Of a stretch of DNA of 64,000 nt, positions 1-64,000 are shown piece after piece (positions within the stretch are counted from its first letter, which is position 1; every line of letters begins with the position of its first letter). Made by a program: the position numbers and the translations under genes. The DNA is taken from the NCBI GenBank assembly GCA_964016885.1, contig OZ024742.1, forward strand, positions 119,350,001-119,414,000. The letters are read 5' to 3'. Under the pieces are notes generated by a model. It did no database searches and was not told the DNA's origin. It saw only the letters and a program-made list of their open reading frames with translations. This stretch comes from Eledone cirrhosa (taxonomy: Eukaryota).

Positions 1-19
1 TCTTCTTATTAATAACTGC

Positions 20-260
20 ATTGTTTCTTTCCAGGTAAACTGACATCAAAGAAAATTCAAAAGTAACGAATAATGACTTTCTTGAAATTGAACAAAATTT
101 GGCATCGAGGTGTTATCAGGTACCTGCAGAAAAAGGATTTAACCCCCAAAGACATTCCTGCTGACATGGTTACTACATTAGGGGTATGACACCCCAGCTT
201 TACCAACAGTGTAAAAGTGGGCAGCTGAATTTAGGAGAGGAAAGGAGACAACCATCCAGG
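20..260 (+). pseudogene. Degenerate mariner transposase N-terminal fragment
   Basis: Manual translation KIWHRGVIRYLQKKDLTPKDI.ADMVTTLG...KWAAEFRRG.E resembles the mariner HTH region; frameshifted. Confidence 0.7.
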
Positions 261-417
261 TTCAGAAAGATTGTAATTTTGACAGTTTACTTTTACTGTT
301 GCTTATATTTTTGTTAATGCAGTTATCATTGTTGTTGATGTCAAATTTGTTGTTACTGCTATACATTTATTATTGGTGTTGGCAGCGGTGGGATTGAATT
401 TTCGTAGCTGTTGCTAT

Positions 418-706
418 AGACCCCATAACTCCTTGTGGAGTCGTAGAGGCACCGTCATACGGCGTGTCTAGGGTACATTTAAACCCGGCGGAGCCCAAAC
501 CCTCTCCAGGTCTGAACACAGCCGATTTTTTCTATAGAGGAAGAATCGACCCAGTACTGGACTGGTACTTTTTTTTATCGACCTCGAAAGGATGACAGGC
601 AAAGTTGATCATGGCGCGATTTGAACTTAGAGCACGCAAAGAGGTGGGACAAATACCGTAAAGCATTCTATCCGACGTCTTAACGACTCTGCCAATTCGC
701 CGCCTT
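418..706 (-). mobile_element. tRNA-derived SINE (MetaSINE-like core) with distinct long 3' tail
   Basis: A/B-box-like head and core ttgcctgtcatcctttcgaggtcgataaaa on - strand; near-identical copy at 56623-56929. Confidence 0.8.
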
Positions 707-2197
707 TATTATACGAGGGTACAAAACATCTGAGACAGTTAGTATCGTATTAATTGATTCACTGGCTTTCTGTTAAATATGCCTTCAATATGAAACTGAT
801 CAGAAAATTTTAAAAGATATTTGGTTGTAATGAATATCTTTATCTCCAGCCGTATTCCCAGACATTTCTTATTGGAGGAAGACAGAAAATCTATTATCTT
901 CTGCTCTACATTACCACAAAAATATATTTCTGCTTCACCTCTATTAGGAATTTCCTCCTTAAGGTTCTATGCACTCTTAATGCTGTCTTTAACGGAAGTC
1001 TGTCTTTTCTAGTATCCACCACCTCTCAATTTGTTTATACTTTATTTTGTCGTTCTACGAACTCCGTTAGCTCCTTGTACTTGTGAACAACTCTGAGATT
1101 GAGAATATTTTGAATATTTTTGTTGTTGCTATAGCTGTTTTTAAAATATGTTTTTGTCTCTGCGGTTGGCTTTGTTTATATTGTACCTTTGGTAGCGTGA
1201 CGACTCATATCGATAACGATTAGGTTACATTTCTCTCACAAACATAGATTAGGGAACTGTTTTCACGTTTCTTTCTCACTTCGGAACAAGCCACTCGCTG
1301 ATTCTTACTGTTTCCCCTTTTCTGAGGTACTAAATGGGACCTCGTACAGTTTTTTGATGCTCTTCTTGTTTTTTATGTATGCACAAGTAGATCTAGTTCG
1401 TCCTCTAGTAGCACTATCAACCAATGACTCGTTATAAGAGTTTCAGTTACTATACATTCATTTTCTAACTAAATCGCGAGTTCAGTCCAGGTGTTGGAGC
1501 TTCTTACAAATGGGTTAATATTTTTTGGTGTTACTTTGTTTTCTTTAATTGTTGTTGGTGATGGTGTTTTCGTCTTTATCCTTGATGTATGTCCTGTCAC
1601 TTTGTTATACTGTTATTCTTTTCAGCTTTGTTGTTGTTGATAAGGATGATGATACCGCTAGTGTTACTTGTTTCGTTCGACATTTCTCCGACATTCTCAA
1701 ATGTTTTGTGGTTTGTTATTTTTTTCACATACCATTTCATTATCTTTCTGCTTCTTTATGTATCTGTTGCCATTTTCTGCTTCACTTTTGTTTTGCATCG
1801 CAACATTATGGCTTTTTGTTAGAGTTATTACTCACTTATTCGTTATAGGTCTCCCAAAACACGCAAATAAAGTAATATATCTGCTTTGACAAGCAGAATC
1901 TTTAAGACATTGTAAACGTTGCCTCTACAACAGCTGTCATGGCTACATCCAACCACTTTCTTCTTCAAACGTCTGACATGCTGACATTTGAGATTTAAAA
2001 AAATATATATCCTCTGACTCCATGTACAGGGGGAAATAACTGTCTCCTCCAATTAAAGGAAGCTCTGAGAATTTTAAAGCCCTTCTTTATCCGAGAATGT
2101 TTTAAACAATATGAACAGCTCAGCTAGGAAATGATAATGATGATGACGATGATGATGATGATAGTATAGTGGTGATGATGATGATGATGATGATAAT

Positions 2198-2615
2198 AAT
2201 TGTTTCTACTTTTGGTACAAGGCCAGCAATCATTCCAGTGCATTACTGGTACTTTATCGACCCCCGTAAGGATGAAAGGCAAAGTTAACCTCGGTGGGAT
2301 TTGAAATCATACCGCAAAGGGGCGTAACTCTATGCTACAAAGCAGGGCGTCCGACCTTCTACCGATACTGCCAATTCACCGCTATGGTGATAATAATAAA
2401 ATGATTTCTACTATAGGCACAAGGCCAGTAATCTAGTGAGAGGGGAAAGTCGATTAAATCGATCCCAGTGTTACTGGTGCTTTTTTATCGACCCAGTAAG
2501 GATGAAAGCAAAGCTAACCTCGGCGGGATGTGAACTCAGAACATAAAGGACCGTAACTTTATGCCACAAAGCATGTTGTCCGTCGCTCTACCGATTGTTC
2601 AATCCTCCGATTCTG
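2198..2615 (-). mobile_element. Two adjacent MetaSINE-like SINE copies
   Basis: Core gcctttcatccttacgggggtcgataaa, tail ggccttgt...agaaacaatt; head tggcagtatcggtag. Confidence 0.85.
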
Positions 2616-2629
2616 TCAATAATAATAAA

Positions 2630-2975
2630 CTGACAGACAATCAAGGCCAACAGACCTGACATAATTGTGAAGGGCCATAAAGAGAAAATATGTTTCTTAT
2701 ATAAATATTTGGACTGGATACCTGGAAAGTCATCCCTGCAAGAGATACAGAAAATAGTGCTGGCTGGCACTGTCCATGTCCTGAGAAATGCATTATCAAT
2801 TGAAAAACCCTGCATAGACATTTACTGATGTTCTGCCTTTATGGCATAATTTGTATGACAATTAATTTTAAAATGTGCGTATTACCAAATTATATCTCGG
2901 GTGTCAGGTTGACACACGGCATAATTTGGGAAAGAAGCAGAATTCAACGGAAATTTCAAACAACAACAACAATAA
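2630..2975 (+). mobile_element. 3' fragment of R4/Dong-like non-LTR retrotransposon
   Basis: Encodes LDWIPGKSSLQEIQKIVLAGTVHVLRNALSI*, homologous to the C-terminus at ~44600-44695; ends in (CAA/TAA)n. Confidence 0.7.
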
Positions 2976-3113
2976 TGGTTTCTGATTTAGGCACAAAGCC
3001 ACAATGTTCTGGTGGGGAAGGGGCAAGTCGATTAAATCGCCCCAGTGCGTTACTTTATTTTATCGACACCGTAAGGATGAAAGGCAAAGCCATCCTCGGC
3101 GGGATTTGAACTG
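2975..3113 (-). mobile_element. Truncated MetaSINE-like SINE
   Basis: Same core and tail; lies tail-to-tail with the Dong fragment. Confidence 0.75.
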
Positions 3114-3479
3114 GAACAATCTTAATCGATTAATTTTCCTTGAAACAATTTTAATAGCTTAGTCCGGATTTTGGTTCACATTCCATGATCTAGTAGTGTA
3201 ATGCATACTCCACTTAATAATTTTACTTTTAAATCTAAACAACTACACTATATTTCAGATTTATGGTTAGAATTTTTATTTTTGAGTTCTTATGATTTGA
3301 AGGGTAAGGTAAGAAACCACTGACTATAATTTACGAAGTCCTTTTTGTAATCATGAAAGCAGTGTTATATAAATGGTAGAGTATCGGACAAAGGGAAATG
3401 TTAATGTTCAAATTTCAAATCCTTATAAAATAGTGAAGTTGAAGTTTGTCCGAAGTCTGGAGGCTAATCAGGTCGGTTT

Positions 3480-3690
3480 CATCGGCGTAAAGCGCCTGAG
3501 AAACTTCGCACTAAACAGGACGCCAGTCCATCGCAGGGTTAAACCCCGACTGCTGTTGGCACACATTTTCAGCTGACTGGAGCGAATCAACAGCAAAGAA
3601 AGTGTTTTGCTCAATAGTACAGCGTCCACTTGGTCTAGGAACCGAAACTACATTTAGATCATAATTTCAACTCCAACTCAGTAGGCCATA
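3480..3690 (-). mobile_element. SINE of a second family (related copies ~6330-6500 and 13020-13165)
   Basis: Shared gtg(t/c)tttgctcaa and gactggagc motifs; tRNA-like head in the 13020 copy (gtggctgagtggtt...gagttcgattcc). Confidence 0.55.
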
Positions 3691-3789
3691 AGCTCTATTC
3701 TGTTGGATCAATTAAATAAGTACAAATGAAGCACTCGAGACGATTTAATTGGTTATAACTTCTATAAGTTGGTGTCCTTATATTGACAT

Positions 3790-4214
3790 ATATTTAACTA
3801 GATCTGAAAAATGCGCAAGCTCAAAAGTGTAATAATGTTATAATAAACCTTCAAAAGTGTGGGACTAGAGTTATTGCTCAAAAATATTGTAATCATTATC
3901 TATCGTACACTCTGTGGCATCCTTTTATAAAAAAGAGACTCATAACGGACTCAAGACGACACGATAATTATTTAAGCTAATGTTCAATATCTCATATTAG
4001 ATGTTTAGTAATGATTAATACGAAATGCACTTAAACAGAATTCTATATTATAAATAATTATCGTGTCGTCTTGAGTTCGTTATGCCACAGAGTGTACGAT
4101 AGATAATGATTACAATATTTTTGAGCAACAACTCTAGTCCCACACTTTTGAAGGTTTATTATAACAATCTGTGGCTCTTTTGAGCTTGGGCATTTTTCAG
4201 GTCTAGTTTAATAT
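3790..4214. repeat. Long inverted repeat (fold-back), ~165-185 bp arms, 76 bp spacer
   Basis: 3790-3974 is the reverse complement of 4051-4214 apart from a ~23 bp insertion in the left arm. Confidence 0.9.
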
Positions 4215-4877
4215 TTTTTTAAGGCAACGCTTGTAATAACTCTAGTTAAACATGATATATATATTAATAATAAATTATTAATTGTTATTTTATAATTCTT
4301 ATTTTATAAATGATCTTATAAATATTATTGTAAGATATATAAAGATATTTTCAGACTTTTAATAGTTATAAATTTAAAAAATCATATATAAATTAACAAG
4401 ATAACTTTCCAAAACGAGAAAAATATTTTGATGATAAAACGACGAAATACTGGAGGAAAATTCGAAAGCGAAAGGATAAATAAACATGGAAACAAAGTGG
4501 CGGATGCTTTTGAGCAACAATTACTCTCGTTGGTTGATTAACCAATAACACGATGAAATTAGCCAATAAGACGATACATTACAAAAGATGTTTGGGAGTC
4601 ATCACCACGGCCAGCGATACCCCTTGAAATTTTTATTCACAAGCTACGCATGTATGTCAGTCACACACATCATCACACCACATCATCACACACACAAGAC
4701 ACACAGACTTAAAATATTCTGTTGTTAGTAACTGCGTGTCTAACAGATGAAGTGAAGAAAAATGCGAATAAACCTGAGGCATCGCAATATATTACCAGCA
4801 CATTTGTAAGTGGAAAAATAAAAATGCTTTCTCGTTTTGCACACACACACACACGCACACGCACACGCACACACACA

Positions 4878-4911
<34 letters not shown>

Positions 4912-7564
4912 TGTGTGTGTATGTGTATATGTCTGAATGTGTTTTTATGTATGTGGTGGGTGAAAAAATGTGATAGGAAAAATACACAATAAATGTAGCA
5001 GAAGTTATTGCTTTAATGACAGCTTGGACCACTATCACATTCTTCCCATTGGCTCCACCCAATCACCCACGCATACAAACCCTGTACAACATCTATACAT
5101 GTGTGTGTTCTCTTTCCTTTGTAAGTCATCGATGACTAATAGTGATCTCAACAAATGGTTGGTGGTAAATGGTGTCAAATATTTGGCGAGATACTGGGTT
5201 ATCTTTGGCTTTTTTCCCTGAGATTAAACTGGCAATTACTTCTTGAATCTCTTTGTTTTTAGCCCTTCAAATAGTATGTACTTATGAAATATCAAAATAC
5301 ACCTGGCAACACTTTAGAAGCAAACTGCTTAACCTTCAAAGCATCAGTGCAGAAAAACGACGTGGAGATGGGAATGTAATTGTTAGAAATATGCTGCAAA
5401 TATTTCGAGAGAATGATGTTGAGAGCAACTTGAGGTTGAAGGCCGTATGGTAGAAGCAAAGTCCCAAAAATTCGGAAACAATGTAAAATAGTTTCAGCCA
5501 AACTGTTAATTAAATATAATTTAAGCTGTTTTCATTTCACTAATAATTATTTTAGCATTCAAAGTCTGTTTGATCTGAAACCTATTTTTATTGTGCTAAA
5601 AAGACATCTTCCTCTTTGGATGAAAAATGCTAGACGTTTGCATGAGAAGATTTGGTTTCAATATTTTAAGGTGAAGGATAATTCCTTAGTTATATAATGT
5701 TATATAACTGGCTACAGAGTTGAGCTGTACTTCTTTACATAACATGATTTCTCTAAAAATGTTTGTTGATAAGAATTTTGAGTTACGTACTTTTATAATG
5801 ACGGCAGAGCTGTTCTAGAAAATGGGTCGCAGGTGGCGGGTAGTGACATGGTCACTAAATATGTTGGTTAGTTGCAATATAAGCGGGCTCTTACCGAACG
5901 AATAAGGAACCCTGAAACAACAACGGTAAACTGTAAAGGGAGGTGGAGGGATAGGTGATACTGTTAGCTCCCAAGAAAACACTCACAACTCAGTGATATA
6001 GCTTCGACGACGCGAGTAAAGGCACTGCTAAGAAAAGCCTAAATTTCGTAGGTCTGATAAAATGACTAAATTGGTGAATAATATGAATGAAACTCCCAAA
6101 ACACTGCAATATGGTTGGAAACAGAAAAGGCATTCATCCTTCACGCGGGATAACACACTGGCGATGGGCCTGCGACCTGCCCTAGGACGTGTGGGATGGA
6201 AGCACAAAGTTTACGTATCCTGAGATTTCAGAGAATGTTCGGAAGGAAGCAAACCTTGACAATTGGTAACTAGAACGTTACAACCATTACAGGCTGTATG
6301 TCAAGACTAGTAAGCTAAGCAATTTAGCATGACAAAGCTGGCCCTTTCAATTACAAGTACAACTCATTTTGTCAGCTTAGTGGACTGGAGCAACGTGAAA
6401 CTGTCTTGCTCAAAGAAAACAACGCACCGCCTGGTCCAAGAATCAAATCACGACCTTACGATCGTGATGCGAACATCCTAATCAATAACCCACGCGCCTT
6501 CCCGTCAATTGTATGGATCTATCATTCTATGTAGGAATAATATATGTTATAAAGAATGAAATAGTTTCCTTCTTTCAAAATAAAAATGAATTTTTAAATA
6601 CTTAGTAATACGCAAAGTAAATTTTATTTTTTAGAAGAGAGTTTGTGTTCGATTGAATGGCTATCAATAATTCACAGTTATTTATTTTATCAATCCTAGA
6701 GAGGTTAAAGGCAAATTCGATCTGAATAGGATTTCAGCTCATAATATGTTTCAGAATACAAAACAATACAACCTCTACAGCAGCGTTCTATTTATGGCTC
6801 TCTATAAATAAAACGAATTAACACTGATTTCTGACTTAGTCCCGCGTGTTGTAAGTGGCATGCTCCTGTTACGTGTAGACCACGAAACAATTTCATTCCC
6901 TAGGTAATATCAATTTTCCTTTGGTCACTGATAAACTTAGGAAAAACTTAAACGTCACAACATCCTATATTTCCCTCTAGAATAAATGATCTTTGTATCT
7001 AAATAAAATAATATTGATATTTTCACTTATGCAGAAGCTCTTAACTATTCAAGAAGAAATATCAATTGTACCTTTATTAAAGGGATTAATTATATATAAC
7101 TGAAGGGAAATTACATCAGCCAAGAATCGAAATATGATAACTACTTCGATTTGGTAGTATATCTATGTACTTCAACTTCCACCGATTTATTAATTTCGTA
7201 TTTACAAGCGTTGGTCCTTGGTTTATAAGATTATAAGATCAATGAAATACACTGTGATCACGTCTTTCCCGAGGCGTACCCGATGTATGTGAAGTGAAAA
7301 ATGTTCAATGAGGTATAGCTGACTTGACTTGTCTGCAGAACTTCCTATGCGTTCTGTATGAAAATATATTTGTTTATGTCTTTACACAGACAGTTATATT
7401 TTAGAGAAGAAAGGAAATTATGAAATAGTAGTGCTGATGGTATTCTTGAGGGCATTGAGGGGGTTGTAAATAATGTGAACTTGCATCAACCGAGAATCGA
7501 ATTCGTACCATAGTCTTGACATATCAAGAGCTTACCTCTCGCTCGACACATTTTAGAAATATAT

Positions 7565-8127
7565 TGATTTTTAATTTAGGTAAAGGCCAGCAATTTCTAT
7601 TTAGTAACGTTACTCGATAGAGTGCGTAGCTCAGATACCAGAGATTCACTCCAGGTAGAGCCGCTACTTCTCAGAATTGAGAGATCGGGCATGTGGTTTG
7701 AATGTCTCAAGAAAGAATCGCTGGACAGATTTTACGGGCAAAACCGACCAGGAAGAGACATGGGGGGGGGGGGGGGGTCCGAGCAAGATGGTTGGATAAT
7801 ATCTCATTTGGGGATCCATCAGGAACAGGTGGAGACGGCTGCTTCTGACAGGACCCTCTGGATGGAGTGTTTGAGGACTTGGCCTCCACGACCCTCTCAT
7901 GAATAAGTCGTCAAGAAAGAAGAAGAAGAAGAAGAAGAAGAAGTCAGCAATTTTCGGAGGAAGGCAAAGTTGTTTAAACTTGACTGGTATTTTATTTTAT
8001 TGACCCCAGAAGGATGAAAGGAAAAGTTGATCATAGCAGGATTTAATCTCAGAATGCAAAGAGTCAGAACAAATACCGTAATGGCCTTTTCTCTGACGCT
8101 CTACTAATTCTGTCAATCCACCACTCT
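7565..8127 (-). mobile_element. SINE interrupted by an RTE 3' fragment
   Basis: SINE flanked by TSD ttttagaaatatattga (7551, 8128); RTE insert flanked by cagcaattt. Confidence 0.7.
7604..7943 (+). mobile_element. RTE-like LINE 3' fragment with (GAA)n tail
   Basis: RSSDTRDSLQVEPLLLRIERS..WF...RPGR...W C-terminal motifs; (GAA)n tail. Confidence 0.75.
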
Positions 8128-8880
8128 TTTTAGAAATATATTGACACTCATAATATTTTAGATACTCTTTATATAGATGTACATTGCATATTTATTTGCA
8201 TTTCTGTAATATTTAACTTAATTTGCGTTGAAGTTTTGTCAACGAAAAAAATAAAATATATATATTCGCAAATTCGATAATGAATCATAAAATGTGAAAA
8301 CAGAATGTTTTGTGTTCACCATAATGGATCGCATTTGGTTGTATCTGGCACTTGCATCTGTTCTTTTTTTTATTAATAGCTTAGATCTCCCCCATAAATG
8401 AATCGATTAGGGTGATAAAACTCCGCATTTAAATTCTACTTGGAACAATAAATTACATTTAAGCATAGTTTCACATTAGATATCACAATTAAGATATCTA
8501 ACAGCAGCAAGAATACAAATATTATTCAATGATATAAACACACACACACAAAAAGGTATAAAAATGATTTCTAGCAGAGGAATCGGTCATGCTCTGGTAT
8601 TATATCAAAGTAAGTGCACATTGAGGGAGATTTCCTTGCTATTTCTAACATAGCTCATAATGGTTTCAGTTGTTGGTCCATAATTACATATATTCATAAA
8701 TGAGTTTGAGAGGAATTTGGCTGCTATTTCTAACATTTTGAGATACCATATATAAATACATATATAAGACAGTAGGGTATGATCTGAGGGAGATTAGAAA
8801 ACTATTCCTCTCAGGTCAAGTTTTAATGTAAAAGTGCCTCTCGTTAGTTCATGCATATATATATATATATATATATATAT

Positions 8881-9063
8881 AATTGTTTCTACTTTTGGCA
8901 CAAGGCCATCAATTACCCAGTACATTACTGGTACTTTATTTTATCGACCCCGTAAGGATGTAAGGCAAAGTTAACCTCAGTGGGATTTGAACTCAGACCG
9001 CAAAGGGACGTAACTATGCTGGAAAGCATGGCGTCCGACCCTCTACCGATACTGCCAATCCAC
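8881..9063 (-). mobile_element. MetaSINE-like SINE, near full length
   Basis: Head ggattggcagtatcggtag, B box gagttcaaatcc, core and tail. Confidence 0.9.
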
Positions 9064-9099
9064 CAGGGTTATAACGGCTTACATTCAATCATTCTTTTG

Positions 9100-9241
<142 letters not shown>

Positions 9242-9437
9242 CATAAGTCAGTAAGGTATGATTTAAGAGAGATTTGGCTGGTACTTCTAGCCGTATTAAC
9301 TTATTTCACAGAGGTCTACATTATTGGCTCGCACACAAAGATATATGCACACAAATACACGCGCGTGCGTAAACATATATAAACATTTATTATTAGGACA
9401 ATTTAAAATGCGACCATCTTAATGCAAATGACTATAA

Positions 9438-9719
9438 TAATGGTTTCTGATTTAGGCACAAGGCCAATAATTTTTGGGGTGAGTGTGTGTGTGTGTGTGT
9501 GTGTATATATAGGGGGGGGGAGTTGATTAAATCTACCTCAGTGCATTACTGGTGCTTCATTTGAATTCGGAACGTAAAGGGACGTAACTCTATGTCACGA
9601 AGCATGATGTCCGACGCTCTACCGATACTGCCAATCCACCTAGCTTACTATAAGAATAATAATAGTTTCTGATTTAGGCACAAGGCCAACGATTTTGGGA
9701 CAGGAGGAAATCGATTTAT

Positions 9720-9801
<82 letters not shown>

Positions 9802-9991
9802 TACAGATAATGGTTTCTGATCAAAGCCAAACATCTTTTGGGGAAAGGGAAAGTCAATTGAATCAACACCAGTGCGTTACTAGTACTTTATTTTATCGTC
9901 TTCGTAAGGATGAAACAGCGTAAAGGGCCGTAACTATATACCAGAAAGCATGTCCGACGTTCTACCGATACTGCCAATCCACTGTCTTCTT

Positions 9992-10031
<40 letters not shown>

Positions 10032-10245
10032 AGATAATTATTTCTGATCTAGGCACAAGGCCATCAATTTTTTGGGAAAGGGAAAGTCAATTAAATCGAC
10101 CTCAGTTCATTACTGGTACTTTACTTTATCGACCTGTAAGGATGAAAAGCAAAGTTAACCTCGGCGGGATTTTAACTTACAACGTAAAGGGCCGTAACTA
10201 TATGCTGCAAAGCATGTTGTCCGACGCTCTACCGATACTGCCTTC
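9438..10245 (-). mobile_element. Cluster of ~4 SINE copies/fragments interleaved with (CTA)n/(CTG)n microsatellites
   Basis: Repeated tail tttctgatttaggcacaaggcc and head ctaccgatactgccaatcc. Confidence 0.8.
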
Positions 10246-10920
10246 AGCTGGGTAAATAATAAGGAATTTTAGTGCCTATTTTTCCAACATAAGTAATGCG
10301 GAATTGCTTCCATCGGAAATTACTAGGAGCTTATTTCATTATCCTTTTTCTCTGAGAAACTGCCATGCTCAAAACTTCAGATATTTAATCTCTTTATGGT
10401 TCACTCACACACTTCATGTTTTACTACTGTCATGTAGTGTTAGTTTGTTTTGATTTTCTCTGCTGATTTGGAAAAGTAAATAGTAAATGGAAAATTTTCA
10501 AATATAACAGAATCAAGACAGGATTTCCATTGATATAAACAAGCACCCATATCAAGGTTTCATGAGAAAATGAAGAAAAACAACAGCATTCTTTTACAGC
10601 CATTTTAGAAAAAGTCGTTGAACTTATGTGTCACATTTTTTTGCTTTGACCTCTATAAGTGTGAAAAAATATATGAATAAAATCACTCAGTATATACATG
10701 CTAATATTTTACAAAAATGCATAGAACAAAATACTGAAACAAATATTGAGATAAAGGGGTGGTTTGTATTATTCCAAATGTTTTCAACATCAGAAATAAA
10801 TAGAGTTGGGTTAAATACCGTTATTAGGGAAAATATTAGGCTTATCTCGCCTTACTCTCTGGCAGAACAACCAAACTCACTTTTATTATATAAATAAAGA
10901 AAGCATTATATAAATATACG

Positions 10921-11109
10921 GCAGTGGATTGGCAGTATCGATAGAGCGTCAGACCCCCATGCTTTGCAGCATAGAGTTATGACTCTTTACGTTCTGAGTT
11001 CAAATCCCGCCGAGGTTAACTTTACTTTTCATCCTTATGAGGTCGATAAAATAAAGTACAAGTAATGCACCGGGGTAATTGCTGGCCTTGTGCCAAAAGT
11101 AGAAACAAT

Positions 11110-11110
<1 letters not shown>
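10921..11110 (+). mobile_element. MetaSINE-like SINE
   Basis: ggcagtggattggcagtatcg...gagttcaaatccc...ggccttgtgccaaaagtagaaacaatt. Confidence 0.9.
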
Positions 11111-11140
<30 letters not shown>

Positions 11141-13328
11141 TCAATGTCCTGTTATGATTAAAACATTGTGCCTATTGTTCTGTTGAAATTATAGGAAGGT
11201 TTGATACTTCGATTTTAATACGTTCAGCCTGTTAGTCAACTATTCTTACTATCTACATCCCACCTTGCTCTTTGTTTCTGTGCTTTCTACACCTTATACC
11301 AACACTTTCTAATGTCCTACAAAAGCATTAAAGTTACACAGTTTCAGTTACCCTCCCATAAAAAAGATCTAAATTTCTGCCTCGTAAAACAAATCTTGTA
11401 AACCCTTAATTATAGTGAAAAGTAAATAAAATACGTATATTCACGTTCATTTTCTTCAAAGAGCCTAAAAGAAATGTTCTGAATTAACTATATATGCTCG
11501 TTATGCCAAGACAAAACAAGATACCTTTAAGATGTTAAATTGACTTTCAAATTTGTGATAAATTGTTCATACATGTGATGTTATTCTGGTTAGTTTTCAA
11601 TACAACTGTATTTCCATGATGAACATAATAACAAAAATTTGAAACTGTTAAATGCTTGGGTTTTGGAGGAAGGTGGGGCCAGAATCAAACCTAATTTGTA
11701 GGATATATTATTTTCTTCATATTCAGACACATGGGAAATATTTGAAGTGGAAGGATTTAGTCGATTTAAATCGATTACAATAGAACAAATTTCACTATCA
11801 TGCGATTTAAACTCTCTTGATTAAATAATGCATGGCTTATTTATACTACTTAAACATTAATTCTTGAACATATTTTTTATTAAGTAAAAGAAGTACTAAA
11901 TCTAACCGTAATGTTAATGGGCATCTAAGTGAATTTGCAGTGCCAGATGGTTTAGCTTCAAGTATGAAACGAAATTGTCCTTAAAGAAACGGTTCGCCGG
12001 GAACTTATGTCTTATTAGAACGCGTTTAATTCTAATTTAGATACAAGGCTACACATTTTTTGATGAGTAATGTATAGTTAGTAATTGACTGCAGTCCTTA
12101 TTTTATTAACATCGGAAGGATGGAAAGCAAAATCGTAATTGGCAGGATTTGAACTCAAAATGTAACTAAAATCCGTATGTCATTTTATCCAGTGCTTTTC
12201 CGTGTCTACCAGGCACCGCTGTATTTTTGCATACATCGTAGATAGCTGCACATTTGTGTGACCTTGAAATGACATATATCGAATTAACAACAACCTTGAA
12301 TTGAGAGCAGCTTGAACTACATATGTATTTGTCCATTAATCACAAGAGGATACATAATTATTCATAAGTTTCACTTGCACTCGTATAGACTTGAAAAATC
12401 ACTTGACAAGGAAAAGTGGTTTAAGAAGCTTTTAATGTGTTAACATAAAACTTATACACTATAGTACATATATACGTAATATAATAGCGATTCATTTGCG
12501 AAAACAAATTTACGAAAACAACAGGTGCAATCTAAGGAAACATACATGAAAGATTTATTTGTTATTTAAAAATTGGCGTAGAGTGTTTTCATGTAATAAG
12601 TGCTAAAAGATGTGGAATTAACGAAACCTTGTCGCTCAAACATTAACTGATGCTAACATACGTACTAACATACATACTAACACACACAAACACACACACA
12701 GACACACACACACAAACACACACATTATCACAATCAACACTAATGCTATCAATTAGTAATAATGCCGCCACTAAAAGAATCCCGTAGAGTCTTAGTTCCC
12801 TATTCTTTAATGAAATGTAGATGTATTTTATTTTAATAATGTTATATGAACAAAATTTAATGAGGTTAGCCGTGGGTCATACAATTAAGACCGGTGAGTC
12901 AAACAAGCTGTAACGCGAAGACTTACAGTAAAAAATGTTTTTATAACAACGAGTGAGGGACCGGAAAATGAAGTTTATGATCAAAAGAAGCCTCAAGTGA
13001 AAAAGTTATGTATATATTTAGTGAAGGCACGTGGCTGAGTGGTTAAAAAATTGGATTCGCAATCGTGAGGTTGTGAGTTCGATTCCGGAACTGGTTGATG
13101 CGTTATATCCTTGAGAAAGACTCTTTATTTCACGTTGCTCCTCCTGCCTGGATTTGCGACCGGCAGAAAGTATTATATATATATATATACATAATGGAAA
13201 GACCAATATATATATATATATATATTGTCATGCTGGCAATAAAAACACACGCACCTGTTGGTTTTCACTTCAATTTATTATAAATTTCCAGTAGGTTGGT
13301 TCGATAACTGGATGGTTGTTTATATATT

Positions 13329-13371
13329 GTCAAAGTTCTTTCATCACACCTTCTGTGACCTCCTCAGTGAC
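13329..13371 (-). ncRNA. Degenerate minimal type-I hammerhead ribozyme in a ~200 bp insert between (TA)n tracts
   Basis: GUCA CUGAGGA G GUCAC..GUGAU GAAA GAAC UU UGAC: stems I and II pair; one extra or missing base at the stem II base. Confidence 0.5.
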
Positions 13372-13460
13372 TGAATTTTCATTTTGCGTCTCTCCTTTGT
13401 TCCGTCCTACACCATCTTATTTTTATGTGTTGTATATATATATATATATATATATATATA

Positions 13461-14343
13461 CGAGGTGTGTCAGAATAGTTCCAGGACTGATGTCACAAAA
13501 TATTTATTTCAAACCCAAACTTCACACTAAGAGTTTTCTCCTTCAAAGTAATCCCCCTGGAGTATGTAACTGTAATTTTAGCTCTCTGCAGCGATCAAAC
13601 TCTTTTCTTCATAATTTTATATATATGTCCTTTGTTTCAGGTCGTCAGGCAATGAGCACAGAGCAACGAATGGTTGGGGAAAACTCCATCAGAAGCACTG
13701 GGATTGCTGCAGCAAGTGTATGGAGATGAGACGATGTCGCGCTCACCGGTTTTTGAGTGGTGCAAGAGGTTTAAAGAAGGACGCGAGGACGTGGAAGATG
13801 ACCCCAGGAGCGGAAGACCCTCAACAACCAGGACTGAGGTCAAATTTGAGCGCATCAGGCAGATGGTGCGTAGCGATCGTCGGTTGACTGTTCGACTGAT
13901 GGCAAATGAGCTGAGAATGAATCGGGACAGCGTCTGGAAGATTCTCAATGAAGATTTGGACATGGGGAAAGTCTGCGCGAAGATGGTGCCAAAACTGCTA
14001 AACGATGACCAGAAGGATCGACGCATGCAAGTGTGCCAGGACATCCTCGAGCGTCTTGAAACCGAACCAGATTTGCTAGGGAGAGTCATCACCGGTGATG
14101 AGTCATGGATGCTCAAGGGGGTCATCAAGGGGACCCGTTTTGAAGACGTGGACGACATCAAAAAAGCCGTGACGGCGGAACCGCGGAGGATCCCGGAAGA
14201 ATCCTTCCAGGAGTGCATGAAAGCGTGGCAGAAAAGGATGGAAAAGTGCATTAGACTCCAGGGGGATTACTTTGAAGGAGAAAAGTTTGGGTTTGAAATA
14301 AATCTTTTGTGACATCAATCCTGGAACTTTTCTGACACATCTC

Positions 14344-14344
<1 letters not shown>
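13461..14344 (+). mobile_element. Internally deleted mariner (Tc1/mariner) DNA transposon
   Basis: ~40 bp TIRs cgaggtgtgtcagaa.agttccagga.tgatgtcacaaaa, TA context; ORF has DDPRSGRP, WVP-like MVPKLL and TGDESW. Confidence 0.92.
13674..14312 (+). pseudogene. Mariner transposase remnant lacking most of the DD34D domain
   Basis: HTH domains and first catalytic D (TGDESW) fused directly to C-terminal LKG.RF...W.KRMEKCI..QGDYFE. Confidence 0.85.
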
Positions 14345-14397
<53 letters not shown>

Positions 14398-14422
14398 GAG
14401 ATATGTCAGAAAAGTTCCAGGA

Positions 14423-14453
<31 letters not shown>

Positions 14454-14463
<10 letters not shown>

Positions 14464-14749
14464 AAACGAAAAATCAGTGATGCATCTGGACTCAGTTTAT
14501 TGTGTGTTACAATTGTTTCCCCGGCTGTGAGAAAATTTGTTCCGAAAGTTTTGCCTGTGTCCGACGAACCCGCAGATCTAGAACCAGACAGATCCATACA
14601 ATGATCGTGTCTCGAGCTATCTGCCGGCGAAACAATTGTAACACACAATAAACTGAGTCCAGATGCATCACTGATTTTTCGTTTTATATTATATCACACT
14701 CAACTGGCTCAACTGGCATACCGCCTGTGGAAGCATCATAGCTACCATT

Positions 14750-14750
<1 letters not shown>
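14454..14750 (+). mobile_element. Fold-back HHR mini-element (PLE pLTR-like)
   Basis: 14454-14525 is an inverted copy of 14624-14694; HHR in the forward copy; flanked by (TA)n and (CA)n. Confidence 0.75.
14556..14645 (+). ncRNA. Type-I hammerhead ribozyme motif (core U4C variant)
   Basis: UGUGU CCGACGA A CC.GCAGAU...AUCUGC.GG C GAAA CAAUUG UA ACACA; palindromic stem III ACAAUUGU. Confidence 0.65.
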
Positions 14751-14827
<77 letters not shown>

Positions 14828-14831
14828 GCAC

Positions 14832-14894
<63 letters not shown>

Positions 14895-14895
14895 C

Positions 14896-15083
14896 CAGAC
14901 CTGCCAACCTCTAAAATGCCAAACAGGGAGTAGCATGAAAAAAAGTGTCCAAAATGGGGAGAAACGAGAGAAAATGGGGAGATTTTACATAAGGAAAACT
15001 ATAGCCATTTTCACAAGAGAAGACATCTCTCACCCACTCCAAAGGCTATTGCAAATCTCCCCATCTCACGAGGAGAGTTGACA

Positions 15084-15088
<5 letters not shown>
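14896..15088. mobile_element. Probable hAT-type MITE
   Basis: Terminal inverted repeats cagacctgccaac / gttgacaggttt; subterminal gggaga repeats; TSD obscured by microsatellites. Confidence 0.55.
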
Positions 15089-15174
<86 letters not shown>

Positions 15175-15776
15175 CTCTTGCTTAACCGCTTAAAGTGCTT
15201 GCATTACATGTAACACCTTGCCACACAATAATCGTATACAAATGAGACACACTTGCATGCTCCATGTGTAACTAACGCATACACTACCTACTAGATCTGA
15301 CTATCAAACTATCCTCCTGCATTATCTGTGTTATCTGCCGAATGTATTTTAATTTTGATTTTGATTTTATTTTAATATTGATTTTGATTTTGATCTAGAA
15401 TTTGAATTGCTGTACAAAAATAGTATAGTGTAATATATGTCACTCCACTGTACATCAATATATATATATATGTATGTATCTGTATGTCTCTTGCGTTGGA
15501 TAGGAGGTCAATTATATGTACAAACATTGAAAAATGGTCCGAAGACTCCAAGCCTAGGTTTGGATGAAACAATTGTAAGTGAATAAATGTTTTGAACATA
15601 GCTTTGATTCTTGTGAATTCTATATAACTGCTCTGTAGAACAACTGACGTTATTACACTGAGCTATTTATCTTACTGGTAATAAGGTAGTAATAAATTAC
15701 TGACCTTCACTGTTTAAGGTTTATAATATACATAACTATAAAAAGTTTAATATATACATAACCATAAATAGTATCC

Positions 15777-15857
<81 letters not shown>

Positions 15858-15954
15858 TAAATGGAAACTATATTTATAAAACCATATTTATTTTATTATA
15901 TATGTTTAAAAAATGTTTAAGCTTGTTGAATCCCAACAAATTAAATATAACCTC

Positions 15955-16000
<46 letters not shown>

Positions 16001-16062
16001 TATCCACGACGCAGAGCACTCACAACCTCTAACAGGATTACCTATAACGATAACTTGTTATC

Positions 16063-16102
<40 letters not shown>

Positions 16103-16107
<5 letters not shown>

Positions 16108-16293
16108 AACAAGTAAGACCCCGACGGCTGAGCTCAAGCCGTTTCGACGGCTAATTCTGGAATAATTAGCCGTCGAAACGGCTTGAGCTCAGCCGTCGGG
16201 GTCTTACTTGTTCCTATTACCCACTCTACTACCCTAAGTATTGAGTACTTTGGTGCGTTATGGTCCACCTGGTTCCTTACCACATTTCCTTCG

Positions 16294-16294
<1 letters not shown>
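16103..16294 (+). mobile_element. Perfect 54-bp-arm palindrome built on an HHR half (stem II, GAAA, stem III, GUC) plus 3' tail
   Basis: Arms 16103-16156 and 16164-16217; GACGGCUAAUU/AAUUAGCCGUC GAA ACGGC..GCCGU C GGGGUC. Confidence 0.8.
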
Positions 16295-16388
<94 letters not shown>

Positions 16389-16430
16389 CAATATTAAATA
16401 AATGGAAAACTATATTTATAAAACCATATT

Positions 16431-16496
16431 TATTTCATTATATATATTTCGGGGATATCATATTAACAATATGCTATGCCTTCATCAGACAAAATA
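16431..16496 (-). ncRNA. Type-I hammerhead ribozyme motif
   Basis: UAUUUUGU CUGAUGA AGGCAUAGCAUAUU-GUU-AAUAUGAUAUCCCC GAAA UAUAUA UA AUGAAAUA; 8-bp stem I, stem II with 3 mismatches. Confidence 0.75.
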
Positions 16497-17031
16497 CAAT
16501 ATAAACAGTTTTATAGACAAATAGGTTCGACATACCGTTATAACACCGACTTCATTTGAAGAGGTTTACTCTGGCTGTGAAAAAATTTTACACAGAGAGA
16601 AAGAAAAAGAGAGAAAACAGAAAGAAAGACAGAAAACGAAGAAAAGGAAGAAAAAGAAGAGAAAGAGGAAATGCATGGAACAAAATAGAGAGATGGAAAG
16701 ATAGATAAAGTGAAGAACTTCATGTAAAGAAACAGAAAGAGATATATATATATAGAGAGAGAGGAAATAGATATATATATATATATATATATAGAAAATT
16801 AGGTAGTGGGAGGTCATTTTGAGTAAATGTATCAATGATACGTTTATTTATTTATTTATTTATTTAGCTCAAGTATTAATGTAAGGGAGATATATATAGA
16901 GAGAAAAAAAATATAGAGAGAGGAGAGGAAAACAATAGAGAGAGGAAAAAATAGCGAGAGAAAAAATTTAAAAATAGCCAGATATATTCGAGGCGTAAAA
17001 ACCCTATGTTTTAATGTATTAATATTTATAA

Positions 17032-17089
<58 letters not shown>

Positions 17090-17609
17090 GTATGCATGTA
17101 TATATATATACACACATGTATGCATGTATAAACTACTGGAGTCAATATGACCGACTAAGCACTCGAAAGCGGTGCCTCAGCATAATCGTAGTCCAATGAT
17201 TGATATCACAAAACAATAAAACAAAAACTGAAAGAGTACGCCTTCAACAAAGTGTGAGATGACATATTTCCAGATATATTAACTTCATTCGGCTTTCAGA
17301 GATAGATATCTCCCGGATTTCCTGCAAGCCAATTTTCGTGGGTTGTTATTTATTTCAAAGCTTAGCTCAAAACTTATTAATGAACTTTACTTTATATTTA
17401 GTGTATTAAAAAAAAGTTACTGTGAGCTTGATTTATCAGACAAACTTACAAAAGTTTACAAGTTAACTTCCGTTCCTGTAATCATCTGAGAGCAATATCT
17501 GAGGTGGCTGTTACAACATCATTGTCTCCGAGAAAGTGACCTATCAGCTTAAATTTAGCTAAGTTTGGAGGAAGAGGGACTTTCCATGGGATTTTGTTCG
17601 GTCCTCCGA

Positions 17610-17800
17610 CACTGGTTAGATTGATGTTGTTTAAGTTATGCTTAAACTGTTGCAAATCAAATTTACCACCTAAATATTTCCGTGGCAACTCGTTCATAAC
17701 ACCAAGTTCTAGAACCTTTAACCATTTACTTTACAGTAATTTGGGGATCATGCTAGTTTTATTTGGACTCTTTGTCCTACATTATCCCCAACATTGATTC
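17610..17800 (-). mobile_element. Degenerate CR1/Jockey-like LINE C-terminal fragment
   Basis: NELP..Y.G.FDLQQFKHNLNNINL resembles LINE C-termini (WN.LP...L..FK). Confidence 0.4.
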
Positions 17801-18088
17801 ATGGCCTAAATTCTTTAATCGATTAAGTTCGCCTCGGTCAGAGTTTTGATAGGACTAGAAAACTTCCGTTAATTCATATTGATGTATTCCAATATTTTTC
17901 AATACATCTGACGTATTCCAATATTTTTCGTTTTAATCAGACAGTCGGGGAGGGTGGAGTGCCCATAACCTTTGCGATACCCCTTCCTAGACTCAGGTAA
18001 TAGTTTTAAAATTGTGCTGGAACATTTCTCTCGGTTGATATTCTAGGAAAAACGTTGTCTTCTCTTCAGTCAACTTCTGAAAATCCAT

Positions 18089-18200
18089 TACTTCTTCTTC
18101 TTCTTCTTCTTCTTCTTTGCTCACATATTCCTGGGAGGGTCGTCCGATCAGAGTCCTAAAGCACGCCTTCCAGCAGGTCCTGTCGAAAGCAACCATCTCC
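18089..18200 (-). mobile_element. RTE 3' fragment
   Basis: VAFDRTCWKACFRTL plus (GAA)n tail; same family as 7604 and 21885. Confidence 0.7.
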
Positions 18201-21200
18201 ATTTGCATAAACATATAACGAATTCTTAGATATTTCCTCGTCTTATCAAATTTATATAAACCACCATTTATTCGCACTGAGTATTAATTTTAATATTTTC
18301 TAATTGTTTTAGTAAGCTAGTTCATTGTTTTGCATATAGAATTGACTTTGCTTTGTTGAGTCGGTATCGACGATGAATGTTCCAGTTGTTCGATAAACAG
18401 AGCAATTTGCTCACGAAATTAATGGCGAAGTCACTGGGCATTCCACAGACACACTTACTCGTAATTTAATTTACAGGAAAATTTTGTGAGACAGTGTATG
18501 ACAAGGCGGAGTCTTTGAATTACAGATACAGCTCATCTAACGGGCTTCCAGTTTCCGTCTAGCAAATTTCCCTCACAAGGCATGAGTCGATCTGACGTTA
18601 TGGTAAATGACATTTGCCCCGGATAACATGCAGTATGATTGAATACGGAAGCCAATGCTGTGTTTGTGTTGAGTAGGTAGTTACATGTTTATGCAACTAT
18701 GTATGCTGCTATTTATGACAAATTAAGTACTGAGAGTAGAGGGTGGTGCTGGAGAAGTTTCACCAGATATAACCCTGCCCTTATGCCTTCCGAAGTCAAT
18801 AAGCTTAATACAAATAATATTCTACGATCGAGTTACAAAACCAGTCAGCATGTCTACTAAAGAGAAATCAATATTTTAATATCTCCAATCTATTGCATTA
18901 ATTTCTGTTGAAGGTTTCTTTTGTGTAATGCAATTTTTCGAACGATATTTAATTGTTTTTTTTATCGCATTGAAAATTGTCATTTAAAAATGCATGATAT
19001 GTTAATTTCTTATATGTATATGAGGACTAATACTTTGTTTATCAGTATAATCCTAATTCAATAATATTGTTTTAATAATGATCTTTTGTCTCTATGCAAA
19101 ACCAATTTAATTCCCGAAAGAATTTAAGTCAAAGATGAACACAGTGACTTTCGAACGCAGAACGTAAAAATGACATAACTAAATGTCTCTAATGTATTTT
19201 GTTCGACGTTTCGCTGTTGTGATACTTTAACAAGCATCTTGGCCAATGCATTGCAATTTTTGATTTGCACATGGCTTTTGCAGACATTGTGAGACGTTTG
19301 AGATCGACGCTGTTGGGGTTCTGTTTGAAGTCATTAATGATTATGACATCTAAGAAGGATGAAGATATATATATGCTTTCGATACAGAATGACATATATA
19401 ATTGAAGATTTGGTAATAGGCTGGAGAAATTCGGAGAACGGTAGAAGATGTATTTCAGGAAGTGGTGAAGCGAAATTTTGAGCTAGAGTAACTGTAAGTC
19501 CCTTTTGTGTTGATATTCAAGTGAGTTAGGTGAGTGTTGGGGAGAACGGAATCTACATTTACAGAGATATCATCTTTCAGAGTAAAGTTTGAGTCCTGGG
19601 TAGTAGAAATGAGTATTCGATATGGGTGAAAATTGTGTCTGATAGATATATGATTTATATTTTAGGAATTGATTTTATGGTGCTGGTTGGATCGAAGACA
19701 CAGATATTTTAGAAGAGGAGTGATACTTATCTAGCAGATTTACTCTTATGATTTGGCTGGAACATTTAAGAGAGTGTAATGGGTGTTCATGCACTGTGAG
19801 ATCACGCTAACCTTTGCCGTAAGCAGGGTACGTATGCTGTGTGACCTCTTCTAAAGTCACCTATGTGTCAAAGTCTGACATTAAAAAAGGTGACGTGATA
19901 AACCTCACACTCTTCATAAATGGACGTTTCTGTTTGCATTTCGTTTTTACTTCCGTATTGTACTTTGAGTTTCTTAATCGCCATAAAATAAAACGAAATA
20001 GGTCAAATGGTACTTTTGATAAGTTAATAATTAGATCTTTAATCATATAGATTTTCAAAAATGTCACTGATAATTTTTTCGTGCTTTTTCTATATCAGAG
20101 CTTGTAATATTGTTTCACGTTATGTTAGCCGCTACATTATCACAAGATAGTCATTGTGTAAACTTATACAAAGGCTTTCCATTTTAATTTTAGTTTATTC
20201 ATCGAATGCATTAGATTTTCTAGTTTGTGGAGCTTATGGAAGTATTGCAAATTATTCAGGAATAGTTAAAAAATATATTTTGGGCTACAATCTCTCTGCC
20301 TTCGTAGAGTGGTTGCATCAGGCTAACACTTTTAAATTCCTCAATATTTTTATGGTTGATAGATTTACCTTCGGGAATATAATTGTTTTCTTTTTAGGAT
20401 ATCGTATTTTAAAAATTATTTTGAGTTTGTTTATGCCATTTGAAAGTTAGTTTCGTTTTGTTCTGTCTCAAATCTTCTCGCATGTGTGTGCGTATTGTAT
20501 ACATATTAAATTGTATATGAATAAGTATTGCATTTCGTTGATCACTCCTCCTTTTGTTTAGTCTTAAACACTGGTCTCATTTTATGCACAGGTTACAAAA
20601 TATTTAATGGGAAAGTCTCAAGCCATACATGAAATAAATTTCAACTGTATATGTTGGGCTCCATGTAACATCTCTTTCTTAATTTTTTTTGTTAAATTTA
20701 ACCTTCATTTTAGTGATGTTATCGGATTTATTTTAAATGTTAGAAAAAACTACGTTTACAAGTCCATGATGCGTAGTTGCTATATGTGTGTATATATTAA
20801 AGTGAACGGAGATCTCTCGAGATAGCTCCTTGAAAATGAAATATGCCTACAAGAGAACAGTTAGAATAAATTTTAGCTGTTGTGTGAAACGTGCTCCATC
20901 GATCGAAGTGGGGCACAGGGAAAGACTTGTCTGAATGTTAAGACAGAGGAAGAGGTGAGGAGATACGGAGAGCTGGCACTGCAATATATGAGGCGATGGA
21001 ATACAAAGATCAAGGCTAAAGGTATTGGCAGTAACGTTGAATCTTCGTTAGCTGTCACCTATGCAACGTTGTATGAGAATGTTGGGAGCGCAAAGGTAAT
21101 ATTAAACAATATGCAGTCAGATGGGATCTGCATAGATATAGAAGTCTTTTTTGGCTAAGACTGGGAAAATTCTAGAAGGACGAATCAGTCGTTCTTCCAT

Positions 21201-21235
21201 AAGAATAAGGTAAGTGGTCTGTCTCGTTTCCCTCG

Positions 21236-21380
21236 ATCGGACGCCATGTTTTCCAGCATAGTTATGTCCCTTTACGGTCTGAGTTCAAATCCCGCCGAGG
21301 TTAACTTTACCGTTCGTCCTTACGGGGCTGATAAAATAAAGTATAATTGCTGGCCTTGTGCCAAAAGTAGAAACAATTAT
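21236..21380 (+). mobile_element. MetaSINE-like SINE (5' truncated)
   Basis: B box gagttcaaatccc, core and tail. Confidence 0.8.
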
Positions 21381-21384
21381 TTAG

Positions 21385-22073
21385 AATAGGCTGCGTGAAT
21401 GCACGTAGCCCGGAACCGCCTCGAAAAACAACGCCTTCTTTTGCACGACCTCAGGTCACTAGGTTCTGGCAGACCATCCACCGACTTCGTAATAAGAACG
21501 ATTCCTCCACAATTTATATCAAGAACACGTCCAGAGTTCTCCTCTCTTCAGAGAGGTGCATCCTCGCGAGGTGGAGAGAATACTTTGCTGATCTCATAAA
21601 CCCGATCACAACATCATCTTCTGGTGTACACGAGGTGCATCTGGGAGCGGTGACTAATCTCTCGAGGCTGAGGTCACATGAGCAGTTAAATAACTAAAAT
21701 GTGGCAAGGTCACTGGGGATGTTAAAAACATTAAATAGAGAAGATATTCTCTGACTGACTCGTGTGTGCTGGGTGGCCTGGATCTCTAGAAAGGTACCTA
21801 AGTAATGGTAATAGTGTTAATCACAATTTTCAAAAAGGGAGACAAGAGAGATTGTTCCAACTACAGAGAGATCTCCTTGTTAGATGGTTGGATAATATCC
21901 ATGATCTTGGCTGATCTCGCTTGGGGATCCAGTCGGATCAGTTGGAGTCGGTTGCTTTTGACAGACCCTGTTGGAAGGAGTGTTTGAGGACTCTTCCCCA
22001 AACAACCCTCTCAGGAATAAGATGGCGAAGAAGAAGAAGAAGAAGAAGAAGAAGAAGAAGAAGAAGAAGAAGA
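21385..22073 (+). mobile_element. Internally deleted RTE-like LINE
   Basis: RFWQTIHRLR, RWREYFADLIN, IFKKGDKRDCSNYREISLL joined to the 3' end and (GAA)n tail. Confidence 0.8.
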
Positions 22074-22479
22074 ATATTGTTGTTGTTGTCATTCTTGTTG
22101 TTGTAAACTGAATGGTAGCTTCAGATTTCTGGCGGGACCCAAAATGTATACATCATCTGAGTAACAGCCTCTATAATAAACTTGTGGAAAGTGATTTAAT
22201 TAGATGGTAAAACGTAGAATGTTTTGAAGTTTCCTGTGCGATATTCTCAGTCATGTGATAGCTAGTTGTTCTAGTTACTGACAACAACAGCTGCAATCAA
22301 CAAGGATAAATGTTAATAACAATATCCATAAAAAGCCCAAGAAAATAAAAGAAATCGCAAGAAACGATAACTCTAGAATCAACACGCCTAGAGGCGGCTA
22401 TAGAAAATTGGTGGCTACAGCTTAAGTAGACTATATAGAAACTTTTGCAGCATGACAAATTCCTATTTAACGGTTCCTG

Positions 22480-23000
22480 CCTAGTACATTGCAACCCATA
22501 CCTATGGTCATGAATCTTGGGCAATGACCGAAAGAATAAGATCGCGAATACAAGCGACCGAAATGGGATTCCTCCGAAGGGTCTTTGGAGTAACGTTACT
22601 CCATAAAGTGAGTAATTCGGAGATGAGAGACTCACTTTGAAACATCATAACTCCAATACAATGAGCATGTGGTTAGAATGTCTCAGGAAAGAATCGCTGG
22701 ACAAATTTTACGGGCAAAACCAACCGGCAGGAGACCCAAAGATCCAAAACAAGAGATTTAACCCTTGTGCAGTTAGTCATTGCACCCAATATTTCAGCGG
22801 CTGTTATCGGCCTTTTGCAGGAGCAAGATGGGTGGATAACATCCATGAGCTTGGTCTTTTCACACTTGGGGATCCAGTCGGATCGGTTGGAGATGGTTGC
22901 TTCTGAAGGAGTGTTTGAGGATCTTCTCCAAACACCTCAGAAATAAGTAGGCGAAGAAGAAGAAGAAGAAGAAGAAGAAGAAGAAGAAGAAGAAGAAGAA
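22480..23000 (+). mobile_element. RTE 3' fragment
   Basis: TYGHESWAMTERIRSRIQATEMGFLRRV plus (GAA)n tail. Confidence 0.75.
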
Positions 23001-26000
23001 GCCTAGTACACGTCATACCATGAAAACAAATTAGATTTGAAGGCTGGAGAAACTGGATGATTCAGTATTTACAAAATAAGTTATTTATAAAATTACTTTA
23101 TTTATTTATAAAATTATAATGACTGCCTGTTCTAAGCACATCTGGCTCTTGAGTACTTTTAGTCGAGTCTATGCGGTTCAAGCATTCGGACCATATCTTC
23201 AATGTGAGAAGACTTCTTTCTGACTTCTCATCAGTCTCAGAGGCTTTTGAAAGGATCGCATTATAAGCCATAAAAAAATAACATGAAGGTAAATAACGAA
23301 GATTAAGAGAGAAAACTGTTTGCAGTAGCAGCAACATCAACAACAACAGCTCCACGAACCAAATGAGGGAATCACTGCATAGTCGTTTAATCTGCTAAAA
23401 TAGCAGCCAAATATTCCTCAAAATCATGCTCTACTGTCTTAAAAAGGACGTTAGATAATGAAAGTTTGAATAAAAGGCGAAACGATCATCGTTGAAAGGC
23501 CTTGCTTATCTGGCTGCTCGATCAGGGCTGAACTGAAGGGGCCAAACAACGATAATAGCTCCTTCTCACTCTCACATTATGAAATTGATAAACGAACCCC
23601 GTTGTGAAAATATTTTGAGATGGAAATGAAATGTATCAAGGGAATAAAATGTTTGTAATGTCATTGACACCACAAAGGAAGTTGAATAAATTATTCTAAT
23701 GGGATGTATAAGATTTCGACTTCGCACCAATTGTCAGACATAGAGGAAGTATTCGTTTCATTCCAACGATAAGAAATCTAAATGTCGTATGTTGAATGCA
23801 TTACAAGCGAGACGTTCACCTTAAGTAAAGGGTTACTCTCCCACTTTTTATTTTCAATTACTCTTCTTTTTCTTTTCTTTTTCTTTCGTTTAGTCGTGTT
23901 GAAAAAAGTTACAACGATAGTTCAGAACCAGTTAAGAAAACTCTATATTTGTGTATGTCACCACCTTCTCTCTATTTCTCTCTCTCTATATATATATATA
24001 TATATGGCTTCCTCTCTCTATATATATATAGCTTCCTAACTGTCTCTCTCTCTCCCACACACGCTACATTTTCTCTATGCCTCTTGTCTTCTTAATATAA
24101 ACGGCATGAAAACATATCCCAAGAGTACCTTCTGCATGAAGAACATATAGTTAAGTGCAGATTAACATATTTAAGAGGATGGATCGAAAATATGTTTTAA
24201 TCAATTGAAATTATAACTGTAATAAGAAGTAAAATCGTTGGCGTTAAACCTTAAAGATGCAAAATTCCAGTTGATCGAAAATTAAATGGAGATATGTAGG
24301 GGACAGGGAATGGGATTTTCAGCAGCTACGGTGACACTCCTGAGACACATTTCAATCTTATTAGACCTATTCAACAGTCCATTAAACTGTCAAGCCTTCA
24401 GAACAACTAATAGTTATAGCTTTTTATGTGAAAATAATTTACTAATTAAGCAAATTAATATATCATTTGAAATTTTTTTTACTATATACAAATAATTCTC
24501 CTGTCGAAAGCACCATAGATCCTACTTAAAGTCAATCAGGAATATTTAAATGGTTCCTTCAGAGATTTCACATATGCCGTTTGACCGCAACATCACGAAC
24601 ATCTCGCCTATGTAATCTCAACAGTCTCTTACACATTACTGAGATGAAATTCAGAATCGAGGAAAATGGACGTGGATCTGCATCCATAACAAATAGTTTA
24701 AAAAAGCTATTTGTTGCCGACAAAGGTATACGGCGGATGTATTTCAACTGCAACACATTAACCCTCTCTCTCTCTTCCTTTCTTCAAAATAGAACTAAGT
24801 CTGAGAAGTCAAACCTTTTTCTTTCCTCACCACAAAAAAAAACAAAAACATTTACGCTCGCTCTATAAATCAATGAGATTCGCTATTCGCTATGTGATTG
24901 ATGGCCTTCTTGACAGTCCGGATGTCTGAAAACATAAAACTAGACATTTTAATTAAAACCGTTAACGCAAATATTCCTCGAATTTATTGTTCAAAAGAAC
25001 GAGTTGGTGGTGTACATTAAAACAAATAAAATAGTAATGGAATTGAAGATAAAACTATTTCTCCAAAAAACACTTTATGATGGGACACCAGAAGGTTGTT
25101 ACGATATTAAGAAAATGTTTCTTAATGGACATGGGAGCCTTTAAAGTTTTAATAAATCTCAGTTATTAGAAGGGTTTTTGATATAATTAATTTTGCTATT
25201 TACTTAATTTTTTCTTCATCTCATTAATCTACAATAATGTTGAAAATATAATGTGTTATTAGGGATGACCTTACGCCTGTTTAGAAGCAGTGCTAAATAA
25301 TCTCAGATCACTTTGTATACCCTTCGTAACCATCAAGAATTCTATGAATTGCTAACCTCAAGCACTAGACTTCTTTCTGACTAGGATTATTAACACTTAG
25401 TTTAGTCATGCCGGTGCAAGTGGCGTGTGGTATCTGATTCTGATATGTAGCGTTTATCAACAGCATTGCACCATATTTAGATAAAGGACTAGACTGTTGA
25501 TGGTAGACGCCACTACGTACCTCGACAGAATGCTCTTCATTTCAAGAATAGACACAGAATTGAATAAGAAATCGATCACAGCATTTCAACTAAAAACGTT
25601 GTGGTAAGTCTTTTGAATTGGATGATCTACACAATAAATTGTGAGGGTACGTCTTTGTCATTCTTATTCCAGCCGTGTCAGTTGACATGTATCAGCATTA
25701 CTAAGAAAATGAGGCGCCCAGATTAGATACTGTTAGATCCATAACTCATCTGGGTACAGATTTAAAGTCAAAGTACTACTTAAGATGTATTTATTTCGTC
25801 CTCTGTGAGATTGATTGTAAAATGCCGCGGAGATCTATACAGAACAGACTTTATTTTGTGCAATATACAGTTGTTTTTATTGTTGATATTTAGCTCCAAA
25901 ACAGGGCAAATCGAAGACTTATGATTAAAGACTTTACAACTTACACCATTTCATCTTATTTTTATAGAATATTATATCTACTATATCCTTATTTAATATG

Positions 26001-27233
26001 GTTGGGTGAGATTGTAGAGTAAATTAAAAGAGTCAACCAGGAATGACCAATGTGCTAGCAGTGAAAATGTCCTGCGACCATTTTTTCCATGCAAAACAGC
26101 TAAGGCGTGTGATCTACGACAAGAAAGCCGTTCGATTGGTCCAGGCGGCAGATGCAAGATATTGCAATAAAGCCACAATTCGGTTTCTAGCAAACAAGCG
26201 CGTGCTACTTAATTTCAATCTGATGTATACAGTTTTCAAATGGCATTTTGCCAAACTGGTTGGCGCGGGCAATGAAGCAGAGACAGTAGTTGACTTAGTT
26301 CCTTGCTCCATCACCTGTCGTAACTCTCGCTAGAGAAAGACAGATAACAATTGAGATACGGTTCGCGGTATATAGATGTATGAGGGGAATATCATCTGTT
26401 TTACATATATCGGTCAGATTTGTTCACCTACATTTTAGTGTATATCTACTACAAAAGTACTTTCGTTTTGTGAGCCGGAAAGTGGCAACGCTGTTGAAGA
26501 AGTGTGTAATTAATAATTTCTAATTCATAATACATTTTTTGACCAGGGTACTAGCAAAGACGTTGATAGTATAGGTCACAGGTTCTCAACCCATTTAGGC
26601 CAAACGCCCCCTTTTGTCCCTCGAAATTACGAAACGCCCCCTACCCTATTTTTCCATTTTTCAATATACTACTGATTTGTTGATATCTGTAGATTACTAA
26701 AAAATTGATTAACAATATTCCAAAGATACCATTGCAGGCAGCTGAGAGTATAAATACATTCCTTGAAAGGAAATATATAAATTTCAAAAAAAGGAACATA
26801 AATGTTCTTTTTTATGAATAAGGACCAGTTGAATTTGTTATATTCCCACCAGGCGATACCAACGATACCAACAAGAGCAACTCTGTCTATCCAAAGAGTG
26901 CTCTTATCTGGAAGAAAGTGGCAATTATATCATTTCAAAGCTTTCCAATTTTCCCTTTAATGAAACAGACAGAATAAATGTTGATATCAAACCTGATGTC
27001 CCCTCTGCTTTGTGAGCTTAGAGACCACGGAAGAGGGTTTTTATAACCACGCGGGAGGGTATATTTATTAGTAAATGGTAAAATATATACAACAAATGAG
27101 TAAGTGAATTGTAGTAGATGGTTTCCAGTCCAGTCAGACTGCAACTACAAAAAAAAAAATTGTTAGTTTGCTTTGTAACAATATCATATCCAAGTTTTCA
27201 GATAAATCAACTTACTTTAACTTTGACCTCATT

Positions 27234-28045
27234 TCAATGGGACCCTTGAACTTTATGGAGTCTAGCTAACTCTTTGACGCCAGGCTGGATTTTCGTAAGA
27301 TGTAGCCGGAGATCTCCACGTGTAATTACATTGTAGCGGTTGCGAGCCTTACTGTGCAGTCTGGAAACGGCACCAAACCTCCTCTTGACTAAGTATGAGC
27401 TTGGAAAAGGCAGAGCAAATCTCTTAGCCTCTGCATGTAGGTGTGAAAATCGACGCTGAATTTCCTCTTGCATCCAAAAAAGGGGTTCACCTATTTTGGG
27501 AAATCTAATTTTGATCATGTCATTTGCTTGAACTTCAATGAATTCTTCCTGAAATATAACGTCCAAATCATCGACGTTAGCTATGAAGGGATCTGATACC
27601 CACATTGGGATGTCCATCGGCAAAAGGTCGACAAACCGTTCTCTCATGTTGTCTTGTAGCGCACGGAGGTGAGCGGTATAAATTTGGAGTTGGTCATCGC
27701 TTACAATGTTTTGAACATTGGCGACGCTAGGAAAATTATAGAATTCCCGTCAACAAAGATTCCTTTCAATGACATTCAATTTGGCCAAGAATGTTTTCAC
27801 AGCATTCCTTGCTTTAAGCAAGGTGATCTTCTTCCCCTGCAAAGCCAAAATGACGCTATTGCATTTGTCGACGATGTCGGTGAGGTAGGCGCAGTTTTGC
27901 CTCACATCGAGGGTTTTCTTGTACAGTTCTGTGTTTCGTCCTCGCAGAAACTCAATGATAGAGTCGAACAGTTCAAAGAAGTGAGTAAGGCAGTTGCCCT
28001 TTGAAAGCCACCTCATTTCATTATGAAGGAGCAACTTGACGAATT
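27234..28045 (-). pseudogene. hAT transposase C-terminal remnant
   Basis: LLLHNEMRWLSKGNCL, LPFPSSYLV.R.F.AV, RNR...RGDLRLHLTKIQP (hAT dimerisation domain); broken frames. Confidence 0.85.
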
Positions 28046-28330
28046 CATCATCATCATCATCTTCGTTTAACGTCCATCTTCCACGGTAGCATGGGTTAGA
28101 CGGGAGTTGTCCCACTTGAGGCAAGGTAGGTCGGGTGACCGTGTCTCGCTCATATGGAACTGTCTGGCAGGTTTTCTACGGCTGGATGCCCTTCCTAACA
28201 CCAACCACATTTACAGTGTGGAACTGGGAACATTTTACCGTGTTAACTACACGACCACATTACAGCGTGGACTGTGTTTTTTTTTGTTTTTTTTTGTCGT
28301 GACACCTACACGATCTCGATCTCATTATCT
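28046..28330 (-). mobile_element. Retroposon 3' fragment with (GAT)n tail nested in the hAT element
   Basis: (cat)n then cgtttaacgtcc...ggctggatgcccttcctaac; interrupts the transposase. Confidence 0.55.
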
Positions 28331-28440
28331 CATTTATTTGGACTGGATGTGGTGTTAGTGGGAGGATAGGGTAGGGGTAGTGGATTGGGGTGTATATTTG
28401 GTTAAGAGGTACCTACTGACTGTAGGTTTCGCTTTGAACA

Positions 28441-28706
28441 TAGGTATGTATTACCTGCCTGTGTGTTGTAGGTAGTCCTAGATGTATGTATTACCTGATT
28501 ATGTGTTGTATGTGGTCCTAGATGTGTGTGCTACCTCCTTATGTGTTGCATGTGGTCCTAGATGTGTGTATTACCTGCTTATGTGTTGTATGTGGTCCTA
28601 GATGTGTGTATTACTTGCTTATGTGTTGTATTTGGTCCTAGATGTTTGTATTACCTGATTATGTGTTGTATGTGGTCCTAGATGTGTGTGCTACCCGATT
28701 CTGTGT
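28441..28706. repeat. Minisatellite, 40-bp unit x ~6.5
   Basis: Unit atgtgttgtatgtggtcctagatgtgtgtattacctgctt recurs every 40 bp. Confidence 0.9.
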
Positions 28707-29479
28707 TTTTCTTTCTTTTTTTTATTTGTAATATTATTTATACAATAGGAAATAAAATAGATCTACATAGTGTTAACTCGTTACAGTTGAGTCAATAATT
28801 TCAGACATGAAATACATTGTTATCGGTGAAGGAAAGACAAGATTCTAACTGGCTGCGATTGAAGTGTCCTTGACCCAGTTGACTGGGTTTTTCCATTGTT
28901 CGGATCTCAATTGCCGGTTAATGTCTAAACACGCCTGCACACCTGCTCACAGCTGCGGCCAGCCCATAGTTATGCTGTCTGCATGCTGATTCAAATACAT
29001 TCACACTGGCTGTCTGAAAGACATACAAATATGGCTTATAAAACTTACCAAAGTAAAGAGCCTTCCAGTGCCCCCAAAGCTACAAACGCCCCCTAATGCC
29101 CATTGCTCCCAAACGCCCCCTGGGGGTGCATATGCCCCCCTGTTGAGGACCTTTGGTATAGGTGATATTATCAACGTCGATAGTATAGGCGAAATCTCAC
29201 AGACAGGAATGATTTCGTACAGATCTATCCACAAAAACCTCCACTTCATGTAATATATCGTCGACAGATTTTGATAATCGATCATTGTTACATGACGGCT
29301 TCCATCAATGCAGCTGGTTTCAGTATCGTTTCTAAAGTATCGATAGCTTCAGTATACAACAGCAGCTGCTCTGTAGGCAGACTAAATAGCCACCTATCGG
29401 TATCATTTCGAATCACATATTCATAACATATCACCCTTTTTGCATGTACTAAATGCTACTGGAATTGGAGACCTAGAGA

Positions 29480-30480
29480 GTCAACACATTAGAACGGGAC
29501 ACGTATGAGAGCCTTTTCAGTATACGTGGACGACATCGTTGTAATGGTGTTGGACACTACGGATGTCAGAACAACCCACACCCTACCGAAATCTGCTAGA
29601 TAAGTATCACTCTTCTTCTTCTTCTTCTTCTTCTTCTTCTTCTTCTTCTTCTTCTTCTTCTTCTTCTTCTTCTTCGCTCCCTTATTCCTGAGAGGGTTGT
29701 TTGGGGAAGAGTCCTCAAACACACCTTCCAGCCGGCCGTGTCAGAATCAATCGCCTCCAACCGATCCGGCTGGATCCCCAAGCGTGATCAGCCAAGCTCG
29801 CGGATGTCAGAACAACCCACACCCTACTGAAATCTACTAGATAAGTATCCCTCCTCTTCTAGAATATCCGAGGTGCTAGGAGTAACACGAATTCGTGTCA
29901 AAATTGTGGATTACTGGAGTGACAATCCTCTTAAAGTACTTGAGGTCTGGTTTTTGTAAAAGTACTTGAGGTTCAGTTCCTTTAAAAGTACTTGAGGTTC
30001 AGTTCCTTTAAAAGTACAAGGCTGCGAGCAGGATATATGCATATTTCAGCAAATAGAAGTATCCCGAAATGAAGCTACATTTGAAAGTTCGTCAGAAGTG
30101 AGCTCATATATCGTCTCCGTTATTCCTTACCACATGATCAATGTGTCATGCCCTAGTTTTCATTGGACCAGTTTGGATCTTCTGCTTTTAGCCTTTTGTT
30201 GAAGAAATGTGTTGCATTGATCTAAAGGTCTGTTTACTGCCAGCAGCTTCTGTACAGCAGGAACACTGTGCTGTAGTTGGGGATGGCCAGATGTGCACTG
30301 AGATCTCAACATCTGCAGAGCTTCTTGGGTGGTGAATATATGTGAGGTAGGTTTTTTTCTTGCAGCTCGTGTCATGGGTGGCGTTGCAGTCCTGGATCAA
30401 GAGATCAAGTTTGGGCGTATGACATCTGGAATTTTGTATGGCGCTCGCGGTTCTCAATAAAGGTATTTGCATGCCTATAC
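29480..30480 (+). pseudogene. Old degenerate L1/Tx1 ORF2 (RT) remnant
   Basis: SVYVDDIVVMV (YADD), WSDNPLKVLEVWF and YIVSVIPYH align with the Tx1 copy at 38560-39200. Confidence 0.6.
29612..29800 (-). mobile_element. RTE 3' fragment flanked by a ~60 bp duplication
   Basis: (GAA)n tail; 29560-29619 duplicated at 29801-29860. Confidence 0.8.
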
Positions 30481-31825
30481 GCTTTGAAAATAGCCGCTGC
30501 AGAAATATGGACTTAGGTGCTCACTATAGTCGTGTTAAAAGTCACGTAAACAAAACTGCCCCGACATAATCTCCAAATGAATATAAACTCAAACACTGTT
30601 AGATCATCAGCCTAAACACCTACACTTCTACAGTGGAAGACATAAAAGAATATTGTTGGAACCATGCATTTGAATTGTAAATAATGTTTCACTAACCAGA
30701 ACAACATCACCACCACCACCAACAACAACAACAATAACATCAATAACAACATTCTATCATTTTGTGCAATTATAGTGGTGATGGTGGTCGTGGTGAGTAT
30801 TTGCCTGCACGTGTGAATGAATGTTTCTATCTATATTCAGTTAAATAAAACCTGTTTATTTTTGTCTCTATGCAACACACACACGCACACACTCTTCCAC
30901 TCTTCCACTCTTCCACATACACACATAGATAAATATAAATAAACAAACATCTGATTTTTCTCACTCTTCTTTTGTGTTGCAATTAGTATTATATAATCAC
31001 GTTTCTTTAGCAGAGGGATCGACAATTGTTTGACTAACCATTTCCCACACGTGAGTCATCTATATGGTCTATGTAGGCCTCAAACATTGTAGAGTTTTCA
31101 TATGTATTGATCTTAATATATGATATAAGACCCATGTGTGATAAAAGTCAAAATTCGGGCCATTATAAAAAAAGTAGCTGGTCCCTATTTTAGCATAACA
31201 ATAGATACAAGTCTCTGTTATACGATAAAAATAATTAGTGTTTATCCCTTTAACAGTTTTGCTTGGTTTATACTGTTATATTTGGGGAGGGTCATGTTGT
31301 TATAATATTCCCAGAAATGTATAATAAAACACACTCACTGTTTGGTTTGGGTTGGTTTTCGCTTTAGCATATTTTATATTTCTATAATTAATACAGCTGG
31401 CAATCAATGTTTATCATTGATTAACCAACATGACCCTCTCCAAATATAACAATATTTGTTTCAACACATGATTTCATATCAAAAACCTTACAAAAAAAAA
31501 AAAATGATCGCCTTGATTTACACATTATTTCTTTAGTACTAGTTCGTATGTATGTATACGGGAAATTCATACATATTGGAAACATATTTCTCTTCTTGAT
31601 GTCGACGGAAAAATCATACATGTTGAAAAAATTATTTCTCTTCTTCAAACAAATGATATATACTTGCTTCTTCGTACGTCTTGGACACATGTTTTTGTTT
31701 ATGTTGTGTCTTCTGCCCTTTTTACGTCCCTCGAGCGTTTGAAACCCATCTCTAGCCTTGTTTTGTCATCGTCAGAAATCAATGTGATGTTACTACTGGT
31801 AGGTGATTCATCAGCTTTCTGGCCA

Positions 31826-32281
31826 TTTGTTCCTGACACTGATAATTATCAGTGTCAGGAACAAAGTTATTCCGAAGCTAATGTGAGCGCAGAAAAGAAA
31901 GCAATGAAACCAATAGTGCAGAGTAGAAATCCCTGTTGCTATACATGTGGGAATAAGAACTATATGGCGACTTTCTTCCTTAAGAATCTGGAACATCAAT
32001 CGAACAAAGAAAGCGGCAAAGAAGAACAAGGCTCTAAAAATGTTTTCAGAACATGATCTACCATCCTCCAGATATGGTAGATCATGTCCTGAAAACATTT
32101 TCAGAGCCTTGTTCTTTTTTGTCGCTTTCTTTGTTCGATTGATGTTCCAGATTCTTAAGGAAGAAAGTCGCCATGTAGTTCTTATTCCCACATGTATAGC
32201 AACAGGGATTTCTACTCTGCAATATTGGCTTCATTGCTTTCTTTTCTACGCTCACATTAGGTACAGCTTCGGAATAACTTT
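31826..32281. repeat. Double palindrome (40-bp perfect plus ~200-bp-arm fold-back) in a zinc-knuckle ORF1-like remnant
   Basis: tttgttcctgacactgataattatcagtgtcaggaacaaa; 31863-32064 vs 32073-32281; CYTCGNKNYM resembles a decayed CCHC knuckle. Confidence 0.85.
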
Positions 32282-33207
32282 ATGGTCTTGGGGAATTATC
32301 AGGACTTGCATGTCTATAAGTTCTCCATCTTCTTATGGCGTTTCACCTCTGTGTTCAGCACTTGTCAGTAATGTGCTGCAAGGGTGTCCAGTGGGCCAAA
32401 GATCAACGCCATTACCAATGTTTCTGATCATGAATGACCTTTGTATTTCATCTTTCCATATATTGCGGAACCAGCCATTTGGCGGTGTGATACGCACCAA
32501 CTCGGCTCATCACTTCGTAAGGATTTGGTAAAAGCAAGTGATAGGGTTCGAGTTTATTATAATTGTGAATCAAGGGCCAGGTGTTTCGTATTTAAGCATA
32601 TTTAACAATCGGTAAAGATGTTGATTTCACTTGAGCTTGATATATCAATTTAGTAGTGGATTAACCTTCCAGCTGGTGCAATAGGATGATGGATGAGACG
32701 GTGATGAAGTTCTTGGTCAGAACGATGTTGGACGAGGTGGTTCAATGCCGTGTTAATATATCATTCAAACATACCACTATCATCAACCCCCATACTAATC
32801 CCACGGTTAAAGAGAGCTATCAACTCCTCACCTACTCATCCCTCCATTAACATCACAGTTAGTGCCATCACAAAACACCACTCACCCATCATCATCAAAG
32901 GGAGTTTTGCTCTTAAAATTGCAAGGATAGTTTCTGTTAATATAAAACAGTAAAAATGTCGAAGGAAATATTTCATTTTTCCAACCCGAGGTAATAGGGT
33001 GGACACTCAAACGTCTTTTGCTGGCGGAACGACATAGAAATAACTTCCATTCTATCAGATTAAACTTGGTAAATCCAATTCTTTTATAGAGCTATACAAG
33101 TGATGTTCTATCATTGCAAACACCACCACCGCCAACAACAGTACTCCACTTGTACTTTATTTTATTGATTCGGGAAGGGTGAAAGACCAAAGTTGATTTT
33201 GTGCCCA

Positions 33208-33395
33208 ATGGATTGGCAGTATCGGTAGAGGGTCGGACAACATGCTTTGCAGCATGGAGTTACGGCCCTTTATGGTCTGAGTTCAAATCCCGCCGAGGCT
33301 AAATTTGCCTTTCATCCTTACGGGATCAATAAAATAAAGTACCAGTAATGTACTGGGGTAGTTGGTGGCCTTGTGCCAAAAGTAGAAACAATTAT
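33208..33395 (+). mobile_element. MetaSINE-like SINE
   Basis: Head, B box, core and tail all present. Confidence 0.88.
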
Positions 33396-34031
33396 TAATG
33401 TTGTAGTTATTGTTACCACAGTGTAGGTTTTTTTTGGAAAAAACTTAAGAAAATGTCTGTTCTGAACAACATAATTTATGTTTGACTGCGAAGCACACAT
33501 GTTTATATTGTATTTTTGTGTTTGTTAAAATCCGCATCTTGTCCCTCTTTCAGTGAGCGTTGTTTTGTTGCCTCAACGACACCTTTATACACTTAGTCAA
33601 ACTAAAACAAAGTTAAAAAAGTAAACTATAATTTTTACGAATATAAATTCATGAAAAAATTACTTGCCTTATAAAATAAATTATATGACACTTACATGTA
33701 AAATTCTTGGGAGGTTTTTGTTAATACCAAATCAAAACTAGTCAGCAGCGAAAAGAGAAGTAAAACACTATATAACAAGTATGCTGTTGACTTTCGGTGT
33801 AGGTGAGTCAGTTTTCATTCCCATTTTCTTTCATCATTTTACTGGTTTCAGTAATTCGACTGCAGCCATTCGAATACGTTGCTCCCACTGTAGTTTTTCA
33901 AGTCAGATCTTTATTTTATTTATCTCTCTTTTTTTTTGTCGAACAAATAGTTTTTGAGACATAATCAAATGATAATAATAATAATATCTCTTTTTTTGTT
34001 GAACAAATAGGTTTTGAGACATAATCAAATG

Positions 34032-34095
<64 letters not shown>

Positions 34096-34098
<3 letters not shown>

Positions 34099-37000
34099 TG
34101 ATCTGAATGCTGAGATAAATAATACCTGGAACAGAGATACGGCCACTGAGGAGATGAATGCTGACGGGCTAGGACAAGATTTGGTTGATATCCTAAACTT
34201 AGTGGTAGATGAATTGGACAATGATAGTGGGAGATCTATGAACCTAAGATTTGTAGACAGGAAAAAGTTAAAAGAAACAACAGCTAAGGTAAACAAAGTC
34301 ATCCCATACCTTGAGGCGGGGAGCCTTCACCAGTGCAACAATATCCTCAAATCAACAGAAAATACGGTGAGGAAACTTGGTATAAAAGCGAGAGGAAACA
34401 GCAGACAAGAAAGAGCAGAGCCTTGGTGGAAGAAACGACTGAGTGGTCAAATCAGGGAAATGAGAAATGACATTGGAAAGCTTGAGTCCCTACTGAATGG
34501 GACACTAAAAAACATAGACACTAGAAATAGACTGGAAATAAAGTACAAAACTAGGAGGAAAAAGCTAAATATTATCATAGAGGAACTGAAGCAACGCATT
34601 GTAGCAAAGAGTGCAGAAATCAGGCGATACGAGAACAGAGTCAGTCAGTATAGACAGAACCGCATGTTCGACAACAACCAGAAGATGCTGTTTGGACAGC
34701 TTGAAGGGAAAGAAAGAGGCAGCGACTTGATCCCTGAGGAGGAACGAACTAAAACATTCTGGAGAGGAATATGGGAGCAGGATGTTAAACATAATGACCA
34801 GACAGTGTGGATTGAGACAGTACAGAAGGAGATTAGTGAACAAGCACACCAACAAACTGATTTAGGTATCACAGTTGAAACTCTTAAGGGTCAGGCCAAA
34901 AAACTAACCACTGGAAATCACCAGGCCCAGATGGTGTGCAGGGGTATTGGATTAAAAATATAACATCCCTCCACCCGAAACTGACAACCATGTTCAATGA
35001 CTGCTTGATGTCAGGTGAGGTACCAGAGTGGTTGACAAAAGGTACCACAGTTCTGATAATGAAAGACCGAATCAAGGGTAATGATGTTACCAACTATAGA
35101 CCTATCACATGTCTGTCCGTAATGTGGAAACTGTTGACAAGCAACCATCACCTCCACACAAGCAACTTGTTACCGGACGAACAGAAAGGATGCCGAAAGA
35201 AGTCACGTGGTACAAAGGACCAGTTACTTATTGATAAGATGGTAATGAGGAATTGCAAGAGGAGACACACTGGTCTTGCCATGGGATGGATAGACTACAA
35301 AAAGGCATTTGACATGGTGCCTCATTCTTGGATCACCAAAAGCCTGGAGATCTTCAAGGTGGCAGATAACATCAGACAGTTGTTGGGCAAAAGTATGAAG
35401 TCCTGGGAAACAGAGTTAACATCAACTGGAGAATCCTTGGAAAGCGTGAAGATCAAGAGGGGTATCTTCCAGGGAGATAGTCTTTCCCCTCTGTTGTTTG
35501 TCCTTGCCCTGATGCCCCTGATCAGTGTACTGCGAAAAGTGAGAACAGGATACAGGTTGGGAAAGGGAGGGCTTAGCATCAATCAGCTCCTCTTCATGGA
35601 CGATCTTAAGCTCTTCGGGAAGAGTGAGAAGGAGTTGGATGTGCTTGTTGACACTGTCCGTATTTTCAGCAATGATATATGTATGCAATTTGGTATTAGT
35701 AAGTGTGAAGTCATTGTGATGAAGAGGGGTAAGTTGAGCAGAAGTAACGGAATCCAGGTACCAACAGGTGAGATGATAAAGGAAATTGACTCTGAAGAAG
35801 GATACAAGTATTTGGGTGTTCTGGAGGCTGATGACATCAAGAACAAAAAAATGAAGGAATTGATAAGAACTGAATACATTCGGAGAATAAGGAGCGTATT
35901 AAAGTCACATCTGAACAGTAGGAATGCCATAAGTGCAGTAAATTCCCGAGCTGTGTCTATTATTAGGTACAGTGCGGGAATTCTGAGATGGAATGTTGCT
36001 GAACAAAAAGAAATGGATAGGAAGACTAAGAAGCTATTGACTATCTACAACATGTCCCACAAGAGGAGTGATGTCGATAGACTCTACTTAAGGAGATCTG
36101 AAGGTGGAAGAGGTCTTATCAGCATAGAGGACTGTGTTCAGATGGAGAAAAACAACCTACACAAATACGTGACTGATAGTAAGGAGCCAATGCTCAGAAC
36201 TGTACTGAAGGAGGGGACAATAGGCCAGGGGATGTCCAAGGAGGAAATAACATCAAGGAGAAAGAGCAGCCTTCAGGAAAATCCCTTCATAGTACCTTCT
36301 TTGAGAAAACTGAATTTAGAGATCCACAGACATGGAACTGGTTGAAAAGAGGAGACCTTAAAAAGGCTACAGAAGGAATGTTAATGGCTGCGCAGGAGCA
36401 GGCCCTCAAAACGAAGTGGTTGAAACACCATATTTACAAGGAGGAGGCTAGCCCACTGTGCAGGATCTGTGGAGAGAGAGAGGAGACTGTGGCTCACATT
36501 GTATCCGAGTGTAAACACCTATCCCAGACCCACTATAAGGGCTGGAGACATGATGTGAGGGGCAGGGTGATCCACTGGCACCTATGCAGAGTAAACAATT
36601 TACCACATTCTGAGAAGTGGTATGAGCATAAGCCAGAGTCGGTGATAGAAAACGATCAGGTGAAGGTGCTGTGGGATTTTAGGATACAGACGGACAAGAA
36701 ACTGGAACACAATAGACCTGACCTGGTGGTTGTGGACAAAGAAAAATGATCGTGCCTGATTGTGGATGTGGCCTGCCCATTCGACACGAGAGTGCAAGAG
36801 AAGGAGAGGGAGAAAATTAACCGATACCAGGACTTAAAGTGGGAGGTAAAAAGGATTTGGAACTGCCATGAAGTCAAAGTGATCCCGATTGTCATAGGCG
36901 CACTAGGGACTATCTCAAAAAGTTTCCAGGGATGGTTAAAGAAAATTGGCCCCTACACGCTTTTTGGAACGCTTCAAAAGGCATGCTTGCTGGGAACAGC

Positions 37001-37106
37001 AAGAACCCTCCGATACGTCCTGAATATCTGAGGCTGCAGGTAGTGGCTTGATATTCATTTCAACAAACTTTCCAGTTAACTAACATCAATGACTGAGACT
37101 CAAAGA

Positions 37107-37107
<1 letters not shown>
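34096..37107 (+). mobile_element. R4/Dong-clade non-LTR retrotransposon (RT plus restriction-like endonuclease), 5' truncated, in (TAA)n
   Basis: EQKGCRK.SRGTKDQLLIDK, GIFQGDSLSP, FMDD, CCHC CRIC..ET..H..SEC, RHD and RPD..D..E.EK endonuclease motifs; two frameshifts and one stop. Confidence 0.93.
34936..36345 (+). pseudogene. Reverse transcriptase domain segment of the R4/Dong element
   Basis: 469-aa ORF with complete RT motifs; frameshifted from flanking ORFs. Confidence 0.88.
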
Positions 37108-37140
<33 letters not shown>

Positions 37141-37149
37141 TAATAATAA

Positions 37150-37540
37150 TAATAATAATGTTTTCTTTATTAACCACAAGGGTTTACATAAAGTAGACAT
37201 TAAGGACAGTACAGGACAATACAGGACGGTACAAATGGGCATTTCTGCGTGTAAAAAAAACAGAGGATGAAATAAAATAACAAAGAAAAATTCCCCAATA
37301 GGGGGGAGACTTCCGAGGGACATTTGTGGAGAAAGCCCATTAAAAGACCACAGTGACCCTGACCACCAGGGCAAGTGCCCTCTCCCAGTTTTCCACCTTT
37401 AATTTACAGACACATACTCAGAGAAGGCCCATTCATTCGGGCCATACTTGCTTCTCTCACCCATCTTTCAACAAAATGCTGGGAAGAGAGCACTTCCCTC
37501 TCTACCCTGATTTTCCTTTTCAAATGAAATTTGAAAAAGT
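37150..37540 (-). mobile_element. L1/Tx1 3' fragment
   Basis: FFKFHLKRKIRVEREVLSS C-terminus plus 3'UTR ending cccttgtgg..aataaagaaa(catta)n. Confidence 0.85.
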
Positions 37541-37544
37541 TAAT

Positions 37545-40500
37545 AATAATAATAATAATGATTTCTTTATTGGCCACAAGGGCTGACATCAAGAAAAACA
37601 TCACAGACGGAACAGGACGGTACGATGTGGGTTTTGTGCGTGTAAATATTTTTATTATTTATATAAGAAAAGAAAAAAGACATAAAACATATATATATAT
37701 AAACAATAAAATGACAATTGAAACAATGAAAAATTCCCCAATAGGGGGGAAACCTCTGGTTACTCGTGGCGAAAACCACACAAAAGACCACGGCCACCCT
37801 GACTACAAGGGCAAGCGCCCTCTCTCAATTTTTCCATCTCCCAAACTACAGACGTATATTCACTCGGACCATTCTCGCTACATTCACCCACCTTTCAACA
37901 AACTTGCTAGAAAGCAGCACTTGCCTCTCCACCCTGATTTTCCTCTTCAAGTGAAACTTGAAAAAGTTAATTAGGGATTCGCCGAAGAGGAAAGTGTTTG
38001 TCTTTAATCCTTTTAACCTTGTCCACCACACAATCTCTTTCGCCATGGCCACCAGGCAGATGAAAACCGCCTGCCCTTCCTCCTCAAAGGAAGACGGCGA
38101 GATCATCTGCACAATGGACTCAGTCGACAACCGGATCAGTCCCACACGTGACAGCAACTGTTCCACATAGCTCCACAAGTCAGCAATGCTCGGGCACTGA
38201 ACGAGTGCGTGCACAACGGTTTCGTTGCTATGCGCGCATCTCGGACAGGCTCGGATGACGGCACCTCCGTTCCTGTAGAACTTATCTCGAACCGGCAGCG
38301 CTCTCCGGTAGCACTGCCATGCCAGGGATTTTTGGAAGTTATCCATAGGCCCCGGGCTGAAAGTTCTCCGGGAGAGAGCAAACAGCTGATCTTCTTCGAC
38401 GCCCAGGATCTCTCCGAGAATGTCGTCGCTCTTCCCCTCCACTAGTCCTCTATAGAACGCCGAAGTGGATGTTCCACCGATACTGGTGCCCAACTGGGAG
38501 AGGGCAGTGAGCGCCTGGAGACATTCCAGTTTCCAAGCGCTATCCCTCGGTCTTTTTCTGACTCAGGACTGCAGCTCCGTCAAGGAGACGAGCTGTGGGA
38601 AAATGTGCCTGGCGAACGACGACCACACCCGTTCACCATCAAGGGAGCACCAGAGATGTCGCAGCCTCAGCGCATGTTTGCGCATCATCAGCCATGGCAT
38701 GCCCAGTCCTCCACGCAACGGGTGTTGACAGCAGATGGATCGTCTGACCATGGGAGCGCGTCGCTTCCACAAAAAGCGGAAGAGGAGGCGCTCCATTTTG
38801 ATGAGAGTTGGGCTGGAGCAAGGGACGACGGTGAGGCGGTAGCAGATGACGGATGCGATGTACGCAGTCGCCACTTCCGCCCGGCCTTTCAGGGACAGCT
38901 TCCTCTCAGCCCATTTCTGGGTGAGGGAGGCCACCCTGCTCGTCACCTCGTTCCAGTTTTTCTCCATCTGGAGGTCCGGTTCCAACCAGACCCCGAGCAA
39001 TTTAACCGGTACGTCCGTCCAACGCCCACGACGCTGTCGAACGGCATGGACTTTCCTCTCCAGGTGCCTAGCTGCAAGCCCACCGACTTTTCCTGGTTTA
39101 TCTTTGCTCCTGTCACCGCTTCGTATTCCTTGAGAGCGGTGCCGAGCATCTGGACGTGTCTGGTACTCGACACCACCACGGTGACGTCGTCAGCGTAAGC
39201 CGACTCGGATCTCCCGCATCCTAGTTCGCGTGTGACGCCCCTCATCGCCCCCAGTTTGTGCAGTAACGGCTCGAGAGCCAATACGTACAAGAGGGACGAG
39301 AGGGGACAACCCTGGCGGACTGAGCGCATGATGCTGAACGGCTGCGACAGGTGACCGTTCACCCTCACAACTGAGCAGATATCATGTACATTGCTGCGAT
39401 CCAACGCCTGAAAACGGGTCCGAAACCGGCTGCCTCGAGTATGGTCGACCCTATCGAATGCTTTGGATTGATCCAAGTTGATCAGGGCCCCACCCTTGCG
39501 AGGTTCCTTAACCACCCTCTCTATGATGTATCGCATGAGGTGGAGGTTGTCGTGTATGGATCTGTCCGGAATGGCGCATGTTTGCGCCTCTCTCACCAGA
39601 CCCTTGACGACAAGCGCCAACCTCGTTGCTAACACCTTGGCCAAAATCTTGAACTCTGCGTTTAGCAGGGTTATGGGCCTGAAATTATCAATAACATCCC
39701 CCTTGTTCGGGTCTTTTCTCAGCAGCGCCACTGCTCCCCGGCTCACAAAACTGGGAATGCTCCCGTTCTGCTGCCAGTTGCAGTAGACGTCTGCCAAGAG
39801 GTCACCGAACAAGTCTGGCATAAATTCATAAAGCTCGTTGGGCAGACCATCTAAACCTGGCGATTTACATCTTTTACATTGTGCAGTTAGCCATCGCTTC
39901 CCGTATTTCACCGGCTGTTATTGGCTTTTCGAAACACTGTGCTGCGGTCGTTGAGAGCCGAGGCAGTCCGTCGAGGTATGCACTGAAGTCCATGCCCCGA
40001 TCCACCCCGCCACCGCTCCCGAACAGTTCAGCAAAGTGCTGCTGAAAAGCTTCACATATCCGCTCGGGTTCGAGTATCACGCACCCGTTTTGGTCAGACA
40101 AAGACCGAATTGTGGCTTTATTGCCACGTCGCGCCTCTGCCACCCGGGCCCATTGGACGGCTTTTGTCCCCTCGTGTTTCAGAGCACGCGCTCTAGCTCT
40201 GACAACGCACAGCCTTAATGTTTTGCGTTGAAGAATTGGTCGAGTGCCGCAAGCACGTCGGTTGCGATGCCTGTCCTAAACGCCTCTTCTAGCTTTCTGA
40301 CTAGCTCTCCCTCTACTCTATTTTCCTCTAGCACTACTCCTTTGCTAAACCTAATCGACTCTACTTTAATTGCCCTTTTCAGGGCGAACCACCACCTGTT
40401 GTTGACGAGCGCTCCCGTCAACGCCCGCTTAACTAATACGCTAATCCGGTCTCTGTAGGCCTTGCGCGCCGGGAAAGACGCGTTCAGCTTCCAGTAACCA

Positions 40501-41908
40501 GGCTCTTGTCTATGAAGTCTGTCTATGTCGATCTCACAGATCACAAATTTGTGGTCTGTGTAGTCGACTATTTTAAATTGTGGACAACTTATACTAGCCT
40601 TATCTAGTTCCCTTCAGAATACTCTATCTAGATACGATCTGGATGATCCGATGCGGTTTGTCCATGTCCACATTGGCACATTCGGGTGATCCAGTCGATA
40701 CCTGTCAGACAGTTCAAAATGTCTGAGCAGGTTGGTGAGGCTCTTGCACCCTCCTCCCCTATCCACTAGCCCCACGCGATCCCAGCGTGCATCCAAGATA
40801 CCGTTCCAGTCGCCCACTAACACTAAAGAGCGGGACGTTCCAAGAAAGGTCTCTAGACGTCTGAAGAAATCTGGCCGTCCTGCCCCTGTTGGGGTGTAGA
40901 CGGCTACTAGCCTGAAAGCATTACCTTCGCTGCCGGTCACGTCCAGCACCACCGACTTACCTTCTGGGTTCAGGAAGATGGCCCGTATCGCGAGATCCAA
41001 GCCTCTCCGAAAAAGGACGGCAACCCTTCCCCCCGATCCTGGACGGCTGGGAGATGCGTATACATCGTAGCCGCCGAAGATCGGTGCGAAGACCCGTGCC
41101 TCGGAGATTCTGGTTTCACTGATGGCCACCACACCTATGTTTAGTGACCTGAGGTCATTGAGCAGGTGACCCTGCTTCCAAGATGACCCCCAGGCCACGT
41201 GCATTTATACAGCCATGTTGGATGAGAAGCGGGGCAAATGAGAAAGGGTCACTTACCTTGTTCGTGTGGTGAAGGGACAGTAGAACCGTCCCTTTCGCTG
41301 GTCATGGGTGTTTCCAAGAGGATGTCAGTGTATATCCTCTTGGTAACCGTCCCTCTGAAGTCTCCAACTGCGTTGGGGAATTTTTGTTTTAAAGGTTTGT
41401 ATTGTTCTATTGAGATTTCGATGATGCTTATGTTTGTCGGGAGAGTTCTTGGTGTTGGTGGGGTGTAGTAGTTTTTTCAGTGATGTCTGTGTGTTGCTTG
41501 ATATATTGTATGAGTTCTTTGCCATGTTAATGGCTGTGTACTTTTTGGGGGGAGGGGTGATTTTGTTGCTGTTTTCTTCTTGTTGCTGTTTGGTGTGTGT
41601 GTTTTGTTTTGTTTGCGTTGTTGGTGTTTTTGGTGATGCTGGTGGTGTGGTTGTTGTTGGCGGTGGTGCTTGTGGTGGTGATGGTGATGGTGGTGGTGTT
41701 GCTGCAAGTTTCCTTGCTACCTTTACCCCTCTTTGTGTGTCTTCGCTTTTGGAGGGTGAATCTAAGGGTTTTTTTGTTTTTTTGTTTTTTGTGGCAGACC
41801 GTTTGCCACTTCACTCCCGCCTCAAACTCCATGTCGGATTCTGTGACGTCTGGGAGGGGTATGTGCTCCACTGCTATTGGTGGTGGTAGTGGAGCCCTCT
41901 TCGGCAAT
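37545..41908 (-). mobile_element. L1/Tx1-clade LINE: near-complete frameshifted ORF2 and ORF1 3' end
   Basis: APE (VAISET, GDWN, SYLDRV), RT (KSPGLDGLP, FRPITLLN, KAFDRVDH, RQGCPLS, YADD), CCHC (CPRC..ETVVHAL..C). Confidence 0.93.
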
Positions 41909-41910
41909 TT

Positions 41911-44836
41911 ATAATAAAGTTACCACTCACTTATGTGGAGTGAAAATGAAAGCTAAAGTCACCACTCACTTATGTGGAGTGAAAATGAAAAAACAAAGGA
42001 ATTCCCACAAGAAATCTACTTGGCAAGAGAACATCAATCGCCAAATAAACCTTCTCCGATCTGACATAGAAATCTTAACAAACTACAAAGTAAGTGAACA
42101 TGTTAAACAAACTAAACTTAGAAAATTGAAAGTATAAAATCAACAAGTGACATAGACATGCTGATAGAAATAATGAAGCAAAGAATTTCGGCCAAAGCTG
42201 CTCGTATAAGGCGCTTTGAAAAACGATCTAGATTCTATAAGGAAAATAATTTGTTCAAAAACAACCAAAGAAACTTCTACAGAAAAATTGGCAAGTCAAG
42301 AATAACTGCTAAATCAATACCACCCAAGGAGGAAGTGCAAGAATTCTGGTAAAAGATCTGGGCCGAAGAAAAAGTTCATAATACACATGCCCCATGGACA
42401 GACAGACAAATGAAAGATACAGCTTACCTTGAGGAACAAACATGGGAAAATATAACAGTTGAACAGTTGCGTTTGGCTCTTAGAAAAATCAGCAAATGGA
42501 AATCCCCAGGAAAAGACAACATACCAAATTTTTGGATAAATGCCTTCACAGAGTCTCATGAGCTGTTAGCCTAACTTTACAATGAAATAGTTAAGGAGCC
42601 AGAAAAGATACCATCATGGCTAGTTAACGGCATTACATTCCTACTTCCGAAGAATGATGAGACAAACAATCCTAAAAATTACAGACCGATAACTTGCTTG
42701 ACCACAATGTATAACATTTTAACATCAGTCCTAACTGAATATACATATGACCACCTAATAACAAATGATCTATTTCCCAATGAGCAGAAAGGGTGTAAAC
42801 GAGGCTCATATGGCTGTAAAGATCAGCTTTTGGTTAACAAGATGATACTGGAAGATTGTCAAAATAGACACAAAAATCTATCAGTTATTTGGATAGATTA
42901 TAAAAAAAGCATTCGATAGTTTGCCACACATTTGGATTGAAAAATGTTTAGAGATTTTCAAAATATCTCCCGTTGTCAGGAGGTTCCTGTCATTCAGTAT
43001 GAATAGTGAAAAATATATTAATTGTGGAATTTTTCAGGGTGACTCTTTATCACCGCTTTTATTCTGCATCGCACTTATACCATTAAGTAAAATGCTCAGT
43101 GAAACAAAACATGGATATAAAGTCTATGACAAAACCATTAATCACTTGTCCAACATGGATGACCTGAAACTATTTGCAAAAAATGATGAACAATTGCAAG
43201 GTCTATTATCCACTGTGGAGCAGTTCAGTGATGACATTAAAATGGAGTTTGGACTAGATAAATGCGCCAAAGCAACATTCACAAGAGGAAAGCTGCTGAA
43301 AAGTTCAGACATTAATCTTGATCAGGGGAATGTGATAAGAGAACTTGATCAAGAGGAAACTTACAAATATCTAGGTGTTTGTGAAGGAGACGGAATCAAG
43401 CACTCGACAATGAGGGAAAGGATAAGGAAGGAATGTTACCGCAGAGTAAGAGCAATCTTAAGAACGAAATTGAATGCAAGGAATAGGATCGATGCCATAA
43501 ACACGCTTGCCATACCAGTAGTAACCTACAGTTACAATGTCATCAACTGGTCAAGCACAGAGATCCGTAGGCTCTATACAAAAATTAGAAAATGTTTATC
43601 CATGCACAGAATGTATCACCCTAAGGCAGATACAGATAGAATATATCTCCCTAGGAAAGAAGGAGGACGTGGGTTAATCCAGTTAGAGATTGCGTTGAAA
43701 ACTGCAACAATTGGATTAGCTACATATCTAAGGGAATCACATGATTGGATGATCAAACTCGTTTTGAAACACGAAAGCATCAAAAGATCATACTCCATTA
43801 CAAAAGATGCACAAAGATTCAGTAATGGACTACACATTTCAGAAGTCCTATTTACTGCTGAAATGGAAAAAACAGAAAAAGCAAAGCAGGTAAAAGTAAC
43901 TGCAAAGAAAGAACTGATACAGAAACTGGCTAAGAAATGGCAAGAAAAGCCTCTGTATGGAAAATACCCAGAAAGAGTTAACAATCCTGATGTTGACAAA
44001 ACTTTAACCCATCAGTGGTTGGCATCCTCTGGACTGAAATCGGAGACTGAAGGACTGATTATATCAGCACAAGATCAGTGTCTGCCAACAAAAATTACCA
44101 AGCCAACATAATAAAAAATGGAATCAACCCAGTATGCCGTGTATGTAAAAAAACAACCAGAGACCATTGATCATATAATTTCAATGTGCAGTCCTATAGC
44201 TCCAACCGAATACCTAAACAGGCATGACAGAGCTGCACAATGGATAATGTGTAAGCATTTTGACCTGCCCCATCAAAAGAATTGGTGGGAGCATCAACCA
44301 CCTCCCATACTTGAAAAAGATTACATCTCAATCTTGTGGAACTTTAGCATCCAAACAGACCGAAAAATAGATGCAAATAGACCTGATATAATACTGTAGG
44401 ACTTCAAAAAGAGGGTATGCCTACTAATTGATATGTCCGTTCCAATAGACAAGAATGTATCTATAAAAACATTTGAAAAATTGAGCAAGTATAAGAACCT
44501 GGAGATAGAAATTGGAAAAAATGTGGAAATTGAGAACTAAAACAATACCAGTGGTTGTAGGCGCTCTATGAATGATATATAAGGGGTCTAATGATTACTT
44601 ATCGCAAATCCCAGGAAACCCGCGTATAGGAGAAATACAAAAGATAGTACTAATGGGAACTGCCCATATACTAAGGAAGATTCTGTCAATATAAGTACAT
44701 CACAAGTCTAAACACCTAAAGATGCATGTGTGTGTATGTATGTTCTTTCTTGAACATGGCGGACCTTGTCTCTTGACGTCACTGGTTGTGACTTGGTGAT
44801 AACTCGTATGAACATAAAGCAAGATAAATGCAACTG
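41911..44836 (+). mobile_element. Second, divergent R4/Dong-clade LINE, defective
   Basis: EQKGCKRGSYGCKDQLL, GIFQGDSLSP, MDDLK, RHD, NRPDII; ends in (TAA)n. Confidence 0.9.
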
Positions 44837-44937
44837 TAATAATAATAATAATGATAATAATAATGGTTTCTTTATTGGCCACAAGGGCTGACACGAAGAA
44901 AAATATTAGAGACGGCACAGAACAGTAGAGGACGATA

Positions 44938-45442
44938 CACATTCTGAGAAGTGGTATGAGCATAAGCCAGAGTCGGTGATAGAAAACGATCAGGTGAAGG
45001 TGCTATGGGATTTTAGGATGCAGACGTATAAGGAACTGGAACACAATAGGCCTGACCTGGTGGTTTTGGACAAGGAAAAAAGATCGTGCCTGATTGTGGA
45101 TATAGCCTCCCCATTTGACACGAGAGTGCAAGAAAAGGAGAGGGAGAAAATTAACCGATACCAGGACTTAAAGTGTGAGGTAAAAAGGATTTGGAACTGC
45201 CATGAAGTCAGAGTCGTCCCGATTGTCATAGGCACACTAGGTACTATCTCAAAGAGTTTCCAAGGATGGTTAAAGAAAGTTTGTCCAGTCCCGCTTTTTG
45301 GAACACTTCAAAAGGCATGCTTGCTGGGAACAGCAAGAACCCTCCGATACGTCCTGAATATCTGAGGCTGCAGGTAGTGGCTTGATATTCATTTCAACAA
45401 ACTTTCCAGTTAAATAACATCAATGCCTGAGACTCAAAGAAC
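44938..45442 (+). mobile_element. 3' fragment of the first R4/Dong family
   Basis: Highly similar to 36604-37107; flanked by an 84-bp duplication. Confidence 0.9.
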
Positions 45443-46590
45443 AATAATAATGGTTTCTTTATTGGCCACAAGGGCTGACACGAAGAAAAATATTAGAGAC
45501 GGCACAGAACAGTACAGGACGATACAAAGTGGGTTTTAGTCGTGTAAACAGGTTGTAACAAAATCGGGCTAGAAATCCTAAAAAATTCAAACAACAAAAA
45601 TTCCCCAAGAAGGGGGAAACCTCCGAGGGTCACTCGTGGCGAAAACCACACAAAAGATCACGGCCACCCTGACCACCAAGGCAAGCGCCCTCTCTCAGTT
45701 TTCCCACTCCCCAGTCTACAGGGGCACACCCAGAGCGGGCAGGTTCACTCGGACCAGACTCGCCACTTTCACCCACCTTTCAACACACTTAATAGAAGAC
45801 AGTACTTGCCTCTCCACCCTGATTTTCCTCTTCAAGTGAAACATGAAAAAGTTAATCAGGGATTGACCGGAGGGGAAAGTGTCCGTCTTCAACCCTTTCA
45901 ACCCTGTCCACCACACAATCTCTTTCGCTATGGCCACCAGGCAGATGAACACTGCCTGCCATTCCTCCTCTTTAAAGGAGGATGGCGATGCTATCTGAAG
46001 AATGAACTCAGTCGATAACCGGATCAGTCTTCCACGCGACAGCAACTGTACGACATAGCTCCACAAGTCAGCAATTCTCGGGCACTGAACGAGTGCGTGC
46101 AGGCTCGGCTGACAGCACCTCCGTGCTTGTAGAGCTTATCTCGAACCGGTAACGCTCCCCGGTAGCACTGCCATGCCAGAGATTTCTGGAAGTTGTCCAT
46201 AGGCCCCGGGCTAAAAGTTCTCTGGAAGAGAGCGAACACCTGATCGTCTTCGACGCCCAGGCTCTCCTCGAGAACGTCGTCCCTCTTCCCCATCCACTAG
46301 TCCTCTATAGAACGCCGAGGTGGATGTTCCACCGATTCTAGTGCCCAGCTGGTAGAAGGCGGTGAGCGCTTGGAGACATTGGGTACCTGTCAGACAGTTG
46401 AAACCAGCTGATCGGGTACTTGAGGCTTTTGCAGCCACCTCTACCACTCGCTCCTATCATCTACTCCCACACAATCCCAGCGTGCGTCTAAGATGCTGTT
46501 CCAGCCCCCCGCTAACAGTAAAGAGCGAGACGTTCCCAAAAAGGCTTCCAGGCACCTAAAGAAATCCGACCGTCCGGTCCCAGCAGACAA
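45443..46590 (-). mobile_element. Internally deleted L1/Tx1 copy
   Basis: 3' region homologous to 37545-38530, joined directly to APE-region sequence homologous to ~40760-40890. Confidence 0.85.
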
Positions 46591-48003
46591 CTGTTGTTGC
46601 TGAAATATATGTAAAATATTATTGCCCATGGTTTCTTGTCTTTCATTGTCTTTGTAAAAATATTTTTCACATCACCCAAAGCCTCAAGTAACTTAGTACT
46701 TTCTAAACATATATTTATAGCTCAATATCCATAAAGTTCATTGCTTTTAATATCTAGATTTCACGCAAATATTTATAGTCCTGCAATTTCTACTATTTTC
46801 TCGCCAGGATTTAGTCAATAGGTGACAATATATCAACTGTGAAAATTATCTGAGTACAATTAGAAAATTTATCAAAAATGTCACAAACTATCAGTGAAGC
46901 GAACATTCCCAAGCGGCAACGTAAATCACATACAAATGTTTTTTTTATAACAAAATTGCATTTTCATACCATTAGAAATTTAATATGTCGAAACTTTTGG
47001 CTACTTGACTACAATTATGAAAAATTGTGTTAATTATCTAAAAAGAAAGAGCGATAAAGAGAGAGAGGGGGGGGAGGGTGCAGTTTCAACGTTGTAGAAA
47101 ATACGATACATATATTTTTGAGAGTTTAAATTCGTCTTAAAAATGTTTCCAGCGTTGACTCCAGCCTTAACATGGCATGGTGAAATTAATGTATAACATA
47201 TAACATGTAATCGCCATATTAAAATTATATAAGCGTGATGCAAATTTTTACTAAAGAATTTAATGTGTTCTTCAAGCGTTCATAAATTTCAAACATTTAA
47301 ATACATTTATCAGAATTGAAAGCAATGCTGTTAATATTCAGAAGATCATAGATCACACTAATGTCTTTAAATCTTAAAAACTAGTAGAATGTCCACCCCT
47401 GTGAACATTTCTCGCGATCGATAACGATATCAACTACGTTATTACTTTATTTTATGTCAAGACTTTAATTTTGAGTTTTTTTTGTTGCCAATAAATCAAA
47501 TATTTGATAGAAATATTTGGAGCACCGAGAATAAGGGTATTCCACGGTGATTTGTTTTGGATCCGTACAAACTGTTTCGTTTGAGTTGTATTTCCTTGGG
47601 AACCCGAGCTAATCTATATTCAGTCTCGGGATAATCGATACTTTAATGCTAGATTTCTCCGGATGCCCGATGCCTTTAAAGAGCTATTTTTTATCTTGTA
47701 TTGTTTAGGGTACTTTGGTACTTTTTCTTGGGAGACATACAGTTCTTGTATGAGATCTAATGTCGTGAGTCATATAACCCATTGAACTAGATAGGCACCA
47801 GTGAACATTGGGTGTTAATATCTACTAAAATGAAAGCTTAGAAACACATGTTAATATTCTAGAGTTGCTGCAACTATATTATGACAAAATATATTTAATA
47901 AAGCTTACGTTTTTAAAACAAAATTCATATGCAAGATGTCTCCCATGAGAGCGTGTCTCCATTGTAATAATAGTTTCGAATTTAAGCACATGGCCAACAT
48001 CTC

Positions 48004-48047
<44 letters not shown>

Positions 48048-48379
48048 TAAGTATAAATTATCTTACAAAATTGTAGAAAAACGAAAAAGAAATTTAGCAG
48101 GTCGTAAAATAGAATACTTGGAAATGTATTACACTCACCAGTATTAAAAACATCTGTTTATATTATGTTATAGTAATGAAAATGCTTTTAAGTTGTCAGT
48201 TGATCTGATAGAAATACGTGACAAAACCTCTCACAATCATACACTACCATCTTAAAAATAGAAGGAACACATTGAATAAAATAATTCTGAATACACTATG
48301 ATTGACAGAAACATGAGATGATCACATGTGGAATGGCCAAGTATGCTCAATAAGGACTAATTTGGGGCGAAACTTTTAC

Positions 48380-49950
48380 TGCCACCGTTGTGTGTTATTT
48401 TATAACACCACATCAACCCAATACGTTCACAAGTACAGACGTTGTATCCACCATCCTTTACCTTTAAATAGAGTTATCTTCTGTCCTCACCGAACTTATC
48501 AATCTTTACGCCTCTACTTAGATATATATTCTAATCTAATCTATATCTTAATCTCCATGACGGTGAGTCGCATTTTCAAAAAAAAGTAACCTCTCTGACC
48601 CTGATAACTTCTATCCTATAGACTTCATTTCCAGCAATCTCAAAAATAGAAACAGTTTAGTTTAAGCGACTATTTTCTTTATTACCTGGTGTTTTATTTT
48701 CTATTCTCAATGACTACAACTACAAAGAACCATATCTATTGATCCCCTCACACTGGTCTCTCGTCTATAAGAAGTTTGGCAAAAGCACCACACTGGATTG
48801 CATCCGATTTGCGTAAGGCGTAGAGGCTGGAGGTCCACTGAGTGGAGGGGCGATAGGAAATCTGTAGAGTGGAGGCTGTGTTGGCTTCATGTCGTGTAGC
48901 CCACGTCGAGTTCCCTGATCACAATAGGTTCTGTTGACACAAGAGAAACTATGATCAGATATGAGAACTTCTAAAGTTATATTCTAATAGATTCAGTTAG
49001 TGACACATCTCTTACCTCAGGTTTTCTACCACATCTCTTGTTTACCGAAGCCTGATACAATGATGGGTCTCTCTCCAACTCAAATTCTTCCATCACTGGT
49101 ATATCACAAGCTTCCTGTATGCCACTTTCATTTCTTTTCAACATTAATTTATTTATCTGTACATATATGCTGTTACTTCTAACCCTATAATATTCTTACA
49201 CAGAGCAGATGACATTCACTTCATTTTTCGTTAACCCCTGCACACCGGTGTTATTTACATCAAATAAAATATCGCACATTAGATATACACACAGTCTATG
49301 AACAGACACTTCAAAAGTACAATTCAATGGGGGAATTAGAAACTAATCTCTTTCAGCAACAACATGATACAATCACAGCATATTCCAAGAAATCAGACTT
49401 GCATTACATCCTCCTTATTTCTGAGAAATACACAAATAAAGTCTTCAAAGTGTCTAGACATGCTAGGCCTCTTTGATGACCTCTAACTATGACAATGCAT
49501 GTAGTATTTCCAAATCTACATCCAAAGACTAGACATCACATCATTCGTCATCATAAAACGCATTAACTATACTCAATTGCTGATTTGCTACGAAGGTCAA
49601 GTGAGATTCACATTACCGTATTGTTGACTTTGGTACCGATTATACACGCACATACAAATCTCTACTGCATGCAAATAAAACCATTCGATTAGTTGTCAAA
49701 ATGTCATGCAATGGCGAACAAACGCTCTGTTTCCTCCGTGTGTATCTTTTATCGCTGATGCTACAATGTCTTCTGCATTTCTAAACTAACAAGCTACATA
49801 AAAACCACACCCTGTAGTCACTACTCACTCCTAAATGCTTTTCCCAACAATTTCTCTGTGCTCTGGAATTTCATTCTTACCCATTTTTCCTGTCGGTGGC
49901 AAACTACAGAAGTTCAAAATGAATATCAATCACATCACTCTCGTATATTT
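48380..49950 (+). pseudogene. Highly decayed CR1/Jockey-like LINE RT remnant
   Basis: Traces of P.NF.PI, PQ(G) and H.ADD motifs in order. Confidence 0.4.
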
Positions 49951-50638
49951 GACAGCCACTAGAAGCCTACAGAGTTTATGAATATTGCCTCTTCTTTTCT
50001 GAGTAATGAATAGTTAAGCATCTAACTTGTCACCCGCTAAACGTAAATTATAGATTTATTGGAAAGAAAACGCTAGATACTTTAGTGGATTTATTTCGAT
50101 TGCTTTGATAACATTTTTTTGCAAATGATACATGTTGTAAATCAGTATTTTTCTGTTGTCGTCATCATTCTTATTTGAAATATCAGAATCCATTAGTTTA
50201 AGACATAAATCTACTATAATACTGATACGATAAAAGTATAGGAAATAACGTTGTTGTTGTTTCATTTAAAATTCAAGATTTTCACGAAATTTCTTTATAT
50301 TACTTGTTTGAGTGTGTTATCAAAGATTAAATATTCATGTTCCGCCTAGTAATCGTGCTACGTATATCTTCCGGTAATATTCAATGCACTTATCTTTCAA
50401 CATGGTTGAAAAAGAGTAATAAATTCAATTCATAGGTTAATTTTGTCATGATACATTTTGAAAAAAGGTCTCCAGCTATAATGGTGTTTCTTAATGGAGA
50501 AAGGTTACGTCTAATCAGTTTAAATTAGCAATACATTATAACTCATCAAAATTATTGCACAACTACTAAAGTTAATGTAAATCCTTCCCTAAGGATGCAC
50601 AATAATACCAAGGAAAGGACATGAAATATATATATATA

Positions 50639-51225
50639 TGTATAAATGTTTCGTATCTCCAAAGAAATACGGTTTTAAGAAGCCGTAGCTATGCAAACAC
50701 CCTCTGGTGATGTCCAGCAGAAACAAGGGGGACAACCGTCTTTGCATATCAGACTTAACTGGCCTTCGTCAGGACGGTCCCTCCCACCGCTAGCGACTGC
50801 TAGACTAGAAGACAGGCGAGAATATATACTTTTCTCGTCTGTGTAAATGAGGTGATTAATCTCATTTACATATGAAGCTGCATAAGTTGGCTCAACTTAT
50901 AATAAAAAAGAAATAGGATTTCGCTTCAAGCATAGCTTTATACAATATGTATAAATATTTCGTATCTCCAAAGAAATATGGTTTTAGGAAGCCGTAGCTA
51001 TGCCGGGCTAACGCCCTCTGGTGATGTCCAGCAGAAGCAAGGGGGACAACCGTCTATGCATATCAGGCTTAACTGGCCTTCGTCAGGACGGTCCCTCCCA
51101 CCGCTTGCGACTGCTGGACTAGAAGACGGGCGAGAATATATACCTCTTGGTTCTGCTGGACATCACGAGAGGGCGTTACCCCCTCCCCGATGTTGGGAGG
51201 GGGTAACGCCGATCTTGGCTTAGAA
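50639..51225 (-). mobile_element. Tandem ~190-bp direct repeats each with an HHR, plus terminal hairpins (retrozyme/pLTR-like)
   Basis: 50639-50830 is similar to 50948-51144; HHR period 314 bp; 51009-51044 inverted vs 51143-51178; hairpin 51171-51210. Confidence 0.7.
51048..51093 (-). ncRNA. Minimal type-I hammerhead motif with GAUA in place of GAAA (second copy 50734-50779)
   Basis: GACCGUC CUGACGA AGGC-CAGUUAA-GCCU GAUA UGCA UA GACGGUU. Confidence 0.7.
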
Positions 51226-51239
51226 TAGTCCCCCTTCTT

Positions 51240-51525
51240 GTACTTGCGGCAGAACACAAGCAGACACGAAGAATTGAAGCAGGATTTGGGGGTCAAGCTG
51301 GAATCTGACTTCAGATCAGAAAGTAAAATATTCTGGTAGACCATCCGCCGACTTCGTAATGAGAAGCCTCCTCTACATCCGATGTCAGGGACGTGGCTGG
51401 AGTTCTTCTCTCTTCAGAGAGGTGCATCTTCGCGAGGTGGGGAGAATACTTTGCTGATATCCTAATCCCTATTACAACAGCCTCTTCTGATGTACACGAG
51501 GTGCATCTGGGAGCAGTGACTAATA
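51240..51525 (+). mobile_element. RTE internal fragment
   Basis: Homologous to 21460-21660 (SSERCI.ARW.EYFAD). Confidence 0.7.
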
Positions 51526-51721
51526 TATATATATATTTGCAAGCATTCTTTTCCTATTTGAACATCGTTACTCTGGATTTGTTAGATTTATTACTGTTAT
51601 TGATTTACCATCATCTGTTCGTTTGACGTTCCTCGCTTAACAGAACTGAGAAAAACAAAAGTGTTACATATTCATATTTTCCTTCTCTTACCAGAAAAAT
51701 CTCGACCGCCGTATAAAAAAT

Positions 51722-51900
51722 AATTGTTTCTACTTTTGGCACAAGGCCAGCAATTACCCAGTGTATTACTGGTACTTTATTTTATCGACCCCGTAAGGAT
51801 GAAAGGCAAAGTTAACCTCGGCGGGATTTGAACTCAGAATGGAAAGGGCCGTAACTCTTTGCGCCAAAGCATGGCGTCCGACCCTCTACCGATACTGCCA
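51722..51900 (-). mobile_element. MetaSINE-like SINE
   Basis: Full consensus match; TSD-like aaaaaataat. Confidence 0.9.
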
Positions 51901-53248
51901 AAAAAATAATACGCCTGCGTCTGTGTACGTGTGTATGTATTCATGTGTTTGGGGGAGATCTACAACCATAGCGTTCACGCCATGAGGAGTTGCTCTCTCC
52001 AATTCTCCACATACATAAAAGTATGAATTATTCATAAAAACTCTATTTCTGGCAAGACGTACATTTAAAACTATATTTCTTTATTCAAATAGAAACGGCT
52101 GCGTCAGTGATCGTCTGAAACTGCTGAGAGAAAGGCAGATTGTTTTGATATGCTCAGACGAGAGACATTGTCCGAATACTTTCAACAGGAGTCACTGCTA
52201 AAATTATTCAGGACTCATCGGGTGATTGATGAAGTAAAAACAGGTTATATGCATCCGACTATCTTCTACACTTTCCGCCGAGCAGAATTTGAGTGTATCA
52301 GATACTATGAAGACGTTTATTCAAGGTGACAACTGGATAGTGAAGGGAAATTCTCAATCACGTGGCTATGCGTGCAGCGCCCTCATCTACATAACAATGA
52401 TCTTCTCATCACCTTCTTTGATTTGCATCTATGAATAAGGCGTATACAATAACTGATTCAGCCAATTTCCTGTGCCAACATTAATCACTCACTGTATTCG
52501 TTAATTCTGCCACTTTATTTTGCTACGTGGCTTCTGTCGCGTATCTCTTCTTCTGTCACAATTAACTGTAAAAGGTTCATCGGAAACCTACATCTTCGTT
52601 CCTGTTAATCTAACACCTCGATCGTAAGTGCTATTTTCCACGTAGACATAATCCGTTTGGGTCCTGTCTGTTCATGTTTACAGTCACTGCTCCGATATGA
52701 ACACAAACAAACATACATACGGTCACACACTGTACTCACTCACACTTGGGCAAAACTAAAAAAAAAAAACACATCAAAAGCTGGTCATTACATAAATATG
52801 TTGTTGACAAAGTAATACAAACTTTTCTAGAATATACATGTTACACTGAGTTTCCTGCTCAATTAATCATTCGTCAGATAATTTCCTTGATCAACGAATG
52901 TTGGGATATTTTAAAATTATTCAGACTTCCTATTATTTGCCAACTGGGATATAAATATTGTAAGCGGCGCAACTATTAATAAATAAAAATAAAGTGATCT
53001 TTTTGTTAAGGAAACTGAAGAAATGGGAGCAAAAATTGCGAGGATAAAAAAAAAAAATTAAAACGTTGAAATGAATTAAATAAAAAAAAGAAAATCGAAG
53101 TATACAAAATTAAATCAATGAGAATGAAATTGGAGATAAAATTAGAATAATGTAAAAGGAAGAGAAGAGAAAACTTATTTAGTACATTACCGTTTGACAA
53201 TAGATTATATATATATATATATATAGATAGATAGATAGAGAGAGAGTG

Positions 53249-53340
<92 letters not shown>

Positions 53341-53341
<1 letters not shown>

Positions 53342-53420
53342 GGGTCCTGAATATTTTCATATTACCCACTCTACTACCCCAAGTATCGAGTACTTTGGTG
53401 GTATCTTACCCACTCTCTGA
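53341..53420 (+). mobile_element. Solo 3' tail of the 16103 HHR family
   Basis: ggggtc...tattacccactctactaccc.aagtat.gagtactttggtg matches 16198-16255. Confidence 0.7.
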
Positions 53421-53426
53421 TATATA

Positions 53427-54178
53427 TATTAGTATTGGTATTCTGAAATAGCGATGTATACATGAATGTATGTATAGTATATTTGGCAATATACCGTATG
53501 TTTAATTAAAAAACATTTTGAAGACCATTCGCTATGAGTTTTTAAGTAGTGACTATATCATTTACTTATTCTCGGCAAAAACAAAGCAGAATGATCGACA
53601 GTCCTGTTTCTCGCTCGTTAGCGTTTATCCAGACCACACACACTCCCTTGCTTCTGTCGAGATATATAGAAGCTGAATTCTTATAGAGTTCCAGTAATAT
53701 TTAAGAGCTGATTAAACAGGATGGTTGCCGGTCCAGCAAAAATTCTTTGTTTTTGCCTAGAATAAGTAAGTGACATAGTCACTACTTTAAAACTCATAGC
53801 GAATGGTCTTCAAAATGTTTTTAATTAAACATACAGTATATTGTCAAATATACTATATATACATTCATGTATACATCTCTATTTCAGAGAACCAATATTA
53901 ATACATAATTGTTTCTACTTTTGGCACAAGGCCAGCAATTACCCAGTGCATTACTGGTACTTTATTTTATCGACCCCGTAAGGATGAAAGGCAAAATTAA
54001 CCTCGGCGGGATTTGAACTCAGATCGTAAAGGGACGTAACTATGCTGGAAAGCATGGCGTCCGACCCTCTACCGATACTGCCAATCCACCGCCCTTAATA
54101 CATAATGTTTGCTAGACCGGCAACCGCTCTGTGAATCAGCTCTTAAATATTACTGGAATTCTATAAGAATCCAGCTTA
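53427..54178. repeat. Interleaved inverted repeats A-B-A'-[SINE]-B'
   Basis: A 53427-53586 / A' 53745-53902; B 53670-53742 / B' 54105-54178. Confidence 0.85.
53907..54093 (-). mobile_element. MetaSINE-like SINE with TSD ttaatacataat
   Basis: Full-length consensus with duplicated target. Confidence 0.92.
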
Positions 54179-54250
54179 GAGATGGAATGTTAAATATTAT
54201 AGTGGAGTTAATATTTACGGATAGTTAAATACAGAAGGTAAGCAGAGTGG

Positions 54251-54592
54251 GTATAATCAAAAATATATGGAGGAGAAAGCATGACATTTAAAAACAAGAT
54301 TTAACTCTTATACGGTGTTTCGTCTTTTTTTTTACCTCCAAGCATTCTTCTTAAAGAATAAATGTATCATGAATGTGTAGCCTCGCTTTGCTGTCATTAC
54401 GAACCATCGAACTCTTTAAGGACAATAATTTTTCTCTGACGAGTCTTATAAGTGCATCTCTACTGTAGTATATATACACACATTTATGTCTACCTACTGT
54501 ATTATAAATGTATTTGAAGACGAAACACCGTGTAACAATTAAATCTGGTTTTTAAATGTCTTGCTTGCTCCTCCATATAATTTTGATTACAC
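54251..54592 (+). mobile_element. Fold-back HHR mini-element
   Basis: 54251-54326 is an inverted copy of 54517-54592; HHR in the forward copy. Confidence 0.75.
54427..54540 (+). ncRNA. Type-I hammerhead motif with extended stem II
   Basis: UUCU CUGACGA GUCUU(a)UAAGUGCAU...AUGUAUUUG AAGAC GAAA CACCGUG UA; stem I pairs better with the inverted copy (AGAG). Confidence 0.7.
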
Positions 54593-54959
54593 ACACATAC
54601 GCGCGCGCGCACACACACACACACACACATACACACACACGCGCACGCGCACACACAGACACACACACACACACTTTCTTTCTCTTTTTAGATAATAAAC
54701 ACAATTTTTCATAATTGTCGTCAAATAGCCAAAAGCTTCGACATTAAATTTATAATGGTATGAAAATGCAATTATATATACACGTTATATATACTGACAT
54801 TAAAGAAATGGGACGACTGGCAGAAATAGAACCCATATTATTCACTTGCCGTGCGACTGCAGCGCCACCCATTATATTATAGATCGTCAACCAATCTCAT
54901 AATTTGAGTTTCATTTTCCTGTTTCTTTTTTCAATTTTTTTAAATTTTTATTTCAACAA

Positions 54960-56070
54960 ATAAATTTGGATGGCAACAGACCACCTTACCTATTAGGAAT
55001 AGTTGTCTTAGTCTCCGGTCGCCGGTCTCGCTGGCTTTGCCGGCGTTTCTTTCGTCGGTAACCTTTTGCCGCGTCATCAACAAGGTTCTCCAAAACACAA
55101 TAGAACCCACTGTAGTCGAGGAACGTGAGGTCGCCTGCGACACTAGGAACCGGCTCGGACTCAGCCCAGTAAATTTCCCTTCTCCTTTTCCCTCTGTTGA
55201 CGTCAAATCCTCCCAGAGCATATGGGATGCCATCCAGTGCAACATGGCCTCGGACAGACTAGCGCGCCAGCTCGACCAGCCCCCGTCTCGCATACTTTCG
55301 CTCGGTCTCGCAATCCTTGGCACGCAGCTGGATAATGATAGCCTGCGAATCGGGGTTTCCCTGAGGCTCGGCCTCCGGATTTGCGAGCCATACAGATGTC
55401 GCTGCGGATACAACGTAGACATTTTCGGCCTCCACCAGCTTTCCTGTCGCCTCAATGCCGGCCGCCTTCTACGCCATGCTGCTCTCAACGAGGTCATAAA
55501 GCATGGCTTGGATGCTGCAGGCCTCCCCTCACAGTTTGAGCCGGTGGCGCTGGACCGAGGGGACGGCAAAATGCTAGACGGCGTGACCATCTTCCCGTTC
55601 CGTGGTGGTAAACCCTTCGTCTGGGATGCCACATGCAGTGACATATTCTCCAGCGGCAACCTAGTGCAGTCTACGACTAACCCAAGTTTGCAGTCGAGCC
55701 CGTAGCAGTGGAGAATTCTGGTGTCCTTGGACCTAGGGCCACCTCCCTACTCATCACCATAGGCGCTGAGCTGGCTAGCCGCAGGAGTGCGCCTCGCGAA
55801 CTGGAATGGCTCTTTCAGCGCATCTCTCTCACCATCCTCCGGGGTAACGTCTTCTCTATTCTGTCGGCCGAGGCAGCTGGGTGGCCAGCGCGTGTGACCC
55901 CATTTGCTCATAATAGTGAGAGATGAGGAGGGCGGAAGAGACGGAGGCGATGACAGTGGGAATTTAGTTTCTCTGTGTTCGGACCTGGTGTACATGTGTG
56001 TGTGTGACTGATTTAATAGTATTTTTTTTTCTTTTGTATTTTATTCCTGAAAAAAAAAAAAAAAAAAAAA
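54960..56070 (+). mobile_element. CRE-clade-like non-LTR retrotransposon 3' fragment with poly(A)
   Basis: LRLGL.ICEPYRCRCG..H.LSC, RH, EP..LDRGDGK..DG.T..P...GK..VWDATC, LFQRISL.I.RGN; poly(A) at 56050. Confidence 0.8.
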
Positions 56071-56475
56071 TGAGTTGTTCCTGTAATTATTATGGTTGCT
56101 TTTATGTATATTCTTGAAATCTTATTAAACAAAAACACACATACATAAAAAGATAGAACAAATAAAATATATAGAAAAAAATATGAATGAAATTCGACAA
56201 ACGACTATCATTGCATAAGAGGACAAATTAATTTTAATATTAGACATTATCTATGAGTGTGTACATGTGTGTACATGTGTGTGCATGTGTGTGCATGTGT
56301 GTACATGTGCGTCTCTGATTTTTTTTGTATTGTTTGTGTGTGCGTGTATGTATCTGTGAATCCTGTGTTTTTTATGTGTGCATGCGTATGCATGTACGTT
56401 TGTGTGTGTTTATCTGTTTTTTTTTTAGTTTTCTTCTTGTGTATGTGTGCGTGGGTATATATGTATATTTTTGTA

Positions 56476-56506
<31 letters not shown>

Positions 56507-56622
56507 TTATATGAGTGTGTATATATGTATATTCACGTGTGAGTCTGTGGCATTTTGTGTATGTTTATATATGGGTATTTGTGTGTGTGTCTCTGTATGA
56601 TATATATATACGGATAGGATAA

Positions 56623-56929
56623 AGACCCCATAACTCCTTGTGGGGTCGTAGAGGTACCATCATATAGAGTGGGTACTGTCATACGGCGTGTCTAGAGCAC
56701 TTTTAAACCTGGTAGAGCCCAACCCTCTCCAGGTCTAAAGTCAGACATTTTTTTCTATAGAGGATGAATCGTCCCAGTACAAGACTGGTATATTTTTTTT
56801 TATCGACCTTGAAAGGATGAAAGGCAAAGTTGATCACGGTGGTATTTGAATTCGAAGCGTGCAATGAAGTCGACGAATACCGTAAAGCTTTCTATCCGAC
56901 GTCTTAACGATTTTGCCAATTCGCCGCCT
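56623..56929 (-). mobile_element. SINE, same subfamily as 418-706
   Basis: Shared gaccccataactccttgtgg tail and core. Confidence 0.8.
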
Positions 56930-56931
56930 TA

Positions 56932-57028
<97 letters not shown>

Positions 57029-57510
57029 CTCTGTTCGAGATCGTTCAAAATGTTCTAATATAATTTGCCCCTAGAAACACCTAATTAACTTTTATATATA
57101 CAGCAGAAGTTGGCCTATGTACTATAATGAATTGAAAAACCTCGATTAACTGGGATTACCCATGCACAAAACGGACAAAACTTCCCTCTAGGTTCTCTTT
57201 TTTAATCTAAATCAACTAGCATTGTAGACAAAAACGAAATCAACACTTATAAGAAAGCAGATTATTGCTTCCTAATCGAATATTTTACTACAAACGTCAA
57301 CAGAAATGTATTCAAAAGCAATTATTTCCTTGTAAGAATCTAAAAGGTTTTGGGCTTGTTATCAATAACTCTAGGTATCAAAAGAAAAAGAACGTGCCCG
57401 ACAAGAGGCAATTTTTTTAAGTGTGCACAGAAAAGAACACTAATTTCTTTCAGAATTGTATCTTTTCGAATAAATTGAGATTTTCATCCTTCCAGATAAT
57501 TATTGTAGAT

Positions 57511-58310
57511 GTCTGAGGAGATCGAATGAAAACTTCAGTGTAGATTACCTACAATCGATAGTATAGATGTCTGAGGAGATCGAATGAAAACTTCAGGGTA
57601 GATTGCCTACAATCGATAGTCTGAGGAGATCGAATGAAAACTTCAGGGTAGAATGCCTACAGTCGATAGTATAGATGTCTGAGGAGATCGAATGAAAACT
57701 TCAGGGTAGATTGCCTACAATCGATAGTATAGATGTCTGAGGAGATCGAATGAAAACTTCAGGGTAGAATGCCTACAATCGATAGTATAGATGTCTGAGG
57801 AGATCGAATGAAAACTTCAGGGTAGAATGCCTACAATCGATAGTATAGATGTCTGAGGAGATCGAATGAAAACTTCAGGGTAGATTGCCTACAATCGATA
57901 GTATAGATGTCTGAGGAGATCGAATGAAAACTTCAGGGTAGAATGCCTACAATCGATAGTATAGATGTCTGAGGAGATCGAATGAAAACTTCAGGGTAGA
58001 ATGCCTACAATCGATAGTATAGATGTCTGAGGAGATCGAATGAAAACTTCAGGGTAGAATGTCTACAATCGATAGTATAGATGTCTGAGGAGATCGAATA
58101 AAAACTTCAGGATAGATTGCCTACAATCGATAGTATAGATGTCTGAGGAGATCGAATGAAAACTTCAGGGTAGATTGCCTACAATCGATAGTATAGATGT
58201 CTGAGGAGATCGAATGAAAACTTCAGGGTAGATTGCCTACAATCGATAGTATAGATGTCTGAGGAGATCGAATGAAAACTTCAGGGTAGATTGCCTATAA
58301 TCGATAGTAT
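57511..58310. repeat. Tandem array of 14 x 58-bp units (one unit of 50 bp)
   Basis: Unit gtctgaggagatcgaatgaaaacttcagggtagattgcctacaatcgatagtatagat; no unique spacers. Confidence 0.95.
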
Positions 58311-58419
58311 TTGGGGTGGGTGGTGTCGATTAAAACGACCCAAGTACATTACTGGTACTTTATTTTATCGACCACGTAAGGATGAAAGGCAAAGTTAACC
58401 TCGGCGGGATTTAAACTCA
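58311..58419 (-). mobile_element. Truncated MetaSINE-like SINE
   Basis: Core ttttatcgacc..taaggatgaaaggcaaagttaacctcggcggg. Confidence 0.8.
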
Positions 58420-58558
58420 TAGTTATTCAAAATGATGTAATGCAGTTTTTTCTCTTGCATGAATAAATCTCCAGTAATAAAAAACGTGTAGCAAATTTAT
58501 ATTGAAGAAAAGTAAGGAATATTTGCGGCAATTCAGTAAACTCATAGAGCCTCTAGGT

Positions 58559-58705
58559 CAAGCATGGGCAACCTTTTTCGAGTAGTGGGTCGCATAGGAT
58601 TTGACTTATCAAATGGCGGGCCGCACTACTAAAAAAATTCAAGGCAATTTTGGAATTAGGTGTGCCATTCAGAAAGCCAAACGGGCCGCAGTTTGCCCAT
58701 GACTG
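58559..58705. mobile_element. hAT (Buster-type) MITE
   Basis: TIRs caagcatgggcaa / ttgcccatgactg; 8-bp TSD CTCTAGGT. Confidence 0.88.
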
Positions 58706-58901
58706 CTCTAGGTGATGGTTCATACTTATCCTCTTGAATAATGTAATTTTTTACATACTCACGATAACAAAAAAAAAAAAAAAGAGTGTGATTATGATTA
58801 AAGCAACTTTGATCTGTAGGTTTACTGAATCAGAACATATATGGAACTAAACAACAAATACTGCAATGTTTTATATCGATATTTTTTTAATTACTCCTTT
58901 T

Positions 58902-58963
<62 letters not shown>

Positions 58964-58999
58964 GTTTCCCTCGTCCCTCTCTTTCACTCATATTCTCTC

Positions 59000-59096
<97 letters not shown>

Positions 59097-59147
59097 TATA
59101 TCTATATATCTATCTTTCTATCTATCTATTTATCTTTCAAAAACGAA

Positions 59148-59630
59148 AGAGAGGCGGTTTTCCTCTGTACGGTGGCTATGGTGAAAGAAGTTATATGGTG
59201 GACAAGGTTGAGAGGACTGAGGACAGATGCCTTTCTCTCCGGACAACAATTGATTCCATTCTTTAAGTATCACTTTAGAAGGAGAATCAGGGTGGAGAGA
59301 GAGGCACTGCACCCCAGTAAATTTACTGAAAGGTGGGTGAATGAAGCGAAAATGGCCCGAGTGATTGGGCCTTCTCTGTTTATAAGCCTGTAGGTTGAGG
59401 AAGAGAGCAAAAGGAAGAAAGGAGCACTTGCACAACACGCTCCTTGAGTTGAGGGTTGTTCTATCGACGGGGTATTAAACAACCCATTTGTGGCGCCTCC
59501 CCCCTATTGGGGATTTCGATTGTTGAAATTGTTTGTTTTTATATTTTTTACACGACTGTATGTAAAATCCCCGGCATGTCTTTGTATTGTCCCCTTTCTT
59601 GTTGCGCCCTTGTGGCTAATAAAGAAATCT
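59148..59630 (+). mobile_element. L1/Tx1 3' fragment with (TATC)n tail
   Basis: AVFLC.VAM.KEVIWWTRL.GL...FFKYH..R.IRVER; ends cccttgtggctaataaagaaatctatctat. Confidence 0.85.
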
Positions 59631-59750
59631 ATCTATTTATCTATCATATCTATCTATAGCAAGCAGAGACAATATATTTAAGCCACTTTGCTATAATATA
59701 TAAAATAGGTCCCTTTTGGACATGACTAACCATGGGTTTGCACCTGAATA

Positions 59751-59801
<51 letters not shown>

Positions 59802-60280
59802 TTATATGTGTGTGCGTGTGTGTGTGTGTGTGTATGTGTGTGTGCGTGTGTGTATTTCCCTCTCTCTCTCACACACACACACACGCGCGCACGAGCAGAC
59901 ACAAACTCATCTTTTTATCTATATCTACAACTACATTGTTTAGTGTGTCATCCCATTGTTAAGACGAAAGTGTGTGAGTGTGATTTGACGAGTATTTTTA
60001 GATGCCCGGTCGATTACGTGGGGACTCCCTCGTTGGATCGTACGAGTGGATGAGAATGTATGTGTGTATGTGAGTGAGTATGCGTGTGTGGTTAGATTAC
60101 TTATCTCACACAAGTAGCAATTAAACATCACACATCTATATTTTCTGCTTGACATTTCCTAATCTGCGTTTTGACAGCAGAACAGATGAACCTATTGGAA
60201 GAGTGTATATATATATATATATATATATATATCATTCAAAATATTAATAAATGGAGACAATCACTTAATCAAAATATATG

Positions 60281-60342
60281 TTTTATTATATATATTTCGG
60301 AGGTACTGTGCTGTTTTTTCAGTACGTCCTCATCAGATAAAA
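60281..60342 (-). ncRNA. Type-I hammerhead ribozyme motif with intact core
   Basis: UUUUAU CUGAUGA GGA-C-GUACUG..CAGUAC-C-UCC GAAA UAUAUA UA AUAAAA in a ~170 bp insert between (TA)n tracts. Confidence 0.82.
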
Positions 60343-60404
60343 TACATAAATTGATGTATGAAAATACCTCAACTGTGCTGATGGTTCAATTCCAGTCTTG
60401 GCAG

Positions 60405-60442
<38 letters not shown>

Positions 60443-60446
<4 letters not shown>

Positions 60447-60830
60447 AAGTATGTCCATAGAATCATTTGATAAAATATATACACCATTTCCTCTCCCAAT
60501 CAGCATAATCAACCACACAAAAATCCAATTAAACCAGGCTATAAGATTAAAAGACACCTATGAAGAAATAATAGATAAATAAACGACAGCTATCTATTCG
60601 CGATCAACATGGAATATTTACCCAGCATTTCCAATAGCACGTGGGAATCGATTAAATATATCGTCAACCATACACAATTAGCTGTCGTTTATTTATCTAT
60701 TATTTCTTCATAGGTGTCTTTTAATCTTATAGCCTTGTTTAATTGTTTTTTTGTGTGTGGTTGATTATGCTGATTGGGAGAGGAAATGGTGTATATATTT
60801 TATCAAATGATTCTATGGACATACTTTATT
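60443..60830. repeat. Fold-back inverted repeat, ~150-bp arms, 86-bp structured spacer
   Basis: 60443-60592 is the reverse complement of 60679-60830. Confidence 0.9.
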
Positions 60831-62218
60831 GTATATTGCTCTGATTGTTGATTATTTAATTAATTAATTCGTCATTGAGCCACATCGTGAATGGTTGCCA
60901 AAAACATATATATATATGTCTATGACTTTCTCTAGTTTGTGTATATGTAAATCTTTATATATATATATAAATACAAATAAATATTCAGCGAGAATCGCAT
61001 TTCGGCGGGCAGGAAAAGCGAAGCGAAACGCAAAAATCAGAAATGATACTGGCAAAGTGCTCAATAGTTAAAAACCAGAGCTAAACAATGTGTTAAGAAG
61101 CCATACAAAACTGAAAAGGGGGTCAAGAAGGCATTAACCACCCAAGCCAAAAACCAAATCAAGCTAAACAGGTCAAAACAAAATAAATGATAAAAAATAT
61201 ATATATCGGAGTCCCGTAACTCCTGAGGCAGTGAGAGGGGCGCCGTATTGACATACAGCATTTCTAGGGAATTTTTTAAAACCCAGCAGAGTCCATCTCC
61301 TCTTCAAGTTTGAATACAGCAGATTTCTTCCAGAGAAAAATAAAGATTGAGAGAATTGAATGAAAATGAGATATAAAGGAAGAATCTACCTCGGTACTAG
61401 ACTGGTACTTTTTTTAGCGACCTTGAATGGATGAAAGGCAGGGTTGACCTTGGCGGGATTTGAACTCAGGGAGCGAACTATACTGCCTTTAAACTGTAAG
61501 TTGAACTTTCTCACTATTTTTACCTAGCTCAATCTATTTTTATTGTTTGCGGTACTGTATTTGTTTTCTATTTGAAAACACACTGGTTGAGTGTTTGTGG
61601 CAATAATCATATTTTTTCAATGTGATTTTGTTTGTCAACGTGTCACTGTTTAGTCAAACCTGGTTTACCTCCTCTTTGATGTGACGTCACGCGTCACTAG
61701 GGAGCTTACTGCTAACATTACTTGTTACTAACAACCGAAAGATCTTAGCACACCTTTTTGTGTCTTTCCTAAACAGAGAGGCGACCTTCCGCTGACGAAA
61801 CGACCCTACGCTGAATTACGTAATGTTTAATATCATTACTTAATAGTCTGCATATGAGTGTACATGATCGGTGCACGATCAGCAATTGGGGACCGTGGAA
61901 ACTGTTATAGTATTTCAGGTACCATATCATCTTACTCACACGAAGTCGTTCCCCTCACTGTTTAACGAAAATGTGAACTCTGGCCAACTGGGTTCGAATT
62001 TTAATAATACGAACTTAGTTTGCCATCAAGTTAGTGAGGAAATGTGGGAAGCTATGTCCGTTCTATTCGACTTGCTTCGCCTACTAATTATATATATATA
62101 ATTAATTAATTAATTATAGTATGTGTTAGTTTATCACCGACACTTTAGTATGCTGGGTAGAGCACTGGACGAATTACACATGTGGGTCTGTTTACTCCAT
62201 AGTATATTTTTATGATCA

Positions 62219-62533
62219 TGAAGTACAAATCAACAGGTTATAATTCACTCCGTTTATTTATAATCGCTGTTATATATATTTCGGTGATAACAGTTATGCA
62301 ACAGTTACCGGTGCTTTGAGAGACCAACACCAAATATCAGCCCGGAGCATATCAATGAATCAAAACAACAGAAGCAAGTTTTAGTTCTTTATGTTTTTCT
62401 GTTTTTTTTTCCTGTTCAAATTCTAGCTGTCTGATGAGGTCATAACTATTGCATAAGGGTTATCACCGAAATATATATAATAGTGATTACGAATAAACGA
62501 AGTGAATTATAACCTGTTGACTTGTTCTTCAGG
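62219..62533 (+). mobile_element. Fold-back HHR mini-element
   Basis: 62219-62307 is an inverted copy of 62443-62531. Confidence 0.78.
62426..62484 (+). ncRNA. Type-I hammerhead ribozyme motif with intact core
   Basis: GCUGU CUGAUGA GGU.AUAAC..GUUAU.ACC GAAA UAUAUA UA AUAGU; the inverted copy has perfect stem I partner ACAGC. Confidence 0.82.
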
Positions 62534-63076
62534 TTTATATATATATATATATATATAAAAGAAAATTTTCGCTCTACATGGCTGAATACAATAAATGTAA
62601 TCTGAGTTTTTCGAATATTAATAATAACATTCGATTCGTTTGCAATTATGCAAATAAGCCTCAATTTTATAGCCATGTCAGTAGAATGAACCCTTCATTC
62701 TTACTCTTGTGTTGGCATGTGAACAGAACTGCAGACACTAATGTTTCTGGGTATCACCTTTCATCAGTACAGCTCACTGTTCACCTGCCAAACTGTCAGA
62801 GCTAGTGAAAATATATGCTATTTTCAAAAATACACAGTAACTGATCGGCCTGATTTGCATATTATCAGACTGGCTGATCAGTCAGATCTGCATATTAGCA
62901 GATCCACTGATCAACCAGATTTTCATATCAGCAGACTGATCAGTGGATCTGCTAATATGCAGATCTGACTGATCAGCCAGTCTGATAATATGCAAATCAG
63001 GCCGATCAGTTACTGTGTATTTTTGAAAATAGCATATATTTTCACTAGCTCTGACAGTTTGGCAGGTGAACAGTGA

Positions 63077-63122
63077 GCTGTACTGATGAAAGGTGATACC
63101 CAGAAACATTAGTGTCTGCAGT
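63077..63122 (+). ncRNA. Minimal hammerhead motif (other copies 62728-62773 on -, 63711-63756 on +)
   Basis: GCUGUA CUGAUGA A(A/G)GGU-GAU-ACCC A GAAA CAUUAGUG UC UGCAGU; GUC cleavage triplet; A-A at the stem II base. Confidence 0.75.
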
Positions 63123-63237
63123 TCTGTTCACATCCAACACAAGAGCAAGAATGAAGGGTTCATTCTACTGATATGGCTATAAAATTGAGGCTTGTTTGCA
63201 TAATTGCAAACGAATCGAATGTTATTATTAATATTCG

Positions 63238-63425
63238 GTGGTGGATTGGCAGTATCGGTAGAGGGTCGGACGCCATGCTTTCCAGTGTAGTTACGTCCCT
63301 TTACGATCTGAGTTCAAATCCCGCCGAGGTTGACTTTGCCTTTCATCCTTACGGGGTCGATAAAATAAAGTACCAGTAATGCACTGGGTAATTGCTGGCC
63401 TTGAGCCTAAAGTAGAAACAATTAT
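63238..63425 (+). mobile_element. MetaSINE-like SINE inserted in one arm of the fold-back
   Basis: Full consensus; TSD attattaatattcg; absent from the opposite arm. Confidence 0.92.
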
Positions 63426-64000
63426 TAATATTCGAAAAACTCAGATTACATTTATTGTGTTCAGCCATGTAGAGCGAAATTTTCTTTTTTATTTGAATTT
63501 GGCAAAGCCGGCCATTTATCGCTCGTATACAGGAAACTAACTGGCCAGTCTGCTGTTATGCAAATCCGGCTGATCAGTGGATCTGCTAATATGCAGATGT
63601 GACTGATTAGCCAGTCTGATAATATGCAAATCAGGCCGATCAGTCATTATGTATCTTTGAAAATAGCATATATTTTCACTAGCTCTGACAGTTTGGCAGG
63701 TGAATAGTGAACTGTTCTGATGAAGGGTGATACCCAGAAACATTAGTGTCTGCAGTTCTGTTCACATGCCAACACAAGAGCAAGAATGAAGAGTTCATTC
63801 TACTGACATGGTTATAAAATTGAGGCTTGTTTGCATAATTGCATAATTGCATAATTGCAAACGAATAGAATGTTATTAATTGAAACCGTGGCATGAACAC
63901 AGATTACCGACGACCTAAAACACCCAGCACATATGTAGAAATAGAAACCTTCCTAGTCAATGAAAGAGCCTCTATGTCGCTCGAATTGTTAGAAATAGTA

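What the first reader, a model, noticed from the sequence alone, without database searches (positions are those of the whole stretch)
62556..63882. Three-copy inverted-plus-tandem HHR element forming a ~350-bp hairpin
Seen: one inverted and two tandem copies, each with CUGAUGA...GAAACAUUAGUGUC. Predicted cuts at 63116 and 63750 are 634 nt apart (~440 without the later SINE). The fold-back centre falls in 33-bp subrepeats containing the palindrome TGATCA. The SINE with its TSD is in one arm only, so the hairpin predates it and is unlikely to be an assembly artefact. Tandem copies would allow the dimeric HHR fold through near-palindromic ACAUUAGUGU.
Basis: partly seen in the sequence, partly recalled or inferred. 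Interest (0 to 1): 0.72.

Follow-up and report, generated by a model that had tools for sequence, protein, structure and literature searches.

The report
Penelope-type ribozyme mini-element, head-to-head insertion
This hairpin is one insertion of a small non-coding jumping repeat found thousands of times in the genome, whose copies sit head-to-head about half the time, so the layout is ordinary; the useful part is that many copies stop just after the predicted self-cutting site, which likely records the ribozyme cutting in living cells.

Summary
Observation confirmed: three type I hammerhead cores, predicted cuts at 62734(-), 63116 and 63750, arms of about 357 bp, and a SINE with a 14-bp duplication in one arm. 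The locus is one copy of a dispersed, non-coding family with a ~440-nt unit (3,890 exact matches to a 24-mer near its 3' end). The layout is routine: 109 of 201 loci have a 5'-to-5' inverted partner, with varied breakpoints. 3' ends fall in two classes about 36 nt apart and join (TA)n. This is the published Penelope-like (PLE) insertion signature, and this scan has noted PLE end-pieces with paired copies on other DNA. The arms look like two separately primed cDNAs, not a fold-back at TGATCA. No autonomous parent was found in 63 GIY-YIG loci. The possibly new point: 5' ends pile up just after the predicted cut (21 of 140 ends in 10 nt, 1 in the 17 nt upstream). The effect is strong in one sample and weak in a position-ordered sample. 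A stall of reverse transcriptase in helix I remains a rival. The SINE hits the same site in 26 of 201 loci.

The parts
62534..62556 (.). (TA)n target tract at the left end of the insertion; it ends a different hammerhead-bearing repeat
   Evidence: sequence; 234 of 269 family 3' ends have (TA)3 beside them
62557..62938 (-). Copy 1, inverted arm, m61 to m442; ends at the family's long 3' end
62734..62767 (-). Hammerhead core of copy 1, C17 at 62734; helix II shortened by a G-to-A change
62914..62938 (.). 5'-to-5' junction and 23-nt spacer in the 33-bp subrepeats; 3-nt overlap between m61 and m85
62936..63488 (+). Copy 2, m85 to m442, interrupted by the SINE
63066..63131 (+). Type I hammerhead of copy 2: helix I 8+7 bp with a 2-nt bulge, core 63083-63116, predicted cut after 63116
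63238..63420 (+). SINE inserted at m374, with a 14-bp duplication at 63224-63237 and 63421-63434
   Evidence: same site in 26 of 201 loci
63455..63488 (+). 'Tail' between the family's two 3' ends (about m406 and m442), inferred to be two reverse-transcription start sites
   Evidence: 124 and 145 of 377 segments end in these two classes
63489..63880 (+). Copy 3, m1 to about m377, in seamless tandem with copy 2; 8-bp triplication at 63831-63859; joins unique DNA
   Evidence: contigs of X2 and X3 match 63851-64000 with 0 differences
63700..63765 (+). Type I hammerhead of copy 3, core 63717-63750, predicted cut after 63750; U.U mismatch at the first pair of helix I

Best explanation
This is one insertion of a dispersed, non-coding, hammerhead-bearing repeat family with a ~440-nt unit, likely mobilised by a Penelope-like (PLE) retrotransposon, and its hairpin is the family's usual head-to-head pair. 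Inferred steps: a PLE protein from elsewhere in the genome (most likely Neptune-type) nicks both strands of a (TA)n tract. Each nick primes reverse transcription at one of two internal sites of a partial-tandem RNA. The two cDNAs are joined at their far ends through 0-8 nt of shared sequence. A cDNA likely stops where the hammerhead has cut the RNA, and reads through where it has not. Here one cDNA made copy 1 and the other read through two uncut hammerheads to make copies 3 and 2. A SINE landed later, and the inner 197 bp of the arms were probably homogenised afterwards.
For: Shown: 3,890 exact matches to a 3' 24-mer and 912 to the 39-nt hammerhead stretch, 0 in reversed controls. 109 of 201 loci have an inverted junction, 32 of 60 in a position-ordered sample. 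In the first 66 junctions the breakpoints differ and 50 overlap by 0-8 nt. 269 of 377 segments end in two classes about 36 nt apart; 234 of these 269 lie beside (TA)3. One arm often carries the tail that the other lacks (L013, L020, L024), so it was not copied from the other arm. The G/T marker at m307 agrees between arms in 30 of 39 comparisons, 51% expected. An open 938-aa frame with RT, a CxxxxCxxC linker and GIY-YIG exists in the genome (L093), and fragments of another such family also lie head-to-head (L171). 5' ends: in samples A+B, 21 of 140 ends lie in m266-275 (840 nt at risk) against 1 in m246-262 (1,182 nt), Fisher 1e-7; the best 10-nt window of 442 starts at m265; 41 of 111 segments that reach m289 end in m263-288. 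Literature: partial tandem, adjacent inverted truncated copy and 30-40-bp tail are the PLE norm (PMC8557442, passages); a PLE protein cuts and extends both strands and starts at two internal sites (PMC11167929, parts 1-2 of 4).
Against: No autonomous element sharing this sequence was found in 63 of the 150 scored GIY-YIG hits (10,597 candidates), so the partner is inferred from the insertion signature only. The pile-up is weak in the position-ordered sample B alone: 6 of 75 ends in m266-275, 2 at m263-264, p=0.02, and m160-169 scores as well there. The pile-up (m266-288) covers the 3' strand of extended helix I, so a stall could mimic it. Only 40 of 109 inverted pairs show (TA)4 at both mapped outer ends, 54 at one and 15 at none. 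In this window copy 3 has an unusual 3' end. Arm homogenisation is not a family trend (76 pairs, spacer against divergence rho -0.12, p=0.3). The family hammerhead has A.A at the base of helix II and the single motif is predicted to misfold (-21.4 against -14.1 kcal/mol). In the anole PLE, cleavage was not needed in vitro and no RNA reads ended at the cut (PMC11167929).
Confidence: 0.82

Rival explanations
1. The 5' pile-up is not a record of cleavage: reverse transcriptase stalls in extended helix I, or transcription starts near m266.
For: The pile-up spans m266-288, which is the 3' strand of a predicted -28 kcal/mol helix. Two or three ends map to m263-264. The effect is weak in sample B. 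The start-site idea came from scan note e1-9933925.
Against: A hairpin of like strength (-26 kcal/mol) gives only 5.2 ends per 1,000 nt on its 3' strand against 18.0 (A+B, p=0.008). Ends are denser next to the cut than at the helix base (25.0 against 13.6 per 1,000, p=0.07 in A+B; p=0.018 in all loci), the reverse of what a stall at entry predicts. The edge coincides with the cut: six ends at m266 in all loci.
Confidence: 0.3
2. Classic non-LTR retrozyme cycle: the hammerheads release a monomer that is circularised and copied more than once round the circle, giving the tandem.
For: The cut-to-cut RNA is strongly folded (z -8.2, 0 of 100 shuffles). Tandem units share non-majority variants at 6.1 per kb against 0.77 between loci. 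m134A is in all three window copies and in none of 64 other units. The model is that of PMC7229834 (discussion read).
Against: No run reaches two full units in 201 loci (longest continuous match 734 nt). Ends at the cut need a linear RNA. The two views can both hold if linear and circular RNA coexist.
Confidence: 0.25
3. The hairpin arose by fold-back: the nascent or integrated copy 2 primed on itself at the TGATCA palindromes.
For: The arms are 99% alike here (3 of 287). The junction lies in the subrepeats. Ends at m84-101 are somewhat raised (13.3 per 1,000 in A+B).
Against: Copy 1 ends at the family's 3' end on (TA)n, whereas copy 2 runs on into copy 3, so a copy of copy 2 would not stop there. 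Family arms differ by 5.5-6.0%, like unrelated loci at 5.3%. Differences rise away from the centre (0 of 197 against 7 of 162, p=0.004), which fits later conversion.
Confidence: 0.1
4. A MITE or foldback DNA transposon with long terminal inverted repeats, or an assembly artefact.
For: Long near-perfect arms. No listed short-read contig covers the centre 62924-62930 (the tool says a hole proves nothing).
Against: Centres and arm lengths differ from locus to locus and 92 of 201 loci have no mapped inverted partner. The arms differ distally and by the SINE. The right junction is present in short-read contigs, which may come from the same sample as the assembly.
Confidence: 0.04

Closest known systems
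Insertion structure of endonuclease-positive Penelope-like elements (Craig et al. 2021, PMC8557442; passages read)
   Same: 5' truncation, partial tandem, adjacent inverted truncated copy, 30-40-bp optional tail, microsatellite targets, hammerhead in the repeat. That paper also reports putative non-autonomous Chlamys elements with pLTRs.
   Different: No ORF here, and no sequence match to any sampled autonomous family.
Non-LTR retrozymes (Cervera and de la Pena 2020, PMC7229834, passages and discussion; Li et al. 2026, 10.64898/2026.07.22.740005, parts 1-3 of 5)
   Same: Non-coding unit of a few hundred nt, one type I hammerhead per unit, strongly folded monomer, proposed PLE partner; a mismatch at the base of helix II is also reported for axolotl HHR_Amex2 (U.U).
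   Different: Dispersed partial tandems under two units with frequent inverted partners, not dimer-to-multimer arrays; circular RNA not shown.
Poseidon element of Anolis, PAc (Frangieh et al. 2024, PMC11167929; parts 1-2 of 4)
   Same: Two internal start sites that define a tail; AT-rich targets; both strands cut and extended.
   Different: There, hammerhead cleavage was dispensable in vitro and no reads ended at the cut; here genomic 5' ends cluster after the cut.
PLE hammerheads (Cervera and de la Pena 2014, PMC4209133; parts 1-2 of 4)
   Same: Type I motif, extra nucleotide after position 9, palindromic helix III able to dimerise; opposite-strand pairs 100-700 bp apart were noted there.
   Different: This motif has a long helix I and a 3-bp helix III, so it is not a minimal hammerhead, and it has an extra A before G12.

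Membership tests
Autonomous EN+ PLE | ORF with RT and GIY-YIG | tested here: not met
   No PLE-like frame in the unit; six-frame comparison with 63 GIY-YIG loci gave chance hits only
PLE-mobilised non-autonomous element | Partial tandem with 5' truncation | tested here: met
PLE-mobilised non-autonomous element | Adjacent inverted 5'-truncated copy | tested here: met
   109 of 201 loci
PLE-mobilised non-autonomous element | Optional 30-40-bp tail (two 3' ends) | tested here: met
   124 and 145 of 377 segments, about m406 and m442
PLE-mobilised non-autonomous element | (TA)n target bias | tested here: met
   234 of 269 family 3' ends
PLE-mobilised non-autonomous element | Sequence shared with an autonomous pLTR | tested here: inconclusive
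   None in 63 of 150 scored GIY-YIG hits, out of 10,597 candidates
Non-LTR retrozyme | Type I hammerhead in each tandem unit | tested here: met
Non-LTR retrozyme | Tandem arrays of two or more full units | tested here: not met
   Longest continuous match 734 nt in 201 loci; some loci, this one included, hold two hammerheads in under two units
Non-LTR retrozyme | Expression as circular RNA | not testable with these tools
   No run on record as RNA was listed
Type I hammerhead ribozyme | Conserved core CUGANGA, GAAA, UH | tested here: met
   Majority base in at least 95% of about 80 units at each core column
Type I hammerhead ribozyme | Helices I, II and III | tested here: met
   Helix I 8+7 bp, II 3 bp in the family majority (2 in copies 1 and 2), III 3 bp
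Type I hammerhead ribozyme | G10.1-C11.1 closing pair next to G12 | tested here: not met
   A.A at the base of helix II in nearly all units
Type I hammerhead ribozyme | Covariation in the helices | not tested
   Copies are about 95% alike, too close to inform; no covariation count was run
Type I hammerhead ribozyme | Self-cleavage | not testable with these tools
   Indirect only: 5' ends pile up after the cut
MITE or foldback transposon | Fixed termini and a fixed internal structure | tested here: not met

The most novel reading that the evidence does not exclude
The genomic copies of this family are a fossil record that a PLE-type hammerhead cuts its RNA in vivo: roughly a quarter to a half of cDNAs that reach the site stop there. 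Together with the two outer priming sites, they show that the PLE inverted repeat is built from two target-primed cDNAs joined head to head.
Probability: 0.55. Interest if true: 0.55.

Novelty: new member of a known kind. Interest (0 to 1): 0.36.

Why it matters
The locus itself is ordinary. The family is a good test bed. Whether PLE hammerheads cut in vivo is described as unclear (PMC8557442, passage; PMC4209133, discussion), and one in vitro study found the cut dispensable (PMC11167929). Thousands of young copies let the question be asked by counting 5' ends, and they give a short RNA for assays of cleavage and of two-ended priming. The SINE hot spot also shows that this family is a preferred landing site for another retroelement.

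Tried and rejected
Rfam: no hammerhead family among 36 matches. Autonomous partner: none in 63 GIY-YIG loci; four of them hold the element nearby but not as the PLE's own repeat. A 24-nt antisense likeness to one GIY-YIG gene (E 0.15) was rejected as chance. SINE as a passenger of one subfamily: rejected, because duplication lengths and SINE 5' ends differ between loci. Conversion between arms as a family rule: rejected. RNA polymerase III: an A-box-like 12-mer (consensus recalled) lies at 63500-63511, but no B box was seen by eye and T5/T4 runs lie inside the unit, so this was set aside. A pile-up at exactly one lap of a circle: not significant. Expression: no RNA holder listed. Contigs of X1-X4 cannot show expression; no listed contig covers the fold-back centre. 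Literature: six searches; their listings showed no report of this family or of PLE 5' ends at the hammerhead cut, and one search returned 0 papers. Subscription papers, Repbase and Dfam were not searchable, and supplements were not read, so the family may be catalogued there. Two searches used a cephalopod host as a term; that guess is recalled from the SINE's look and was not tested. PMC13282606 (passages) has no occurrence of 'ribozyme'. Scan notes by sequence and by nearby place returned nothing.

Full report
Check of the observation. The three copies, their hammerhead cores, the cut positions (62734 on the minus strand, 63116, 63750), the 634-nt spacing, the 33-bp subrepeats and the one-armed SINE with a 14-bp duplication are all present. 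The arms pair over about 357 bp around a 23-nt spacer. Each hammerhead in the window carries a change from the family majority that is predicted to weaken it: helix II in copies 1 and 2, the first pair of helix I in copy 3. Positions 'm' refer to one natural 442-nt unit, L021:1341-1782; C17 is m265.

The family. The own genome (3.0 Gb) holds 3,890 exact matches to a 24-mer near the 3' end and 912 to the 39-nt hammerhead stretch, with 0 in reversed controls. These are lower bounds on copy number, since units differ by a median 5.3%. I fetched loci in seven ways. I dropped 13 as duplicates (one of them, L080, a near-identical copy of L079 at another place) and one flank without the element; 201 loci with the element remained. 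The junction between units is family-wide: the query across it gave 2,273 candidates, and the 40 scored matched over nearly its whole length. No continuous match reaches two units; the longest is 734 nt.

3' ends and target. Of 377 segments, 124 end at m399-423 and 145 at m426-15; 40 end at m366-394, around the SINE site, and 68 elsewhere. Of the 269 in the two main classes, 234 lie beside (TA)3. By eye the two ends are about m406 and m442. That gap matches the 30-40-bp PLE tail (PMC8557442, passages), which in the anole element is the distance between two internal start sites of reverse transcription (PMC11167929, parts 1-2).

The inverted partner is routine. It is present at 109 of 201 loci and at 32 of 60 loci taken in chromosome order. 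In the first 66 junctions, breakpoints were spread over the unit and 50 overlapped by 0-8 nt. One arm often has the tail that the other lacks, so it cannot be a copy of the other arm. The m307 marker agrees between arms in 30 of 39 comparisons, so both arms mostly come from the same kind of RNA. I infer two primings, one from each strand of the cut target, with the cDNAs joined at their far ends. A PLE protein that cuts and extends both strands is shown in PMC11167929. Against this, only 40 of 109 pairs show (TA)4 at both mapped outer ends; interrupted arms may explain part of that, which I did not count.

This locus. Copy 1 runs from the long 3' end on (TA)n to m61. Copies 3 and 2 form one run of about 730 nt from near m377 to m85. 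m134A is in all three copies and in none of 64 other units, so they share one source. The arms differ at 3 of 287 columns, against 5.5-6.0% in the family, with none in the inner 197 nt and 7 in the outer 162 (p=0.004). Later conversion is the simplest reading, but it is not a family trend (76 pairs, rho -0.12), and polishing of the assembly cannot be excluded for that detail. Short-read contigs hold the right junction with no difference; none listed covers the centre.

5' ends and the ribozyme. I counted only segments with a family 3' end, longer than 60 nt, and not cut by a SINE or a locus edge. In sample A (loci from the 3'-anchored searches), 15 of 65 ends lie in m266-275 and none in m246-262. 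In sample B (chromosome order) 6 of 75 lie in m266-275, 2 at m263-264 and 1 in m246-262 (p=0.02), and another window scores as well. Pooled, it is 21 of 140 against 1, and the best of 442 windows starts at m265 (Poisson 2e-8). Of 111 segments that reach m289, 41 end in m263-288. A stall in helix I is the main rival, because the raised zone matches that helix's 3' strand. However, an equally strong hairpin elsewhere shows no such excess (5.2 against 18.0 per 1,000 nt), and ends are denser at the cut than at the helix base. I put in vivo cleavage at about 0.65. The single hammerhead is predicted to misfold, with the core pairing to helix III, while the helix III self-duplex is -8.8 kcal/mol.

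The SINE. All SINE copies seen end in the same few bases followed by ATT-like sequence (52 copies). It abuts m374 in 26 of 201 loci and one other position once, with differing duplications and 5' ends, so these are separate insertions at a hot spot.

Partner. The genome has many RT-GIY-YIG families, including an open 938-aa frame with the zinc-finger-like linker that PMC8557442 gives for Neptune and Nematis (L093). One family has its hammerhead about 170 nt before a (TA)n-joined end, similar to the 141 and 177 nt here. No sequence match to this unit was found in 63 loci, so the partner is unassigned.

Verdict. A new member of a known kind: a non-autonomous PLE-type, retrozyme-like family. It fails the array test for a classic retrozyme and has no ORF. 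The three-copy hairpin is the known PLE signature. Similar PLE end-pieces with paired copies were noted by this scan on other DNA (unchecked notes). What may be new is the 5'-end record of cleavage, which my six paper searches did not show but which needs a genome-wide count and an RNA test.

Noticed in passing
m374 of the unit; window 63238-63420: The SINE abuts this one site in 26 of 201 loci (9 of 60 in chromosome order), with different duplications; the site lies in a small predicted hairpin.
   Followed up: partly
window 62203-62547, 60287-60336, 60437-60836, 16439-16488: Other repeat families in the window: type I hammerhead cores with an AT-repeat helix III at 62431(+), 60336(-) and 16488(-), and two more inverted pairs.
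   Followed up: no
window 57506-58310: 58-bp tandem array, 14 copies, 95% matches.
   Followed up: no
L093:2809-5622 (-): Open 938-aa frame with RT, CxxxxCxxC linker and GIY-YIG; a candidate helper protein.
   Followed up: partly
L016 and L025: The same inverted junction (m273/m119, 7-nt overlap) on two chromosomes with different outer ends; recurrent joining or a copied junction.
   Followed up: no
m428-m10 of the unit; window about 63475-63500: A second, weaker cluster of 5' ends at the U-rich unit junction (13 ends in 1,374 nt at risk), just upstream of an A-box-like 12-mer at 63500-63511.
   Followed up: partly
L171 and L091:3853-3943: Fragments of an autonomous-type PLE family also lie head to head, showing the same architecture.
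   Followed up: partly
run X4, record 32: A 321-nt contig matches 63706-63819 at about 87%, apparently with G at hammerhead position 15.1; the kind of run is not on record.
   Followed up: no
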